A program made the position numbers and the translations under genes. A stretch of 64,000 nt of DNA from Clostridia bacterium (lineage in GTDB: Bacteria > Bacillota > Clostridia > JAAYHZ01), in the NCBI GenBank assembly GCA_050950825.1, contig JBMNIH010000008.1, positions 64,001 to 128,000 on the forward strand. Reading direction: 5' to 3'. The notes below the pieces were generated by a model. It was not told where the DNA came from and ran no database searches. It saw nothing but the letters and a program-made list of their open reading frames with translations. Below, in pieces: positions 1 through 64,000 of this stretch (its first letter is position 1; the number at the start of each line of letters is the position of its first letter).

Positions 1-17
1 CAACTTTGATCATACCT

Positions 18-1865
18 TTAACCCTCCTGTTTCTTTTCCTTTAATATGCAGGTATAACGAGCGTTAAATGTCGTTTTTTCTTTCATTCTTCTTACGCATA
101 ATCCGTAGCGGGTATGTTCTTTGTCCGTTACGTAACTGTTGACAATAAACACCTCGGTGCCTTCTTCGCCTTCCATAGCCACAAGGATTCTTTTGTCTTC
201 CGTTTCAAATTCCACTTGCCAATCCTTATCGGTCTTAAAGGATCGTATGTCAAAAAGGTATTGGTACCCGTCCTTCTCCCCGAGTTTTTCCACGGGCTCG
301 GTTTCGTAAGGGCATTTGATTTCTCCCTCGCAGTAAAAGAACCAATCCATGAGATATTCTCCCCAAGCTTTCACTTCAAAGGAATCCTCGATTGCATCTT
401 CTTGTACCTTGAAGGACCGGGTATAATCGGCGGCGGCATAAACCGCCTTTGCCTTTACTTTGATATAAGGTACGGACGGATCGTATTCCAAAACGTCTCC
501 TTCCGGCAATCTTTGCTGGTTCTCCTTGTTAATAATAACCGTATTGTGAGCAACGGATTTTCGCTGCCATTCCGCAAACAACTCCGATGCATAGCCCCCG
601 TTTCCGATGTCATAGGATACCGTATCGCCGTGGAAAGTAATCTCCATGTTCATGACCGCAGGATGGCGGTGAAGTCCGGTCAAGGCACCGTAAGTCAAAA
701 AGACTTCCGTAGACCCGTTCCTTAACATGGCTGTATAGGATTCGGGGCAATTGATCGTTTGGAATAAGGTTCTTTTCGTAGGCTTCGGCCATCGGTTGAA
801 CAAAAGCCTAGGAAAACCGCCTTCGGAAGATGCATCTTCATAAAAGGTTCCGCATATTTCTCGGAACAAGGGGTTTTCGAAAATAGCCGTTGCGTATTCG
901 TAATGAAGCTTGTAATCTTGAATGCGGATAACCGGGTGTGCGTCGTTGGGATTCGGAAGCCTTCCGCCGCTAAATACCATTTTCAAAGGATACTCCAACA
1001 TCTTTTCCGTCTTCGAGAAAAGAAAATCCTTTTCTTCAAAATCATATTGCCTTTGCTTTATCATATAGAGCAGGTAGCACAAAGGCTGCAAGGCATAGAA
1101 ATGGTAGTGCATGGAGGCTTCATACCACAACCCCTCCTTCGTTACCCCTCTTTTCAGCTGGTCCAATACGCCGAATCGCGAATACAGCCCTTTACGAATC
1201 TGTTCCTCCTCTTGGAAAAAGAGACCGATCATGGTTTGGGCGCATTTGATCCACAAAGGGATGTTGTAAATGCGGTTGGCGAAAAAGTCGAACAATTCCG
1301 CTTCGTGGAAGAAAATATCCTTGTAATAACGGTCTTTCTCCTCCTTCGAAAAGGAATCGTAAATCATATCCAATCCCAAAAGGATGGTCATGACACTGAC
1401 CGCATCGTCCAAATGCTGATTTAAAAGCTTCCCTTCAAAGATTTTTGCCGGAGGCTCGCTCTTAAAATCGGCATAATTGTCCGCATAAAAATTCAATACC
1501 TTCTTCACATACCCTAAATATTTTCCGTCTTCCGTCAGCCGATACAAAACGGCTGCGTTGTACACCGTTTGGTTGGCTTTGATTCGGTACAAATTGTTCC
1601 ATATCTTTGTCAATGCTTCCCCACGGTTTACCGTACCGCATACGGAGCAAACATGCTCCGTATCGTTTTTCCAATCAAAAACAAGCCGACCTTGGCATTT
1701 TTCACAGTTGTAGCCGTGAAACCAGCCGGTTATTCGGTCCGCTCGATCTTTATAGGATTGAATAAATTCGTCGGTTTCTTTCTTGGTTTCGTCAAACAAA
1801 GCCTTTGCCCAAGCTTCATTATCAATCCTCTCGCGGACCCGGTCCCACCGGATAAATGAATTCAT
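18..1865 (-). CDS. Heparinase II/III-like or oligo-alginate lyase family polysaccharide lyase
   Basis: 615 aa ORF; helical N-terminal region with the lyase-type motifs EGLWYEASMHYHFY and LPNPND, then HRHP and AHNT in a heparinase II/III-like C-terminal domain; no signal peptide. Confidence 0.7.
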   Translation of the reverse strand: MNSFIRWDRVRERIDNEAWAKALFDETKKETDEFIQSYKDRADRITGWFHGYNCEKCQGRLVFDWKNDTEHVCSVCGTVNRGEALTKIWNNLYRIKANQTVYNAAVLYRLTEDGKYLGYVKKVLNFYADNYADFKSEPPAKIFEGKLLNQHLDDAVSVMTILLGLDMIYDSFSKEEKDRYYKDIFFHEAELFDFFANRIYNIPLWIKCAQTMIGLFFQEEEQIRKGLYSRFGVLDQLKRGVTKEGLWYEASMHYHFYALQPLCYLLYMIKQRQYDFEEKDFLFSKTEKMLEYPLKMVFSGGRLPNPNDAHPVIRIQDYKLHYEYATAIFENPLFREICGTFYEDASSEGGFPRLLFNRWPKPTKRTLFQTINCPESYTAMLRNGSTEVFLTYGALTGLHRHPAVMNMEITFHGDTVSYDIGNGGYASELFAEWQRKSVAHNTVIINKENQQRLPEGDVLEYDPSVPYIKVKAKAVYAAADYTRSFKVQEDAIEDSFEVKAWGEYLMDWFFYCEGEIKCPYETEPVEKLGEKDGYQYLFDIRSFKTDKDWQVEFETEDKRILVAMEGEEGTEVFIVNSYVTDKEHTRYGLCVRRMKEKTTFNARYTCILKEKKQEG

Positions 1866-1977
1866 ATTCGATCTCCACAGTTGTAATAGATTTATCTGAA
1901 CTTATTGTACCGGGTTTCCACAAAGGGGACAAGAAATGATAAAATAGAAGAAAAATAAAAAAAGGAAGGTTATCGCT

Positions 1978-2793
1978 ATGAATATCATCATGGTTACCGA
2001 TATGGAAGGTGTTGCCGGAATCGTGGATTTTCCCAATTGGTGTACCCCCGGCGGAATGTATTATGATAAAGGGAAACGGCTGTTAACGGAAGAAGTCAAT
2101 GCGGCCGTACGGGGATTTATGGACGCGGGAGCCCAAAACATCTATGTTTTGGACGGACACGGTCCCGGAGGAATCGATATCGAGGTTTTGGATCCGAGAG
2201 CCTATTACATACGGGGAAGCGTTTATTATTCCTTGCAGTTCATGCAAAAGGATTGGAAAATCGACGTTTTTTGCCACGTAGGCCAGCATGCCAAGTCTCG
2301 AACCGAATATTCGCACCTGGCTCATACCCAAGGAACCTCGTATTTCGAAGAAACCGTTAACGGAGTTCCCATCGGCGAATTCGGAGAATTTGCTTTTTAT
2401 TGCGCCAAGCTGGGTATCCCCCCTATTTTCGGCTCCGGCGAGGAAGCCTTTTGCAAAGAAGCGCTGGAACTGGCTCCCCATATGGAAACCGTCGCCGTGA
2501 AAAAAGGACTGACACCTGGACGCGGAGACGAATGCACCGCATCGGAATATGCCGCCCGCAACGTGACCGCCCTTCATGTGCAGCCTCAAAAGGCTCGGGA
2601 AATGATTTACGAAGGAGCCAAAAAAGCGGCTACCCGCTACTTGGAAGATCCTACGCAATTTACGCTTCCTTTTTCCGATTTGAAACCGCCCTTTGTTAAA
2701 ACGGTGAAATACCGAAAGGATCAGCAAAGAGAAGATTTGATCAAAGTGGCAAATAGCGTAGAAGAAATCTATACCAAACGATTCATCTATTAA
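1978..2793 (+). CDS. M55 family D-aminopeptidase (DppA-like)
   Basis: N-terminal TDMEG, EVNAA..G, DGHG and AHT metal-binding motifs; RBS AAGGAAGG. Confidence 0.85.
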   Translation: MNIIMVTDMEGVAGIVDFPNWCTPGGMYYDKGKRLLTEEVNAAVRGFMDAGAQNIYVLDGHGPGGIDIEVLDPRAYYIRGSVYYSLQFMQKDWKIDVFCHVGQHAKSRTEYSHLAHTQGTSYFEETVNGVPIGEFGEFAFYCAKLGIPPIFGSGEEAFCKEALELAPHMETVAVKKGLTPGRGDECTASEYAARNVTALHVQPQKAREMIYEGAKKAATRYLEDPTQFTLPFSDLKPPFVKTVKYRKDQQREDLIKVANSVEEIYTKRFIY

Positions 2794-2803
2794 AGTTAAG
2801 GTA

Positions 2804-3766
2804 TTACGGAAGGGGCTTTTGATAGAAACATCCCTGATAAAGCCCCTTTTGATTCATGTATTCGATTATTCTGTCGTGAACCTTCCACCAGCCGGTGGAA
2901 TCGTTGCAATACAAGGTTCTCTCCTTCGGCGCGCGGCTAATGAGTCGCTGGACTACGATGTTAGGGTCCAACCGGGACAAAAAGACCGCCGTTCGATGAA
3001 TAAAATCCTCCAAAGGCAGCACTTGAAAGCGCCCTTGTTTATACATATCTCCTAAAACGGTCCCCTCCAAGATATATAAAGAGTGGCATTTAACTTGGTC
3101 TATGCCGGCTTCGGATAGTCTTTCGGCACAATAGGCTACATCCTCAACGGTATCCATGGGCAGATCTTGGATCACATGAGCACAGACCTCCAAGCCGTAG
3201 GATTTTACGACTTTGACGGCATCAAAAAAATCTTCGACGGTATGGCCGCGATTCAAAAATTGCAATGTTTCGTTTTTAATGCTTTGAAGGCCGATCTCCA
3301 ACACGATATCGATTCCGTTTTTTTCTTTCATTTCCTTTAAGAATTCCATATGCTTCGGATATATGCAATCCGGACGGGTGGAAATGTACAGGGCGACCGT
3401 ATTCGGAACAACGGCTTGTCTCATGTAGTCGCAAAAAACGGAATAAGGAAAATAGGTATTGGAATAGTTTTGAAAGTAGATAATATACTTTTTTGCGTTA
3501 TACTTTTTTCCGATGTATTCTTTATTCTTTTCGATCTGTTCTTTTACGGACAAAGAAGAGGGCAAAAGCTCAAAGTCCGCCCCTTCTTCTCCGCAAAAAA
3601 TGCAGCCTCCGGTTCCCGCCGTACCGTCTCGGTTCGGGCAGCCGGAAGGCAAATTGACAGGTAATTTGTAGGTTTTCTCTCCGTATTTTCGTTTCAGATA
3701 GGAAGAAAAACTGTTATACGGAAGCGATTTTTCTTGTGTCAACGCGATTCTCCTCGATTTAAGCAT
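2804..3766 (-). CDS. TIGR01212 family radical SAM protein (YhcC/YtqA-like)
   Basis: CPNRDG...GGCIFC, YFQNYSNTY, STRPDC, LNRGH. Confidence 0.9.
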   Translation of the reverse strand: MLKSRRIALTQEKSLPYNSFSSYLKRKYGEKTYKLPVNLPSGCPNRDGTAGTGGCIFCGEEGADFELLPSSLSVKEQIEKNKEYIGKKYNAKKYIIYFQNYSNTYFPYSVFCDYMRQAVVPNTVALYISTRPDCIYPKHMEFLKEMKEKNGIDIVLEIGLQSIKNETLQFLNRGHTVEDFFDAVKVVKSYGLEVCAHVIQDLPMDTVEDVAYCAERLSEAGIDQVKCHSLYILEGTVLGDMYKQGRFQVLPLEDFIHRTAVFLSRLDPNIVVQRLISRAPKERTLYCNDSTGWWKVHDRIIEYMNQKGLYQGCFYQKPLP

Positions 3767-4872
3767 TCAATTGTGCATTTTCAAACAAATAGGAGTTGAT
3801 GAATCCGTCCAGCTCTCCGTCCATCACCGCTTCCACGTCCCCCATTTCATATCCGGTTCGGTGGTCCTTTACCAAGGTGTAAGGACAGAAGACATAGGAT
3901 CGTATCTGGCTTCCCCAAGTGATTTCCAACTGTTCGCCTTTTAAGTCTTCTATCCGTTCTTTGTTCTCTTGCTTTTTCAATGCAATCAATTTGGACATCA
4001 GCATTTTCATGGCGGTATCCTTATTCTGGTGCTGGGAACGCTCCGATTGGCAAGCCACCACGATACCCGTAGGCAAGTGGGTAATTCGTACGGCGGAGGA
4101 GGTTTTATTGACGTGCTGTCCTCCCGCTCCGCTTGAGCGGTAGGTGTCTACCCTTAAATCTTCCGGACGAATATCGATGTGGACGTCTTCCGTAATCTCC
4201 GGCATGACGTCCAAGGAAGCAAAAGAGGTATGCCTTCTGCCGGATGCATCGAAGGGCGAAATGCGGACCAAACGATGGACGCCCTTTTCCGCTTTTAAAT
4301 ACCCGTAAGCGTACTCGCCTTCCACGAAAAAGGTCACTTTCTTGATACCCGCCACTTCTCCGGGAAGCAAATCCACGATTTTAACGTTGTATCCCTTTGC
4401 TTCGCACCATCTTGTGTACATACGAAGGAGCATTTCGCACCAATCCATGGCTTCCGTTCCTCCCGATCCGGCATGGAGAGTCAAAATGGCGTTGTTGGTG
4501 TCGTATTCGCCGTTTAACAGGATTTCCAGCTTAAAAGATTCCACGGTTTTACGCAGGCGCTCGATGCCTTCTTTAATTTCTCCGATAATCGTTGCGTCAT
4601 TTTCTTCTTCGCCTAAGGCGTTTAAAACCTCCAGGTCTTCCGCTTGGCTTTTTAATTTCTCGTACCGGTCCAATTTCGACTGCAGCTTCTTTATACTCTG
4701 CATAATCTCCTTGGATCTTTCGAAGTCATCGTAAAACGTAGGCTCCGTGGTCCGATGATTCAGCTCCTCCAGCTCTTTTGTTATTGCCGGCAAGTCAAAG
4801 TGAATCACCGATTTCTTCAATCTGTTGAGCCAGCTCTTCTATTTCCAACTTGAATTGTTCAAATTCTAACAA
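3759..4872 (-). CDS. prfB: Peptide chain release factor 2, expressed via programmed +1 frameshift
   Basis: SPF and GGQ motifs; a 25-codon upstream frame from TTG at 4872 (MLEFEQFKLEIEELAQQIEEIGDSL) ends in CTT TGA C at 4800-4794 and the +1 frame continues DLPAITKE. Confidence 0.95.
4794..4810 (-). promoter_or_regulatory. RF2 programmed +1 frameshift site with internal SD-like GGTGA
   Basis: Minus strand reads CGGTGATTCA CTT TGA C, the canonical prfB slippery/stop motif. Confidence 0.92.
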
Positions 4873-4922
4873 CTGTTCTTCATCCCTTTCATTTATAGAT
4901 TTTTAAAGTTCCGTATCTTTCG

Positions 4923-6080
4923 CTACTTTATGTTCCGTCTTCTTAAGAATCTGTCGATTCGGTCCAACGCTTCCAAAATGTTATCAATGGAGCTTGCGTA
5001 GGTCGCTCGAGCATACCCTTCCCCGCTTTTTCCGAACGCGTTTCCGGGTACCATCAATACGTGTTCTTCTTTTAGCAAGCTTTCGCAAAACTCATCGGAG
5101 GTCATCCCCGTACGCTTGATGCTCGGGAATGCATAAAAAGCCCCTTCCGGTTCAAAGCAATCCAGTCCGATTTCGTTAAACCCGTTCACAATAATTCTTC
5201 TTCTTTGGTTGTATTTTTCCACCATGTACCTTACATCATCCGCACCGTTTCGTAAAGCATCCATAGCGGCATATTGTGCGATGGAAGGAGCGCACATGAT
5301 GGCATACTGGTGTATTTTGTTCATGGCATGAATCAGCTCCTTGCAGCCGCATGCATAACCTAAACGCCACCCGGTCATGGCAAAGGCTTTGGAAAAGCCG
5401 TTGATGACAAGGGTTTTTTCCTTGAGGCAGTCAAAGGAGGCAATGGAAACGTGGCCTCCGTTGTATGTCAGCTCCGAATAGATTTCGTCGGAGATGATAA
5501 CCAAGTCCTTATCCTTCAAAAAATCGGCTATTTCCGCCATGTCTTCCTTTTTCATTATGCTTCCCGTAGGATTGTTGGGAAAAGGGAATATGATAACGCG
5601 GGTTCTTTCGGTAATCGCCTTTTCCAACGCTTCCTTAGTCAGCTTAAACCGGTTGTTCTTATCCAAATCCACCGTAACCACGGTCGCCCCCGTGAAGGTA
5701 GCGCACCCTTTGTAGGCTACGAAGGATGGCTCCGGAATAATGACCTCATCCCCGGGTCCTAACAAACAGCGCAGCGCCAAATCGATGGCCTCGCTGGCTC
5801 CTACGGTCACCAAAATTTCATCTTTAGGACAATAGGAAAGACCGTACCGGTTCTTCATGTATTTCGCGATTTCTTCTCTTAATGAGATAAACCCCATGTT
5901 GGAGGAGTAATGGGTATGGCCGCGGTCCATAGCCGTATGGGCTGCCTGCATGATGCTAAAGGGTGTAACAAAGTCCGGTTCTCCGATACCTAAGGAGATT
6001 ACATCCTCCATCTCGTTTAACAGATCGAAGTATTTACGGATACCGGATGCCGGAACGGATGCGATGTTGCTTTTGATCAT
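4923..6080 (-). CDS. PLP-dependent class I/II aminotransferase
   Basis: SLGIGEPDF, PNNPTG, SDEIY, GFSKAFAMTGWRLGY (PLP lysine). Confidence 0.92.
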   Translation of the reverse strand: MIKSNIASVPASGIRKYFDLLNEMEDVISLGIGEPDFVTPFSIMQAAHTAMDRGHTHYSSNMGFISLREEIAKYMKNRYGLSYCPKDEILVTVGASEAIDLALRCLLGPGDEVIIPEPSFVAYKGCATFTGATVVTVDLDKNNRFKLTKEALEKAITERTRVIIFPFPNNPTGSIMKKEDMAEIADFLKDKDLVIISDEIYSELTYNGGHVSIASFDCLKEKTLVINGFSKAFAMTGWRLGYACGCKELIHAMNKIHQYAIMCAPSIAQYAAMDALRNGADDVRYMVEKYNQRRRIIVNGFNEIGLDCFEPEGAFYAFPSIKRTGMTSDEFCESLLKEEHVLMVPGNAFGKSGEGYARATYASSIDNILEALDRIDRFLRRRNIK

Positions 6081-6559
6081 AGAACGATAGCCTCCCTGTC
6101 ATCCTTAACGGCGTTCATGAAATGGACGCCTCCGTCCTTGTATTTTTTCAAAACAAAGTGGGTGGCCGTACTCAGCACTCCGTCGATAACCGCCAGCTTT
6201 TCCGCGACAAACAAGGCGATTTCTTTAAAGTCCTTTCCTTCGACCATCACCGCCAAATCGAATCCCCCGGACATCAAATAGCATCCCGTGACTTGCTTTA
6301 GGGAAGATATTTTATCGGCCACATCATCAAATCCTCGATCCTTTTGCGGATGCACTCGAACTTCAATCAAAGCGGTAACCAGCTGCCTTTCGGTTTTTTC
6401 CCAATTAATCACCGTATTGAAGCCTAAGATTACCCCTTCTTTTTTCATTCGAATGATTTCATTTCGTACGATTTCTTCATCCTCATCCAAAAGGACCGCC
6501 AATTGCTTTATTGTCAGGTTTCCGTTTTTTTCAAGTATCTTTAATATTCTTTCCTGCAT
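6077..6559 (-). CDS. Lrp/AsnC family transcriptional regulator
   Basis: N-terminal HTH and RAM domain with YLMSGGFDL; overlaps the aminotransferase start by 4 nt. Confidence 0.9.
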   Translation of the reverse strand: MQERILKILEKNGNLTIKQLAVLLDEDEEIVRNEIIRMKKEGVILGFNTVINWEKTERQLVTALIEVRVHPQKDRGFDDVADKISSLKQVTGCYLMSGGFDLAVMVEGKDFKEIALFVAEKLAVIDGVLSTATHFVLKKYKDGGVHFMNAVKDDREAIVL

Positions 6560-6675
6560 GAAAGGTTTCTCCTCTTACAAAAAAATACGGCACCTTGTAT
6601 TTACAGGGTGCATATTTTCAACGCCAAAACATTCCGAAGAAATGATTTTGTTCTTTTTTATACGATCCCTATAAT

Positions 6676-7107
6676 TTAAGCATCCTTCATTTTCTCTTCG
6701 ATTGCCGAAATGGAGACTTCGAAATGCTGCAGCATGGATACCACTTCCTCTCGTAAGGTTTTCACGATGGATCGCATATCCACTATGCGTTCTCTTTCTT
6801 TTTCCAGCATTTCTTCCAAGGCTCTTTTTTCTTCTTCCGCCTGCGCATGTACGTTTCGTATCACTTCTTCCGCCTTTTCTTCGGCTTTCAACAAAGCATT
6901 GGCGATTTTTTGCCGTTCCACATCCAGATTTCCGGCTTCCGCTTTCAACCAATCGTATGCTTTTTGATTTTCCGTCAGCGCCGACTTCAAAGCGGCAATT
7001 TCTTTATCCTTCTTGGCCAATTCATCCTTCATTTTTTTTACGTATTCGTCCACTTGGTTCTTTTGATACCCGTATAAAGCATTGCCGAATAATTTATCCT
7101 GCGCCAT
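6676..7107 (-). CDS. DivIVA-domain coiled-coil protein
   Basis: F..ALYGY....VD DivIVA signature followed by coiled coil; ATG at 7107 with RBS GAGGTGGAG. Confidence 0.75.
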   Translation of the reverse strand: MAQDKLFGNALYGYQKNQVDEYVKKMKDELAKKDKEIAALKSALTENQKAYDWLKAEAGNLDVERQKIANALLKAEEKAEEVIRNVHAQAEEEKRALEEMLEKERERIVDMRSIVKTLREEVVSMLQHFEVSISAIEEKMKDA

Positions 7108-7224
7108 AATCTCCACCTCACATCGATTTTAAGACCCAAATCCATACTATCCTGTCATTTTTAACATTATAGCATAATGCTTTTAAGCATGCAACGAAGG
7201 CCCCATGCGAAACAGTCGATAACT

Positions 7225-7249
7225 AAAAAACGCCGTTGAGGCGTTTTTT
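7225..7249. terminator. Intrinsic terminator downstream of secG
   Basis: AAAAAACGCC GTTGA GGCGTTTTTT hairpin with T tracts on both strands. Confidence 0.75.
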
Positions 7250-7294
7250 CATCAATTGTCTTTCGTCTTTCAAAAAAGGACTTTTTAGGTTCAT

Positions 7295-7537
7295 CTACTT
7301 TAACAAAAGGTAAAGAATAATGGATGTCACCAAAAAAGCGATGGCTACGAATTTTGTGTATTTTTCCAGCATGGCATCGATGGTACGTCCTTTGTTCTTC
7401 CCGAAAAAGGTTTCGGCGCCACCGGAAATGGTACCGCTCAGGCCTGCGGATTTACCCGATTGCAAAAGCACAATGGCAATCAAGGAGATACAAAATATTA
7501 AATGTACTATCGTTATCAAAATTTCTACAGCTCTCAA
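7295..7537 (-). CDS. secG: Preprotein translocase subunit SecG
   Basis: VLLQSGKSAGLSGTISGGAETFFGK between two TM helices. Confidence 0.95.
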   Translation of the reverse strand: MRAVEILITIVHLIFCISLIAIVLLQSGKSAGLSGTISGGAETFFGKNKGRTIDAMLEKYTKFVAIAFLVTSIILYLLLK

Positions 7538-7669
7538 TTCAACACCACCTAATCATAGTTCGGTAATAACCGCATCGTCAATTTTAACACATGGATAGGA
7601 GGAATACAATAGGGAAAGCAAATTTCTTTCATTTCCTCCCTCGCCATTCCTCCTTCCTTCGCCCTATAC

Positions 7670-8740
7670 TCAACGATATACGGGAACATCCTTCCATACA
7701 TTGCCTTCCATGGCGGCTTCGTGTGCAATGATGCCGGGAACGGTCATCTCGAGACCGCGAACCACGTCAATGGCAGGCGTTTTGTCGAATTCGATGGCAT
7801 CCAAAAAGTCTTCCACCAAATAGAATTCGGAAGAGCCGTGTCCTCCCACCAAGGTTTCTTTCGGGGCGTCAAAGTCTCTCGGACTGCATACGATTTTAAC
7901 GCCTTTCGGGTCTTCCCCTTCGAAATACCGCATTCCGATATTTTCGTAATCTTCACGGCCGCTTTCTAAAAATCCGTATTTGCCGTAAATGCCGTATGTA
8001 CATAACGGCGGTCTTCTTGTGGCGACGGAGCTTCTTAATACTTTTATGGTAGCGCCTTTGGCCGTTTCAAACAAAGCAACCTGTATGTCGATGGCACCCG
8101 GACCCACATCACGAATGATGGTCTTGTTTTTTCCCGAGCATGTGGCCTTGACGATATAGTCGTCCATCAAATACAACAGCGGCCCTAAGCTGTGGGAACA
8201 ATAGTGGATCGGAGGACGCTGCGCTCTCCAGTTGGGGCTGTCCGTTGCGGGGTCGATAACCAGGTGCCGGATTTCATGAACATAGTCCGCTTCCGCATAG
8301 TAAATGGGACCTAATTTCCCGGCATCCACCCACTTTTTCCACTGACGGCAAAAATGCATGTAGATACAGTTTTCCGCTAACATGTATTTGTATTTGGAGC
8401 GGCTCGCCGCTTTAAAAATGGCTTCACAGCCTTCAATGGTATCGGAAGCCGTAACTTCGCTTAAAACGTGCTTCCCGTTTTCCAATGCGGCTACGGTCTG
8501 TTCCGCATGAAAAGGAATGGGGGTACCTAACACCACAATATCAATATCCGCATTTACGAAATCGTAGTAATCCGTAAACAACCGGTTATCATTCAAATGA
8601 TATTGCTTGGCGATCTCAACCAAGGGCTCGTGCTTCAAATCGCAAACCGCGGCAATCTCGGTTCTCGGATTGTTTGCAAATACACTCAAGTAGGAGGACC
8701 CCCTGCGTACTCCTACCAGCCCTACTTTATACTTTTTCAT
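7670..8740 (-). CDS. Gfo/Idh/MocA family oxidoreductase
   Basis: N-terminal Rossmann fold; TPIPFH..., GKHVLSEV, AENC motifs. Confidence 0.85.
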   Translation of the reverse strand: MKKYKVGLVGVRRGSSYLSVFANNPRTEIAAVCDLKHEPLVEIAKQYHLNDNRLFTDYYDFVNADIDIVVLGTPIPFHAEQTVAALENGKHVLSEVTASDTIEGCEAIFKAASRSKYKYMLAENCIYMHFCRQWKKWVDAGKLGPIYYAEADYVHEIRHLVIDPATDSPNWRAQRPPIHYCSHSLGPLLYLMDDYIVKATCSGKNKTIIRDVGPGAIDIQVALFETAKGATIKVLRSSVATRRPPLCTYGIYGKYGFLESGREDYENIGMRYFEGEDPKGVKIVCSPRDFDAPKETLVGGHGSSEFYLVEDFLDAIEFDKTPAIDVVRGLEMTVPGIIAHEAAMEGNVWKDVPVYR

Positions 8741-8859
8741 ATGACGTACTCCTTTCGATCCGTAACGTTTCTATGGTTCTTAATTTTTCAAAATATGCTC
8801 TGTCATTTTATCCAAATGTTAATCTCTTTGCAATGATTTTCTTTTCGGATGCTTCATAT

Positions 8860-10215
8860 TTATTCACCGGCGACGGATAATTTCTCAATTAACAAGGAAG
8901 GAGCGCCTTTGTATCCGCCTCCGTCCGGCATACCGAATTTAAAATCGTTTCCGACGGCTGCCACGTCCTTTAACAAGGTCAAGTAATTGCCGGATACGGT
9001 GATTTGCTCAACGGGACGTTCTTTTTTACCGTTCTTGATATAGAAGCCTCGAGCGGACAGCGAAAAGTCTCCGGATACGGTGTTCAATCCGGCATGGAGA
9101 CCTTCGATTTCCGTAATCATAATTCCGGTTCCCATACGATTGAGCATTTCGGCTACATCCGTATCGCCGTTTTCGATATAGAAATTGGTCGGCGCAATGG
9201 AGATGGATGAAGAATAGGAGGCGCGGTACGCATTTCCCGTAGTCTCCGTTCCGTCCGTCAATGCCGTTTTCAAATTGTGGAAATAGGTAGTCAAAACGCC
9301 TTTATCCACGATTTTTTTGTACCGGCAAGCCACCCCTTCGTCATCGAAGGCTCGATACCCCGCCGCCATGTCTATAAAGGGATCGTCTATGAAAGAAATC
9401 TTTTCCGAAGCGATGGCCTCTCCCAGTTTCCCTTTGAGAAGAGAAAGACCCTTTTGCACCAATTCGGCATTGAAAATATCGGAGCAAGCGCTGAAAAGAT
9501 CAATCACCGCTTCTCTGTCCATCAAAACGGGATAGGATCCGGATTTTACGCTTTTCCCGCCCAACAAGGAAATGGCGTTTTCGCAGGCTTCTCTTGCAAT
9601 TTCCTCGGCGTTAAAGGTATAAAAGTCCCCGGAGCAGCGGTACGCGGTTCCGGATTTTTTATCGTTTCCGTCGGAGGCCACCACATTGACAATACAGTAA
9701 GCCATATTGTTCTTCGAGAACAATTCCAAGCCTTTTGTGTTCTTAATGAGGGTTTCCCCGGAGCTGTCCCCGTAATAGCAGTAGGGAACCGATTCGATGC
9801 GTTTATCGAAGGCATACGCCTTGGCTTCCATTTCCTTTGCAAACTCGATTTTTTCTTTTTCCGTGACCCGGTCCAGCTTTTCGGAATAGGTATCCTTTAG
9901 CTTGTATTCGGGGGATCCTTCGAAAATCACTTCCTTGTCTTCGTTGGTCAAAACTTCGGCGTTTTCCTTTGCATTGCGAGCCAACATCTCAACGGAGGAT
10001 TCGTCTAACTTGCTTGTATGGGCATATCCCATCTGTCCGTTGTACTCCCCTCGCAAGGATAAGCCCTCGGAAGAGGAAACGCTGTAATTGTCAATTTCCC
10101 CTTTATGGATACGTACACGGAAGCTGCTGCCCTTTCCCAAGTAGATCTCCATATCCTTCAAACCGTATTCTCTTCCCTTATCAAAGATCTTTTCCATCAA
10201 ATCCTTTTTAGCCAT
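8860..10215 (-). CDS. pmbA: TldE/PmbA family protein
   Basis: FDDEG, TGNA, SGDFS motifs; lacks the HExxxH motif; overlaps tldD. Confidence 0.85.
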   Translation of the reverse strand: MAKKDLMEKIFDKGREYGLKDMEIYLGKGSSFRVRIHKGEIDNYSVSSSEGLSLRGEYNGQMGYAHTSKLDESSVEMLARNAKENAEVLTNEDKEVIFEGSPEYKLKDTYSEKLDRVTEKEKIEFAKEMEAKAYAFDKRIESVPYCYYGDSSGETLIKNTKGLELFSKNNMAYCIVNVVASDGNDKKSGTAYRCSGDFYTFNAEEIAREACENAISLLGGKSVKSGSYPVLMDREAVIDLFSACSDIFNAELVQKGLSLLKGKLGEAIASEKISFIDDPFIDMAAGYRAFDDEGVACRYKKIVDKGVLTTYFHNLKTALTDGTETTGNAYRASYSSSISIAPTNFYIENGDTDVAEMLNRMGTGIMITEIEGLHAGLNTVSGDFSLSARGFYIKNGKKERPVEQITVSGNYLTLLKDVAAVGNDFKFGMPDGGGYKGAPSLLIEKLSVAGE

Positions 10216-11605
10216 TCTGAGCACCGTCCCTTCCTCCTACAATCATTTCGCTGACTCGGATTACCGGTTGGCCTACGTTCGTGGGAACATTTCCGCTTAA
10301 AGATCCGCACACCCCTTGACCGAAGGCCAAATCGCTGCCGACCATGTCGATCCTTTGGATGACTTCATTGCCTTTTCCGATTAAGGTTGCGCCTCGAACC
10401 GGCTCCGCAATTTTACCGTTTCGAATCATGTATCCTTCCGCAACGCTGAAGTTGAATTCTCCCGTGGAAGGGTTCACCGAACCGCCGCCCATCTTTGCGG
10501 CATAAAGTCCGTATTCGGTACCGGCTATGATCTCGTCGAAGGTATCGGATCCGGGTGCAATGTAGGTATTGCTCATACGGGATGTAGGTGCATAGCGGAA
10601 ATTCTGTCTTCTGCCGCTTCCCGTGGATTTTGCATTCATGCGCCTTGCATTCAGCAGATCGATCATATATCCTTTCAGGATACCGTTTTCGATTAATATT
10701 CTTTTTTGTGTCGGCGTGCCTTCATCGTCGATGTTGGTAGAACCCCATGCGTTGGGAATGGTTCCGTCGTCGATGGCGGTTACCTTTTCGTTGGCGACCT
10801 TCTGTCCTACTTTACCTGCAAAAACGGAGTTTCCTTTTGCCACCGACGTGGCTTCCAAACCGTGTCCGCAAGCTTCGTGGAAAATGACACCGCCGAAGCC
10901 GTTGGCCAAAACCACGGGCATCCGGCCGCCCGGACAGTAATTGGCGTGAATCATGGTTACCGCCGTTCGCGCCGCCTTTCGTGCATATTCTTCCACATCC
11001 AGGCTTTCGAAAAATTCAAAACCGCAATGGGCTCCCGGACCATCTACCCCGGTTTGCATTTCATTGCCTTTCGATGCCACGGCGCTGATGTGCATACGGA
11101 CGTAGGTCCTATCGTCTTCTACGAATCGGCCGTCGGAATTGGCCACCAAAATATGCTTTTTGCTGTCCGAGTAATTGATGCTGACTTGAGAAATCAAAGA
11201 ATCTACGCTTTTCGCCGCTTTGTGTGCCGCTGTCATCAATTGCACTTTTTTGCTTTTTTCAATTTTGTGAGGAGGAATTTGAATGATGTGAATGTTGTCA
11301 ATGATATCCTCCTTGAGTTCCGCTCTTTGGATTCGTCCGTCCTTTTTAAGGGCCTGTGCCGCTTTTTTAACGATTTTCGCGATCTCTTCCTTATCGCTTC
11401 CACATGTGTATGCGTATATGGCGTTGTACCCGTCAAATATACGGACGCCGACACCGTAATCCCTTCCGGCGGAAGCTTTGTACACCGTACCGCCTAGCAT
11501 GGTCAGCGCATTGGACTCGGTGTCTTCTACGTAAATTTCGGCAAAATCTCCTCCCGTGGACAGGGCTTCGTCCAACAGGCTACCGATGAAATTTTTATCT
11601 AGCAT
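10208..11605 (-). CDS. tldD: TldD family metalloprotease
   Basis: GGDFAEIY, FHEACGHGLE, DDEG, SRMSNT, GQP; likely start MLDKNF at 11605. Confidence 0.9.
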   Translation of the reverse strand: MLDKNFIGSLLDEALSTGGDFAEIYVEDTESNALTMLGGTVYKASAGRDYGVGVRIFDGYNAIYAYTCGSDKEEIAKIVKKAAQALKKDGRIQRAELKEDIIDNIHIIQIPPHKIEKSKKVQLMTAAHKAAKSVDSLISQVSINYSDSKKHILVANSDGRFVEDDRTYVRMHISAVASKGNEMQTGVDGPGAHCGFEFFESLDVEEYARKAARTAVTMIHANYCPGGRMPVVLANGFGGVIFHEACGHGLEATSVAKGNSVFAGKVGQKVANEKVTAIDDGTIPNAWGSTNIDDEGTPTQKRILIENGILKGYMIDLLNARRMNAKSTGSGRRQNFRYAPTSRMSNTYIAPGSDTFDEIIAGTEYGLYAAKMGGGSVNPSTGEFNFSVAEGYMIRNGKIAEPVRGATLIGKGNEVIQRIDMVGSDLAFGQGVCGSLSGNVPTNVGQPVIRVSEMIVGGRDGAQNG

Positions 11606-11618
11606 TTTCCGGCTCCTT

Positions 11619-12572
11619 TCAAATTTTGTGTTTATATAGCCTTCTCTTATCCATGGACCATACGGGTTCCGAAAACTCGCCCGGTTCCACGTTTTGCAAG
11701 CTCTCGGTAAAATCGTATATACGTGCATCCATAAGATCCAAAAGATGCAAAATTTCCGCTTCGATTATCATGGGAGGCTTCGGACTGCCGTATTCGGGTA
11801 TTCCGTGATGGGTAAGAATCATATGCTGAAGCATGAGTGTAATCTCGGGATCAATGGACAAATCGTCGCTCATTCTTTGAATGGACAAAATTCCCATGGG
11901 TATATGCCCGAGCAGCTGGCCTTCCACGGTGTAATCCGCCATTCCCAACGTATTGGATTCCAGCTCGTTCAATTTGTCCATATCGTGAAGAATAATTCCG
12001 GCGAACAACAGGTCTTTGTTGATGCCCTCATAGACATTCGCCACTCCTTGCGCGTTCATGAGCATTCGTTTGATATGGTACAGCAAACCGGAGCGTACGG
12101 CATGGTGCAAGGATTTCGCCGCCGGCCAGTACAGCAGTTTTTCCTTGTTGGTCTCCAAAAAATACCGGACCAACAGCCTCAAGTCGTCGTTTTCAAAGGA
12201 CTCCACACATTGCTCTATGTAAGCAAGCATTTCTTCCGGTTTTTCGGGAGCGGAGGGTACAAAATCCTCGATTTTTTCTTGAATCTCCGGCTCCGCCATT
12301 TTGTACTTGTCAACGGTCAGCTGCAAAACGCCGTTCCACAAGTCCACCCTGCCTTTAACATAATATATTTTATTGACCTGCAAGCCGTCAAACAATTCCG
12401 GCGTGGCATCCCATATTTTTGCGTTAACGGTTCCCGTTTTGTCGCTAAAATCCATATTGACAAACAGCTTACCCGACTGGGCTTTTCTTAATTCCTTTTG
12501 TTTTAAAATATACAGCCCGGTTGCAACGCTTCCGGCCGCCAAATCGACTATACGTGTTCCTTGAAAATTCAA
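11619..12572 (-). CDS. yhaM: 3'-5' exoribonuclease YhaM (OB fold plus HD domain)
   Basis: DKTG OB fold; PAAKSLHHA, LHD, GHI, HHG..EYGSP. Confidence 0.88.
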   Translation of the reverse strand: MNFQGTRIVDLAAGSVATGLYILKQKELRKAQSGKLFVNMDFSDKTGTVNAKIWDATPELFDGLQVNKIYYVKGRVDLWNGVLQLTVDKYKMAEPEIQEKIEDFVPSAPEKPEEMLAYIEQCVESFENDDLRLLVRYFLETNKEKLLYWPAAKSLHHAVRSGLLYHIKRMLMNAQGVANVYEGINKDLLFAGIILHDMDKLNELESNTLGMADYTVEGQLLGHIPMGILSIQRMSDDLSIDPEITLMLQHMILTHHGIPEYGSPKPPMIIEAEILHLLDLMDARIYDFTESLQNVEPGEFSEPVWSMDKRRLYKHKI

Positions 12573-12585
12573 TCGTTTTTCCTCC

Positions 12586-13935
12586 TTAGTTTAACCGACC
12601 TTCGATTACTTTAACCAATTCCATAGCCCGATCGGTAATATATTTTTTATCCTGTCCTTCTATCATAACACGAATCAGCGGTTCCGTGCCGGATGCTCGT
12701 ATTAAAACTCGGCCTTCGCCTTTGAAATCTTCCTCCAACTGGCTGCGCATCTTTTGAATGACGGGGTCTTCCATGAATCGATTTTTGTTTTCATTGGACA
12801 CCTTGGCATTTAAAAGAACCTGCGGATACACCTGCATGACGGATGCTAACTCCGATAAGGGTTTTCCCGTGGTTTTCATGATTTCCAGCAAATGCATGGA
12901 TGTCAACAACCCGTCTCCGGTTGTGGCATGCTGCAAAAGAATCGTGTGTCCGGACTGCTCTCCTCCTAATACATAGCCGTTATTCAACATTTCATCCAAA
13001 ACGTAGCGGTCCCCGACTTTCGTTTTCACAATATTCAGCCCGTGTTTTTCAGCCATTTTAAATAAACCCAAGTTACTCATGACCGTAGCCACAATGGTAT
13101 TGTCAATCAAGGAGTGGTTTTCCTTCATGTGCAGACCCAAGATGGCCAAAACTCGGTCTCCGTCCACCACTCCGCCCTTTTCATCTACGGCCATAAAGCG
13201 GTCGGCGTCTCCGTCAAAGGCGATTCCCATATCGTAGCCGTTTCCTTTAACGACCTTGATCAAGCTTTCCAAATCGGTGGCTCCGCAGTGGTAATTGATA
13301 TTGACACCGTTGGGTTCCCCGGCGATGACGTCTACGGAAGCACCCAATCTTTTAAAAAGCTCCGGACCGATTTTGTACGCGGCACCGTTTGCACAGTCCA
13401 TCACCAGCCTCATGCCGCTAAAATCCGTTTCCACGGTTCCCGATAGAAAGCTCGCGTAATCCTGTCCGCTTACGGTTATATCGCTTTTTTTACCTACTTT
13501 ATCTCCGATCGGCCGTACGGAGTCCAAGGTACCGTTCGAAACAAGTTCTTCGATCTTTTCTTCCAAACGATCGCTCAGCTTGTATCCTTTGGAATTGAAT
13601 ATTTTTATACCGTTAAACTCAAAGGAGTTGTGAGAAGCGGATATGACGATGCCGGCGTCGGCATGATACAATTGGGTTAAATAGGCGATGCCGGGAGTGG
13701 GAATCACCCCGAGACACATGGCGTGGCCCCCCATGGAGCAAATGCCCGCCGTTATGGCTGCCTCCAAAAGATCTCCGGATATTCTCGTATCTTTTCCGAT
13801 TAAAATGACGGGACTGTGAAACGTCTGCTCTGCGATGACGTACGTAGCCGCTCTTCCGATTTCAAATGCCAAATGACCGGTCAATTCCATATTTGCAATT
13901 CCGCGAATGCCGTCGGTACCGAATAATTTCTTCAT
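12586..13935 (-). CDS. glmM: Phosphoglucosamine mutase
   Basis: FGTDG, ISASHN, FDGDADR, GGEQSGH, RASGTEP. Confidence 0.95.
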   Translation of the reverse strand: MKKLFGTDGIRGIANMELTGHLAFEIGRAATYVIAEQTFHSPVILIGKDTRISGDLLEAAITAGICSMGGHAMCLGVIPTPGIAYLTQLYHADAGIVISASHNSFEFNGIKIFNSKGYKLSDRLEEKIEELVSNGTLDSVRPIGDKVGKKSDITVSGQDYASFLSGTVETDFSGMRLVMDCANGAAYKIGPELFKRLGASVDVIAGEPNGVNINYHCGATDLESLIKVVKGNGYDMGIAFDGDADRFMAVDEKGGVVDGDRVLAILGLHMKENHSLIDNTIVATVMSNLGLFKMAEKHGLNIVKTKVGDRYVLDEMLNNGYVLGGEQSGHTILLQHATTGDGLLTSMHLLEIMKTTGKPLSELASVMQVYPQVLLNAKVSNENKNRFMEDPVIQKMRSQLEEDFKGEGRVLIRASGTEPLIRVMIEGQDKKYITDRAMELVKVIEGRLN

Positions 13936-14010
13936 ACATCTTCAACCATTTTCTTTCAAAGAATCTATTCCTATTTTATTATCAATTTCGCCGATTTTCA
14001 ATAGAATCTG

Positions 14011-15585
14011 TCACAAAAAAGGAGAATACTGTCTGATGATACTTTCCGCAATCCTCAAGCCGTCTACCGCAGCACTCATGATGCCTCCCGCATACCCGGC
14101 TCCTTCTCCCCCGGGCAGGATTCCGAAAAAGCCTAAACAGTGAAAAGAATCGTTTCTTAAGATGCGGACGGGAGAAGAGGTTCGCGTTTCCACGCCGGTC
14201 AACACCGCATCGTTTTGAATAAAGCCGGGAATTTGCTTGTCAAAAACAAGCAAGCCTTCTTTTAAGGAGGAAGCGATATCCAAAGGTAAGCATTCTTCAA
14301 CGGATCCCGGCTCCACGCCGCCGGTATAGGAAGGAGTCACCGTTCCGAATTGATAGGTTCTTTTTCCCGCCAAAAAGTCTTTTACCAATTGGGCGGGCGC
14401 TTTGCCGAGGCCTGCGGCAAAAGCCGCTTTTTCCATTCTTCTTTGGAACTCCACTCCGGCTAACGGGTGATCGGAGGGGTAATCCTTCGGACCTACCGAA
14501 ACCACCAGGGCGGCGTTGGCGTTATCCAAATCCCGAGCATAATAGCTCATGCCGTTGGTTACGACGGTATTTTCTTCCGAAGCCGCCGCCACCACCGTAC
14601 CTCCGGGACACATACAGAAGGAATAGACGCCTCTGTCCTTGATCTTGCACGCCAGCTTGTAATCCGCAGGAGGTAGCATTCGTGCATACGCGCCGTACCG
14701 AGATTCGCTTATAAAGGATTGCTTATGTTCCACCCTTACACCCACGGCCATAGGCTTTTGCGTTATTTGAATGCCTTTTGAAAGCAGCATTTGAAAAGTA
14801 TCTCTTGCGCTGTGGCCTATGGCAAGAACCAAGATCTCGCAAGGAATATCTCCGCGGGTGGTTTTTATACCGCAGACTTTATCGTTTCGGAGAACCAAAT
14901 CCTTCATTTCGGTATGAAACGAAAAGGACCCTCCTAAGCGGATGATCTCGTTACGCATCCGAACCAACAAGCCTCGAAGCAAATCCGTTCCGATGTGAGG
15001 CTTGGAAAGGTACAAAATCTCCTTCGGAGCACCGAACCTTACAAACTGCTCCAACACATAATCGCACCAAGGATCGACAATGCCGGTGGTCAGTTTCCCG
15101 TCGGAAAAGGTGCCCGCACCTCCTTCGCCGAATTGAACGTTGCTTTTTATATCCAATTTCCCGGTATTCCAATATTCCTTCACCTTCAGGACTCTTTCCT
15201 CTACGGGTCCCCCCTGCTCGATGATTACGGGACGGTATCCGTGCCGGGCCAAAAGAAATCCCGCAAAAAGGCCGCAAGGACCGCTGCCTACTATAACAGG
15301 CGGGTCTTGCAGCCTTGTATTACCTATCTTGATATCGGACACCTTGGATTCTTCATAGGGTTTTATGTCTATACGGTTTTTCACCCGAACATTATTCGAT
15401 GTTTCCAGTAAGACCGAAAAGACAAACCGAATATCGTCTTTGTTTCTAGCGTCGATGCTTTTTTTCAATATGCGCCATGAAAGTACGGCGGATTTGGCGA
15501 TTCCCGCTTTTTTCACGGCATATTCCAATACTTGCCGGTCATCCGTATCGATGCCGCATTTAATATTTTGGACAATGTATTTCAT
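14011..15585 (-). CDS. FAD/NAD(P)-dependent oxidoreductase
   Basis: GSGPCG, QFGEGGAGTFSDGKL, YSFCMCPGG, GEGAGYAGGIMSAA. Confidence 0.85.
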   Translation of the reverse strand: MKYIVQNIKCGIDTDDRQVLEYAVKKAGIAKSAVLSWRILKKSIDARNKDDIRFVFSVLLETSNNVRVKNRIDIKPYEESKVSDIKIGNTRLQDPPVIVGSGPCGLFAGFLLARHGYRPVIIEQGGPVEERVLKVKEYWNTGKLDIKSNVQFGEGGAGTFSDGKLTTGIVDPWCDYVLEQFVRFGAPKEILYLSKPHIGTDLLRGLLVRMRNEIIRLGGSFSFHTEMKDLVLRNDKVCGIKTTRGDIPCEILVLAIGHSARDTFQMLLSKGIQITQKPMAVGVRVEHKQSFISESRYGAYARMLPPADYKLACKIKDRGVYSFCMCPGGTVVAAASEENTVVTNGMSYYARDLDNANAALVVSVGPKDYPSDHPLAGVEFQRRMEKAAFAAGLGKAPAQLVKDFLAGKRTYQFGTVTPSYTGGVEPGSVEECLPLDIASSLKEGLLVFDKQIPGFIQNDAVLTGVETRTSSPVRILRNDSFHCLGFFGILPGGEGAGYAGGIMSAAVDGLRIAESIIRQYSPFL

Positions 15586-15602
15586 GGATTATCCTCTTTT
15601 AC

Positions 15603-17108
15603 CTATCGCGAACTTGTCGTTTCCTGCTGTGTGGTAGACTGCACCTTCGGGGTGACCTTGACGCTTACGTTGGTCGTGGTCTTTAAGGTTACATCCCTCA
15701 AGTTCACGTTGTTCAACCGTACAGGCAGTCGATGTACGCCGGTAGTCTTATCGGACACATCCACATAAAAGATCAAATCTTCCATATCCATGCTTTCGAG
15801 AATCTCCGAAGGACCGGTTAACGTAACGGTCGCTCTTAAATCGTTGATCGTATAATCGTATTCTTCCTCATTCTTGTTGACAATTTGAATATTTTCACGA
15901 TCAACCACCACTCTCTTCTGCATAATTACGTTAAGCTCTACGAAACCGAATTCAACTACAGTCAGCCCCTCCGGCAAGTTCACTTGTAAAGGCTGTTTGT
16001 AATAGCCGTCTCGGATAGGCAAAGTAATCTGCGGCGCAAAATCATGTTCATCGATCTTCTCCATATCCTTGGCTTTTCCTTTGACGATCATGGATATCTT
16101 GTCGTTCAAGATGGTCCAATCCAAATTGCTGTCGATATAGATTTGGTTTACGAATATTTCATCCTTGGAAAATTCAATGGTTCGGTACTCATAAGGCTTG
16201 ATACCCACATGTACTACGGCATTGTTAGTACCGACCAACCACAATCCGTCCGGTACCTTGATGGGAACCGGCGCGTCAAACGAGGAATCTCGGCCGGAGA
16301 TGTCCACATTTTCCGTATAGATAACATCGTAGCTTTCCATGACTTCCCTGTAGCCTGCCACATACACGATATGAGGCTCCCAAGAAATGTCGTCTTCGTC
16401 TACGTAATAGTCGTAAGCGGGCTGTCCCGTATAGTTTAAGACCAGCTGTACTTCTTTTTTCATGGTAACCTTCACATCTACCATTACCGTTTGGGGCAGA
16501 ATATCCAATTCATGCCCATCCTCATCGTAAATCTTCAATATTTCTTTATAGGTTTTATCGCTTTTCAGCCGGTCGATATTAACGGTAACTTTGGCCATGG
16601 CAGCTCTGTCAACATAAGAAGACAGGTTTTGTAAAACAATTTTATCCGGCACCATTTCGATGGATGAAACGGAATAACCGTCGTAAGGCATTCCTTCCGT
16701 TTCGCATTCGATCTTCAGCTCTTTTTCTCCGATGCTTTCCATATTCAAATCCAACGTGTTTTTCCCGGATATCCAATAGGAAATGTTTTCATTCCCTTTA
16801 TAGACCAAATTATCCAACGGAATGGACCGCTGTCCTTTGAAAGCATAGTCGTAAATGTCCACGATGATTTGAAAATCCTCCGCTCTGACTTTTTCCAAGG
16901 TTTTCTTTCTGCCTCTTGCCGACACTTCCACCGTATTTATGTAATCTTCCACGACATGTAATCTACGTTCTTTTATAACCGATTCGTTTAGAATTTGGAT
17001 GGGCACGTTGAATCGCACCGTTACTATGGGGTTTTCACGGTTGGTAATCAAAAACCAAATTATTAAAGCGAGAATGACGGATATCCCTCGAATTATATTT
17101 TTGTTCAT
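15603..17108 (-). CDS. cdaR: CdaR (YbbR-repeat) regulator of diadenylate cyclase
   Basis: Single N-terminal TM helix then repeated beta-rich YbbR-like domains; directly downstream of cdaA. Confidence 0.85.
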   Translation of the reverse strand: MNKNIIRGISVILALIIWFLITNRENPIVTVRFNVPIQILNESVIKERRLHVVEDYINTVEVSARGRKKTLEKVRAEDFQIIVDIYDYAFKGQRSIPLDNLVYKGNENISYWISGKNTLDLNMESIGEKELKIECETEGMPYDGYSVSSIEMVPDKIVLQNLSSYVDRAAMAKVTVNIDRLKSDKTYKEILKIYDEDGHELDILPQTVMVDVKVTMKKEVQLVLNYTGQPAYDYYVDEDDISWEPHIVYVAGYREVMESYDVIYTENVDISGRDSSFDAPVPIKVPDGLWLVGTNNAVVHVGIKPYEYRTIEFSKDEIFVNQIYIDSNLDWTILNDKISMIVKGKAKDMEKIDEHDFAPQITLPIRDGYYKQPLQVNLPEGLTVVEFGFVELNVIMQKRVVVDRENIQIVNKNEEEYDYTINDLRATVTLTGPSEILESMDMEDLIFYVDVSDKTTGVHRLPVRLNNVNLRDVTLKTTTNVSVKVTPKVQSTTQQETTSSR

Positions 17109-18229
17109 CTCGTGTCCGGACCCCCCGTGTTTTGCTTAACTTTCTCTTTCTCCTTCTTTTTGCTTTTGTCTTTCGTTTCTTTTGACGATTCTTTTTTCGT
17201 ATCTTCTCCTTTGTATTTCAATACCTTAACGATCCGGTCTTTCAATTTATCCAAAAATTCTTTGAACAGAACCGTAAAATTCTTACCTTCTTTTTGTCCG
17301 GTTTCGTCCTTCTTACTTTCCTTCTTTTCGGCCTTTGCCGCTTTTTCTTCTCTTTGGATGGCGGCTTCTTGTTTAAGGTTTAAAATGTGTATGCCGTGCT
17401 TATCTCTTTTTTCCAGCATGTGTTTGCTCAAGGTTTTTCTTAGAGTGTCCACTTCTCGAATGGTAACCAAGGATCCGTTTCGAACAAAGGAGATGTTACC
17501 GGATTCTTCCGATACCACGATAACCAAGCAGTCACACACCTCGCTGATTCCGATTGCCGCACGGTGCCTGGTTCCTAAGTTTCTGTCAACGTTGGGACTG
17601 TCCGTTAAGGGTAAAAAAGCGGCAGCCGCCCTTATTTTATCTTCTCGAATAATAATAGCTCCGTCATGAAGAGGGGTATTGGGAGTAAAGATATTCTCAA
17701 TCAATTCGGCGGTGACAGCGGAGTCCAATATGACACCGGTTTTAGCGATGTCTTCGATGGTGACTCCCTGCTCGATTACGATCAAGGCACCGGTATAGGA
17801 CTTGGACAGCCGGTTGACCGCCTTCACCACTTCCTCGATAACGGTTGCTTTTTTTATGAGCTGCTTTTGTTCATCGACAAATATGCTGTTGAATATGTTT
17901 TTCTTTCCTAATTGCTCTAAAGCTCTGCGTATTTCCGGCTGGAAAAGAACCACCAAAGAAATGGCGGCAATGGTAATCACATTGTCGAAGATATAGGAGA
18001 TGGTGGTAAGCCCCAGCAATTTGCTCAACCCGGCCAATATAAATACAATCAATATCCCTCTTATTAGCTGCCATGCTCTTGTGTCTTGAATGATAACTAA
18101 AAGCTTGTATATTAAATACGCAACTATTAAGATATCCAGAATACTGGTGATATAAAAAAGCGGGTTATTGCTTTTTAAGTAAAATAAATTCGAAATATCA
18201 CTTACATCAAAAGCCGTCGTATTATCCAT
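17105..18229 (-). CDS. cdaA: Diadenylate cyclase CdaA
   Basis: Three TM helices, FQPE.R, PLHDGA and GTRHRAA catalytic motifs. Confidence 0.95.
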   Translation of the reverse strand: MDNTTAFDVSDISNLFYLKSNNPLFYITSILDILIVAYLIYKLLVIIQDTRAWQLIRGILIVFILAGLSKLLGLTTISYIFDNVITIAAISLVVLFQPEIRRALEQLGKKNIFNSIFVDEQKQLIKKATVIEEVVKAVNRLSKSYTGALIVIEQGVTIEDIAKTGVILDSAVTAELIENIFTPNTPLHDGAIIIREDKIRAAAAFLPLTDSPNVDRNLGTRHRAAIGISEVCDCLVIVVSEESGNISFVRNGSLVTIREVDTLRKTLSKHMLEKRDKHGIHILNLKQEAAIQREEKAAKAEKKESKKDETGQKEGKNFTVLFKEFLDKLKDRIVKVLKYKGEDTKKESSKETKDKSKKKEKEKVKQNTGGPDTR

Positions 18230-18360
18230 GTCACCATTTACTAAGCATCAAATTAGCCTTACCCCTTTTATTCATGTAAAGGAAACATCATTGAGCAAGG
18301 ATATTATATCTTAATATAGGGCATTTTGCAAAGAAATTCAGACGGAAGGATATTATTTCA

Positions 18361-18392
18361 AAAAGCCGCTTAAAAAAGGAAAAAGCGGCTTT
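18361..18392. terminator. Hairpin/terminator after the small ORF
   Basis: AAAGCCGCTT...AAGCGGCTTT; T tract on the minus strand. Confidence 0.6.
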
Positions 18393-18428
18393 CATTGCTT
18401 GTTTATGAAAAAAGGAAAAGATATTTTA

Positions 18429-18527
18429 TTAGTAGGAAAAGATGCTCACTATTGTTAAAGCTGCACTCGTCAATACAAATGCGACTAACGTGATAATAGC
18501 GATGATTCTTACCCATTTTTTATTCAT
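18429..18527 (-). CDS. 32 aa single-TM miniprotein (Prli42/DUF4044-like)
   Basis: MNKKWVRIIAIITLVAFVLTSAALTIVSIFSY; purine-rich RBS, upstream TTGCAA-17-TATACT, downstream hairpin; below the ORF-track cutoff. Confidence 0.75.
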   Translation of the reverse strand: MNKKWVRIIAIITLVAFVLTSAALTIVSIFSY

Positions 18528-18604
18528 CTTTCCCGTCCCTTTTGTTAACATTTATCAGTAAGAGTATACTCTTTGCATACGGTATTTGCAAGTGGGAAAA
18601 ACGG

Positions 18605-18997
18605 CTACCCGTTCCAACCGTATTTGATAACGAAATAGATGACGTAAGCCCAATTTAAAGCGCCGTGGAAGATCGCCCAACCGATGGAATGCCACTTCAC
18701 ATAAGAAATGATCATTGCCAAAACGGCACCGAATCCCACGCCTTGCCGAACCGTTTGATTGGTAACTTTCGTGACATTGGTGATTAATTTTCGTTTTTCA
18801 CCATAGATGATTTCCTCAATCGATATTTCGAAAATGAGGGATAGACGAAACAAAGTATCAATATTCGGAAGGGTTTTTCCGTTTTCCCAATTGGATACCG
18901 CTTGGCGGGTGACATTCATTTGTTCCGCCAATTGCTCCTGCGTCATTTTCTTTTCTTCTCGAAACCTTTTAATGTTTTGCCCGATATTGCCGCTCAT
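18605..18997 (-). CDS. XRE family HTH regulator fused to a small two-TM membrane domain
   Basis: MTQEQLAEQMNVTRQAVSNWENG HTH; hydrophobic C-terminus; ATG at 18997 with RBS GGGGTGA. Confidence 0.85.
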   Translation of the reverse strand: MSGNIGQNIKRFREEKKMTQEQLAEQMNVTRQAVSNWENGKTLPNIDTLFRLSLIFEISIEEIIYGEKRKLITNVTKVTNQTVRQGVGFGAVLAMIISYVKWHSIGWAIFHGALNWAYVIYFVIKYGWNG

Positions 18998-19236
18998 ATC
19001 ATCACCCCTGCTTTCATTATAGGGGTCCGTAATCCGGTTTATCAAGCAATGGTTTATTGCTACCGTAATTGACGATGCGTTTACATGGCAAAATAAAAAT
19101 CGAGCAGAAAAAACCCTTCTCCTGTTTGCTATAGCAGGAATTTTTCAAAACATTCGACGGCGAACCAATCTATTGGACATGACATTCCCCTCATCGGCAA
19201 AGCTTCTTCCTATTTTGGCTTTCTAAATCTTTCTAT

Positions 19237-19566
19237 TTAATCTTCATTTTCCTCCTCATTCAGGGATGAGAAGAGCTCATCCACGATAGCCTTTGCTTCG
19301 GATAATTGCTTGTAAAAGACATAAAAACGTACACTTTCAAGCATCGGTCCTGTTTTCGTTGCCAAACCTGCGCCTAATACGTTTTTTTGAACGAACGGTA
19401 TATTCCGCTGCTTAAGCACATCCGCGAGCATACCGCTCCAAATTTGCTCTTTCTCAGTAAGAAAGCACAGATCGTCCGATGCCACCTGCCGATCGCTTTT
19501 TCTGCCGCAAACAGGGCAACGTTCTCCGTCAATCGGTAGGCAACAAGTATTGCAATACAGAGACAT
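19237..19566 (-). CDS. Hypothetical protein with an N-terminal Zn ribbon and a DUF2007-like domain
   Basis: CNTC...CPVC then L.D.L....IP motif; RBS GAGGAGTGAGG. Confidence 0.55.
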   Translation of the reverse strand: MSLYCNTCCLPIDGERCPVCGRKSDRQVASDDLCFLTEKEQIWSGMLADVLKQRNIPFVQKNVLGAGLATKTGPMLESVRFYVFYKQLSEAKAIVDELFSSLNEEENED

Positions 19567-19719
19567 GAAACCTCACTCCTCTTGTCCGGATGAATGGTAT
19601 AAATACCCATATCAAGTATATCATGTGATACGAGAACATATCAAGTTTTGCCCTGCCGGTTCGAAAAAAAATCCGACCCCATCTCCAATAGAAAAGATTT
19701 GGTTCGGATTATATTGGCT

Positions 19720-19802
19720 TGGTGCGGGTGACAGGAGTTGAACCTGCACGGTTGCCCGCTAGATCCTAAGTCTAGTGCGTCTGCCAATTCCGCCACACCC
19801 GC
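19720..19802 (-). tRNA. tRNA-Leu (TAG)
   Basis: GCGGGTGTGGCGGAATTGGCAGACGC...CTAGA CTTAGGA TCTAG, long variable arm, GTTCAA, encoded CCA. Confidence 0.97.
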
Positions 19803-19813
19803 AAGCAAAGAAT

Positions 19814-19842
19814 ATTATATCTGTCGCATGACGGTTTGTCAA
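19814..19842 (-). promoter_or_regulatory. Sigma-A promoter of tRNA-Leu
   Basis: TTGACA-17 nt-TATAAT perfect consensus. Confidence 0.85.
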
Positions 19843-19915
19843 ACGAAAAAATTCGATACTTTATAGTGATATTCTTCCTTCCGATAATTCGATATGCTCG
19901 TTATCGAATATCGCC

Positions 19916-20212
19916 TTATTCTTCCTTTTTGCTTCTTCTCGGCTTCTTCGTATCTCCTTCCTGCACCTGCTCCCTCAAATGGCGCTTTTTCCAGAGTGAG
20001 AGTTGTATGGAATACAAGAGAAAAATAACCGCCGATATTCCTAAAGGCCAATGGAAAAAGAAATTCGCACTATCGGAATAAATGTCGATGGTGAATAGGA
20101 GAAAATTCAGAATAAAAAGGACCATGAACAGCATAAGAATCTTTTTAATCTCTTTGCTGTTTCGAACGACAAAACGGTTGAATTTATTGTCTTTGATTTT
20201 TTTACGATCCAT
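19916..20212 (-). CDS. Small two-TM hypothetical membrane protein
   Basis: RBS AAAGGAG; two hydrophobic segments with basic termini. Confidence 0.65.
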   Translation of the reverse strand: MDRKKIKDNKFNRFVVRNSKEIKKILMLFMVLFILNFLLFTIDIYSDSANFFFHWPLGISAVIFLLYSIQLSLWKKRHLREQVQEGDTKKPRRSKKEE

Positions 20213-20232
20213 GCGATAAGCTCCTTTATGTA

Positions 20233-20850
20233 TTAATCCCCGGCATTGATTTCATCCAAGGTCATTTCGTATGCCGGTAAAAATTTCTCGATGAAAAACC
20301 GGACCTCCGGCAAACCGATCTTGCTTATTAATTCAAACAATGATTTTTCGGCTTCCATGAATTCACTGTTGCCGCTTTTGCGTTCCTCCACGCATTTAAT
20401 ATATGCGGAAAGCTTGTCTGCAGCCTTGACAACGGTCCAATAGATTTCAGGGTTCGAATCGTCCACATCGAAATAGTGACGGTAAACCTCTTTCATTTCG
20501 CATGGCAGCATATCCAACAGCCGACATTTGGATATCTTTTCGATTTCTTTATAGGCGCTTCGTATATCCGGGTTGTAGTACTTGACCGGAGTAGGCATAT
20601 CGCCGGTGATGATCTCGTTGGCATCGTGATACATGGCCAAGACGGCAATCCGGTCCGCATTCCAATCACCGCCAAAGTATACGTTGTTGATCACGGCAAG
20701 AGCATGGGCGATGATTGCTACATCCAAGCTGTGCTCCTGTATATTTTCCGTAATGTTGTTACGCATCAAGCCCCATCGGGAGATGTATTTCATTCGGGTT
20801 ATAAACGCAAAAAATTTATTCCGTTCCAATACTATGCCGTCCTTCTTCAA
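20233..20850 (-). CDS. yfbR: HD-family 5'-deoxynucleotidase YfbR
   Basis: RW.LMRN, EHS, YHD..E..TGDMPTPVKY, KAADKLSAY. Confidence 0.92.
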   Translation of the reverse strand: MKKDGIVLERNKFFAFITRMKYISRWGLMRNNITENIQEHSLDVAIIAHALAVINNVYFGGDWNADRIAVLAMYHDANEIITGDMPTPVKYYNPDIRSAYKEIEKISKCRLLDMLPCEMKEVYRHYFDVDDSNPEIYWTVVKAADKLSAYIKCVEERKSGNSEFMEAEKSLFELISKIGLPEVRFFIEKFLPAYEMTLDEINAGD

Positions 20851-20908
20851 AGTATTATCCTAATATATTTTAAGTATAATCGAAATCGGATAGGAAATAA
20901 AGGATTAT

Positions 20909-21487
20909 CTATTCCGACAGGAGGGTATAATCCGGAGCCAAAGGTTCTTTAATTTTCACAAAATTCAGTTTTTCGTATTCCTTGCTGTTGATCAGGATTT
21001 TGACGTATTGAATGCCCTCGATGCCCGTGATACTGTTGACGATAGCATATACGGATAATCGTTCGACGGTTTCGTCTTTTGTCATTTCGTTTATGAAATT
21101 GTCACTAAGGTTCATAATACATACCTCCCCGTCATTTTTCGCCCATAACAATTCGGTACCGGGCGGAATCACCGGATTCAAATCTTTATTCACGGGGCCG
21201 TTTGCCAACAGCTCAAATACGGCAACCGGCAAATTTTTTAAAGTTTGCTCAATGGTTGCGGTCTCTTTTACCAATTTATCGCCGGATTCGGAGATAAAAT
21301 AAAGATCCACCTTAAGGGGACGGTTGTATAACTTTAAGCCCTCTTTGAACAAGAATTCCTTCGGATTCTCAAACAGCTTCTCGGCGTCTCCGGTCATAAC
21401 CAATCGATATCCGATTATGGCAAATGCAATAAACAGCACCAAAGCGACCAGTATGATTTTCTTAATGGGTAACACCTCCGCTACCAT
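20909..21487 (-). CDS. GerMN domain protein
   Basis: N-terminal TM helix; LYF, L..GP, IP.GT, VYAIVNSIT GerMN motifs. Confidence 0.85.
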   Translation of the reverse strand: MVAEVLPIKKIILVALVLFIAFAIIGYRLVMTGDAEKLFENPKEFLFKEGLKLYNRPLKVDLYFISESGDKLVKETATIEQTLKNLPVAVFELLANGPVNKDLNPVIPPGTELLWAKNDGEVCIMNLSDNFINEMTKDETVERLSVYAIVNSITGIEGIQYVKILINSKEYEKLNFVKIKEPLAPDYTLLSE

Positions 21488-21553
21488 TATAAACGAAAAA
21501 ACCGGTTCTAACCGGCATTCGAAAAAAATCTTTCCTTATCAACATCATCTGTT

Positions 21554-22600
21554 TTAAATTTTTCCGCTTTCTTCTCCATCCTTTAGGGTCTTTTCAATAT
21601 CTTTTATATTCTGCATCACAATCTCCCCTTTTATAAACACCAATTGCTTGCTTTCCATTTGGACAACCTTCAACAAATCTTTGACGGCATAATTGAGAGT
21701 TTCCACGTCTTCTTTGCTCTTTTTTGCCACCATGCTCTTGGTTGAGGACCAGACGGACTCCAATTCCTCTGCATCCTTTGCCGCCTGCTCCCAATCGCCG
21801 ATATTGGCATTGTAAATTACATTTCTTGTATAGTATCGAACCTTTTTAATACCGGGATGAATAGGAGAATCGTATACCGCAAGAGCATTGGGAATAAAGG
21901 AATACAATTTGTTTACGGCTAAAAGCATTTGGGCGTTGTTTTTTTCCAAGGACATGTTCGTAACCTCGTTTAGCATATCTCCGAATTCTTCGGTTAATTT
22001 CGGCGGAACCCCGTCTTTGACGGCTTTCGGCAAATAACTGTTCCATGTCGAATGAATTCCTTTGAGTGTCTTTTCAATTTGCTTCCAATTCTCTTTTTTT
22101 TGCTCCTCTTCCTTCATTTTCGGATCTTCTTTTTCCCCGTCGGATGTTTCTCCTTCGGAAGATTTGCCGTCTCCTTTTTCTTTTTGGCTTTCTTCCTTTT
22201 GTCCTCCGCCCTCACCGTTTTCTTTTTCTTTTTCCGCTTCCTTATTCTTTCCCTCTTCTTTCTTTTTTCCTTCTTCTTTGTCTTCACCCTGTTCTTTGTC
22301 TTTGCCGCCCGTTTCTTCATCCTTTTGGTTCATCTGCTCTTCGTCTTCTTTGGAATCCGTTTGTTGCTTCTTTTTCGTCTTATTCTCTTCCCTTTTTTCT
22401 TCAGACAAACTAGGATCGCTCAAGGTTGCCAAAATGCTTTCAATATCCTCTTCAATGGATTTTAGCTCACGAGGAACGGGATTTTCCTCTTCTTTTTCCT
22501 TTTCGCTTGATTTTCCGCAGCCGGTTATATTAAAAAGCAAAACAATAGACAAAATGAACAAAAAAACTTTGTTCGCTTTCATGTTTATCCTCCGGTTCAC
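21554..22600 (-). CDS. Hypothetical lipoprotein with a long Lys/Glu-rich linker
   Basis: Lipobox ITGC, low-complexity charged region, helical C-terminal domain. Confidence 0.7.
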   Translation of the reverse strand: MNRRINMKANKVFLFILSIVLLFNITGCGKSSEKEKEEENPVPRELKSIEEDIESILATLSDPSLSEEKREENKTKKKQQTDSKEDEEQMNQKDEETGGKDKEQGEDKEEGKKKEEGKNKEAEKEKENGEGGGQKEESQKEKGDGKSSEGETSDGEKEDPKMKEEEQKKENWKQIEKTLKGIHSTWNSYLPKAVKDGVPPKLTEEFGDMLNEVTNMSLEKNNAQMLLAVNKLYSFIPNALAVYDSPIHPGIKKVRYYTRNVIYNANIGDWEQAAKDAEELESVWSSTKSMVAKKSKEDVETLNYAVKDLLKVVQMESKQLVFIKGEIVMQNIKDIEKTLKDGEESGKI

Positions 22601-22699
22601 AATACTTCATCTTTAGTATTTGTCAATTAACCGGATTCATACTTTTATTTTTTGATTCGTCGGACGGCTTAAAGATTCATAACGAAAAAACCGTTATTT

Positions 22700-23500
22700 T
22701 TAGAGAAAAAAATCCGCAAGCATGATTAACAGCATCACCGAAACAAAAACAAAGGATACGTATAGATCCATTTTCGTCATTTTTAATTGCTTCAGTCGGG
22801 TCCGATTCTCTCCGCCGCGATAGCAGCGAGCTTCCATGGCGGTAGCCAAATCGTCCGCTCGACGAAAAGCGCTGATGAACAAAGGTACCAATACCGGAAT
22901 AAAGCTTTTGGCTTTTTGAAACAGGTTGCCGGTATCAAAATCGGCTCCTCTTGCCGTTTGCGCCTTAATGATCTTTTGCGTTTCCTCCATCAATACCGGA
23001 ATGAACCGAAGGGCGATACTCATCATCATGGCGATTTCATGAACCGGTACCTTGATTTTCTTTAACGGATTCAAAAGCTTTTCGATGGCATCCGTCAGCA
23101 TAATCGGTGTCGTGGTAAGCGTTACTAACGAAGATCCCGTAATCAATACGGTAATTCGCAAGGCGGTGCGAACGGCTCGCATTAAGCCTTCGTAGGTTAC
23201 GGTGAACTTCCATACGGTAAAAAGAGGTGTGCCTTCGCTGAAAAAGACGTTTAATACCATGGTAAAAAGGATAATGATTAAAACCGGCTTTAGCCCTTTA
23301 AAAGCATAAGAGAGGGGTACCTTCGATACCATAACGGCAAAAACGGAAAAAACCAAAGCGAAGCTCAAGCACAGTAAATTGTCTATGACAAATACGATGA
23401 TCATCAAAGCCAAAGACATTAATATTTTAACTCTCGGATCCGCCTTATGAAGAGGAGAATCTCCGGGATAGTATTGACCTAAAGTTATATCACCCATCAC
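22700..23500 (-). CDS. ecfT: ECF transporter transmembrane T component
   Basis: GQYYPGDS, DPRVK, IALRFIP, QTARG and MEARCY motifs. Confidence 0.93.
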   Translation of the reverse strand: MMGDITLGQYYPGDSPLHKADPRVKILMSLALMIIVFVIDNLLCLSFALVFSVFAVMVSKVPLSYAFKGLKPVLIIILFTMVLNVFFSEGTPLFTVWKFTVTYEGLMRAVRTALRITVLITGSSLVTLTTTPIMLTDAIEKLLNPLKKIKVPVHEIAMMMSIALRFIPVLMEETQKIIKAQTARGADFDTGNLFQKAKSFIPVLVPLFISAFRRADDLATAMEARCYRGGENRTRLKQLKMTKMDLYVSFVFVSVMLLIMLADFFL

Positions 23501-24345
23501 GGACGCTTCACCACCTTCATAATTTCTTCAACCATTCGGTCTACCGTGTGAATATCCGAAGGAAAGCCCTTGATTATTCGAGCCAAGCCTCTTGCCATAT
23601 ATGTGACCTGAGGTGCCGACAATCCCATGCTCTCCAGCAGCTCCACGTTCTCAAAGGCCTTATCCGGAGTCGTATCCATAGCCAGTGATCCTTTATTCAT
23701 AACCAGTATCCGGTCTGCAAAACCGGCCATTTCCTCCATGCTGTGGGATACGATTATGACGGTCGTTTTTTTCGTACGATTGATTTCCGATAAAGAACGG
23801 AACAGCTCGTCTCTTCCTTTCGGGTCCAATCCCGCCGTCGGTTCATCCAATACAAGAATACTCGGTCCCGTTACCAATACTCCGGCAATGGCTACCCTTC
23901 TTTTCTGTCCACCGGACAGCTCAAAGGGAGACTTATCCATTAATTCTTTGGATAACCCCATTTCGGCAGCCGCCTCCCTAATACGAAGATCGGCTTCATC
24001 CTCCGGAAGACGGAACTGCTTTTTTAATCCGAAAGCAATATCTTTGTAAACCGTTTCTTCAAAAAGCTGGTGTTCCGGGTACTGAAAAACCATACCCACC
24101 ATTTTCCTTAGCTCTTTAATGTCCTTGGACATGGTGTCGATTCCGTTTACGATAACTTGGCCGGCATGAGGCTTTAAAAGCCCGTTTAAATGCTGAACCA
24201 ATGTAGACTTACCGGAGCCGGTATGTCCGATGATTCCCACCTTTTCACCGTCTCGGATGGTTACCGTAACGTCACGGACCGCAACCTTCTCCATGACCGT
24301 ATCTTTATTGTATATATGTGTTAAATTCTTAATTTCTATTGCCAA
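23497..24345 (-). CDS. ecfA2: ECF transporter ATPase A2
   Basis: GHTGSGKST, FQYPEHQLFEE, SPFELSGGQKRR. Confidence 0.92.
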   Translation of the reverse strand: MAIEIKNLTHIYNKDTVMEKVAVRDVTVTIRDGEKVGIIGHTGSGKSTLVQHLNGLLKPHAGQVIVNGIDTMSKDIKELRKMVGMVFQYPEHQLFEETVYKDIAFGLKKQFRLPEDEADLRIREAAAEMGLSKELMDKSPFELSGGQKRRVAIAGVLVTGPSILVLDEPTAGLDPKGRDELFRSLSEINRTKKTTVIIVSHSMEEMAGFADRILVMNKGSLAMDTTPDKAFENVELLESMGLSAPQVTYMARGLARIIKGFPSDIHTVDRMVEEIMKVVKRP

Positions 24346-25207
24346 TACGATTCACCGCCAGGTTTTCCATAATCACTTTCAAAGCTTCGTCAACCGTCAA
24401 AATATCGTTGGGAAACTTGTAGCCCTTTTTATTCAGCTTGTAAAAAACTTCGGTTACCTGAGGAACATCCAAGCCCATTCCCTTGATTCTTTCCACGTCG
24501 GAAAAAATTTCAGCCGGTGTTCCTTCGGCTATGATTTTTCCGTTATCCACCACCGCCACACGGTCCGCAAGACATGCCTCCTCCATATGGTGCGTAACAT
24601 GAATAACCGTAATTCCTCGGTTTTTATTCAAATCCAACAAAACATCCAGAACTTCTTTGCGCCCCCACGGATCCAGCATGGACGTCGCTTCATCCAAAAT
24701 GATGCATTGCGGTTCCATAGCTAAAATTCCGGCGATGGCAACCTTTTGCTTTTGTCCTCCGGAAAGCCGATGAGGTGCGTACAAGGCAAAATCCGACATA
24801 CCCACCGTCTTTAACGATCGATCCACTCTTTTTCGAATTTCTTCAGGCGGAACCCCTAAATTCTCCGGTCCGAATGCCACGTCTTCTTCCACCACATTGC
24901 CTACGATTTGGTTGTCCGGGTTTTGGAACACCATACCTACGTCTTTTCGGATCAGCCACGTATTTTCGTCGTTCAAGGTATCCATTCCGTTGACGAAAAC
25001 CGTACCGGTTCTCGGTTTTAGCAAAGCATTGAACAGCCGACATAGGGTGGACTTGCCGGAACCGTTTCGTCCTAAGAGAACCAAGAATTCTCCTTTTTTT
25101 ATTTCCAGATCGATTCCGTTGATGGCTTCCACGTTTTCGGCATTTTCCGACATGGCTTTATAGTAATAATATACGTTTTTCGCCTGAATCATGGTTATAT
25201 CATTCAT
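24329..25207 (-). CDS. ecfA1: ECF transporter ATPase A1
   Basis: GRNGSGKST, FQNPDNQ, LSGGQKQ, DEATSMLDP. Confidence 0.92.
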   Translation of the reverse strand: MNDITMIQAKNVYYYYKAMSENAENVEAINGIDLEIKKGEFLVLLGRNGSGKSTLCRLFNALLKPRTGTVFVNGMDTLNDENTWLIRKDVGMVFQNPDNQIVGNVVEEDVAFGPENLGVPPEEIRKRVDRSLKTVGMSDFALYAPHRLSGGQKQKVAIAGILAMEPQCIILDEATSMLDPWGRKEVLDVLLDLNKNRGITVIHVTHHMEEACLADRVAVVDNGKIIAEGTPAEIFSDVERIKGMGLDVPQVTEVFYKLNKKGYKFPNDILTVDEALKVIMENLAVNRIGNRN

Positions 25208-25476
25208 GTTTGCCTTTGTAATAACCTTCTTTACTCAATAAAATGTCAAGTTATTATATCACACGTATCATTGTGTGTATAACTTTTTTATAAATCCTTT
25301 GCGCCGTTTTTACCTTAAAAAAAAGAAAAAGGGTCCTATCCCGGATTAAAGCCTTACAAGAAGTCTGTTCTACAGCGCCGTCGCTTTACATATTATACAT
25401 AGGACCAAGTCCTATTGTAAAGGGTTCTTGTTCCTCTTTCCAAATTTTATCACGGTTTTAACATTTTCTATAACAT

Positions 25477-25526
25477 AAAAAACGCCGCTTCTTTTTCGGC
25501 ATTGCAGAAGAAGCGGCGGTATTTTT
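25477..25526 (-). terminator. Intrinsic terminator of the solute-binding protein gene
   Basis: CGCCGCTTCTT...AAGAAGCGGCG stem with T tract. Confidence 0.75.
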
Positions 25527-25533
25527 AATTCTC

Positions 25534-27402
25534 TTAATAGTACAGTGTGGATTTGTCAATATTGTACAAGCCGAATTCGGGACGGTTGAAGATCTCAACA
25601 TATTGCTCCAATCCGGCGCGGTACAAGGCATCGATGTAATTTCCCCATTCGGCGTAGATATCTGCCAATTCTCCGTTGAACGCTTTGTTTCGGAAGTCGT
25701 TGGCAATAGTCATAATATCCGAATTGACGTTGTTGCGAAGCTCGATATATTCGTCATACATTTCGTTACCCATATACAGTCGGCTGATCAATTTGTCGGG
25801 TTCCAGCGTGTACTTCATATACCAGCCGTTTTGTACTTGGAAATCGCAAAGCTGCATGAACCATTCGCTGACCATGGACCATTTTTTAAAGTCCATTAAG
25901 AACTTATCGGTGGCGAAAATGGCTTGGATGGCGCTGTTGGCATACTTTCTGGGTATTTTGCTTGCATCCGTTAAAATGACGGCGCTGTTGTAGGGCTCTC
26001 CCGACCATGTGTAGTGAATGCCTTCAATTCCGTAATAGTAACGATAGAAGCCTTCGTCGGTAAAGTGGGTGTAGCGAAGAAGAGCCAATGCTCTTTCCAG
26101 CTTTTCATCGGTACAGCCGTGGCCGAATGTCCATGTTCCGTAAGCTCCGTCTCTAAAGGGCAAATCCACATAGCGTTTGTTGCCCCCGATACCGTCCGGA
26201 CCTACGATGGCGGGAACCACAACAAACCGAGCATCGGGATGCACCTTTTGAATGCCTTGGGGGATACCGTTTTCAATTCGAACGGGGCTTCCCGGGTTCA
26301 TGTTAAACCATGTATCCAAGGGGAAGTGACCGTATGCTCCGGTAAGAACGGCTCCGTAGAAGTTGCCTGCATAATCTCCACCGGCGATATCCACCATATA
26401 CTTCATGTAGCCTTTCGTCAGCATATCGTTGATGAAGATCAAAAAGTCTCTCCAACCGGGATGAGCATAGGAAGGCACATAGTTTCCGGATATTTCGTCA
26501 TAGTACAGCCAAGTCGTATAGCTTTGGGTTATACCGAACATACCGGTATAAATATCGGTCCAATGGCTGCCATAGGAAGGACCGGTTAAAGGCCACATGG
26601 CGCCGTAGGTATCGTCGTTGCCGTTGCCGTCCGGGTCGTCTTCGGTAAAGGCTCTTAAGATATCCAAATATTCTTCATAGCTGAAAATATGGTTTGATAA
26701 GAATACCACACCTTCCGCACATTGTTGGAATGATTCGGCGGTAATTCGCACTTCCGTCAAATCGTCAATGGCATACCCCACGTTTTCAAGCCAGTCCAAA
26801 CGGAAACAATTGACATGGTACCAATAGTTGTTTTGAGCGTAGCAGAAGGACAAACCGTAGTAGTGGCCGGGTTCGTCTTCGATATGATTCACCTTAAACC
26901 CGATCGGGTTGCTTTCCAATATGGCGTAATATTCCGGAAGCATGTTTCGAATTTGCTCTAACGAGATATTCCTGGTTAATCCTTCATCGTAAGCGCGGTA
27001 AGGATCGTAACCGTTTACGTATCCGGTGTCAGCCCAATCTCCGGCCGCCGCCATCATGGTACACTGCTCCGCGTTATAGGCGTCAATGGTCCACACTTGA
27101 ATGTCGATGTTGAACTTCTCTTCCAGCTCCAGCTCATCCCAACGCACTTCGTCGTATTTGTCCGTGAATCGGACCAAGTATGTAAGCTCCAAATGCTTGG
27201 CAAAGGGATTCGCTTCCGTTGTTGTTTCGGCATTCGTAGTCGTTGACTGTGCTGCCGTCGTTTGCGCAGCCGTCGTTGTAACCGCCTTTGTAGTGGTTGC
27301 CGCCGTTGTCGTTTGATCGGGTGTCTTCGTATTTTCCGTTGCACTGCAAGAAATGAAAAACAGCATGGACAAAAGCAGCAGCAAAGATGTTACTTTTCTC
27401 AT
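25534..27402 (-). CDS. Extracellular solute-binding lipoprotein (carbohydrate ABC, LplA-like)
   Basis: Lipobox FISC, Thr/Ala linker, RLDWLE and AF...DPDGNG..DTYG motifs; RBS AGGAGGAG. Confidence 0.8.
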   Translation of the reverse strand: MRKVTSLLLLLSMLFFISCSATENTKTPDQTTTAATTTKAVTTTAAQTTAAQSTTTNAETTTEANPFAKHLELTYLVRFTDKYDEVRWDELELEEKFNIDIQVWTIDAYNAEQCTMMAAAGDWADTGYVNGYDPYRAYDEGLTRNISLEQIRNMLPEYYAILESNPIGFKVNHIEDEPGHYYGLSFCYAQNNYWYHVNCFRLDWLENVGYAIDDLTEVRITAESFQQCAEGVVFLSNHIFSYEEYLDILRAFTEDDPDGNGNDDTYGAMWPLTGPSYGSHWTDIYTGMFGITQSYTTWLYYDEISGNYVPSYAHPGWRDFLIFINDMLTKGYMKYMVDIAGGDYAGNFYGAVLTGAYGHFPLDTWFNMNPGSPVRIENGIPQGIQKVHPDARFVVVPAIVGPDGIGGNKRYVDLPFRDGAYGTWTFGHGCTDEKLERALALLRYTHFTDEGFYRYYYGIEGIHYTWSGEPYNSAVILTDASKIPRKYANSAIQAIFATDKFLMDFKKWSMVSEWFMQLCDFQVQNGWYMKYTLEPDKLISRLYMGNEMYDEYIELRNNVNSDIMTIANDFRNKAFNGELADIYAEWGNYIDALYRAGLEQYVEIFNRPEFGLYNIDKSTLYY

Positions 27403-27844
27403 TGATACTCCTCCTAATTCTTTTCACAGAAATCTTTTTTACGAAAACTACATTACAATCCCCGTTAAGAGATATGATGACCTAATGACGCCGCTTATTC
27501 GGTTCGAAAGAAACAAAACTTCCTTTCTCACCTCCTATCATGTTAATGATTGAGATGATTAAAAGACCTATGATACCATGGAATAATGTATTTTTAATTC
27601 ATACTATATATGTTTTGCTTACTAACATAAATTATATCTATTGTCAACGTGAAAATATAATTTCCATTTATATTTTATATATCCTCTAAAATTCCTTGTT
27701 TCCCTAAATTATTTTCTTTCTTCTTTTTGCTTTCTGCGGTTCAAACCGTGCCCGTACAATGCTATTGAAAACAAAAAACCTTTACTATATAATGAAACAA
27801 GAACGGCTATTGACGAAAATTTTAAATAGCGTAAGGAGAAGATT

Positions 27845-28759
27845 ATGCCCGGTTTTTTCGGTTTATTTGATTTTACAAAGCCCGGTAAAGGTGTTGAAAA
27901 AGATGCACCTAAAAAGGCCGCTTTTATTGTCTTTTTTGAATTGCTAGGAAGAAAGGCTTGGACGCTAACAAAGCTCAATTTCATGTTTTTGCTTTTTAAT
28001 TTGCCTGCATTGGTGATCGCCTTTTTCCTCACATACATCTTTATACCCGATTTATCGGTACTGTTGGAAACCGAAATTGTTGCGGACCAGCATGCGGCAA
28101 TCGGCGTAGTATATATCCGAGCCATTATAGGGCTTTTATTCTGCGTGGTACCGGTCATTACGGTTGGGCCGTTTCAATGCGGCTTTTCCTATATCATCCG
28201 AAACATCATAAGAGAAGAGCCTTCATTTTTATGGGGTGATTTCATTGAACACACGAAGAATAATTGGAAACAGGCGTTAGCCGTAACCCTTATCGACATC
28301 GTGGTCTTTAGCATCATTCTATATGCTTTATCCTTCTACTATTCCCAAGAATCTTCTATGGGATCGTTTTTGTTCGGTATCGTCATTGTGGGATTGGGCA
28401 TCTTTTTAATGATGCACCTTTTCATGTATACCATGCTGGTCACCTTTAATGTTACGTTGAAACAGCTGTATTCCAATTGCTTCAAGTTTGCCATGATCAA
28501 ATTTATCCCCAATGCGTTAATCCTTCTGCTTTGCTTTGCGATTACATTGTTGCCGTTTCTCATCCCCTCCGTCGGATTTTCCCTGGGGATTGTTCTGCTT
28601 CTTTTGTTTACTTTCAGTTTTAACGGTTACATCATTAATTTTTACGCCTATCCCTTAATGAAAAAGTACATGCTGGACAAACCGCCGGTCGGAGCGGCGG
28701 AAGATCAACCCGGCGAAGAATCCTCCGACGATACGGATAAGCAAGAGCGGCAAGATTAA
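27845..28759 (+). CDS. YesL/DUF624 family membrane protein
   Basis: KPGKGV.K, ITVGP, F....KNNWKQA and multiple TM helices; RBS AAGGAG. Confidence 0.8.
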   Translation: MPGFFGLFDFTKPGKGVEKDAPKKAAFIVFFELLGRKAWTLTKLNFMFLLFNLPALVIAFFLTYIFIPDLSVLLETEIVADQHAAIGVVYIRAIIGLLFCVVPVITVGPFQCGFSYIIRNIIREEPSFLWGDFIEHTKNNWKQALAVTLIDIVVFSIILYALSFYYSQESSMGSFLFGIVIVGLGIFLMMHLFMYTMLVTFNVTLKQLYSNCFKFAMIKFIPNALILLLCFAITLLPFLIPSVGFSLGIVLLLLFTFSFNGYIINFYAYPLMKKYMLDKPPVGAAEDQPGEESSDDTDKQERQD

Positions 28760-28772
28760 TAAGTTTGCAATA

Positions 28773-28801
28773 AAAAACTCGAGGGCACCCCTCGAGTTTT
28801 T
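28773..28801. terminator. Bidirectional terminator between the yesL-like gene and dapB
   Basis: AAAAACTCGAGGG CAC CCCTCGAGTTTTT. Confidence 0.85.
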
Positions 28802-28828
28802 AATATGCAAAATTTTCTTTTTTTAAAG

Positions 28829-29584
28829 TCAAACAACAAAGATATCCGACATGCTGTACATTCCGGCAGGCTTGTCCGCTAAAAATTTCACCGCTTTCAT
28901 GGCACCGGCGGCAAAGATTTCTTTGGAATTGGCTTGGTGCCTAAATTCAATGACCTCATCCAGACCCGCAAACAAGATGCTGTGCTCCCCTACAATGGTT
29001 CCGCCTCGAACGGCATGAATGCCGATTTCGGCCTTATCTCTTTTTTTCCTTACGGCATGGCGGTCGTAGGTATAGTTTTTCGGAGTCTTTACCGCTTGGT
29101 TTATTGCATCCGCTATGGCTAACGCCGTTCCGGAAGGAGCGTCGATTTTTTGGTTGTGGTGTTTTTCTATAATTTCGATGTCGAATTGGTCTTCGAGAAT
29201 AACGGCCGTCTTTTTCACCAATTCAATGAGCAAATTGATGCCTAAAGACATATTGGCCGAGTAAAACACCGGAATAACCGAGGACGCCTCCTTAAGCATG
29301 TCCTTTTGTTTATCGTTTAAACCTGTTGTTGCGACAACAACAGGTATTTTCTTACTCGTGCAATATGCCAAAAGACCTTCCAAAGCGTTGGGATTGCTGA
29401 AATCCACCGCCACGTCTCCTTCTTCTTTGATAAGATCAAAGCTTTTGTACACCGGATAATCCGACAGCTGTTTATCGTACAGGTCGCATCCTGCGACAAT
29501 TTTCACCGAAGGATCGTTCGCGCATATTCTTGTCACGACTTGACCCATTTTCCCGTTGCATCCGGAAAGTATTATTCTGATCAT
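28829..29584 (-). CDS. dapB: 4-hydroxy-tetrahydrodipicolinate reductase
   Basis: GCNGKMG, EKHHNQKIDAPSGTA. Confidence 0.95.
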   Translation of the reverse strand: MIRIILSGCNGKMGQVVTRICANDPSVKIVAGCDLYDKQLSDYPVYKSFDLIKEEGDVAVDFSNPNALEGLLAYCTSKKIPVVVATTGLNDKQKDMLKEASSVIPVFYSANMSLGINLLIELVKKTAVILEDQFDIEIIEKHHNQKIDAPSGTALAIADAINQAVKTPKNYTYDRHAVRKKRDKAEIGIHAVRGGTIVGEHSILFAGLDEVIEFRHQANSKEIFAAGAMKAVKFLADKPAGMYSMSDIFVV

Positions 29585-29595
29585 TCTTCCTCTCC

Positions 29596-30474
29596 TTAAA
29601 TCAATCCGTAATTTCTTGCGGCGGCTGCCAATTTGTCTTCATTGGCCGGCAGCATATCCGTCAAAGGCATGCGGCACTTACCGCAGTCAAACCCGATAAA
29701 GGACATGGCCTTTTTAACGGGAACGGGATTCACTTCGATAAACAAGGCTTCGGCAAAAGGCAAGATCTTGTAATAGAGCTCTCTTGCTGCAATAATATCT
29801 TGACGCAGCCATTTTCTTACCATGGTACTGACATCCTTGGGAATGACGTTGGACGCAACGGATATTAAGCCTTTGCCGCCGATCGCCAATAATTGCAGTA
29901 CCTCGGGATCGTTTCCGGAATAGACGGCAAAATCGTCACGAACATTGCCGATGATATGAGGAGCCTGTGCAAGGTTGCATTCCTTTAAACCGACTATGTT
30001 TTCGATCTTCGACAAGGATTGGACGGTTTTTGCGTCAATGTTAAGACCCGTTCTCGAAGGAACGTTGTATAAAATCATAGGGATGTCAATGGAATTGGCA
30101 ATCATACGAAAATGCTCGTACAATCCGCTTTGGGTCGTTTTATTGTAATACGGTGTTACCGATAGAATGGCGTCGGCTCCCAATTCCTGCGCTTTTTTGC
30201 TCAAATAGATGGCATGCTTTGTATCGTTGCTTCCGGTTCCGGCAATGACAGGAACTCTTTTTGCCGTTTTTTCCACGACAAAGCGTATGGCATCGAGATG
30301 CTCTTCGTCCGGCATGGTAGACGCTTCCCCGGTGGTTCCGCATACAACCAATGCATCGATGCCGTTTTCAATCTGAAAATCGACGATTTTTCCAAACGTC
30401 TCAAAATCAATTCCGTCATCTTTGAATGGCGTAACTAACGCCGTAGCGGTCCCGATAAAAACTTCCTTACTCAT
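29596..30474 (-). CDS. dapA: 4-hydroxy-tetrahydrodipicolinate synthase
   Basis: GTTGE, PYYNK, YNVPSRTG, GLKE. Confidence 0.95.
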   Translation of the reverse strand: MSKEVFIGTATALVTPFKDDGIDFETFGKIVDFQIENGIDALVVCGTTGEASTMPDEEHLDAIRFVVEKTAKRVPVIAGTGSNDTKHAIYLSKKAQELGADAILSVTPYYNKTTQSGLYEHFRMIANSIDIPMILYNVPSRTGLNIDAKTVQSLSKIENIVGLKECNLAQAPHIIGNVRDDFAVYSGNDPEVLQLLAIGGKGLISVASNVIPKDVSTMVRKWLRQDIIAARELYYKILPFAEALFIEVNPVPVKKAMSFIGFDCGKCRMPLTDMLPANEDKLAAAARNYGLI

Positions 30475-30490
30475 TCTAAAACCTCCAAAT

Positions 30491-31483
30491 TCACATTCGT
30501 TGGATCAAAAGTTCAGCGATCTGAACCGCATTTGTCGCAGCGCCTTTTCGAATGTTGTCGGCTACGACCCACAAATTGATTCCGTGTTCCACACTCTCGT
30601 CTTTACGAATTCTTCCTACAAAAACTTCGTCTTTATCTTTTGCGTTAATGGCCATGGGATACACTTTATTCTTCACGTCGTCTTGCACAACAATACCCTT
30701 GCTTTCGGACAGTACTTTACGAAGAAGGTCCAAATCAACAGGGCGTTCACATTCCACGTTTATGGATTCGCTGTGGCAATCGAAAACGGGAACCCTTACG
30801 GTAGTAGCCGTTACTCTTAAGTTCGGCAAGCCCATAATCTTCCGGGTTTCGTTTACCATTTTCATTTCTTCTTTAGTGTACCCGTTATCCAGAAAATCGT
30901 CAATGTGGGGCAGGCAATTGTTTGCAATGGGATGCGGGAATTTTTCCGGAGGCAAACCTTCCAGCCCGTTCTTTAAATCGTTGTAGCCGGCCATACCTGC
31001 ACCCGATACGGCTTGGTATGTGGAATAGACCACTCTTTTAATTCCGAACAAATCATGAATCGGCTTCAATACCACAACGGCTTGGATTGTAGAGCAGTTA
31101 GGATTGGCAATGATTCCCTTATGGTTTTCCAAAGCGGTAGGATTAACCTCCGGAACCACCAAAGGAACCCCCGGATCCATTCTCCATGCGCTGCTGTTGT
31201 CCACAACGATGCAGCCTTTCGAAGCGGCAATCGGTGCAAAAATTTTGCTGTTGGATGCACCGGCCGAGAATAACGCTATATCGAATCCTCTATCAAAAGA
31301 GGTTTCCGTCAACTCCTCTACAATAACCGTTTTGCCTTTAAATTGTATTTCTTTGCCCTTCGACCTTGCCGAAGCGAAGACAGCGATTTCATCAATCGGG
31401 AAATCTCTTTCTTCCAGCACTTTTAATATGGTCCTGCCGACCATACCTGTTGCTCCTACTACTGCCAATCTGATCTTTTTCAT
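30491..31483 (-). CDS. asd: Aspartate-semialdehyde dehydrogenase
   Basis: GATGMVG, NPNCST, SGAG, DNIRKGAA. Confidence 0.96.
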   Translation of the reverse strand: MKKIRLAVVGATGMVGRTILKVLEERDFPIDEIAVFASARSKGKEIQFKGKTVIVEELTETSFDRGFDIALFSAGASNSKIFAPIAASKGCIVVDNSSAWRMDPGVPLVVPEVNPTALENHKGIIANPNCSTIQAVVVLKPIHDLFGIKRVVYSTYQAVSGAGMAGYNDLKNGLEGLPPEKFPHPIANNCLPHIDDFLDNGYTKEEMKMVNETRKIMGLPNLRVTATTVRVPVFDCHSESINVECERPVDLDLLRKVLSESKGIVVQDDVKNKVYPMAINAKDKDEVFVGRIRKDESVEHGINLWVVADNIRKGAATNAVQIAELLIQRM

Positions 31484-31565
31484 AGCACCCTCCAATTATA
31501 TACACTTTATTATATGCGCAAATGATAAAATGTTTAAATGACGGCTTCCGGTCTTATGATTGAGT

Positions 31566-31593
31566 AAAAAATAAAACCGGCATTTGTGCCGGC
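31566..31593 (-). terminator. Riboswitch expression-platform terminator
   Basis: GCCGGCAC AAAT GCCGGTTTTATTTTTT between the aptamer and asd. Confidence 0.8.
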
Positions 31594-31629
31594 TTCCGCT
31601 AACAATTATAAATAGACAAATTGCGGTCG

Positions 31630-31802
31630 GAAGATAGCACTCCATCAAGTAACTTGATGACAGTTTTAAGGCTCTTAACCTTAAACCCAGAAGAAAACGT
31701 TCGGACCCGTTCTCTTCTTCGGCATCTTTTCCTTTCAACGAAGATCGTCAAGCACCGTGCTCTCCCTTTCGTTTACTCATAAAAAATGCGCCTCTATCAT
31801 TC
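31630..31802 (-). ncRNA. Lysine riboswitch (L-box)
   Basis: GATAGAGGCGC...GAAAGG...TGCCGAA...CTGTC...GGAGTGCTATC core; lies upstream of asd-dapA-dapB. Confidence 0.93.
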
Positions 31803-31820
31803 ACCTCTTTCGGTTAATTT

Positions 31821-31849
31821 ACTATACCATCATTCCGGTTCGTTGTCAA
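31821..31849 (-). promoter_or_regulatory. Sigma-A promoter of the lysine riboswitch/asd operon
   Basis: TTGACA-17 nt-TATAGT with extended TG. Confidence 0.8.
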
Positions 31850-31866
31850 TTCTTATTTTATCAATT

Positions 31867-31892
31867 AAAAAGCGGCCGGAAGTCCGGCCGCT
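31867..31892 (-). terminator. lon terminator
   Basis: AGCGGCCGGA CT TCCGGCCGCT TTTT. Confidence 0.8.
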
Positions 31893-31902
31893 CCCTATTT
31901 CT

Positions 31903-34332
31903 TTATTGTCCGATCATGTTCGGTTTCGGTGAAGGCATGTCCTTGTTCACCGCAGGCAATGCGTATTCGTTATTGGCTGTGTTGTTTTCCGTGATTTTAT
32001 TATGCAAATCGGCTTTCGCTATCGGCATGGATACCAACGCGATTTTCAATACTTCATCCATGGTTCTTACCGATACGAATTTCAAATGCTCTTTAATATA
32101 TGCGGAAATGTCGTGCAAATCGGGAACATTCTCCTCCGGAATGATAACCGTATCCACTCCGGCTCGGTGAGCCGCCATGGTTTTTTCTTTCAATCCGCCG
32201 ATAGGCAGCACGTTTCCTCTCAAAGTCAATTCTCCCGTCATGGCTACATTGGACTTCACTTTAATTCCCGTTAACGCGGAAACGATGGCGGTACACAAGG
32301 TAATACCCGCGGAGGGACCGTCCTTCGGAACCGCTCCTTCCGGAACATGAACGTGGATATCGCTGTTTTTATAGAAATCGGGATCGATTCCGTATTCGTT
32401 GCTCTTGGTTCGAATGTAGCTGATGGCGATCTTTGCCGATTCCTTCATGACTTCGCCCAGGTTACCGGTCAATTCGATTCTTCCGGTGCCGGGCATGATA
32501 TTCACTTCGATCAACAAGGTATCTCCTCCGACGGAGGTCCATGCCAAGCCTCTCGCTACACCCACGAGGCTGTCTTTTAATGTCTTGTCCACACGGTACT
32601 TTTTGGGTCCCAAAAATTCTTCCGCATTTTTCAGACTAATGGTAAGGGATTTTTTATTGCCGGTCACCAAATACTTGGCGGCTTTTCTGCATAAGGATGC
32701 AATTTCTCTTTCCAAATTACGGACACCGGCTTCACGGGTATAGTACTTAATGATGAGGTCTACCGCCTCATCCTTGATACGGAGCTTGCTTTTGTTCAAT
32801 CCATGCAATTTCAACTGCTTGGGTATCAAGTATTTCACGGCGATATTCATTTTTTCGATATCCGTATACCCGGGTATGCGGATAACTTCCATGCGGTCCA
32901 GCAAAGGTCGGGGTATGGTATCCAGCGTGTTTGCCGTGGTGATAAACATGATTTTGGATAAGTCAAAGGGAACTTCCAGATAATGATCGCGGAAAGCATA
33001 GTTTTGTTCCGTATCCAAAACCTCCAATAGCGCCGCGGCAGGGTCTCCCCTGAAATCACCGGCCAATTTATCAATCTCATCAAGTAAGATCAAAGCATTT
33101 TTCGATTCGGCTTGCTTCACGGCTTTGATAATTCTCCCGGGCATGGCACCGATATAGGTTCTTCTGTGTCCTCGAATTTCCGCTTCGTCTCGCACGCCGC
33201 CTAAGGACATGCGGACATACTTTCGGTTCATGGCGCGGGCAATGGATTTGGCAATGGAGGTCTTCCCTACTCCCGGAGGTCCTACCAAGCATAATACCGG
33301 GCTTTTTCCTTCTTTTTTCAAGGATTTTACCGCCAAAAACTCGATAATGCGTTCTTTTACTTGTTCCAATCCGTAATGATCTTCATTCAAAATGTTCTCT
33401 GCAATATGAATATCCAAGCGGTCCTTGGTTTCTTTATTCCAGGGCAAATCGAAGATCCATTCCAAATACGTACGGATTACGGTGGCTTCCGGAGACATGG
33501 ACTGCATTTTTCTTAAGCGGTTGATCTCTTTGAGAATTCTCTCGAATTCCGCTTCTTCAAAGTTCAGGTCCAAAAGCCTTTCCACATATTCATCGCATTC
33601 GGCAACGGTGCTGTCGCTCTCTCCCAATTCGTCGGAAATGACTTTGATTTGCTCTCTTAAATAGTATTCCCTTTGGGATCGCTCCATTTGCTGCTTGACA
33701 CGGCGATTGATGTCCTTTTCAATCTCCAGAATCTCCACTTCTTTTGTCAAATGCTTAATCAGCATGTTCATTCTCTTGTATACGTCCCGTTCGGCCAAAA
33801 AGGCTTGTTTTTCTTCCACCTTCATGTAAATGGCCGCCGAGATCATATCCGTTAAACGACCCATTTCTTTCGCTTCCAATACGGAAACGACGGATTCCGG
33901 AGACATTTTTCCCGAAAGCTTAACGACCTCCTCGAAGTTTTTGATAAGGCTTCTTCGTAAAGCTTCCACTTCTTCATTCATTTCCACGTCAACATCTTCC
34001 AATACTTCATATTGGGCAATGAAGTAAGGATCGGTCTGGGTAATCTTTACTATTTTAACGCGGCTAATTCCCTCTACCAATACGCGTATCGTTCCATCCG
34101 GCAGCTTTAAAAGCTGCTTTATTTTTGAGTAGCATCCCACATCATAAATATCGTCTTTTGTAGGCGATTCGATGGAAGCGTCCTTTTGCGCAACCAAAAG
34201 GATATGCTGATCGTTCACCATTGCATCTTCCAACGCTTTGATGGACATTTCTCTTCCTACATCAAAGTAGGGAATCATGTATGGAAATATAACGAGCCCC
34301 CTTAACGGTAACAGCGGTATATAATTTGTCAA
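31903..34332 (-). CDS. lon: ATP-dependent Lon protease
   Basis: LPLR N-domain, [24 protein letters not shown]. Confidence 0.97.
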
Positions 34333-34494
34333 ATTCTGTTTCTGTATTCATAGTATTACCTCACAAAATTCTCTTTACGCTATAAAATGTAACATCATTA
34401 TATACACAAATAGCCGTTTTATCAAATGTAATAATCACCAACGTAAAAGGTAGAGAATCCGGTCGTATTTTCCACGTATCCTTTTCGAGCCGTT

Positions 34495-34530
34495 AAAAAA
34501 AGGGCTGCCGCCTTCGGCAACCCGGTTTTT
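34495..34530 (-). terminator. tuf terminator
   Basis: GGGTTGCCG AAGG CGGCAGCCC TTTTTTT. Confidence 0.8.
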
Positions 34531-34539
34531 CATGAATCA

Positions 34540-35742
34540 TTATTTAATCAGCTTCGAAACGGTACCTGCTCCGACGGTTCTTCCGCCTTCACGAATAGCG
34601 AATCTCAAACCTAAGTCCATAGCGATGGGAGTGATCAGTTTAATGGACATGGTAATGTGGTCGCCGGGGATACACATTTCAACGCCTTCCGGAAGTTGAA
34701 TAACACCGGTAACGTCCGTGGTTCTGAAGTAGAACTGAGGTCTGTAACCGCTGAAGAACGGATTTTGTCTTCCGCCTTCTTCCTTGGTCAATACGTAAAC
34801 TTGACCTTCGAATTCAGTGTACGGTGTAATGGTTCCGGGAGCTGCCAATACTTGTCCTCTTTCGATTTCGTTTCTTTGGATACCTCTGAGCAAGCATCCT
34901 ACGTTGTCACCTGCTTGAGCAAGGTCGAGAATCTTTCTGAACATTTCAACACCGGTTACAACGGTCTTCTTGGTTTCTCTGATACCAACGATTTCAACGG
35001 CTTCACCGACTTTAATGGTTCCGCGTTCTACTCTACCTGTAGCAACGGTTCCACGTCCGGTAATGGTGAATACGTCTTCTACCGGCATCAAGAAGGGTTG
35101 ATCTACTGCACGGTCCGGTTGCGGAATGTAGTTGTCAACTTCTTCCATTAATTTTAAAATGGGAGCATATTCGGGAGCGTTAGGATCCTTGGAATCGGAT
35201 TCAAGAGCTTGTAATGCAGATCCTCTAACGATGGGAATTTCGTCTCCGGGGAAATCGTATTCGGATAACAGTTCTCTTAATTCCATTTCAACCAATTCTA
35301 ACAATTCTTCGTCGTCAACTTGGTCTACCTTGTTCAAGAAAACAACGATGTTCGGAACACCTACCTGACGTGCAAGAAGGATGTGTTCTCTCGTCTGCGG
35401 CATGGGACCGTCAGCTGCGGATACAACAAGGATAGCTCCGTCCATCTGAGCAGCACCGGTAATCATGTTCTTAACATAGTCCGCGTGTCCCGGGCAGTCC
35501 ACGTGAGCGTAGTGTCTATTTTCCGTTTCATACTCAACGTGAGATGTATTGATGGTGATTCCTCTTTCCTTCTCTTCAGGAGCCTTGTCGATCTGGTCAT
35601 ATGCCTTAAATTCAATCTTGCTGTTACTCATAGCCAGTACTTTTGTTATAGCTGCTGTAAGAGTAGTTTTTCCATGGTCAACGTGTCCAATGGTTCCGAT
35701 GTTGCAATGGGGTTTGGTCCTTTCAAATTTAGCTTTTGCCAT
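34540..35742 (-). CDS. tuf: Elongation factor Tu
   Basis: [32 protein letters not shown]; RBS AAGGAGGAG. Confidence 0.99.
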
Positions 35743-35925
35743 TTTGAAATTCTCCTCCTTCACTAATAATTACTTACTATATTTTTTGTTTTGTAGTTGT
35801 AATAAGCCGATTTATACTCAAGCCAATTACGCCTTACAAGCTTCTTATAAGACCAATTTTTGATCATTGTTTATATTACATCATTTTATACTGTCAAACA
35901 ACTTATTTCAACCATTATTTCTAAA

Positions 35926-37989
35926 TTATTTTGACAGATTATTTAACAAACTATCCGGTACTTGCTCGTAATGGGAAAATTGCATAGTAAATACGCCGCG
36001 TCCCTGTGTCTTTGAACGTAAAATTGTCGCATAGCCGAACATTTCGGCCAAAGGCACTTTTGCAGTAATGGTTTGGGCATTGTTCTGGGCGGACATACCG
36101 TCAATCTTGCCTCTTCTTGAGCTCATATCTCCGATGACATCACCCATGTATTCTTCCGGAACGACAATATCCACTCTCATAACAGGTTCCATCAATACCG
36201 GGTCCGCTTTCTTACAAGCTTCTTTAAATGCCATGGATCCTGCAATTTTAAACGCCAATTCCGATGAATCCACTTCATGATAGGATCCGTCGAGCAGCGT
36301 AACTTTTACGTCCAGCACCTGATATCCGGCTAAAACACCGGAATTCATTGCATCCTTAATACCGGCTTCGATCGGTGCAATGTATTCTTTCGGAATGACA
36401 CCGCCAACGATCTTGTTTTCAAATACAAATCCCTTACCCGCTTGCAGCGGTTCGATCTCGACGACACAGTGTCCGTATTGGCCCCGTCCTCCGGTTTGCC
36501 TTATGAACTTACCTTCGCCGACGGCTTTTTTAGTAATGGTTTCTTTATAGGAAACCTGAGGCTTTCCTACATTGGCTTCCACGTTAAACTCCCTCAGCAA
36601 ACGGTTAACGATGATTTCAAGATACAGTTCTCCCATACCTGCAATCAAAGTCTGCCCGGTTTCCTCGTTTGTAATCGTTCGGAAGGTAGGATCTTCCTCT
36701 CCTAATTTTGCAAGAGCCGACATCATCTTATCCTGCATAGCCTTCGTCTTCGGTTCGATGGCAATTTGAATAACCGGTTCGGGGAATTCGATCGCTTCCA
36801 ATACGATGGGTTCATCCTCGGAGCACAACGTATCCCCGGTGGTGGTAAATTTCAAACCGACAGCCGCAGCGATGTCACCGGCATAAACCGCCGGGATCTC
36901 TTCTCGATGATTGGCATGCATTTGCAGAATTCGTCCGACCCGTTCCTTTCTTCCTCTTACCGAGTTGTATACATAGGAACCGGCTTCCAGTTTACCTGAG
37001 TAAACTCGGAAAAAGCACAGTTTTCCTACGAAAGGATCGGTCATAATTTTAAACGCCAGTGCACAGAACTTCTCGTTGTCGTCGGCGGCTCTTTCTATGA
37101 CCTCGTCGCTGTCAAGCTTCTTCCCCTTAACGTTAGGAATATCTAAGGGCGACGGCAAATAGTCCACGATCGCATCCAACAGTTTTTGTACACCTTTGTT
37201 CTTATAGGATGATCCGCAAAGCACGGGAATAATGCTCACGTTGATAGTGGCCACCCGAAGACCTTTTTTAATTTGTTCCACGGATAATTCTCCGCCTCCG
37301 CAATAAATCTCCATTAAGTCTTCGTCGTTTTCGACAACCGACTCTAAGAGTTTTTCACGAAAAGCCAAAGCGGATTCCATGTATTCTTCAGGCACATCCC
37401 GTTCTTCAATATCCACACCCAGCTCATCTTTATAGAAAAACGCTCTCATGGTGATCAAATCGATGATTCCTTTAAATTCGCTTTCCTTGCCGATCGGCAG
37501 CTGAATAGGAACCGGATTGGCACCAAGGCGCTCCTTCATCATTTTGACACAACGTAAAAAATCCGCCCCCACGATATCCATTTTATTGATATAGGCTATG
37601 CGGGGTACACCGTATTTGTCCGCTTGTCTCCAAACTGTTTCCGTCTGCGGTTCAACCCCGCCTTTTGCACAAAAAACGGTTACCGCACCATCGAGAACTC
37701 GAAGAGAACGCTCTACTTCAACAGTAAAGTCAACGTGTCCCGGCGTATCTATAATGTTGATTCTTTTACCCTTCCAAAATGACGTCGTCGATGCCGAGCT
37801 AATGGTAATTCCGCGCTCTTGCTCCTGAACCATAAAGTCCATGGTAGCGGATCCCTCATGTACCTCTCCCATTTTACGTACTTTTCCCGTATAGTACAGA
37901 ATACGTTCGGTGGTAGTGGTCTTTCCGGCATCGATATGGGCCATGATACCTATATTTCTCGTATCGGCCAGCGAGTACATTCGAGACAT
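35926..37989 (-). CDS. fusA: Elongation factor G
   Basis: [25 protein letters not shown]; str operon position. Confidence 0.98.
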
Positions 37990-38139
37990 CGTTCATCCTC
38001 CTTTCATTCTGTAGTACAAATCATTTCAAATAAAAAATGCACGATTCTCCAAACTCTTTCTCTGTATCTACAATAGATGCGGAAAATACACTTCCCGCAT
38101 CTTCTGTATATAACCTTAATATATTCTTTCCTTGTAGCT

Positions 38140-38610
38140 TTACCATCTGTAATGAGCAAACGCTTTGTTTGCTTCGGCCATCTTGTGGGTGTCTTCCTTC
38201 TTCCTGACGGCTCCGCCGGTGTTGTTCAAAGCATCCATCAATTCCCCGGCTAAACGTAAGCTCATGGTGCGCTCACCGCGCTGTCTGGCATATAATACAA
38301 GCCATCTTAAGCCTAACGCTTGCCTACGTTCGGGTCTGACTTCCACCGGTACTTGGTAGGTAGCGCCCCCTACTCTTCTGGACTTAACTTCCAGAACGGG
38401 CATGATGTTTTCCAAAGCCTGACGAAATACATCCAAAGCGTCTTTTCCGGTTTTTTCACTGACGATCCGGAATGCTTCGTAGCAAATCTTCTGGGCTGTT
38501 CCTTTTTTACCGTCTAACATGATATTATTGATTAACTTCGTAACCACAACATCGTTGTAAATAGGGTCGGGTAAGACTTCCCTTTTGGCTACATGTCCTT
38601 TTCTAGGCAC
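38140..38610 (-). CDS. rpsG: 30S ribosomal protein S7
   Basis: GTG start, MPRKG...[11 protein letters not shown]...[12 protein letters not shown]. Confidence 0.98.
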
Positions 38611-38784
38611 TTGACTTCCCTCCTTCTGCATTATTGATACATAACGTATCGCGTAGATTTCATCGGTACTCGCAGCTTCTGGCAGACTGCGTAAAGTGCA
38701 GCTAATATATTCATTCTATATAAATATATATAAATATATTCTCAGCACCTTTGATACACAAACAAACAGGTGTTAACACCGTGA

Positions 38785-39198
<414 letters not shown>

Positions 39199-39361
39199 AA
39201 TATAGTCCTCCTCTCAAATTGATATTATTACTTTTATTGCTTTTGATTATGCAAGCCTTCCGTTTGAATAAAACAGCCGGTTTCCAACCAAAATGCAGAT
39301 TTTAAGCACCATAACATTTTATCACCGGCATTTTGGATTTGTCAACAAAAATTTCACAATC

Positions 39362-39391
39362 AAAAGAGCTCACTCGGAAGTGAGCTCTTTT
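39362..39391. terminator. rpoC terminator
   Basis: AAAAGAGCTCACT CGGA AGTGAGCTCTTTT. Confidence 0.85.
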
Positions 39392-39423
39392 GACATCCGA
39401 TTCTTTCTATTTACGGATTCCGA

Positions 39424-42400
39424 TTAAAACTCGTCGTCTTCGTCCGAAAAATCGTCATCGGACAAATCGTACTCGTCGTCATCCTCAAAGCCCAAGTCCA
39501 AATCCAAATTGCTGTCAAGGGACAAATCCTCGTCTTCATCGAGGAGCAAATCAAAATCTTGATCCGACGACTCGTCGATATCCTCTTCCTCGTCGTCCAA
39601 ATCGTAGTCTTCGTCCACCAAATCTTCCGTATCTTCGTCTTCCTGTACAAAGTACGTTTTCTTGCCGGTTTTTTCGCCGCCGTCCAAAGCGTAGTCGTCC
39701 AAGAAGCTTTGGCTGCTTTGCTTTAACGCTTCTTTGTAGGCTTTTTCATCGATCGGTATAATCTGTTCGGTCTTTCCTTCGTAGTCGATATCGATTTCCT
39801 TATACCGCTTCATACCGGTACCTGCCGGGATGAGCTTACCGATAATGACGTTTTCCTTCAAGCCTACCAGAGGATCTACCTTGCCTTTGATGGCCGCGTC
39901 GGTCAGCACACGGGTGGTTTCTTGGAAGGATGCGGCGGACAGGAAGGAATCCATTGCCAAGGATGCCTTTGTAATACCCAAAAGCACTCTCGATCCCGTT
40001 GCCGGCTCCAAGCCCTTGCTTTCCATCAGCTTGTTCTGATCCCAGAACTCGAATATATCCACCAAGCTTCCCGGGAGCATATCGGTGTCTCCGGGATTTT
40101 CCACTTTCACTTTTCTCATCATCTGACGAACAATTACTTCGATATGTTTGTCATTGATGTCAACGCCCTGCAGTCTGTAAACCTTTTGGACTTCATGAGC
40201 CAAATACTCCTGAACTCCGCGAGCGCCCTTGATTTTCAATATATCATGGGGATTTACCGAACCTTCGGTAATTTCGTCACCGGCTTCTATCCAATCGCCG
40301 TCCGACACTTTCAGACGGGATCCGTAAGGAATGGAATAGCTCCTGCTGTCTCCTTCGGGATTGGTAACGATGACATCCCTCTTTTTCTTCGTTTCATGAA
40401 TTTCCACACGACCGGCTATTTCACTTACGATAGCCAAGCCCTTCGGTTTGCGTGCTTCAAACAACTCTTCCACACGAGGCAAACCTTGTGTAATGTCGCT
40501 TCCCGCAACACCGCCGGTATGGAAGGTACGCATGGTCAGCTGGGTACCCGGCTCGCCGATGGATTGGGCGGCGATGATACCTACCGCTTCCCCGATATCG
40601 ACTTCCGTAGCGGTGGCCAAGTTGATACCGTAGCATCTTGCGCAAACGCCGTGGCGCGTATTGCAGGTGAGTACCGAACGCACCAAGACCTTGCTGATGC
40701 CGGCCTTTTTAATTCTATCGGCATCTTGGTCGGAGATCATAACTCCTTTTTTAACGAGGACTTCTCCGGTTTCGGGATGAACCACGTCTTTGGCGGTGAA
40801 TCTTCCTACAATACGTTCTTCCAAAGATTCGATCACTTCTTTCCCGTCCATAATGGCCTTGACTTCAATGCCGTCTTCGCTGCCGCAATCCTTCTCGGTC
40901 ACAATAACGTCCTGGCTGACGTCCACCAAGCGGCGGGTCAAATAACCGGAGTCCGCCGTTCTTAAGGCCGTATCCGCCAAACCTTTTCTTGCACCGTGGC
41001 TGGAAATGAAGAATTCCAAAACGTTCAAGCCTTCACGGAAGCTGGACCGGATGGGGATTTCCACGGTTTTACCGGTGGTGTCGCTCATCAATCCGCGCAT
41101 AGCCGCAAGCTGCTTGATCTGCTTAACCTGACCTCTTGCTCCCGATGTGGACATCATGTACAAGGGATTGAATCGGCCTAAGTTTTCCATCAAAGCTTCC
41201 GTCAATGTGTCGTTGGTTCGGGTCCAGATATCGATAACCGATTTGTAGCGTTCTTCTTCGGAAATCAGACCGCGCTTAAATTGTCTTCCCACTTTGTCGA
41301 TCTCCGCTTCCGCTTGGGCCAACAAATCCTTCTTAATTGCGGGAATTTCCATATCGGTAATACCGATGGTAATGGCACCGCGGGTAGAGTACTTAAAGCC
41401 CAATTCCTTGATGCCGTCCAAAACCTCCGCCGTTTTAGCAATTCCGTGCTTTTTGATGCATCTTTCCACAATGGAGCTTAATTCCTTCTTACCGACGACA
41501 AACTGCACTTCCGGCTCAAACATTTTATCCGGATTGGTACGATCCACAAAGCCTAAATCCTGAGGTATGATCTCGTTGAAAATAATTCTTCCTGCCGTCG
41601 TCTCGATTAATTTATGCTTCTGAACTCCGTCCACCGTTCTTGTCATTCGAACTCTGACCTTCGTGTGGAGAGAGATGATACGCTCGTTATATGCATACAT
41701 CATTTCCGTTGTTGACGAAAATGCTTTACCTTCGTTCGGTTCCCCTTCTTTTACAATGGTCAGGTAGTAGCTACCTAAAATCATGTCCTGAGAAGGAACC
41801 GCTATGGGTTTTCCGTCCTTCGGTGCCAACAAGTTGTTCGCGGACAGCATTAAGAAACGGGCTTCCGCTTGGGCTTCCGCGGACAATGGTACGTGAACCG
41901 CCATTTGGTCGCCGTCAAAGTCCGCATTGTACGCCGTACAAACCAAAGGATGCAGCTTTATAGCTCTACCTTCTACCAGTACCGGTTCGAAGGCTTGGAT
42001 ACCTAAGCGGTGCAGCGTAGGAGCACGGTTCAGCAATACGGGATGTTCTTTGATGACTTCTTCCAAAACGTCCCATACTTCGTCTCGTACACGCTCTACC
42101 ATCCTTTTGGCATTCTTAATATTGTGAGCCGGTCCGTCTTGAACCAAGCGCTTCATAACGAAGGGTTTGAAAAGCTCCAACGCCATTTCCTTGGGCAAAC
42201 CGCATTGGTAAATCTTAAGCTCCGGACCTACCACGATAACCGAACGGCCGGAATAGTCTACACGTTTACCCAACAGGTTCTGACGGAAACGACCTTGCTT
42301 TCCTTTCAGCATATCGGACAAGGATTTCAACGGTCGGTTGCCGGGTCCCGTCACCGGTCTGCCGCGGCGGCCGTTATTAATCAAAGCGTCCACCGCTTCT

Positions 42401-43266
42401 TGAAGCATTCTTTTTTCGTTGCGTACGATAATGGAAGGCGCACCTAAATCCAATAGCTTCTTTAAGCGATTGTTACGGTTGATTACTCTTCGATACAAAT
42501 CGTTTAAATCGGAGGTAGCAAACCGTCCCCCGTCCAATTGAACCATAGGTCTCAATTCGGGCGGGATAACCGGGATGACATCCAAAACCATCCATTCCGG
42601 TCTGTTCCCGGATTTACGGAAGGCTTCCACCACCTCCAGCCTTTTGATCACACGGATCTTCTTTTGGCCGGTGGAGTTCCTTAAGGCTTCACGAAGCTCC
42701 GCCGCTTCCTTATCCAAATCGATGGATTCCAAAAGCTCCTTAACGGCTTCGGCACCCATGCCTACGCGGAATACATCGCCGAACTTTTCCAAGCTTTCTC
42801 TGTATTCTCTTTCGGTAAGCACTTGCTTTTTCATCAACAACGTAGGGCCCGGGTCCAAAACAACGTAAGCCGCAAAGTACAATACCTTTTCCAAGGCTCT
42901 CGGGGACATATCCAAAATCAAGCCCATTCGGCTGGGGATTCCCCTGAAATACCAAATATGTGAAACGGGTGCCGCCAATTCGATATGGCCCATCCGTTCT
43001 CTTCGTACATCGGAACGGGTGACTTCAACACCGCATCGATCGCAAACAATCCCTTTATACCGTATTCTTTTATATTTACCGCAATGACACTCCCAGTTCT
43101 TTGTCGGTCCAAAAATTCTTTCGCAGAACAAACCGTCTCTTTCCGGTTTTAATGTTCTGTAGTTTATCGTTTCCGGCTTTTTCACTTCGCCTCTTGACCA
43201 CTCACGGATCTTTTCCGGTGAAGCAAGGCCTATTCTAATTCTGTCAAAATTATTGAATTCTTGCAC
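39424..43266 (-). CDS. rpoC: RNA polymerase beta' subunit
   Basis: NADFDGDQM, Zn-binding Cys residues, TMRTFH. Confidence 0.99.
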
Positions 43267-43311
43267 TTTAGGTTACTCCCTTCCGCATGGTTTTGCAGTC
43301 AAGCGACATGT

Positions 43312-46300
43312 TTAGTTGAACATATCTTCAATTTTATCAGGATCCAATTCGTTTTCTTCGTCATCCAAATCGTCAAACTTATCCGATGACAGCTCGATAT
43401 CATCAAAGTCGTCCGTATCTTCGGTTTCATCGCCGTCGATAACTTCGTCTTCTTCGTAATCGTCTTCTTCATCGTCGTCAAAATCTCTCGACTTTCTTGA
43501 AGATCCCTTGGCGGGATATTCGTCCTCTTCTTCGTCGTCTATGCTAAAGCTGTAGCTGCCTACCTGGTATTGCTCCTCAAGGTTTTCCAATCCGTCTTCC
43601 ACGGATTCTTTCAAGGAAATTTCGCCTTGGGTATCGGAGAATACGCGAACGTCTAAGGCCAAGCTTTGCAGCTCTTTAATCAATACCTTAAAGGATTCCG
43701 GAATGCCTGCTTCCGGTACGTTTTCGCCCTTCACGATGGCTTCGTATGTCTTCACCCTACCGATAACGTCGTCGGATTTAACGGTGAGAAGCTCTTGCAG
43801 CGTATGAGCGGCACCGTAGGCCTCCAACGCCCAAACTTCCATTTCTCCGAATCTTTGGCCGCCGAACTGGGCTTTACCGCCTAAGGGCTGCTGGGTTACC
43901 AAGGAGTACGGTCCCGTGGAACGAGCATGGATCTTGTCGTCGACCAAGTGCAACAGCTTGAGGAAGTACATATAGCCGACGGTAACGCGATTGTCAAAGC
44001 GTTCTCCGGTTCTTCCGTCATACAGCCATGTTTTTCCGTCTTCGGGCAAGCCGGCTAATTTTAAGGTTTCAAAGGTGTCGTGTTCGTTGGCTCCGTCAAA
44101 TACGGGAGTCGCTACCTTCCAGCCTAAGGCCTTCGCCGCATAGCCTAAGTGGGTTTCCAATACCTGCCCGATATTCATACGGGAGGGAACGCCCAAGGGA
44201 TTCAAGACGATTTCCAAAGGCGTGCCGTCCGGCAAGTAAGGCATATCTTCCTCCGGCAGAATTCGGGAGATAACCCCCTTGTTTCCGTGGCGACCTGCCA
44301 TTTTGTCCCCTACGGACACTTTTCTCTTTTGGGCGATATAGACGCGAACCAATTGGTTAACGCCCGGAGGCAGTTCGTCTCCGTTTTCACGTGTAAATAC
44401 TTTTACATCCACCACGATACCGGATTCTCCGTGCGGTACCTTCAAAGAAGTATCGCGAACTTCACGAGCTTTTTCACCGAATATGGCTCTTAACAAGCGC
44501 TCTTCCGCAGACAGCTCCGTTTCGCCCTTTGGTGTAACCTTACCGACCAAAATATCACCGGACATGACTTCCGCACCGATACGGATAATTCCCCGTTCGT
44601 CCAAATCCTTCAACGCGTCTTCCGATACGTTGGGAATGTCTCTCGTGATTTCTTCCGGACCCAACTTGGTGTCGCGGGCATCGGATTCGTATTCTTCGAT
44701 GTGAATGGACGTGAAGGTATCATCCTTAATCAGTTTTTCGCTGATTAAGATGGCGTCCTCGTAGTTGTATCCTTCCCATGTCATAAAGCCTATTAATACG
44801 TTTCTTCCTAAAGCCAGTTCTCCGTTGTCCGTAGAAGGACCGTCGGCGATAACCTGGCCTTTTTCCACTCTCTGACCGGCACGTACAATCGGTCTTTGGT
44901 TGATGCAGGTTCCTTGGTTGGAACGTTTGTATTTCAATAATCTGTATACATCTCTTTTGCCTTTGTCGTTTCGGATGACAATTTGCTTTGCTTCCACGCT
45001 TTCAACGACACCGGATTCTTTGGCAACGATGCACACGCCGGAATCCACCGCCACCTTGTATTCCATTCCGGTCCCGATAACGGGAGCTTCCGTTTTGATC
45101 AAGGGCACGGCTTGACGCTGCATGTTGGATCCCATCAATGCGCGGTTGGCGTCATCGTTTTCCAAGAAGGGAATTAACGAAGTCGCCACCGAAACCAGCT
45201 GTTTCGGAGAAACGTCCATATAGTCAATTCGATCGCGGTCCACTTCATATTTTTCCGATTTGTATCGGGAAGCGACCTTGTTCTTTATGAACCAACCGTT
45301 TTCGTCCAATTCGGCGTTGGCTTGGGCGATGACGTATTTGTCCTCTTCCTTCGCCGTCAAGTATTCGATTTCATTGGTCACCACTTTGTTCTTCTTATCG
45401 ACTTTACGATAAGGAGCTTCAATAAAGCCGTATTCGTTAATGCGGGCAAAGGTGCTCAAAGAGTTGATTAACCCGATGTTAGGACCTTCCGGTGTTTCAA
45501 TGGGACACATTCTTCCGTAGTGGGAGTAGTGTACGTCGCGGACTTCGAATGAAGCTCTTTCTCTGCTTAATCCTCCGGGTCCTAAGGCGCTTAATCTTCT
45601 TTTGTGGGTCAACTCCGCCAAGGGGTTCGGCTGGTCCATAAACTGAGACAATTGGCTGCTGCCGAAGAATTCCTTAATGGCGGCGGTAACCGGCCTCGGG
45701 TTGATTAATGCTTGAGGTGTTATGGAATCGATGTCCTGTATGGTCATTCTTTCTCGAACCACACGTTCCATACGGGATATACCGATACGGAATTGGTTTT
45801 GCAAAAGCTCCCCTACCGAACGAACTCTTCGGTTGCCCAAATGGTCGATATCGTCCGTTTCCCCTACGCCGTGTGTCAAATTGAAGATGTAGCTGATAGA
45901 GGCGATAACATCCTCTTTGGTAATGTGCTTGGGCATCAGGTTGTATCGATTTTCAAACAAGGCTCGACGTATGTCTTCTTCTTTGTCGTATTTGGCCAAA
46001 ATATCGCTTAATACATCAAAACGGACGGTAGGAGTCAGTCCGATATCGGAGATATCGAAATGAATGAACTCTTTGATTTCCACCATTTTGTTGGATATGA
46101 CCTTAACCGTTTTTCCGTCAACGTCCAAATAGACCACATTGACACCGTTGTTCATGATTTCAAGAGCTTTTTCACGTTCGATCAATTGGCCTTTTTCCAA
46201 CAATATTTCCCCGGTAATAGGGCTAACAACATCTTGAGCGGCAACATGACCCGTGATGCGTTCGCTTAAATTTAATTTCTCATTAAACTTAAAGCGTCCG

Positions 46301-47106
46301 AAACGGGCAAGGTCGTATCTTTTCGGATCGAAAAACAGATTGTTCAGCAAAGTGGTTGCGCTTTCAATGGTAGGAGGTTCTCCCGGACGCAACCTTTTAT
46401 AGATTTCAATGATGGCTTCTTCGGTGGTTTTTGCCGTGTCTTTTGCCAAAGTAGCCAAAAGACGTTCGTCTTCGCCGAACAAGTCAATGATTTCTTGGTC
46501 GGTGCCGTATCCGATGGCACGAATGAAAACCGTAATGGGAACTTTTCTCATACGGTCGATACGAACGGATATGACATCATTGGAGTCGGTTTCATATTCC
46601 AACCAAGCTCCGCGGTTGGGGATGACGGTGCAGGAATACAGCATTTTCCCGGTCTTGTCGATTTTGCCTGCATAATACATACCGGGGGAACGCACCAATT
46701 GGCTTACGATTACACGTTCCGCACCATTTATGATAAATGTTCCGGTGTCGGTCATTAACGGAAAATCACCCATGAAAATTTCCTGTTCTTTTACTTCACC
46801 GGTCTCTTTATTGATTAAGCGAACCTTTACTTTTAAAGGCGCCGAATAGGTTGCGTCTCTTTCTTTACATTCTTCAACGGAATACTTCGGTTTGTCCTTA
46901 ATACTATAGTCGACAAACTCCAAAATTAATGTTTCGGTGTAATCGGTTATCGGAGAGACATCGCGAAAGACTTCTTTAAGACCCTCTTTCCAAAACCATT
47001 CGTAAGATTTCTTTTGAACCTCGATGAGGTTTGGCATTTCTAAAACCTCATTAATTCTGGAGTAACTCATCCTAATGTTGTTCCCTAGTTTGACAGGATG
47101 CACCAT
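43312..47106 (-). CDS. rpoB: RNA polymerase beta subunit
   Basis: [43 protein letters not shown]. Confidence 0.99.
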
Positions 47107-47539
47107 TAACAAATCACCTCATACGCATTAGTAATCGCCCCTCCTAATACAAAGGAGTCTTATGTATCGTTTTTATCCTCGCGGGTAATAATATCGATAC
47201 AAATGTATAACCGGGCGGGCATTCCCGATTATGTCCATCGGTCACGGGTTTATAAGACAAACCCTACCTACAACTTCGCCGTTTGATAAAAAACAAGAGA
47301 TGTTAGCGTTTAAAAAATGGCTATAACTGTTGATTAAGTCTTTCCCCCGTTATCCAATCTTTTAAAACAGTTCTAACCACCTTTCATTCATACACCTATA
47401 AATTTTTATAAAATCTCTTAAACACACTTATGTATTGTAACCGTTTCTTGTAATATCTATGCGATTATGCTACAATGTAATGGGTTCGCCTTATAATCAC
47501 GCGGTTCATTTGTTCAAATCAACAATAACGCAGTTTTTG

Positions 47540-47568
47540 ATTATATCATTATCACGTTTTTATGTCAA
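47540..47568 (-). promoter_or_regulatory. Sigma-A promoter for rpoBC
   Basis: TTGACA-17 nt-TATAAT with extended TG, about 430 nt upstream of rpoB. Confidence 0.8.
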
Positions 47569-47665
47569 TGACTTTTTCCATACAAAGGTAAAAATATTGC
47601 CCTTTTTCTTGTACTTTTCTACAAAAAACTTGACTTATTTTATAAAAAGGATTTTTTATGGCGTT

Positions 47666-48736
47666 TTAGCGATTGGCGGCACCGCCGAGATTTTTCAACA
47701 TGCTCATCATTCCCGGAGTCGCCTCTATGGTACCGTCTAATAAAACCCATAAAACGTCCAATCCTTGAATTTTTTCCGCTAACGCTTTTCCTTCCTCGTA
47801 AGGCATTAAAAACAAAGCGGTCGAGAAAAAGTCGGCCCATGCGGAATCTTCGATGACCACCGTCACCGCCTTGTACAGATCCGCCGGCATCAAGGTTTCT
47901 CCGGAGATAATATGGTGGTACTTTTTATCATCTACATAATAGTATCGCTGGTAGTTTCCGCTGGTTACCACCGATAAATCCCGTACATAAACCGTATCGA
48001 AGATTTGGTCTTCCGGAATGAAGGGGTTCGCATCCGGATCCTGCAGTCCGATTCCCCATTTCTCCCTCCCGTCGGCAGGCTTGCCGCAGGCTTTTACGTT
48101 TCCGCCGGCGCTTAATATAAAGGAAGTGTATCCTAAACTCGTAAGATAGTCCGTTGCCATCTCCACGGCATACCCCTTGGCTATTGCACCTACATCCAAG
48201 GACATCCCCGCATCTTCAAGAAAAACGGTTCCCTCCTCTCGATTTACGATCACTTTTTGAATATCGGTTTTTTTGGCCGCTTCTTTTAATTCATCTATAT
48301 CCGGAAGACGGGCGTTTTCCGGATCTCGGCTTCCTTCCGTTCGATAATCATGCCATATTTTCAAAACCGGTCCCATGGCGATGTTGACATAGCCGTATTG
48401 CTCGTATCCGGTTTTGGCAAACTCGATTAAATCCAAAATTCGAGGATCCACCTTCACCGGTGCGATACCGGCCATGTCGTTTACGGTTTTGATGTTAGGA
48501 ATTCCTTCATAATCGTTGTAGATATCGAAAAGAGCGTTTAATTCCTCTAAAAATTCCTTGCACAGCTCCGCCATTTCCGTGAAGGATTTCTCGTTTTTTG
48601 CATATCCGGTCATTTCAATAACCGTGTCAAACAAGCCGGTAAATTGGTATCGGTATTTATTCATCCCGATTTCGCATCCGGTTAAAGGAAGCGTTATTAA
48701 TATAATTAGAAGAAACAATGAGATCGTCTTTTTCAA
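47666..48736 (-). CDS. apbE: ApbE/FmnB FAD:protein FMN transferase lipoprotein
   Basis: Lipobox LTGC; LDVGAIAKGY, AGGN, TSGNYQR, YHHII, AD..STA; TTG start inferred. Confidence 0.92.
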   Translation of the reverse strand: MKKTISLFLLIILITLPLTGCEIGMNKYRYQFTGLFDTVIEMTGYAKNEKSFTEMAELCKEFLEELNALFDIYNDYEGIPNIKTVNDMAGIAPVKVDPRILDLIEFAKTGYEQYGYVNIAMGPVLKIWHDYRTEGSRDPENARLPDIDELKEAAKKTDIQKVIVNREEGTVFLEDAGMSLDVGAIAKGYAVEMATDYLTSLGYTSFILSAGGNVKACGKPADGREKWGIGLQDPDANPFIPEDQIFDTVYVRDLSVVTSGNYQRYYYVDDKKYHHIISGETLMPADLYKAVTVVIEDSAWADFFSTALFLMPYEEGKALAEKIQGLDVLWVLLDGTIEATPGMMSMLKNLGGAANR

Positions 48737-48773
48737 ATGGATCACGCCTTGCCTTTTTTCATATTCGTTGACC

Positions 48774-48817
48774 GACAAAAACCTCTTTTGAAGTATCGTT
48801 CAAAAGAGGTTTTTGTC
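48774..48817. terminator. Perfect 19-bp stem-loop between the FMN-binding lipoprotein gene and apbE
   Basis: GACAAAAACCTCTTTTGAA-6 nt-TTCAAAAGAGGTTTTTGTC. Confidence 0.75.
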
Positions 48818-48846
48818 CGATATGTATATTTTACATGAAACAATTA

Positions 48847-49392
48847 TTACTTGGCATTCTTGACGGCTTCCGTAACGGCCGCAATGTAGTCCTGTATCGT
48901 AATGGTCACTTTCGATGTTAAGTCCGGCTCATCGGGAACGTTAGGATGGCTGTCGTCTACCTTTTTCGTCTTGATCCCTTGAATTTGATCAATGGTTTTT
49001 CCGATCATCCATTTTTCCAGTTCGGCAATTTGTTCGTCCCAATTTCTTCCGATTTTCGACTGACGAATCAAACCGTATTCGTCTCCCAGCTCCACCTTGG
49101 ACTTGATTTCGGCGGATAAATCCGTCAGGATTTTACCGGAATCGTCAATATCCACTTTGGCTTGGATAACGTCTATCGTCACTTTTTGGATGACGCCTTT
49201 GCTGTCAATGGTTACGGCCGCCATCGTTACGTCTACCTGTACCGCACCGTTCGCATCGGCGGTTGCGTTCTTCGAGCTGTTAAGGGAAACCACATGGCCT
49301 AATCCCGTTTTATAGGATGAGGAAGATCCGCAGCCGGTTAACAAAGCCAAAACGAAGATTACAGTAATAATTATTATTAATCCTTTCTTCAT
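48847..49392 (-). CDS. FMN-binding lipoprotein (PplA-like electron carrier)
   Basis: Lipobox LTGC; SK.ELG..YG, W..Q...LE.W..GKT, DL.S.VTI; adjacent to apbE. Confidence 0.7.
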   Translation of the reverse strand: MKKGLIIIITVIFVLALLTGCGSSSSYKTGLGHVVSLNSSKNATADANGAVQVDVTMAAVTIDSKGVIQKVTIDVIQAKVDIDDSGKILTDLSAEIKSKVELGDEYGLIRQSKIGRNWDEQIAELEKWMIGKTIDQIQGIKTKKVDDSHPNVPDEPDLTSKVTITIQDYIAAVTEAVKNAK

Positions 49393-49436
49393 GCTTTCAT
49401 ATTCCTTTCTGTTCTATATCTCCATAGTTTAAATTT

Positions 49437-50375
49437 TTATAGCCAATCCACAATGCTTTCGATTGCTTTCATATTCTCGGTTTTTGGCAATCGATTTAAT
49501 AAATCTCGACACCGCAGAATATACCGTTCTTTTAGTGTTTCCGTACTTTCAATCCCGCCGCTATCCTTTACGATTCGTAAAACCTCCCTAAAATCCGTGA
49601 GCCCTTCATAGTAGCTTTTGATACATTCTCGGACCTTTTCGTCTTTCATGGCTCCGAATATGAACGGCAAGGAAACAATCCCTTCGGCAAGATCTTTTTG
49701 AACGGGTTTTCCTTCTCGTTCGGTGTCGGATCGTATATCCAACAAATCGTCTCGAATTTGAAAAGCCACACCCATATTTAATCCTAACCGAGTCATAGTT
49801 TTCACGACACTATCTTCCAATCCCGCCGCATATGCTCCGCCGCCTAAGGATGCGGCGAATAACACGCCGGTTTTCTTCATCACCCGCCTTAAATAGGAAT
49901 GAACTCCCGTAACGGTATAACGGCTCAAGTACTGGTTTACTTCCCCTATGCACATAATTTTAGCCGCTTTTGCCACGTAAGCCGACATATCCATAGGAAG
50001 GCCCGACCGGATCAAAAGCAGTACCGACGATGCAAGAAGATAATCCCCCGTATAGACGGCCATATTGATACCGTGTTTTTTCGCTACGGTGGGTTTCCCC
50101 CTGCGCAGGTCCGCATCGTCTATAATGTCGTCGTGTACCAATGTTGCCGCATGAAGGGTTTCGATCGCCGCCGCCAAGGGAAAAACTTTGCTTCTGTCAT
50201 ACTTTCCCGACATGGCCGCCAAGAGGGTCAGTGCCGGGCGTATCCGTTTCCCTCCGGAAAACATGACGTCATGAGACAAATCGTTTAAAACCCCTCTTTC
50301 CTTCGGGTACTCTCGCCTTATATAATTTTCAAATTCCGTCATCTCATCCCTTAGGAAAGGGTAATTATCCCACAT
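49437..50375 (-). CDS. Polyprenyl diphosphate synthase (DmkB/HepT-like)
   Basis: GGKRIRP, HDDIIDD...RRG, KTG, FQI.DD.LD. Confidence 0.92.
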   Translation of the reverse strand: MWDNYPFLRDEMTEFENYIRREYPKERGVLNDLSHDVMFSGGKRIRPALTLLAAMSGKYDRSKVFPLAAAIETLHAATLVHDDIIDDADLRRGKPTVAKKHGINMAVYTGDYLLASSVLLLIRSGLPMDMSAYVAKAAKIMCIGEVNQYLSRYTVTGVHSYLRRVMKKTGVLFAASLGGGAYAAGLEDSVVKTMTRLGLNMGVAFQIRDDLLDIRSDTEREGKPVQKDLAEGIVSLPFIFGAMKDEKVRECIKSYYEGLTDFREVLRIVKDSGGIESTETLKERYILRCRDLLNRLPKTENMKAIESIVDWL

Positions 50376-50521
50376 GCTCAATCCTCCGGTCTTCCTTCGC
50401 CTTCCCGACAGGGACGATTGGTATTACAGTATAGTTATAGCACTGTCGGGGGAAAATAACGGTAACATAGGAAACGAAAACGTCTTTTTTCCTATAAATT
50501 TTCCCGTTTTTTTATTCTTTA

Positions 50522-52447
50522 TTAATTGTCAAAATAGCGGTCGAAGCTGCCTTTGAAAAACAGGCGAAGCTTCTTGTTCTTCCTTAAGCTGTCCCATACG
50601 TTGCACAGGTAAGGAATCAAGTAGTAATCCAACCCGAAAGCCCGTCCTGCGCCGCCCATGGTTGCAATCGCAGCAAAAGGCATCCACCAAGAGCTTTGGT
50701 ACAAGCCGGTAGAAGTGACGAACATGGCCAACAAACCTACCGAAACCAAAGAAGACAGGAAGGTAAACGCACCGCCGATAAGCAACAAGCCTACGCCGAT
50801 TTCTAAAATAACAACCAAGACCTGGAAGAACATGGCGATTCCGTCTCCCGCAAGGACCACGTTTTTCAAGAACCAAGGAACCAAATTAAAGTTACCGAAT
50901 TGGAATATATCGATTTTGGCAAACATTGTGGAAGACAACGGTTCTCCTTGGAGCATATAGGTTTCCTTACCGATCAAGAAGTTAATAATATGAAGCTTCA
51001 GCTCAAATATTTCGTCGATTCTTTTCGCAACCGCTTGCGCCGAAGTGGCTCCCGTCACACCGTCCGCAGCCATGCCCAAGAAGGAAGCCAGCTTGGGCGA
51101 TGTGAACCAACCTTCTTTTACCTTATTTATGCCTTCTATCAACCAAGTAACCCCAAGGAAGATTCGAAGCGGTACAAGCCACCAAGCCTGAACTCGTGTA
51201 GACCAATGCTTTTCCAAAAAGTGCTTGCTTTGACGTCTTTCCAATACTTCGTGATACAAATATCGCGCGACTCCGGCAAAACCGACGATTCCGAAAAGAT
51301 AATGCATGTTCACCAGGTATTTCATGATAAGGGACAGCCATGCCGGAAGCTTTTTGCCTAATATCTCCGCAACGGCGTAGTAATTGCCGACGCTTACCAT
51401 GGTACCGCGCATTTTGACTTCTACGATTTCCTGTTCTTTGCCTTGGACATCGTTCCAAATGTTTACCGCCACGCCGTGGCCGGTTTGGATGGCGTTTTCC
51501 ACCATCGCCGGATACACACGATCATCCGCATGGCAGATCAAACCGGATACGTCTCCCGCCGCATAGACATTCGGGTAGTCGGTACGGCAGTATTCGTCCA
51601 CTTTTAACCTTTGGGTGGGACAAGCCTTTTCGATGGGTAATTCGTCCACATCATAGCATGCCCGTACTCCGGCGGCCCAGATCAAGGTTTGCGTTTTAAT
51701 GAAGTCGTTTTGGGTCATAAAGCCTTCCGGAGTTACTTCTTTTACCGAGGTTTTCAAGAGGATTTCCACATTCAGCTTCTTTTCCAAATATTTGTGGGCT
51801 TTTATCGCACTATCCTCGCTTAAATTGTTTAATATACGAGGCAGCAAATCCGCGAGGATCAAACGAACTTCGCTTTTGTGAATCCGGTATTCTTTACAAA
51901 GGGATTTCACCCAACGGGCGATTTCGCCGATGACCTCTACTCCGGTGAAACCGGCGCCGCTTACAACGAAGGTAAGCAAAGCGCTTCTTTTTTCCGGATC
52001 CTCTTCGTTGGATGCTTTGGCAAAGCAATGGATAATGTGCTCACGAATTCTTACGGCATCATCCAAGGACCATAGGGTAAATCCGTATTCCTTCAAGCCT
52101 TTAATACCGTACAGATTCGGTGAACTGCCTATGGCCATAACCAAGTAATCGTACGGATATTCCTTGGTATCCGAATAAACCTTTTTGTTATCGAAATCGT
52201 ATTTGGTTATTTTGTCGCATACCGTATTCACGCCGGTAAACTTAAAAATTTTATTCAACGGAATTTTTACCGCATCTTCGGATACTCGATTTCCTGCAAC
52301 CTCGTGGATCTCCGTTAAAAGTGTGTGGTAACTATTCTTATCAATAATGGTAATATCCAATTCTTTTCCTTTGTTCAGCTTGTTGAGTGTCAACGCCGTT
52401 TCAACGCCTGCGTAACCCGCTCCGATAATGACTACCTTTTTACTCAT
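50522..52447 (-). CDS. Type II NADH dehydrogenase with a C-terminal membrane (DoxX-like) domain, EET-type Ndh2
   Basis: GAGYAG and GAGFTGVE Rossmann motifs, WAAGV, AAGD; C-terminal TM region with LRIFLG..W..EG..K and AGRAFGLDY. Confidence 0.88.
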   Translation of the reverse strand: MSKKVVIIGAGYAGVETALTLNKLNKGKELDITIIDKNSYHTLLTEIHEVAGNRVSEDAVKIPLNKIFKFTGVNTVCDKITKYDFDNKKVYSDTKEYPYDYLVMAIGSSPNLYGIKGLKEYGFTLWSLDDAVRIREHIIHCFAKASNEEDPEKRSALLTFVVSGAGFTGVEVIGEIARWVKSLCKEYRIHKSEVRLILADLLPRILNNLSEDSAIKAHKYLEKKLNVEILLKTSVKEVTPEGFMTQNDFIKTQTLIWAAGVRACYDVDELPIEKACPTQRLKVDEYCRTDYPNVYAAGDVSGLICHADDRVYPAMVENAIQTGHGVAVNIWNDVQGKEQEIVEVKMRGTMVSVGNYYAVAEILGKKLPAWLSLIMKYLVNMHYLFGIVGFAGVARYLYHEVLERRQSKHFLEKHWSTRVQAWWLVPLRIFLGVTWLIEGINKVKEGWFTSPKLASFLGMAADGVTGATSAQAVAKRIDEIFELKLHIINFLIGKETYMLQGEPLSSTMFAKIDIFQFGNFNLVPWFLKNVVLAGDGIAMFFQVLVVILEIGVGLLLIGGAFTFLSSLVSVGLLAMFVTSTGLYQSSWWMPFAAIATMGGAGRAFGLDYYLIPYLCNVWDSLRKNKKLRLFFKGSFDRYFDN

Positions 52448-52525
52448 ATCTCACTCCCCTATTCCGTTTACGATTCGATCCTACGCTGTTCTCTTCATAA
52501 ATAACGTTGAGGACCGATCGTGATA

Positions 52526-53476
52526 TTAATACCTTATAAAATTATGAAATATTATGGATACACTGAACAACAGTCCCGTCAGCATATAGATTTTGACCGT
52601 CTTGTCATTGGACGATACCAGTTTCGGAATGTCATTCATGTGTAACTTGCAATTCTTAACGGCTCCTACGGCCATGGGCACCGTGAGCCAAGAAAGAAGC
52701 CAAAGAAGATTTCTTGTGTACAGCACGATGGGTATCACCGATAAATAGGCAAAAGCGAAAATCAATCCGTACACAATCACTCCTTTTTCTTTTCCAATAC
52801 GAACCAAACCGTTTTTCTTACCGCTTCTCTTGTCGGCCTCGTAATCAGGATACTCGTTGATCCACAGAACGTTGGCAATCAAAAAACCGATAGGAATCGA
52901 AACCAACAAAGGCAGTACATCAAACCTTCCGGCCATGACCAAATACATCCCGTTTGTGATTAAAGGCCCGAAGGTGGTTCCTACAACCGCTTCCCCGAAC
53001 CCTCTGTAGCAAAGCTTGAACGGGGGCAAGGAATAGATAATCGCCAAGAAAAATCCGGCCAAACCGACCCAAATAACCTTCGGCTCCCGAAACAGCACAA
53101 AAACGATACCGATGACCGCCGCCAAAGCCATGGTGACAACGCCGATCCAAGCGGATTGATTTACCGTCAGCAATCCGTCCACAATGGTTTTCTTACCGCC
53201 GGAAAAGGGCGTTCGGTGCTCCGTATCCACATATCGATCCGCTCCGGAGATATAGTCGACGCATTCGTTAATGGCATTCTTGCCGATTTCAATCAAATAT
53301 ACGCCTACGAAAGCCAAAACCATCCAGAAAAGCCGGAATTCTTTTGCATACGACACCGACAAAAGGACACCTACAACCATAGGCACCGTAGAAGCGACCC
53401 AAATTTTCGGATCCGCCACCTGCCAAAAGCCTTTGTAAAAGGATTTGGATTTATCGGTTACTTGCATAATGGCCAT
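52526..53476 (-). CDS. UbiA-family DHNA prenyltransferase (DmkA/MenA-like)
   Basis: NECVDY.SG.D and NEYPDYEAD..SGKK motifs; YS.PP; multiple TM helices. Confidence 0.88.
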   Translation of the reverse strand: MAIMQVTDKSKSFYKGFWQVADPKIWVASTVPMVVGVLLSVSYAKEFRLFWMVLAFVGVYLIEIGKNAINECVDYISGADRYVDTEHRTPFSGGKKTIVDGLLTVNQSAWIGVVTMALAAVIGIVFVLFREPKVIWVGLAGFFLAIIYSLPPFKLCYRGFGEAVVGTTFGPLITNGMYLVMAGRFDVLPLLVSIPIGFLIANVLWINEYPDYEADKRSGKKNGLVRIGKEKGVIVYGLIFAFAYLSVIPIVLYTRNLLWLLSWLTVPMAVGAVKNCKLHMNDIPKLVSSNDKTVKIYMLTGLLFSVSIIFHNFIRY

Positions 53477-54047
53477 CCCTTCCTTTCAAATCCGCCTTTT
53501 CGGTATCCGACTCGCAGCTTTTATGCCAATCGGCCATCACGTTATCAAAAACAGGGATCTTACTCATATGTTGAAGCAGGCTTTTGGCAGCAACCCCGGT
53601 GATGACGCCGGTGATAAGAGACGATAACAGCAAAAAAGGCAGATATCCGAATACCGCTGTCGACTTTAACATCAATGATGCGGCCAAGATCTGTCCGGTG
53701 TTGTGGGCGGCAGCGCCGCCTACGCTGATACCGATCATGGAGAAAAACATCGGATAACCGAATCTCAGCAAAATCATAACCGTAAGAGCCAGCATGCCGC
53801 CGGTCAGTGAAAAAATCAAAGATGTGAGACTTCCGAATAACAAAGAAACGACGATGCAGCGTACAAGAGTGATAAAAAAACTCGATTGTATGCCTAAACA
53901 GAAAAGTGCAAACAAGGTGACAATATTCGCCAAACCTAATTTGATACCCGGTAACGGAATAAACACGTCAAGAGGAATCATCCGTTCAAAATAGGATATA
54001 ACGATCGCCATGGCTATTAATATTCCGTTTATGACCATCTTTCTCAT
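53451..54047 (-). CDS. EetB / Gx transporter family membrane protein
   Basis: PG.KLGLAN, SL.GG, S..GAAAHNTGQ. Confidence 0.88.
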   Translation of the reverse strand: MRKMVINGILIAMAIVISYFERMIPLDVFIPLPGIKLGLANIVTLFALFCLGIQSSFFITLVRCIVVSLLFGSLTSLIFSLTGGMLALTVMILLRFGYPMFFSMIGISVGGAAAHNTGQILAASLMLKSTAVFGYLPFLLLSSLITGVITGVAAKSLLQHMSKIPVFDNVMADWHKSCESDTEKADLKGRDGHYASNR

Positions 54048-54070
54048 ATATTCTTTACCCTCGATATCCG

Positions 54071-54451
54071 TCAGCGAATGACGATATCGGTATCATCCTC
54101 AGCGCTTCCTATGATATTAATAATTACACCTGCCGGTACGCAAACCGCCGTTTGACCGGGCCGACTGATTCTGCCCATCTTTTCACAAATACGGTCCGGG
54201 CAGTCGGACCGTTCAAAACGAATGGTTCTTTCTTCCGCTATAATGATGTTATTATATTTCCCTTTTAATTCAATAATAATCGGCTCGTCAACCTGATCAA
54301 GATCTATGGTCCGGATCACTTCCCCGTCTCGAATTATTTGAGCGACGGCATGTCCTGCTCCGGTACGGATTCGAAATGAGGCAAATATGGCCACAGAGAT
54401 ACAAATGATGACGGCAAATATTAAAATATCTCCCGGTTTAAGCTTCTTCAT
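54071..54451 (-). CDS. EetA / NusG domain II-containing membrane-anchored protein
   Basis: GD + TM helix, SDCPDRIC...G.I..PGQ..VCVP. Confidence 0.88.
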   Translation of the reverse strand: MKKLKPGDILIFAVIICISVAIFASFRIRTGAGHAVAQIIRDGEVIRTIDLDQVDEPIIIELKGKYNNIIIAEERTIRFERSDCPDRICEKMGRISRPGQTAVCVPAGVIINIIGSAEDDTDIVIR

Positions 54452-54572
54452 TTCTCCTCCGTAAATTTTCCTTTAGCTGTCAAGTTCGTTCCTTACTGCA
54501 ATATATAACCTTTTCACCTATTATACAGTACAAACAACAATTTGCTATAGTAAAATCGTATTAATTTTGCTG

Positions 54573-54601
54573 ATTATAACACACATATTGACCGGGTTCA
54601 A
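54573..54601 (-). promoter_or_regulatory. Probable sigma-A promoter of the EET operon
   Basis: TTGAAC-17 nt-TATAAT with extended TG. Confidence 0.6.
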
Positions 54602-54666
54602 TAAATTGAAAAAAGCCGCTATTTACCGAATTACATGCCTTGATTGAAAAAGTAAAGTCCACTTTG

Positions 54667-56058
54667 GTTATAGTCTTAAGTAGTGGTGTAAATTTCGTGG
54701 AGTATGCTTGACAAGAGTAACCACCATATGATTTTTACTTTATTAGATTCAAACAAAAAAGATAAAGTAAAGGAGGTCATACCGTGGCTACTAAAAATAG
54801 AATGTCACTTTTAGAGCAACTTAGCAAGTATGTTGTTGAAAAAGATAAGGATTTTTTAAAGGAAGCGCTTACGCTGTTAATCAATGCTCTGATGGATGCG
54901 GAAGTTACGTCGATGATCGGTGCGGAAAAGTATGAACGAAGTGAGAATCGGAACAATCATCGTAATGGATACCGACAAAGAGAATGGGATACTCGCCTTG
55001 GTACGTTACAGTTAAGCATACCCAAATTGAGGCATGGAAGCTATTTCCCAAGTTTATTAGAGCCTCGGAAGATGTCAGAAAAAGCTTTATTAAATGTGGT
55101 GCAGGAAGCTTATGTGCACGGTGTCAGCACTAGAAAAGTAGATGAGTTGGTAGAATCTCTCGGAATTAAAGGGATGGATAAAAGCGAAGTTTCCGGGATC
55201 AGCAAGCAATTGGATGGCTTTGTCACCGAGTTCAAGAACCGCATACTCGAAGGAGAATACCCTTATCTTTGGCTTGATGCTACTTTTCCTAAGGTTCGTG
55301 AAGGTGGAAGAGTATGCAGTATGGCACTTGTAATAGCCGTAGGTGTAAATCAGTCCGGTGAACGAGAGATACTAGGTTTTGATGTCGGCATGAGTGAAGA
55401 CGGAGCTTTTTGGGAAGAGTTTCTGAGAAAGCTTGTAGCAAGGGGACTTAAAGGGGTGAAGTTAGTTGTAAGTGATGCCCATGAGGGGTTAAAATCCGCC
55501 ATAAAGAAGGTTTTAACCGGGAGCACATGGCAAAGATGCCGAGTACATTTTATGCGGAACGTATTAAGCCAAGTGCCGAAGAAGTGCCAAGGAATGGTCT
55601 CCTCAATCATACGCACCATTTTTGCACAAAATGATCAGGAATCCGCAAGGGAACAGCTAAGACATGTGGTAGATGAACTGAGGGGGCGTTTTCCGAAAGC
55701 AATGGAAATCCTTGAAGCAGCCGAAGAGGATATATTGGCGTATATGGCCTTTCCCCGTGAGCATTGGATACAGATTCATTCTACGAATCCATTGGAACGG
55801 CTTAATCGTGAGATACGCCGTCGGACTGATGTTGTATGCATATTTCCTAATCGTGATGCCGTTATTCGCCTTGTAGGTACTATGCTTATGGAGCAGAACG
55901 ATGAATGGCAGGTAGGGCGGCGATACTTCAGTTTAGAATCTATGGAAAAGCTTACACAGGCTAATGGGTTTTCATTAGCTCCGATTGCTATCTTACATAA
56001 ATGAAACGAAGGGAAGATAAAGTAGAAATCATTTTACACCACTTGACAAGACACTATC
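54667..56058 (+). mobile_element. IS256-family insertion sequence
   Basis: Imperfect IRs sharing GTCTT-N4-AGTGGTGTAAA; 8-bp TSD CCACTTTG at 54659-54666 and 56059-56066. Confidence 0.92.
54784..56004 (+). CDS. IS256-family (Mutator) transposase
   Basis: RNGYR.R, GVSTRKV, WLDA, SDAH.GL, QRCRVHF.RN, STN.LERLN.EI.RR. Confidence 0.95.
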   Translation: MATKNRMSLLEQLSKYVVEKDKDFLKEALTLLINALMDAEVTSMIGAEKYERSENRNNHRNGYRQREWDTRLGTLQLSIPKLRHGSYFPSLLEPRKMSEKALLNVVQEAYVHGVSTRKVDELVESLGIKGMDKSEVSGISKQLDGFVTEFKNRILEGEYPYLWLDATFPKVREGGRVCSMALVIAVGVNQSGEREILGFDVGMSEDGAFWEEFLRKLVARGLKGVKLVVSDAHEGLKSAIKKVLTGSTWQRCRVHFMRNVLSQVPKKCQGMVSSIIRTIFAQNDQESAREQLRHVVDELRGRFPKAMEILEAAEEDILAYMAFPREHWIQIHSTNPLERLNREIRRRTDVVCIFPNRDAVIRLVGTMLMEQNDEWQVGRRYFSLESMEKLTQANGFSLAPIAILHK

Positions 56059-56317
56059 CCACTTTGCAAGGTTAAATTCCATCCATCCTAAAAAATTATT
56101 GCATAAGGTGGGATAAAATTATTCTAACAAGGAAGAATTGTTACTATGGAAGGATTTTTTCTGCAAAAAGCAAGTGAATGCTTCATTTATTACCTGTTTT
56201 TTTGCATAGCAAACAAACCGTGTTGATTTCTTCACTTTTTTGCAAAGGTAAAATCCACTACGGTTAAAAGGTAATAATTGGCAGAACGATGCCTTTCGGA
56301 TAATTATTAATACTTTA

Positions 56318-57936
56318 CTCAAACTTCGCAGTAAATTAATATAATAAATTCCTAGATAATTTAATATAAGCTTTTTAAGTAATATATGTAACTAAGCGAC
56401 TTTTGACTTGGGTAATCTTAGTTTTAAATATTCAGGAAGTCTAGAAATGAAAATTCTAAGAAACCCATTTACTCGCTTATCATCAATCATGAAATACTCC
56501 ATTAAGCATTCTGACAGTATTTCGAGAATCAGTTGTATTACTTCATCGAACTTTATGTCTTGCAATTCATCGTAGCATAAATAAAACAACTCACCTATAG
56601 TTCGATTATCCATATTGTTCCGATTTTCTATTGCCAGCATGATATACCTACTGAGGACTACTGCGGTATGAGCCGTCATCATATCATATGACAAGCCTTG
56701 AAACTCTCTACCTAAATTGAGATATGTCTTGCACATTTTATAGAAAACTTCTATATCCCAACGTTTGCCATACGTTTGAATTATTTGCTCTTCCGAAAGC
56801 GCCAAATCGGTTGAAATGATGGCTATCCATTTCTTCCTGTTATTCCGATCCCGTACGAATACAATGCGAGCATCCATAGTCTCTTCTTCTTTGTTGTGAA
56901 TGGATACGACAACCGACAAAAGGTATTTGGAACGACCACGTCTCTTTTTTTGAGAATTATAGATTTCCTTAAGGGTCATTTTCTTTCCGTTAAAGGAATA
57001 CTTGATATTAGGAGTATCTTTAAGCCGCCCGATGCTGTGAAGCTTCAACTTCGCAATGTCCATGAGTATTGCAGGATAGGAAAACCAACTGTCGAACAGC
57101 ACGTGCTTTGCAGGTATGTGTTGCTCGACTGCTTGCCGAAGCATCGCTATCATTAAATCAGGGGCTTTCTGCATGGCTTGCATTCTTCGTTTGTATCCAT
57201 TGGTGTTTTTATGGATATCATCTCTCATTTTACACAAATGTTTTTCAACTTTGCCGGATGTGAGCAAACAAAAATTAAACGGAATAAGTGTGTTGCCATC
57301 TGACCATGCAAGAGTAAGCAACCTGAATCCTTTTTTACACTTGTTGTCGGTATGATCTCTGACAAACGAAAGCATCTCTACACATTTGCTTCGTAAACGG
57401 CCGTAGAAGGTATCATCTACAACAATGACATTAATACGGTCATCCGATGTCAAATCCTTTATATGGCTGTTTATAACCGTGGATGCCAATGTCATAACAA
57501 ATGTCTGCCAGTTAATATATATAGAGTTTAGGAAACGATATACAGTATCTTTTTTAAAATCGACATTTTTGTCTCTGTTGCTGTCTTTATTTTTTATCAG
57601 GTTCATATACATACTTCTGTTTGTGAAAACCAATTGAAACAAATAGAGAAAAATTTGAATTACCGGTACACCTCTTTTTTTATAAGCATTGGCATGTTGC
57701 AGAGCTTGATAAATTTTAAACTTTCTAAAAAAAAGATTGATTCTATCGTTAAACTGCTTTTCTTCGATATAATTTTCCGGTATACTATTCATGGCAAGGA
57801 GCTCCTTCGTTGTGATATTTTGTTTGTTATGTTAATTAATATTATACCACAACCCAGGTCTCCTTGCTATACTTTTTTGCACTAAACTATTGAATTATCT
57901 AGGTTCGAACTCACTTTTTCAAGTGCGAAGTTTGAG
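56318..57936 (-). mobile_element. IS4/IS701-like DDE insertion sequence
   Basis: 13-bp perfect IRs CTCAAACTTCGCA / TGCGAAGTTTGAG; 7-bp TSD TACTTTA at 56311-56317 and 57937-57943; exact family uncertain. Confidence 0.85.
56392..57792 (-). CDS. DDE transposase (IS4 superfamily)
   Basis: VDDT, LFDSWF, Y..RW.IE.F.K (YREK-like). Confidence 0.9.
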   Translation of the reverse strand: MNSIPENYIEEKQFNDRINLFFRKFKIYQALQHANAYKKRGVPVIQIFLYLFQLVFTNRSMYMNLIKNKDSNRDKNVDFKKDTVYRFLNSIYINWQTFVMTLASTVINSHIKDLTSDDRINVIVVDDTFYGRLRSKCVEMLSFVRDHTDNKCKKGFRLLTLAWSDGNTLIPFNFCLLTSGKVEKHLCKMRDDIHKNTNGYKRRMQAMQKAPDLMIAMLRQAVEQHIPAKHVLFDSWFSYPAILMDIAKLKLHSIGRLKDTPNIKYSFNGKKMTLKEIYNSQKKRRGRSKYLLSVVVSIHNKEEETMDARIVFVRDRNNRKKWIAIISTDLALSEEQIIQTYGKRWDIEVFYKMCKTYLNLGREFQGLSYDMMTAHTAVVLSRYIMLAIENRNNMDNRTIGELFYLCYDELQDIKFDEVIQLILEILSECLMEYFMIDDKRVNGFLRIFISRLPEYLKLRLPKSKVA

Positions 57937-59233
57937 TACTTTAATAAATCGGGATTCAAACAAATATTATTCGGTTCAATGAGTTTGGATCCCAATTTTT
58001 TTATTACTTCTTCACCAAACATAAATTTAAACACTTCATGAGGAGTTCTATCATTTAAAGATAATCCGGAGTAAGAATTTATGTGGTTCATTACAAGATT
58101 AATATCTTCCTGCACGAGATTATCGAAGCTTGTTCCTTTCGGTAAGATCTTCCTCAGTTCCCCGTGATTTTTTTCTTGTGATGCCCTTTGATAAGCTGAA
58201 TACGAATCGCAATAAAAGACCTTAGTTCTAACTTCTCCGGTTACTCGGTAGTATTCAATCGCTTTCGGGTTCGTAAATTCACTGCCCTTGTCAGCCAAAA
58301 GTATGGGAAACAGTTTTCGAAACGTGTCAAGACCCAAAAGCTCTGTCAGTTTGTCGAAAACATCGATTACCGATTGCGAATCGTTCGAGTCTCGTAAAAA
58401 TGCAAGCATAAATTCGGTTTTAACAAAATGCAACGTCATCAGCACTTTACCGCCTTTTGTACCAAGCACCGAATCCATTTCCACGACGAAAGGAGCATTA
58501 ACATCTGCCATCACTTTTTTGTAATCATCATACGTGCGTCCCTATTCGGCATTCGCGATCCACTTTATGAGTTACGCCCGGTTTTTTGCGAGATCGATAT
58601 CTTACTTTTCTGGGCATATCAATATTACGAGCCGTGAAGAGGCCGTAGTCAACGTAATTGTATAACGTCCTTTCGCTGTACATAATTTTATCGGCATTGT
58701 TTACGCAAATATGATGAATGGACTGGCCTTTTTTCAGAAGAGGTGATATCACGGTATCCAATTGTTGCAACGATTTTTCATCGATTGCCACACCGGAACG
58801 TGATTCCGAACGTGTATATTCATATTCTTTGTCTGCAACTTTAGCGTCGTATATCATTTTTTGCAATGAGCACTTGCGTTTTGTCGAGCATCCGTTACAT
58901 ACGTAAGGCGGTTTTTCGAGAGCATCACACTTCTGTTCTACGAAAGCATCACAGAAGTCATTGCACAGTCTGCATATGCTACAGATCCCTTTTTCGCAAA
59001 CTCCGCTTTTTTTACATAGCGAACGTTTATGACAACCGATCCTGTACTTACATGCATTGTACGATTGGCCCGAAAGCACCTGTCTTTCGTTCTACCCGAT
59101 GTCGACGAACTTCTTTGGATATTGTCGTGCAATCTTTACCGAGTATTTTACCGATTTCCTTAAAAGATTTTCCCTCCTTCAATAAGTTTTCGATATCTTT
59201 CCTGTCTGATAACGTCAAATGAGTTGACATCAT
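57882..59233 (-). pseudogene. IS30-family transposase with a Cys-rich insert, split by two +1 frameshifts
   Basis: HLTLSDR..IE HTH, PPYVCNGC, EMDSV, DKGSEF, EKNH..LR.ILPKG.SF; extra G near 59069 and near 58540; could be sequencing errors. Confidence 0.85.
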
Positions 59234-59780
59234 TATGGTTCTCCTTTCAAAATCATTTTGAAAGACATCGTTCTTTTTTAATGATTGCACTGATATCGGT
59301 AAGTAATACATGTTTTGTTAGTTTTTAGTTTTAGATCATGACAAAAGTCCATCCGGTTAAAAAGACAAGCAATGGCCTTTTGCGGCATAAACGGCCTACT
59401 TCCCGGCAAAGCCGGGTCCCTTCCATTTATTCCACAGTGCCATGCTTTTCTTTTTTCGCCATGCTTTTGAACATATACCGAGGGATGAAGAGGAGATGCA
59501 AGCGACCAATTTCTCAACGTCCCCCTCGTCTTTTATATCGTAGCATGGCGAACACCGTATTACTTTTATATTTGTTTAGGTAATGATAGTCTCAGGAATC
59601 AGCTAAAAATGCATGCTTTCTTTACTAGTAATTTTTTGTATTTGCGTTTGCATTAGTAAAGTCCACAATATTTTTATTAATATTTTTGCAAAAGTAAAAT
59701 CAACTGCAGCTTTCGAAGGGTGGACTTTACTTTTTCGATTAAAGACCGAATTACATGCCTTGAATTTTGAAAAAAGGGTG

Positions 59781-59810
59781 TTGACAAAAAGGATAGCCTG
59801 CTTGTATAAT
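59781..59810 (+). promoter_or_regulatory. Sigma-A promoter of tRNA-Gly/tRNA-Arg
   Basis: TTGACA...TATAAT consensus hexamers just upstream of tRNA-Gly. Confidence 0.8.
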
Positions 59811-59827
59811 GTAAAAGTCCGAAAAAC

Positions 59828-59901
59828 GCGGGTGTAGTTCAATGGTAGAACATCAGCCTTCCAAGCTGATTGCGAGGGTTCGATTCCCTTCACCCGCTCC
59901 A
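59828..59901 (+). tRNA. tRNA-Gly (TCC)
   Basis: GCGGGTGTAGTTCAATGGTAGAAC..TCAGC CTTCCAA GCTGA..GTTCGA..CCA. Confidence 0.97.
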
Positions 59902-59914
59902 TAATCAACCACAT

Positions 59915-59991
<77 letters not shown>

Positions 59992-60000
59992 CAGATTGTC

Positions 60001-60029
60001 CGAAAACCTGCTAAAATAGCAGGTTTTCG
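60001..60029 (+). terminator. Hairpin after tRNA-Arg
   Basis: CGAAAACCTGCTA AAA TAGCAGGTTTTCG. Confidence 0.75.
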
Positions 60030-60166
60030 ATGTTTTATCGGTTTGTATGATCACTTTTTCAACGAACTTGAAGAAAACGGTGAAGAAAAACCGTTGTAAT
60101 AAAACGGAAATATCAAGAATTCGATATATTAAACGTGATAAAGAAGATAAATAATATAGAAACGAC

Positions 60167-60570
60167 TTACATAGCTGCTATTAATCTTTGAACTCCCACC
60201 ATATTAATCGCTCTACGCATGTTATAGGCAAGAAAACACAACCCAAGTTCTGCCGTGATTTTTTCTTTTCCATGACATAAGACATAGTGGCTTAAATTAT
60301 GCCATTTTATTGTACCAAATTGATGCTCCGAATGGCACATTCGCTTTTTTCTCATTTCATCCGTATACTTCATTCAGATAAGGACTTTTTTGTGACTTGT
60401 CTTCTTAAAGTTGTTCGGGAGCTTTTCGCCTTCCGGCATGAGTTGCAATGGACGCTCCTTGCATGAATTCATTCTTATGGGAGCATACTTTGCTTTTGGT
60501 CCAAACGCGGCAACCATGAACCCGGATTACGTACACTTGTTGGTACAAAATCGACAAGCCGCCTTACTCG
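60167..60570 (-). pseudogene. IS1182-like transposase C-terminal remnant
   Basis: EH.FGTIKW...GKEK..AELGL.FLAYN.RRAIN, with an upstream ACRFCTNKCT fragment; broken frames. Confidence 0.7.
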
Positions 60571-61407
60571 CTTCATAAGGTGGTTGGAGAAAATCAATAA
60601 TTAATTTAACAACATCGGTAAAGTCAAGTTTATATTGCAGTATTTTTTTACAAAAATTGCCCCATCTTCTTATAATAATAGACTCATCAGCTAACCTTAA
60701 AATAATAGTGACAGAATCTTTTTCATAAGGTGTGCCCCGGTTAGTAAGGGTTTCATAAATAGCTTCCTGTAATTTACGTCCATCGAAATTAAAGGTTGTT
60801 GCCATATAATATATATCAAAGAAGTCTTTCATCCTGCTTGTAGCTTCCATTAGTGATATGATAGCATCTAATTTTTCTGCCACTGTGGATTCCAATGAAT
60901 AAGTCAGAATCTTAGGTTCCTCAAATTCTGGAAGTAATACCGGTAAAGTTCGTTCAACTGGCGAAGGTACTACAACATCACCAACTCCCAAGTCTATACT
61001 AAAAGGGATCTTAACCCTTCCAATAGACCCCATGAGGTAAATTCTAATACCATGGTATTTCTTTATCTCTCTGATAGTTTCTATCCTTCTAATCTCAAAC
61101 TGTATAAAATTATTTTTGCCAGTTGAGGAAATAATATTTTTTTAACAAGCTTTTCTACTGCATCCATATCGTTAGGATAATTTCTTAAAAGATAATCTGC
61201 ATCAACTGTTGGTCTTGCGGCAAATCCACTGATTGAATATAATAAAAAGCCGCCTTTAAGAATAACTTTTTCTTTGTAATCACTTTCTGAAAGTCTTCGA
61301 ATAAATTCCTCCTGGCAAAATAGATTTAGGAGCTGTTGTAATGGAATACCTTGTTCTTTTGATTTGTTTTTAAGTCTCGCTATGACTGAAGCTTCAATAT
61401 TTCCCAT
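60527..61407 (-). pseudogene. AbiEii nucleotidyltransferase toxin, frameshifted and 3'-truncated
   Basis: ILKGG..., RPTVDAD, AEKL.A, SRMKDFFD; frame break at the A7 run 61137-61143; C-terminus fused to the IS remnant. Confidence 0.85.
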
Positions 61408-62003
61408 TATAACCACATCCCTATACGAGTTTGCACTTTATTCTTAATATTAAATATTTCTGCATACTCAAACAGCTTTCTTATGTTTTTCTTCGAATCC
61501 TCTATATAACGGCCAATAGCATTATAAAATACTTCTTTCTCCAGTTTTTTCTCATAACGGAGGACATCGCAAATTGTGCGATCTCTGTTGTATATCTTTA
61601 TTTCAATGCCATCTATCTCTATTATATCTACACCAATGTCTAAAAACTTTGGTTCAAGATAGTAAGGTTCTATTAGAGGATAATCAATTCTATACTGAGT
61701 TGTTTTACTATATCTATCCACAGCAATTTGCCATGCCGGCGGTATGCGGTCTGTGTAGTCATAATGGAATAAGGCACTTTCAAGAAATATAACTGCTCGC
61801 GGAAATAAACGTGCAATAATTACCTCTTTACGAATAACATAATCTGTAAGTTCATAAAAACCGCGTTTAGCCTTTGTAATAATCCCTTCATTTAGAAGTC
61901 TTTTTATCTGGCGACTCGAAAGTCCTAAATCTTTAAGCTCTACAGTTTTTAAGATTCCCCCGCATCTTTGAAATTCCTTCTTCAAAATATCAATTTGTAT
62001 CAT
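61407..62003 (-). CDS. AbiEi type IV toxin-antitoxin antitoxin
   Basis: Winged-HTH with RG.Y, LESAL..Y..TD..P, IY..DRTICD; ATG at 62003 with RBS GAGGTG. Confidence 0.88.
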   Translation of the reverse strand: MIQIDILKKEFQRCGGILKTVELKDLGLSSRQIKRLLNEGIITKAKRGFYELTDYVIRKEVIIARLFPRAVIFLESALFHYDYTDRIPPAWQIAVDRYSKTTQYRIDYPLIEPYYLEPKFLDIGVDIIEIDGIEIKIYNRDRTICDVLRYEKKLEKEVFYNAIGRYIEDSKKNIRKLFEYAEIFNIKNKVQTRIGMWL

Positions 62004-62317
62004 TTTGCACCTCTCGGCCTGCATTTGTTTTTCGATGCAGTCTTTTAAGTGCATTATACCATATTATTACTATTAAATAATGATCTGCTTTTTATGCGGG
62101 TTTAATCAAATAAGTAATATAAGTTATAAAGATATATAAGCAAATATCTACCAATTACATTTCCGGAAATCGTGTAGAAACCTCTGTTATAAAAATTATT
62201 AGAAACGGCTTCTATGTCTATACTAACAAATTATATTTAGGTGATCCGTTGGTTTTACAATAAATGAAATAATGTGAAATACAGTAGCATCAAGGGTTCT
62301 GATGTGCAGAACCTCCT

Positions 62318-62364
62318 AACGGACTTCTAATCCCTAGGTCGGGGATTCGAATTCCTTCAGGCAC
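62318..62364 (+). repeat. Degenerate copy of the tRNA-Arg 3' part (att site)
   Basis: 47 bp with 4 mismatches to 59941-59987. Confidence 0.9.
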
Positions 62365-62527
62365 AACATTTCGAAAGTCCTTGCAGTGCAAATATTTTTG
62401 ACGTTTTAAAGTAAAAAACAGGATGCAATAATATTCGATTCTTTGCCCGATTTACAACAACATCCTAAGTAATTTCGCCTTACATAATAACAGCGGATTA
62501 TATACAAAAAAAATCCGCTGCTATTGT

Positions 62528-62864
62528 CTATTCCATATTTTGTTGAAAAACTAATATTGACTGGCCGTTTTTCGGTTGACGGTAAACTTGACCTTTTTCT
62601 CGCCCTCTTACGTATATAAAGTCGATGGTATCCACTTTATCCTTGGCGACCAAGTAGCCGCCTTTTCCTCCCATGTCTTCACCGATATAGTAGAGCAGGG
62701 CTTCTTGGGTACATTCCTTCAAGCATGCCGCACAAACCCCAGCAGTCTTTAGGATACATCATTTCCACTTTGCCGTTCACCCCTAATTCCAGCAAATTGC
62801 CGGGGCATATATCCACGCATTTTCCGCAGCCGATACATTTATCCTGTAATATCTTTATGCTCAT
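62528..62864 (-). pseudogene. 4Fe-4S ferredoxin, APS reductase beta-like, frameshifted
   Basis: CIGCGKCVDICPG; removing one T near 62735 restores CWGCAACLKEC. Confidence 0.75.
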
Positions 62865-64000
62865 AGATTTCATCCCTTCCTACCAATTCTCTGTATATGA
62901 TGTTAAACTTCCCGTCTTTATATACCGAATTCACGTATTTCAACCAATTTTGGTCGTCTTGATTCGGATAATCGGCGTTGTTCAGATAGCAGTACCATCG
63001 CGATTCTTTTCGAGCCAGTATATGCGCAATCAAGGCCCTGCATACCAACAAAGCGGTCTTTCACCTCGTGAATAAACAACAAATCGTGCATCGTGGAGGC
63101 TTTTAACGTTTCCACCAACTCCGACAACCTTACGATTTCTTTTTCCCGCCTCCAACAGCTTATTTTGGTAGATAATATAGTTTTCGGATATCCCTCCCGC
63201 CTTTTTGTCCATGACATCCTGCATCATCAATTCCAAATCTTCAATGGTCAAATCGGTTTCGGGATTATCGAAGTACCGTTCCAATCCTTCTTTCGTTTTG
63301 ATTATCTCATCCATATCCGGTTCCGGATCGGGTACGCCTCTTGATATATTCCAAAGCGGATACGGAAGCTATTAATCCTTCCGCAAAACAACCCGGTACG
63401 TATTTTTTCGGGCTTCCTCCCACCACGTCTCCTGCGGCATACAGCCCTTTTAGCGTGGTTCCGCGGCCGGTATCTACCCAATAGCCGCTTGCGGCGTGGC
63501 CGCCGACGATATACGGTTCCGTTCCTTCGATTTCCCACGTTTTCCTTCGACGGACCGGTATCGTTTTCCAACCATTTCAACGGCTGGGCTATGGACATGT
63601 TAAAATATGCTTTAAACAAGTCCTGCTCTTGATCCTCGGAAATACCCTTCGTTTCCAAATAGCACGGTCCTTTGCCTTTTAAATTTTCCTGAATGGTGGC
63701 AAACAATCTTCCCGGAGTGGAGCTTTTGTATTTTTCAGCGTATTCTTCCCCCGTCTTATTTACCTGCCTTACATTCAACCCCTCCGGCGATGGTGCCGGT
63801 AGGAGAAATGGTGTCCTTGCATCGAAGTGCAATAAAGCGCATTTCGAAGGTCGTCATTTCGGCACCGGCTCGAATCCCCATGGCATATCCGGCTCCGGTA
63901 TTAAAGGGGCAGTACCAGATCTTATGTCTTGAAAAGCTCCAATGCTTCGGCAGGTACAATCCCGCTGCGCCGCCGGTAGCGCATATGACGGCTTTCGCAT
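62839..64000 (-). pseudogene. Adenylylsulfate reductase alpha-like flavoprotein, multiply frameshifted, partial at the window edge
   Basis: WYCPFNTGAGYAMGIRAGAEMTTFEMRFIALRCKDTI.PTGT, GGH..SGYW, ARKESRW pieces in different frames. Confidence 0.75.

Follow-up and report, generated by a model that had tools for sequence, protein, structure and literature searches.

A decayed IS30-branch element with a 13-bp target duplication, a cysteine-rich transposase module and repeated end motifs in a Clostridia genome

Few copy-out-paste-in elements have been studied as thoroughly as IS30, whose relatives mobilize clinically important genes. The stretch of Clostridia DNA analysed here (64,000 nucleotides; hereafter the window) holds an element that a sequence-only reading had described as an atypical IS30-family member with long direct repeats, extensive non-coding arms and a cysteine-rich transposase. 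Is it an isolated oddity, or one copy of a group with rules of its own? We conclude, with considerable confidence, that it is a decayed 2081-bp element from a branch of the IS30 family combining a 13-bp target duplication, a Cys-rich module and repeats of the end core, and that it probably moved by a mechanism of the kind proposed below.

Anatomy and decay of the window copy

Excision of two nested elements leaves exactly a 2081-bp unit (54638-59744; Table 1), reproducing the unit, the 25-bp inverted repeats (IRs) and the nested-element sizes of the sequence-only reading, together with its transposase of about 1.3 kb, non-coding arms of about 780 bp and 12-Cys block. The terminal IRs match at 22 of 25 positions by reading, or over 23 nt at 91% in a repeat scan, and their length lies within the ~20-30 bp of the IS30 family. 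An exact 19-nt direct repeat (54625-54643 and 59745-59763) spans the boundaries. In the same genome, two further full type-A copies and a fragment also start at CCTTGA, with unrelated flanks, which places the element start at 54638 and makes the duplication 13 bp; the earlier claim of a 13-bp repeat extended to 19 by CCTTGA is thus borne out. The remaining 6 bp are target sequence that matches the element's tip by happenstance.

Table 1. Features of the element and its flanks in window coordinates
Feature	Position	Strand	Remarks
13-bp target-site duplication, left copy (ACCGAATTACATG)	54625..54637	.	Exact repeat of 59745-59757; boundary from three other copies
Terminal IR, transposase-distal (downstream) end	54638..54662	-	19-bp core = 54644-54662
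Nested IS256-family element, 1392 bp	54667..56058	+	Pfam Transposase_mut 3.5e-137
Subterminal IR-core repeat beside downstream IR	56064..56082	-	5 mismatches to core consensus; 2037 in transposase-sense coordinates
Subterminal IR-core repeat, downstream arm	56240..56258	-	~200 bp from end
Transposase pseudogene, ~432 codons read through	56307..59234	-	HTH_38, 12-Cys module, second HTH region, DDE core
Nested IS4-like element, 1619 bp	56318..57936	-	Pfam DDE_5 and DDE_Tnp_1
Cys-rich module coding region	58870..59100	-	Approximate bounds
Upstream non-coding arm	59235..59719	-	
Terminal IR, transposase-proximal (upstream) end	59720..59744	-	
13-bp target-site duplication, right copy	59745..59757	.	
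Target DNA resembling the element's downstream end	59758..59785	.	CCTTGA = tip, then TTGAAAAA after 3-nt gap

The transposase gene lies in three frames, with a single extra C at 58540 and another at 59069 (two +1 frameshifts); both extra bases are absent from the contigs of all four metagenome runs. The frameshifts sit in C runs, where assembly errors are possible. The IS256-family element, flanked by an 8-bp duplication (CCACTTTG at 54659-54666 and 56059-56066), entered between the terminal IR core and the neighbouring subterminal repeat, and the IS4-like element, flanked by a 7-bp duplication (TACTTTA at 56311-56317 and 57937-57943), separates the last sense codon of the transposase from its stop. 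Uninterrupted forms occur in all four metagenome runs, as contig joints that skip 1400 bases with 8 shared letters and 1626 bases with 7. As assembled, the window copy is dead: with two frameshifts, an IS4-like element in its last codon and an IS256-family element in its end, it cannot make transposase. In the host genome this locus is a dead element that has come to serve other insertion sequences as a landing pad.

A deep branch of the IS30 family

An N-terminal HTH_38 domain (PF13936, E 1.3e-16, window 59048-59311) is present, as in the IS30 family. Against the NCBIfam IS30 model NF033563, a full-length relative (P0002) scores 96.2 bits and the in-genome paralogues 114.5, 85.1 and 81.2 bits, clade scores lying only 1-35 bits above the cut-off of 80; the pieces of the window gene, scored separately, reach 25.5 and 75.2 bits. 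A candidate DDE triad, assigned by pattern in 140 sequences, comprises an invariant D247 with D308 and E347 each at least 90% conserved, and the modelled core resembles retroviral integrases and IstA, consistent with an RNase H-like fold. The clade is large, with 886 clusters at 50% identity (E<=1e-30); species-representative genomes contain no fewer than 587 loci. All 80 best loci come from taxa that we take, from their names, to be anaerobic.

Whether this clade is better called a separate family, sharing merely the HTH and DDE core with IS30, depends partly on convention, as does any line between family and subgroup. Its transposases are only 22-26% identical to classical IS30 transposases, pass the IS30 model by the small excess given above and do not reach Pfam rve; duplication and element lengths fit poorly with the usual description of IS30, the five classical transposases aligned carry no Cys module, and the clade stands on a long branch. 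Nevertheless, IS30 is the sole transposase model above its cut-off, with IS481 and IS21 far lower, the order of HTH_38 and DDE core is that of IS30, and source databases label the clade proteins IS30 family. We therefore regard a separate family as improbable, and conclude that the window element is a copy from a branch of the IS30 family that is both deep and rich in members, found so far mostly in taxa that we take, by name, to be anaerobic. The proposed distinct IS30 subgroup is well supported by clade size, by sequence identity, by a quick tree in which a branch with SH-aLRT 99 parts the clade from five classical IS30 transposases, and by the Cys module, long arms and 13-bp duplication.

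The Cys module comprises 65-75 aa, typically with 12 Cys, between HTH_38 and the IS30-model region of a ~430-aa transposase. It contains a universal C-x9-C-x2-C-x5-C core and a C-x2-C-x2-C-x3-C stretch. Of the Cys, eleven are conserved without exception across 66 sequences and four across 140; the count is 12 in 61 of 103 motif-bearing representatives and 13 in 25 of them. As far as these alignments reach, the module is a trait of the clade. Structural comparison returned no match, either with Foldseek against the PDB or with VIA-align at Z>=2 among 48,161 chains. By sequence, Pfam gave only NADH-G_4Fe-4S_3 (E 0.069), and the sole PDB hits were C2H2 zinc fingers, at best E 0.036, and ferredoxin-like subunits, at best E 0.64; every hit of an Atlas search was a fragment from this family itself, scoring <0.85.

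Of the arms, ~510 bp lie upstream of the transposase frame and ~270 bp downstream of it. The 19-bp IR core has six matching sites each in types A and B, at corresponding positions (the terminal two and four subterminal); block shuffles average 0.23 and 0.08 sites, respectively. The two upstream-arm repeats (59648-59666 and 59686-59704) are inverted relative to the terminal IR, and the remainder of this arm has a strong predicted RNA fold (z -4.09). The arms had no Rfam match, three upstream-arm ORFs and a 67-aa downstream-arm ORF had no Pfam match, and no sigma-70-like promoter was found on the transposase strand. The suggestion that the non-coding arms take part in targeting gains indirect support from the four extra core copies, at positions conserved between types A and B.

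Duplication length and target choice

Within the window genome, perfect 13-bp duplications flank two of the three full type-A copies, and the third matches at 12 of 13 positions; one type-A copy combines an imperfect duplication with a foreign (type-B) tip. Related elements in this genome agree: 13 bp in all three type-C copies (2049 bp) and in type D (1606 bp), and 11 bp as aligned, readable as 12 or 13, in both type-B copies (1709 bp). Type D retains only 4 of the Cys and still gives 13 bp, so the full 12-Cys module cannot set the stagger.

We examined the 80 best loci in other genomes, of which 7 had too little flank and 14 lacked an IR candidate. Among the 59 scanned, the flanking repeat is 13 bp at nine loci and 14 bp at four, with the remainder at <=8 bp and none at 9-12 bp; when the right flank was shifted by 40 nt, no locus of the 59 reached 9 bp. 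At the four 14-bp loci one additional base may match by chance. The copy pairs L024/L025 and L074/L075 have 13 bp each, and in total 17 elements in 15 other genomes carry a 13-bp duplication. A clean duplication is lacking at 46 of the 59 loci, many of which lie on short contigs broken off where the element is; L015 and L017 retain a decayed repeat only, and three plasmid-borne relatives (Clostridium beijerinckii, Butyrivibrio, Collinsella) yielded no clear IR-plus-duplication by scan. Element length is 1606-2049 bp for relatives in the window genome and 1683-1957 bp elsewhere. Judged from flanking sequences, a 13-bp target duplication of fixed length is a trait of the clade.

An empty allele of the window site was found neither in the sister species, where the contig stops 45 nt beyond the conserved flank and the tRNA-Gly lies in a different context, nor in the four metagenome runs, which contain the left junction in its filled state but no joint spanning the element. 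The duplication is thus deduced from consistency rather than from a before-and-after pair, a gap that would leave room for a pre-existing repeat or for recombination between two copies. Such an origin is extremely improbable: in 16 genomes, more than 20 insertions into unrelated sequences carry a repeat of this one length directly against the IR in an unvarying register. In the sister species, moreover, the genes on either side of another type-A copy are direct neighbours without an intervening element, although their spacer has diverged too far for the 13-mer to be read.

Does resemblance between target and element end steer insertion? The sequence-only reading had raised this, and it would make the 19-bp repeat a product of mechanism rather than coincidence. 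At the window site, the target past the duplication agrees with the tip at 6 of 6 positions and then TTGAAAAA, with an anchored alignment score of 8 and p=0.0017 against GC-matched genome windows, a value inflated because the site was chosen for this very coincidence. This sequence overlaps the -35 region of a tRNA-Gly/tRNA-Arg promoter (59781-59810), and two of the genome's 133 TTGAAAAAAG motifs fall within the site as it was before insertion. An independent insertion, type-B copy 2, has the same head-to-tail arrangement (p=0.0007); in a type-C copy the element's own tip is tandemly duplicated over 13 bp, and the type-A copy with the type-B tip points the same way. Classical IS30 itself targets its own IRs in strict orientation, according to PMC9333248. 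Against this, end-like targets are significant in only 2 of 20 insertions (40 end tests, with the window genome's composition as background for foreign loci) and absent from the other 18, the best of the remaining 38 tests gives p=0.043, and an ungapped core test found no significant site in 16 tests. No consistent palindrome was seen among the 20 listed targets. End similarity is thus unlikely to be the clade's normal means of target choice, and as a general rule it fails. We conclude that insertion beside an end-like target is occasional, in a manner reminiscent of IS30 IR-targeting. Of the different targeting mechanism proposed for the subgroup, what stands is the strand-transfer stagger, 13 bp rather than 2-3 bp.

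Proposed mechanism and known systems

We suggest that the element moved by copy-out-paste-in, as in the IS30 family. No end-to-end IR joint was present among the metagenome contigs, which cannot reveal rare circles. The six core repeats would be putative transposase binding sites on which a larger synaptic complex is built, whose two active sites would attack target positions separated by 13 bp. The Cys module, a putative metal-binding domain (Zn or Fe-S), may help to hold DNA or subunits in this complex. Occasionally the complex would land beside a sequence like the element's opposite end, one duplication-length away, as a counterpart of IS30 IR-targeting.

A bolder version, which we consider doubtful, is that the 12-Cys module binds an iron-sulfur cluster and, with the six binding sites, builds a synaptic complex unlike that of IS30 that cuts 13 bp apart. 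If so, activity would depend on an oxygen- or redox-sensitive cofactor, and we know of no DDE transposase with such a dependence; this could account for the anaerobic-named origin of all 80 best loci.

This large sister branch (886 clusters at 50% identity and hundreds of species) has a fixed 13-bp stagger, several end motifs per arm and a Cys module without a match among solved structures, traits which imply that the synaptic complex of the IS30 family can be remodelled into a quite different geometry. What sets strand-transfer spacing could be asked by natural comparison with this branch. For annotation, duplications of 13 bp, not 2-3 bp, should be sought around such 1.6-2.1-kb elements in Clostridia and neighbours. 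Word searches of the literature, with ISfinder and TnCentral outside their scope, did not find any paper on an IS30 transposase rich in Cys or on an IS30 duplication of 13 bp, and literature passages on ISCbe4 carry no family information.

Classical IS30 elements are about 1.0-1.25 kb long with short non-coding ends, whereas those of the clade are 1.6-2.1 kb. Like IS30 of Escherichia coli and the classical family (e.g. ISLga1-type), the clade elements have a single transposase with N-terminal HTH_38 and C-terminal DDE core, terminal IRs of ~25 bp and full-length members that pass the NCBIfam IS30 model, and their occasional head-to-tail insertions resemble IR-targeting; in contrast to the classical elements, they have the Cys module and four subterminal core repeats. 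The classical duplication is 2 bp (PMC9333248), against 13 bp here.

IS1630 of Mycoplasma fermentans is likewise an IS30-type element with duplications far over 2-3 bp, though it is shorter, at 1.2-1.4 kb. Judging by a 1999 title by Calcutt et al., it reportedly targets inverted repeats. The parallel with IS1630 drawn by the sequence-only reading breaks down over length, as its duplications vary (16, 23, 25 and 26 bp; PMC3317919) and those of the clade are fixed at 13 (14 at four loci), with no consistent palindrome seen in the 20 targets listed.

The layout of the arms, with multiple end-motif copies in each, in mixed orientation and six in all, recalls phage Mu and Tn7; the analogy is one of layout, the binding sites here being putative, and the transposase lineages are unrelated beyond the DDE fold. 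Phage Mu and Tn7 duplicate 5 bp.

The type-A element, its copies and its setting

The sequence-only reading had described a 2081-bp unit, left after removal of an IS256-family and an IS4-like element, flanked by a direct repeat that extends to 19 bp. Scripted excision of both nested elements returned the same length, the 19-nt repeat is exact, and the inverted ends pair at 91% across 23 nt. Metagenome contigs from four studies contain the uninterrupted forms of both sites, and their joints skip 1400 bases with 8 shared letters and 1626 bases with 7 shared letters, matching the sizes and duplications proposed for the nested elements (1392+8 and 1619+7).

Features in and around the window copy (window positions)
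Feature	Position	Detail
Direct repeat, 19 nt	54625-54643; 59745-59763	exact
Type-A element	54638-59744	
Nested IS256-family element, 1392 bp	54667-56058	8-bp duplication CCACTTTG
Nested IS4-like element, 1619 bp	56318-57936	7-bp duplication TACTTTA
DKGSEF stretch of transposase	58288-58305 (-)	
Extra C's in transposase gene	58540; 59069	
Upstream-arm stretch, ~149 bp	59442-59590	9-nt inverted repeat CGCCATGCT / AGCATGGCG at bounds
Direct copies of TTGAAAAAAG	54596-54605; 59767-59776	bracket insertion point
Promoter, tRNA-Gly(UCC), tRNA-Arg(UCU)	59781-59991	TTGACA, 18 nt, TATAAT
68-aa ORF	60167-60373 (-)	

BLAST of pieces of the element against the whole genome found two further full copies (contig 2) and a 263-bp fragment (contig 11). 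All of these type-A sequences start at CCTTGATTGAAAAAG and are preceded by unrelated DNA, so that the window element starts at 54638 and its duplication is 13 bp; the search for further copies, proposed earlier, returned this one start throughout. A perfect 13-mer, TTTTTAAAAGACG, borders the second full copy and does not extend further; the duplication at the third (L001) matches at 12/13 positions, the bordering base being the sole mismatch. The transposase-proximal tip of L001 is unlike that of the other two, its outer 16 nt being identical to the type-B tip, and this end looks like a hybrid. L001 (G000:C2:461206-466700) and the other contig-2 copy, L002 (G000:C2:528991-534432), each hold one IS3-family element, 1359 and 1361 bp long. 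Neither the insertion site nor the orientation is the same in the two, and at least one nested IS is thus present in each of the genome's full type-A copies.

Differences among the three copies are mainly single-base length changes in homopolymer runs. Two extra C's split the window transposase over three frames and the IS4-like element lies between its last sense codon and stop, so that the window copy is dead as the present assembly reads, with frameshifts that are either real or assembly errors. Both extra C's are absent from contigs of 4/4 metagenome runs, and in two runs contigs lead from the transposase past the element's end (59744) and on into other flanks, free of the IS3 insertions. 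From contig difference tables we infer an intact type-A version in natural populations. Next to the second catalytic Asp, the type-A transposase has the string DKGSEF, in the window and in the contig-2 copies alike; at least 90% of 20 aligned relatives show DNGSEF at this place, and DRGTEF stands there in a Butyrivibrio relative.

A perfect sigma-70-type promoter, left intact, drives two tRNA genes, and its -35 hexamer lies 36 bp downstream of the element's end; the small ORF just beyond the tRNA genes resembles the C-terminal part of a further transposase. In a sister species, the contig of locus L005 (G001:C24, last 45 nt) breaks off a few bases after the conserved TTACCGAA, inside a string resembling an inverted repeat (IR) of this clade; perhaps a related element is inserted only a few bp from the site occupied in the window. 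Elsewhere in the window's genome, a ~2.0-kb repeat adjoins a frameshifted type-E copy (L013, G000:C11:83079-88349, positions 31-2026) and recurs in at least 12 other places at 99.6-99.9% identity; it is one more high-copy mobile element.

Target duplication and target choice

The 13-bp duplication is a trait of the clade. Of the other element types in the genome, type C is 2049 bp long and carries perfect 13-mers at 3/3 copies; the single copy of type D (1606 bp, with IRs of 30 bp) has a 13-bp duplication, and that of type B (two identical copies of 1709 bp) is 11 as aligned and equally 12 or 13, because the bordering bases are common to both copies. An automatic scan took the best 80 loci from other species, dropped 7 with short flanks and 14 with no IR candidate, and covered 59. 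Repeats of 13 bp (nine loci) or 14 bp (four loci) abut family-consensus IRs in 13/59, none has a repeat of 9-12 bp, and the remaining 46, many on short contigs ending at the element, have no clean repeat (at most 8 bp or nothing). With the right flank shifted by 40 nt, 0/59 reached at least 9 bp; a 25-nt shift found six repeats again because subterminal repeats give a second anchor. Two within-genome pairs of copies supplied four additional 13-mers, and no duplication was found for three plasmid copies. The comparison with IS1630 drawn in the sequence-only reading fails: the element is unlike IS1630, in which the duplication ranges between 16 and 26 bp (PMC3317919).

Similarity between target and element end, also raised earlier, held for two insertions and failed as a rule. 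Comparing the 19-bp IR core, ungapped, with the flanking DNA of eight insertions gave nothing (best of 16 tests, p=0.048). When the DNA beyond the duplication was aligned with gaps, from its first base, to the element's opposite end, the window copy gave p=0.0017, at a site selected because of its coincidence, and the second type-B copy p=0.0007. All 14 remaining tests on insertions of this genome were at p>=0.08. The best of 24 gapped tests on 12 foreign insertions was p=0.043 against GC-matched windows of this genome, a weak background for foreign sequence. Thus 2/20 insertions lie head-to-tail with an end-like sequence, one duplication-length off. IS30 gives the same arrangement on targeting its own IRs, except that 2 bp stand where this clade has 13 (PMC9333248). 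In the type-C copy L011 (G000:C7:154428-159696) the first 13 bp of the upstream tip stand twice in tandem, exactly the clade's duplication length, perhaps the trace of an insertion that hit the element's own tip; this tandem and the type-B tip on a type-A copy point to end-targeting too. We read end-like targeting as an occasional second mode that these sequences suggest, not as the rule. The TTGAAAAAAG pair was 41 bp apart before insertion; this string occurs 133 times in the 3.55-Mb genome, both strands counted.

Non-coding arms and the Cys module

Typical clade members are 1683-1957 bp long, with 147-206 bp (404 bp in one) 5' of the gene and 248-344 bp 3'. The type-A arms measure ~510 bp upstream and ~270 bp downstream, so the excess length of type A is upstream. 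At up to five mismatches, sites of the 19-nt IR-core consensus number six each in types A and B (block-shuffle means 0.23 and 0.08) and three in type C. Types A and B have a common layout: upstream, a terminal site and two opposite-orientation sites within 100 bp; downstream, a terminal site, an adjoining site and a third ~200 bp inward. The rest of the upstream arm gave no Rfam match, no Pfam match for its ORFs and, by simple scan, no promoter on the transposase strand; its predicted RNA fold (-110.8 kcal/mol, z -4.09) was equalled by 0/100 shuffles. Related metagenome sequences lack the ~149-bp stretch of this arm, and in 3/4 metagenomes these are much the more abundant.

Eleven Cys are invariant among 66 close and middling relatives; among 140 diverse relatives the invariant Cys are C56, C96, C106 and C109, with six others kept in at least 90%. 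A VCNGC-type motif occurs in 103/130 representatives of 400-480 aa, with 12 Cys in the 60 residues upstream in 61, 13 in 25, 8 in 8 and 5 in 2. In an alignment with five classical IS30 transposases, the module stands out as a clean insertion, placed between HTH_38 and a conserved Y-x-A stretch. AlphaFold2 predictions were confident, with a pLDDT of 95 (whole protein) and 84 (module by itself). The modelled core matches retroviral integrases and IstA; a structure search with the module found no match, and its sequence similarity to zinc fingers and 4Fe-4S proteins was at noise level throughout. Type D and a Collinsella relative, which branch first within the clade in a quick tree, keep only the last four Cys. 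Because type D nevertheless has a 13-bp duplication, the outer eight Cys cannot determine the stagger.

Family placement and spread

Pfam finds HTH_38 alone in the window transposase (1.3e-16). The NCBI IS30 model (cut-off 80) scores the two larger pieces of the window gene at 25.5 and 75.2 bits and reaches 96.2, 114.5, 85.1 and 81.2 bits with full-length relatives and paralogues; its 14/14 matches in this genome map to types A-E, that is, to this clade only. A word-indexed search returned 998 related proteins, typically of 426 aa and, where named, "IS30 family transposase"; an exhaustive comparison with 1.84 billion cluster representatives gave 6395 hits at E<=1e-3, of which 886 reached E<=1e-30. 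Scanning one genome per species gave at least 587 clade loci, the best 80 of which are mostly in Lachnospiraceae, Clostridiaceae, Oscillospiraceae and other Bacillota, with a few Bacteroidales, one Coriobacteriales and one Verrucomicrobia. We take the hosts of these 80, from their names, all to be anaerobic.

Its sequence, the order of its domains and its IRs make the element a member of the IS30 family, and the distinct subgroup suggested earlier gains support: identity to plasmid-borne classical IS30 transposases is 22-26%, and a branch with SH-aLRT 99 splits off five classical IS30 sequences in a quick maximum-likelihood tree of 26, in which several branches are long and details unsure. No paper on the clade's traits was found in the literature searched; ISfinder, outside that search, may already list such elements. 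The element stands outside the usual IS30 description in its duplication length and size, and has in addition a module and repeats that are absent from classical IS30 members.

Follow-up and report, generated by a model that had tools for sequence, protein, structure and literature searches.

We found that the GC-rich stretch in the 5' non-coding arm of an IS30-family insertion sequence (IS) is, as judged from sequence comparison, a real conserved folded element. It lies in the window, by which we mean the whole 64,000-nt stretch of Clostridia bacterium DNA analysed here (coordinates are window positions unless another record is named). The element consists of two domains and folds on the transposase sense strand; its second domain belongs to a widespread hairpin family, whose members are placed in other IS families, in plasmids and in ICE-type elements. 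We propose, with a probability of about 40%, that the element would serve as a portable signal that, as single-stranded DNA, directs priming or transcription by RNA polymerase. The main rival to this reading is a cis-acting RNA leader.

The carrier IS has an unbroken length of about 2.08 kb, and the window copy is split by two nested ISs (Table 1). A profile search found an HTH_38 domain at the N-terminus of the transposase (E 1.3e-16). The NCBI IS30 model NF033563, which has a cut-off of 80 bits, gives 75.6 bits for the truncated C-terminal fragment in the window and 93.2 bits for the closest full-length transposase homologue (P0002). By these HTH and DDE models, the carrier is assigned to the IS30 family. 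Comparison with the copies on contig C2 shows that one additional base at each of 59071 and 58542 disrupts the frame of the window transposase, whose final codons have been removed by a nested IS. These two additional copies (C2A and C2B) are both on that contig of the same genome, have their own target duplications (12-13 bp) and are each interrupted by another IS, at differing sites; their arms are 99% identical to that of the window. The arm measures 510 nt, from the transposase ATG (59233) to the element end (59744), and the inverted repeats (IRs) measure about 25 bp each. C2A, in which the IR boundary is ambiguous, has target duplications of 12-13 bp; those of the window copy and of C2B measure 13 bp. 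Such lengths are atypical for the IS30 family, in which target duplications are usually short (2-3 bp); long ones are known for IS1630. An inserted, unrelated MITE was considered as the source of the structured segment and rejected: there are no solo copies, and the only three copies in the 3.55-Mb genome are all inside the IS. As these three copies share the arm, each with its own target duplication, the element is borne by the IS, as the initial annotation had supposed.

Table 1. Coordinates of the structured element, its carrier IS and the nested ISs in the window
Feature	Position	Strand	Details
Two-domain structured element with a three-way junction	59351..59560	-	~210 nt; alignment A4, 13 sequences
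P0 closing helix	59554-59560/59351-59357	-	alignment A4
Domain 1 hairpin, 96 nt	59456..59551	-	outer stem 59542-59551/59456-59465; inner stem 59520-59528/59479-59485
Domain 2, core hairpin (model R1)	59349..59462	-	R1 match 87.7 bits, E 8.7e-25
Domain 2 P1, ~20 bp	59439-59455/59359-59376	-	alignment
Domain 2 P2-P3	59423-59436/59381-59394	-	includes two invariant U.G pairs
Domain 2 P4	59412-59416/59402-59406	-	alignment
Conserved 5' block, GCUUGCUUUUUUAGCUGAUUCCUGAGGCAA in homologues	59589..59617	-	conserved A4 columns
Transposase gene, assigned to the IS30 family	57937..59233	-	ATG at 59233; HTH_38 + NF033563
Left (transposase-distal) IS end	54638-54666		separated from the remainder by the nested IS256-family element
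Terminal inverted repeat, transposase-proximal	59718-59744		common end of three copies; reverse complement of the left end
Target duplication, 13 bp, ACCGAATTACATG	54625-54637 and 59745-59757		flanks both IS ends
Internal reversed IR-motif copies, AGTAAA(G/A)TC(C/A)AC	59645-59665, 59685-59704		between the terminal IR and the structured element
Nested IS256-family element, 1392 bp	54667..56058	+	Transposase_mut E 3.5e-137; at least 6 further genomic copies
Nested DDE_5 / DDE_Tnp_1 (IS4-like) element, 1621 bp	56317..57937	-	3 further copies

All the stems listed in the initial annotation are present in the sequence: the CCCGGC-AAA-GCCGGG hairpin (CCCGGCAAAGCCGGG, located at 59402-59416), the 11-bp stem of TTCGCCATGCT (59455-59465) and AGCATGGCGAA (59542-59552), the enclosed stem of CGAGGGATG (59479-59487) and CGTCCCCCTCG (59518-59528), and the GAGA/TCTC stem inside the latter. 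The idea of a GC-rich structured candidate is borne out, since the 187-nt segment folds better than shuffled sequences on both strands (-61.6 kcal/mol, z -4.78 on the plus strand; -70.6 kcal/mol, z -4.09 on the minus strand; on neither strand did any of 200 shuffles fold as well) and the GC content is 47.7% in 59348-59563 vs 28% in the other arm sequence. Three details of the first description had to be revised. The GGCC words do not form a hairpin with each other, as 59372-59376 pairs with 59439-59443 in helix P1. The second GCCATGCT, at 59440-59447, had been regarded as a possible competitor for the partner strand of the 11-bp stem; it is really the 5' arm of P1. In homologues this arm covaries with the strand it pairs with in P1, and the competition is therefore not conserved. 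The span of 59370..59556 does enclose real structure, although the unit is larger, being closed by P0 at 59351-59560 and accompanied by the conserved block, which is probably a small hairpin (pairing assessed by eye). In domain 1, the outer stem is 99.2% paired, with compensatory changes in 5 of 10 pairs, and the inner stem is 87.9% paired. The tip of domain 2 (CGUGGAAUAAAUGG / CCGUUUAUGCCGCGAAAG), in which two U.G pairs are fixed, hardly varies from one phylum to another.

The fold is supported by covariation among homologues, the check that had been suggested for it. When the window is compared with the homologous locus L024, both the 11-bp stem and the stem that surrounds the CCCGGC hairpin show compensatory changes. 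Alignment A4 has 13 rows (the window, L024 and 11 more from metagenomes and a second genomic copy) at 64% mean column identity. Over its 59 pairs, 94.1% of cells are paired vs 83.4% in shuffles, 28 pairs have changes on both sides vs 13.9 in shuffles, and the covariation score is 0.316 vs 0.128 (0 of 500 shuffles reach it; slid controls are at most 0.078). The folding strand, which the initial annotation had held to be beyond determination, is assigned to the window minus strand, i.e. the transposase sense strand, because of the two invariant U.G pairs and an excess of G.U over A.C cells. This ratio is 42:9 in A4 (16:9 minus the two invariant U.G pairs) and 325:57 in the broader alignment A3 described below (91:56 in the variable helices alone). 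A protein-coding reading (a 79-aa ORF at 59278-59517, or a short ORF from an AUG inside P3) was tried and rejected on indels relative to L024. Two 1-nt indels separate the window and L024, and the differences are only non-synonymous; no ORF therefore explains the element, in agreement with the original view of an arm without a convincing ORF. The proposed Rfam search was run as well: no Rfam 15 model matched 59234-59744 with E values up to 10 allowed, and the motif itself drew no match either in 18 loci at the gathering score or in 6 loci with E values up to 1. Thus, no known Rfam family covers the arm or the motif in these searches.

We then investigated the relatives of the transposase. Among 1245 candidates, 595 proteins are relatives at E <= 1e-10, and the best 80 of 587 confirmed genomic loci were examined. 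Only L024 among these 80 contains the upstream structured segment (nhmmer E 3.1e-29, 75% identity), with the same layout of internal reversed IR-motif copies as the window. In 45 of 79 scorable relatives the 5' arm is just 80-160 nt long according to a crude automatic inverted-repeat call, which takes the best 22-mer match and includes several chance matches. As L024 alone shares the segment, the long structured arm is not a trait of the IS30-family relatives; the arm is also absent from two other genomes related at the family level. Three further relatives (L049, L034 and L026) have a divergent core located 3' of an IS30-family transposase (43-46 bits with the covariance model R1), in which CGUGGAAUA...UAUGCCGCGAAAG is retained and the inner part is replaced.

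The core hairpin is far more widespread than this IS lineage. We scanned a metagenome collection with an exact two-block pattern taken from P3, so that P3 is invariant by construction among the hits. At least 120 metagenome contigs, with 130 matches among those listed, have this pattern, for which a rough estimate of the chance expectation is <1 match. Judging by the names of contigs and records, the sources appear to be soil, marine, freshwater and reactor samples. All the matches read ...CG UGG A AUAAAUGG - internal loop - variable hairpin - CCGUUUAU G CC GCG AAAG..., and they also have a covarying outer helix that often ends in GUCAA/UUGAC. The P4 loops are often C-GNA-G or CTTG, which are loops stable in DNA. 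In alignment A3 (117 distinct sequences), 89.5% of cells are paired vs 78.2% in shuffled alignments, the covariation score is 0.265 vs 0.089, and double changes occur in 10 of 10 P1 pairs and 5 of 5 P4 pairs. R1, which was built on A3, matched only the three IS copies in the bacterium's own genome. Under stricter filters, with at most 24 candidates scored per genome, five of 150 further genomes from this class gave matches. Five plasmid records also match the core hairpin. Our full-text literature search found no description of the core motif or of a structured element common to IS30, ISNCY, ISLre2 or IS256 elements. On this comparative evidence, the core hairpin family is new, unnamed and strongly covarying.

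The neighbouring genes were identified by Pfam scans of 30 hand-picked neighbours and of the first 150 of 498 candidate ORFs (36 loci, L099-L134). An IS30-type transposase is found in only 3 of the 120 metagenome loci listed. In all of the IS-borne cases examined (13 of 13), the hairpin is on the same strand as the transposase, at a distance of 70-110 nt where it precedes the ORF and of roughly 10-460 nt where it follows. The hairpin precedes the ORF in the IS30 type (the window, L211, which is the same as L024, and L139). It follows the ORF, also in the sense orientation, in ISNCY (L138, L144, L150, L167 and L179; NF033594 429.7 bits, cut-off 250), in ISLre2 (L101, L192, L226 and L231), and beside an IS256 transposase (L227), an IS21-like operon (L215), IS110 (L201) and an IS3-type ORF (L099). 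In three soil IS21 cases (L099, L131 and L142) the hairpin is antisense, beyond istB. The full two-domain form occurs in IS30, ISNCY, ISLre2, IS21-like and DUF1670 contexts, and the core hairpin alone is found downstream of the IS256 transposase. The two-domain form is inside the ISNCY element, as indicated by the comparison of L150 with L179 (82% identity over 1.9 kb) and by inverted repeats, and inside the ISLre2 element, as indicated by the comparison of L101 with L192 and by inverted repeats; it adjoins the IS21-like operon. These placements identify the two-domain form as a probable portable module of several IS families. In L150 and L179, T-runs are present 3' of the element. Some neighbouring genes encode proteins that act on single-stranded DNA (Mob_Pre, Zot, TopB and a RecD-like helicase).

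The plasmid and ICE members have a different arrangement. In the 36 loci L099-L134, we found 13 instances in 12 loci in which the hairpin is antisense and at most 180 nt upstream of a start codon. The genes concerned encode DUF932 (three), RadC (five), N6_N4_Mtase (three), DUF3560 and ParB_N proteins. Only one sense-upstream case, with AbiEii, was found in the same loci. In the Eleftheria and Curtobacterium plasmids, an antisense hairpin likewise heads minus-strand genes or operons. When seven ICE-type instances were folded (240 nt each), the hairpin extended over about 200 nt. Their 3' arm contains TTGACn, 15 nt and TAGGCT with TG before it, paired with the 5' arm; in their 5' flank, about 95 nt from the core, lies the reverse complement of a ribosome-binding site (RBS) and ATG. 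A -35 box with an extended -10 box, in the pattern TTGAY-N12-15-TGnTAnnnT, occurs on the 3' arm of 25 of 115 distinct instances, with 0 expected by shuffling and 0 on the mirror side, and 22 of these 25 boxed instances have a reverse-complement RBS and start codon in the 5' flank. In the F plasmid (48000-70000, filters off), the only significant R1 site is at 53980-54085 on the minus strand (39 bits, E 1.3e-10), and its 5' flank holds both the RBS and the start codon (ATG) of the DNA methylase gene of the leading region. The two Frpo sites of F, Frpo1 before ygeA and Frpo2 before ssb, are not matched by R1.

This layout recalls Frpo and ssi, which were reportedly described by Masai and Arai in 1997 as single-strand DNA promoters of F and ColIb-P9. 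In Frpo, -35 and -10 boxes are rebuilt by a hairpin of the transferred template strand, so that leading genes are expressed ahead of second-strand synthesis (PMC11541004 and PMC9849209, each in part). By analogy, the plasmid and ICE members of the core hairpin family look like single-strand promoters of the Frpo type: they are template-strand hairpins directly upstream of leading-region genes, they have -35 and -10 boxes rebuilt within the stem, and one of them lies in the F leading region itself. On the other hand, the F match is upstream of the methylase gene and not at Frpo1 or Frpo2, and the invariant tip motif is not described for Frpo in the part of PMC9849209 consulted. The IS-borne form differs further in having a second domain, in lacking a -10 box and in its opposite orientation to the adjacent gene. 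In the window, the folding strand is not the template strand but the transposase sense strand, and TTGCTT alone occupies the place equivalent to the -35 box. In our own reading of the sequences, the -35-like word lacks a following -10 box, both in the window and in the two-domain homologues. The -35-like UUGA is kept in the IS-type P1 (pairs 216-218/292-294 are unchanged in 10-13 of 13).

The invariance of the tip across phyla and the retained -35-like UUGA point to recognition by a universal host machine, and the analogy with the plasmid class suggests RNA polymerase as the candidate. In our preferred reading, the IS-borne module would act as folded single-stranded DNA that is recognised by host RNA polymerase or primase. 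Folding would happen when the transposase-sense strand becomes single-stranded, by displacement in copy-out replication or after conjugative transfer, and RNA or complementary-strand synthesis would then start at the hairpin. The fold, its strand, the family and its occurrence in other elements are observed; that the module acts as DNA, which protein it binds and how it profits the IS are what we infer. Transposition of IS30, IS256, IS21 and IS3 elements proceeds through a figure-eight, from which host replication produces a double-stranded circle (PMC3299598 and PMC7780238, in part). If the hairpin primed complementary-strand synthesis on the sense strand displaced at that stage, the fixed orientation of the module would be explained, and the neighbours that handle single-stranded DNA would fit such a role. 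Several observations stand against it. The IS folding strand is the reverse of the plasmid arrangement, and a promoter of the Frpo design would therefore not drive the transposase. The two-domain form has no -10 box, and our scan of the minus strand of the arm found no sigma-70 promoter or terminator. The constant sense orientation (13 of 13) fits co-transcription as RNA equally well, and the IS21-linked soil instances (L099, L131 and L142) are antisense beyond istB. ISNCY and ISLre2 are not known to use copy-out, and the invariance of P3 is imposed by the pattern-based sampling.

If the element acts instead as RNA in cis, it would be a 5' leader (IS30 type) or a 3' trailer (ISNCY, ISLre2 and IS256 type) of the transposase mRNA, where it would insulate against read-through, stabilise the message or gate translation. 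We consider this reading possible, though somewhat unlikely. It draws on the uniform transposase-sense orientation at short distances before or after the ORF, on the U.G pairs, which suit RNA, on the T-runs after the element in L150 and L179, and on metatranscriptome-library contigs at about 2x depth that cover 59439-59592 and 59127-59350, although contigs cannot give the strand, the ends or an RNA as opposed to a DNA source. The pLS20 element EGeRS1 offers an analogy (PMC8708921, in part). In the plasmids, however, the near-invariant core is antisense to the genes, and an RNA made there would leave no room for a promoter. The P4 loops are often of the DNA-stable C-GNA-G or CTTG kinds, and the absence of a promoter and terminator from the scanned minus strand of the arm argues against an RNA here too. 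The same two points, the unpromoted arm and the lack of promoter room in the antisense-upstream plasmid placement, leave no delimited gene for a small RNA acting in trans, such as a 6S-like decoy of RNA polymerase or an anti-defence decoy used by many mobile elements; nor does the Rfam search offer a relative. A widespread and highly conserved fold on mobile elements would suit such a decoy, and ISPpu9 has an optional sRNA module downstream of its transposase (10.1101/2025.01.17.633520, in part), yet we regard a trans-acting RNA as highly improbable. Less far-fetched, while still improbable, is a passenger without any role in the IS, i.e. a leading-region piece of a plasmid or ICE, or a selfish cassette, that was captured by recombination. 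The sporadic occurrence (upstream in 1 of the best 80 IS30-family loci), the many unrelated contexts of the module and the fact that all three genomic copies are in elements already interrupted by other ISs would be expected of a passenger. Such a piece would, however, have been captured independently or retained in at least three IS families, always in one orientation; its 59 pairs covary fully at 64% mean column identity, and the genome has no solo copies.

The initial annotation had proposed a transposon-encoded ncRNA acting as a regulator or transposase cofactor. The part that stands is a conserved element carried inside the IS; a cofactor or guide role specific to the IS30 transposase is not supported. 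Bridge (seeker) RNAs of IS110/IS1111 and omega RNAs are specific to DEDD or TnpB/IscB proteins, and their loops are complementary to target and donor. The window element resembles the IS110/IS1111 bridge RNAs and the IS200/605 omega RNAs in being structured, conserved and non-coding, in a long IS end beside a recombinase gene. It differs from them in accompanying DDE transposases of several unrelated families without such complementarity; its own neighbour is an IS30-family transposase and not a DEDD recombinase, and the element has no Rfam covariance-model match to the IS200/605 omega RNA or HEARO. The upstream element is missing in 79 of the best 80 relatives. Three near-identical elements are found at three unrelated 13-bp targets, and each variable helix finds its pairing partner within the element. 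Against the empty sites, the longest Watson-Crick runs (8, 7 and 9 nt) are matched by 86, 167 and 25 of 200 shuffles, and the runs to the IS ends (8 nt) by 40 and 63 of 200. The suggested comparison of loops with targets thus gave runs of 7-9 nt within the shuffle range, and ISs with different ends share the element. Because of its presence with unrelated DDE transposases, its absence from 79 of 80 relatives and this chance-level complementarity, a guide or cofactor RNA of the IS30 transposase is strongly disfavoured.

Other known systems share single traits with the element. EGeRS1 of pLS20 is a GC-rich branched structure of about 325 nt that lies upstream of genes in the sense orientation and blocks read-through only in its native orientation; it is no double-stranded-DNA promoter and is on the transferred non-template strand (PMC8708921, in part). 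The two resemble each other as GC-rich, multi-branched structures of about 300 nt in AT-rich DNA, sense and upstream of genes, and neither R1 nor nhmmer found a match in pLS20 bases 1-50000 of 65774 (NC_015148). The radC (RF01754) and STAXI (RF01728) motifs occur beside radC, ssb, topoisomerase, antirestriction and integrase genes, and a single-strand DNA role has been discussed for STAXI (PMC2864571, in part). They are thus structured motifs in similar mobile-DNA neighbourhoods; in contrast to the core hairpin, neither is recognised as the same family, as neither Rfam model matches six ICE-type loci even at E up to 1. The sso of rolling-circle plasmids, with their RS_B / CS-6 elements, and the minus-strand origins of filamentous phages are orientation-dependent hairpins at which RNA polymerase primes the complementary strand. 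By description, these resemble our proposed signal, and members of the hairpin family lie near Mob_Pre and Zot genes.

A bolder form of the single-strand DNA reading, which we regard as rather unlikely, is that several DDE-family ISs carry a single-strand origin, in the manner of rolling-circle plasmids, filamentous phages and conjugative T-strands. The hairpin would fold on the displaced or incoming sense strand and recruit RNA polymerase or primase, and the tip would be the unnamed, phylum-spanning core of leading-region single-strand promoters, including a third site in F. Should the core hairpin prove to be a signal used generally in single-stranded DNA, it would provide a searchable signature for early-expressed anti-defence and establishment genes far beyond enterobacterial plasmids, and a host-replication or priming signal would reside inside insertion sequences; to our knowledge, single-strand promoter sites have hitherto been found only via their similarity to a few F and ColIb sequences. 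If the element is RNA instead, a 210-290-nt fold common to IS30, ISNCY and ISLre2 would represent a new class of transposon-borne structured RNA.

The element sequence recurs in anaerobic-digester, biogas and bioreactor metagenomes. The metatranscriptome-library contigs (about 2x depth, from three runs of two studies) correspond to 59439-59592, 59127-59350 and 59174-59328. One of them ends at 59350, at the 3' end of the fold, a coincidence to which, as to the uncovered parts, we attach no weight. Finally, the window copy has two extra C residues at 59524-59525, within the stem given in the initial annotation. Both other genomic copies read CGTCCCTCG at this place, and the two residues are also absent from one metatranscriptome-library contig and from one contig of a library that is probably DNA.

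The target duplications flanking the three copies of the IS30-family element (the window copy and two on contig C2 of the same genome, L017 and L018) are 12-13 bp long, far longer than the 2-3 bp usual for IS30. The window copy and copy C2B on contig C2 have duplications of exactly 13 bp. In the window, the target runs on as CCTTGA, which is similar to the element's own end. At the transposase-proximal end, the outermost 8-10 bases differ among copies that are otherwise 99% identical. The right end of C2 copy A (L018) reads ...TTTTTCAAATGAGCAG, while the other two copies end in ...TTTTTCGATTAAAG (compared with window 59730-59744). Words resembling the inverted repeat (IR), AGTAAA(G/A)TC(C/A)AC, are repeated within both arms. 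In the 5' arm, the terminal IR is followed by two reversed copies of this word, and positions 1-110 of L024, a homologous IS30-family locus that shares the structured element, are arranged alike. These internal words may serve the transposase as additional binding sites, or they may be what remains of a nested end.

The three genomic copies of the IS30-family element have all been split by other ISs, of the IS256 family, of DDE_5 type or IS3-like with an orfA, and the window copy additionally carries two frameshifts. No copy looks capable of autonomous movement. Beside the insertion in the window, a perfect sigma-70 promoter (TTGACA, 18 nt, TATAAT) drives two tRNA genes. About 36 bp separate the -35 box of this promoter from the IS end upstream of it, and about 23 bp separate the box from the 13-bp duplication. 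An AbiE antitoxin-toxin gene pair is also found here, and its toxin gene is broken into two ORFs.

Features of the IS30-family insertion and its surroundings (window coordinates)
Feature	Position	Strand
Target duplication, exactly 13 bp	54625-54637 and 59745-59757	
AGTAAA(G/A)TC(C/A)AC repeats in the two arms	59645-59704 and 56241-59259	
Internal-loop stretch of the core hairpin with GUAGG	59394-59404	minus
Promoter, tRNA-Gly(TCC) and tRNA-Arg(TCT)	59781-59991	
AbiEi antitoxin gene, then AbiEii nucleotidyltransferase toxin gene	60527-62054	minus
ORFs of the broken AbiEii gene	61081-61416 and 60527-61033	minus

The two-domain structured element is placed inside the IS30-family element in the window, whereas in the metagenome contig L216 (about 1554-1880 in motif orientation) it is placed outside, immediately past the apparent right IR of an IS30-family element.

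Most members of the core hairpin family carry GGAGG on the internal loop's 3' side. It stands some 6-9 nt ahead of an AUG inside the near-invariant tip helix P3, an arrangement resembling a Shine-Dalgarno sequence plus a start codon. We took GGAGG for part of a purine-rich loop rather than of a start site, because it is missing from one short class of the motif; in the window copy, GUAGG stands in its place. The short class, found in metagenome loci such as L099, L131, L142 and L186, lacks the internal loop and has a conserved downstream GTAGCGA...ACGCT together with a GGGGATGG...ATCCCC hairpin. Its members often lie near IS21 istB, IS110 or Mob_Pre genes, and the class seems to be a distinct sub-family of the motif. 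The F plasmid (NC_002483) contains a second, partial copy of the 3' half of the core, CCGGTTATGCCGCAAAAG, at 65517-65537 (17518-17538 of the L225 stretch, minus strand). This copy is situated between a DUF932 gene and oriT, and scores only 6 bits with R1, the covariance model of the core hairpin.
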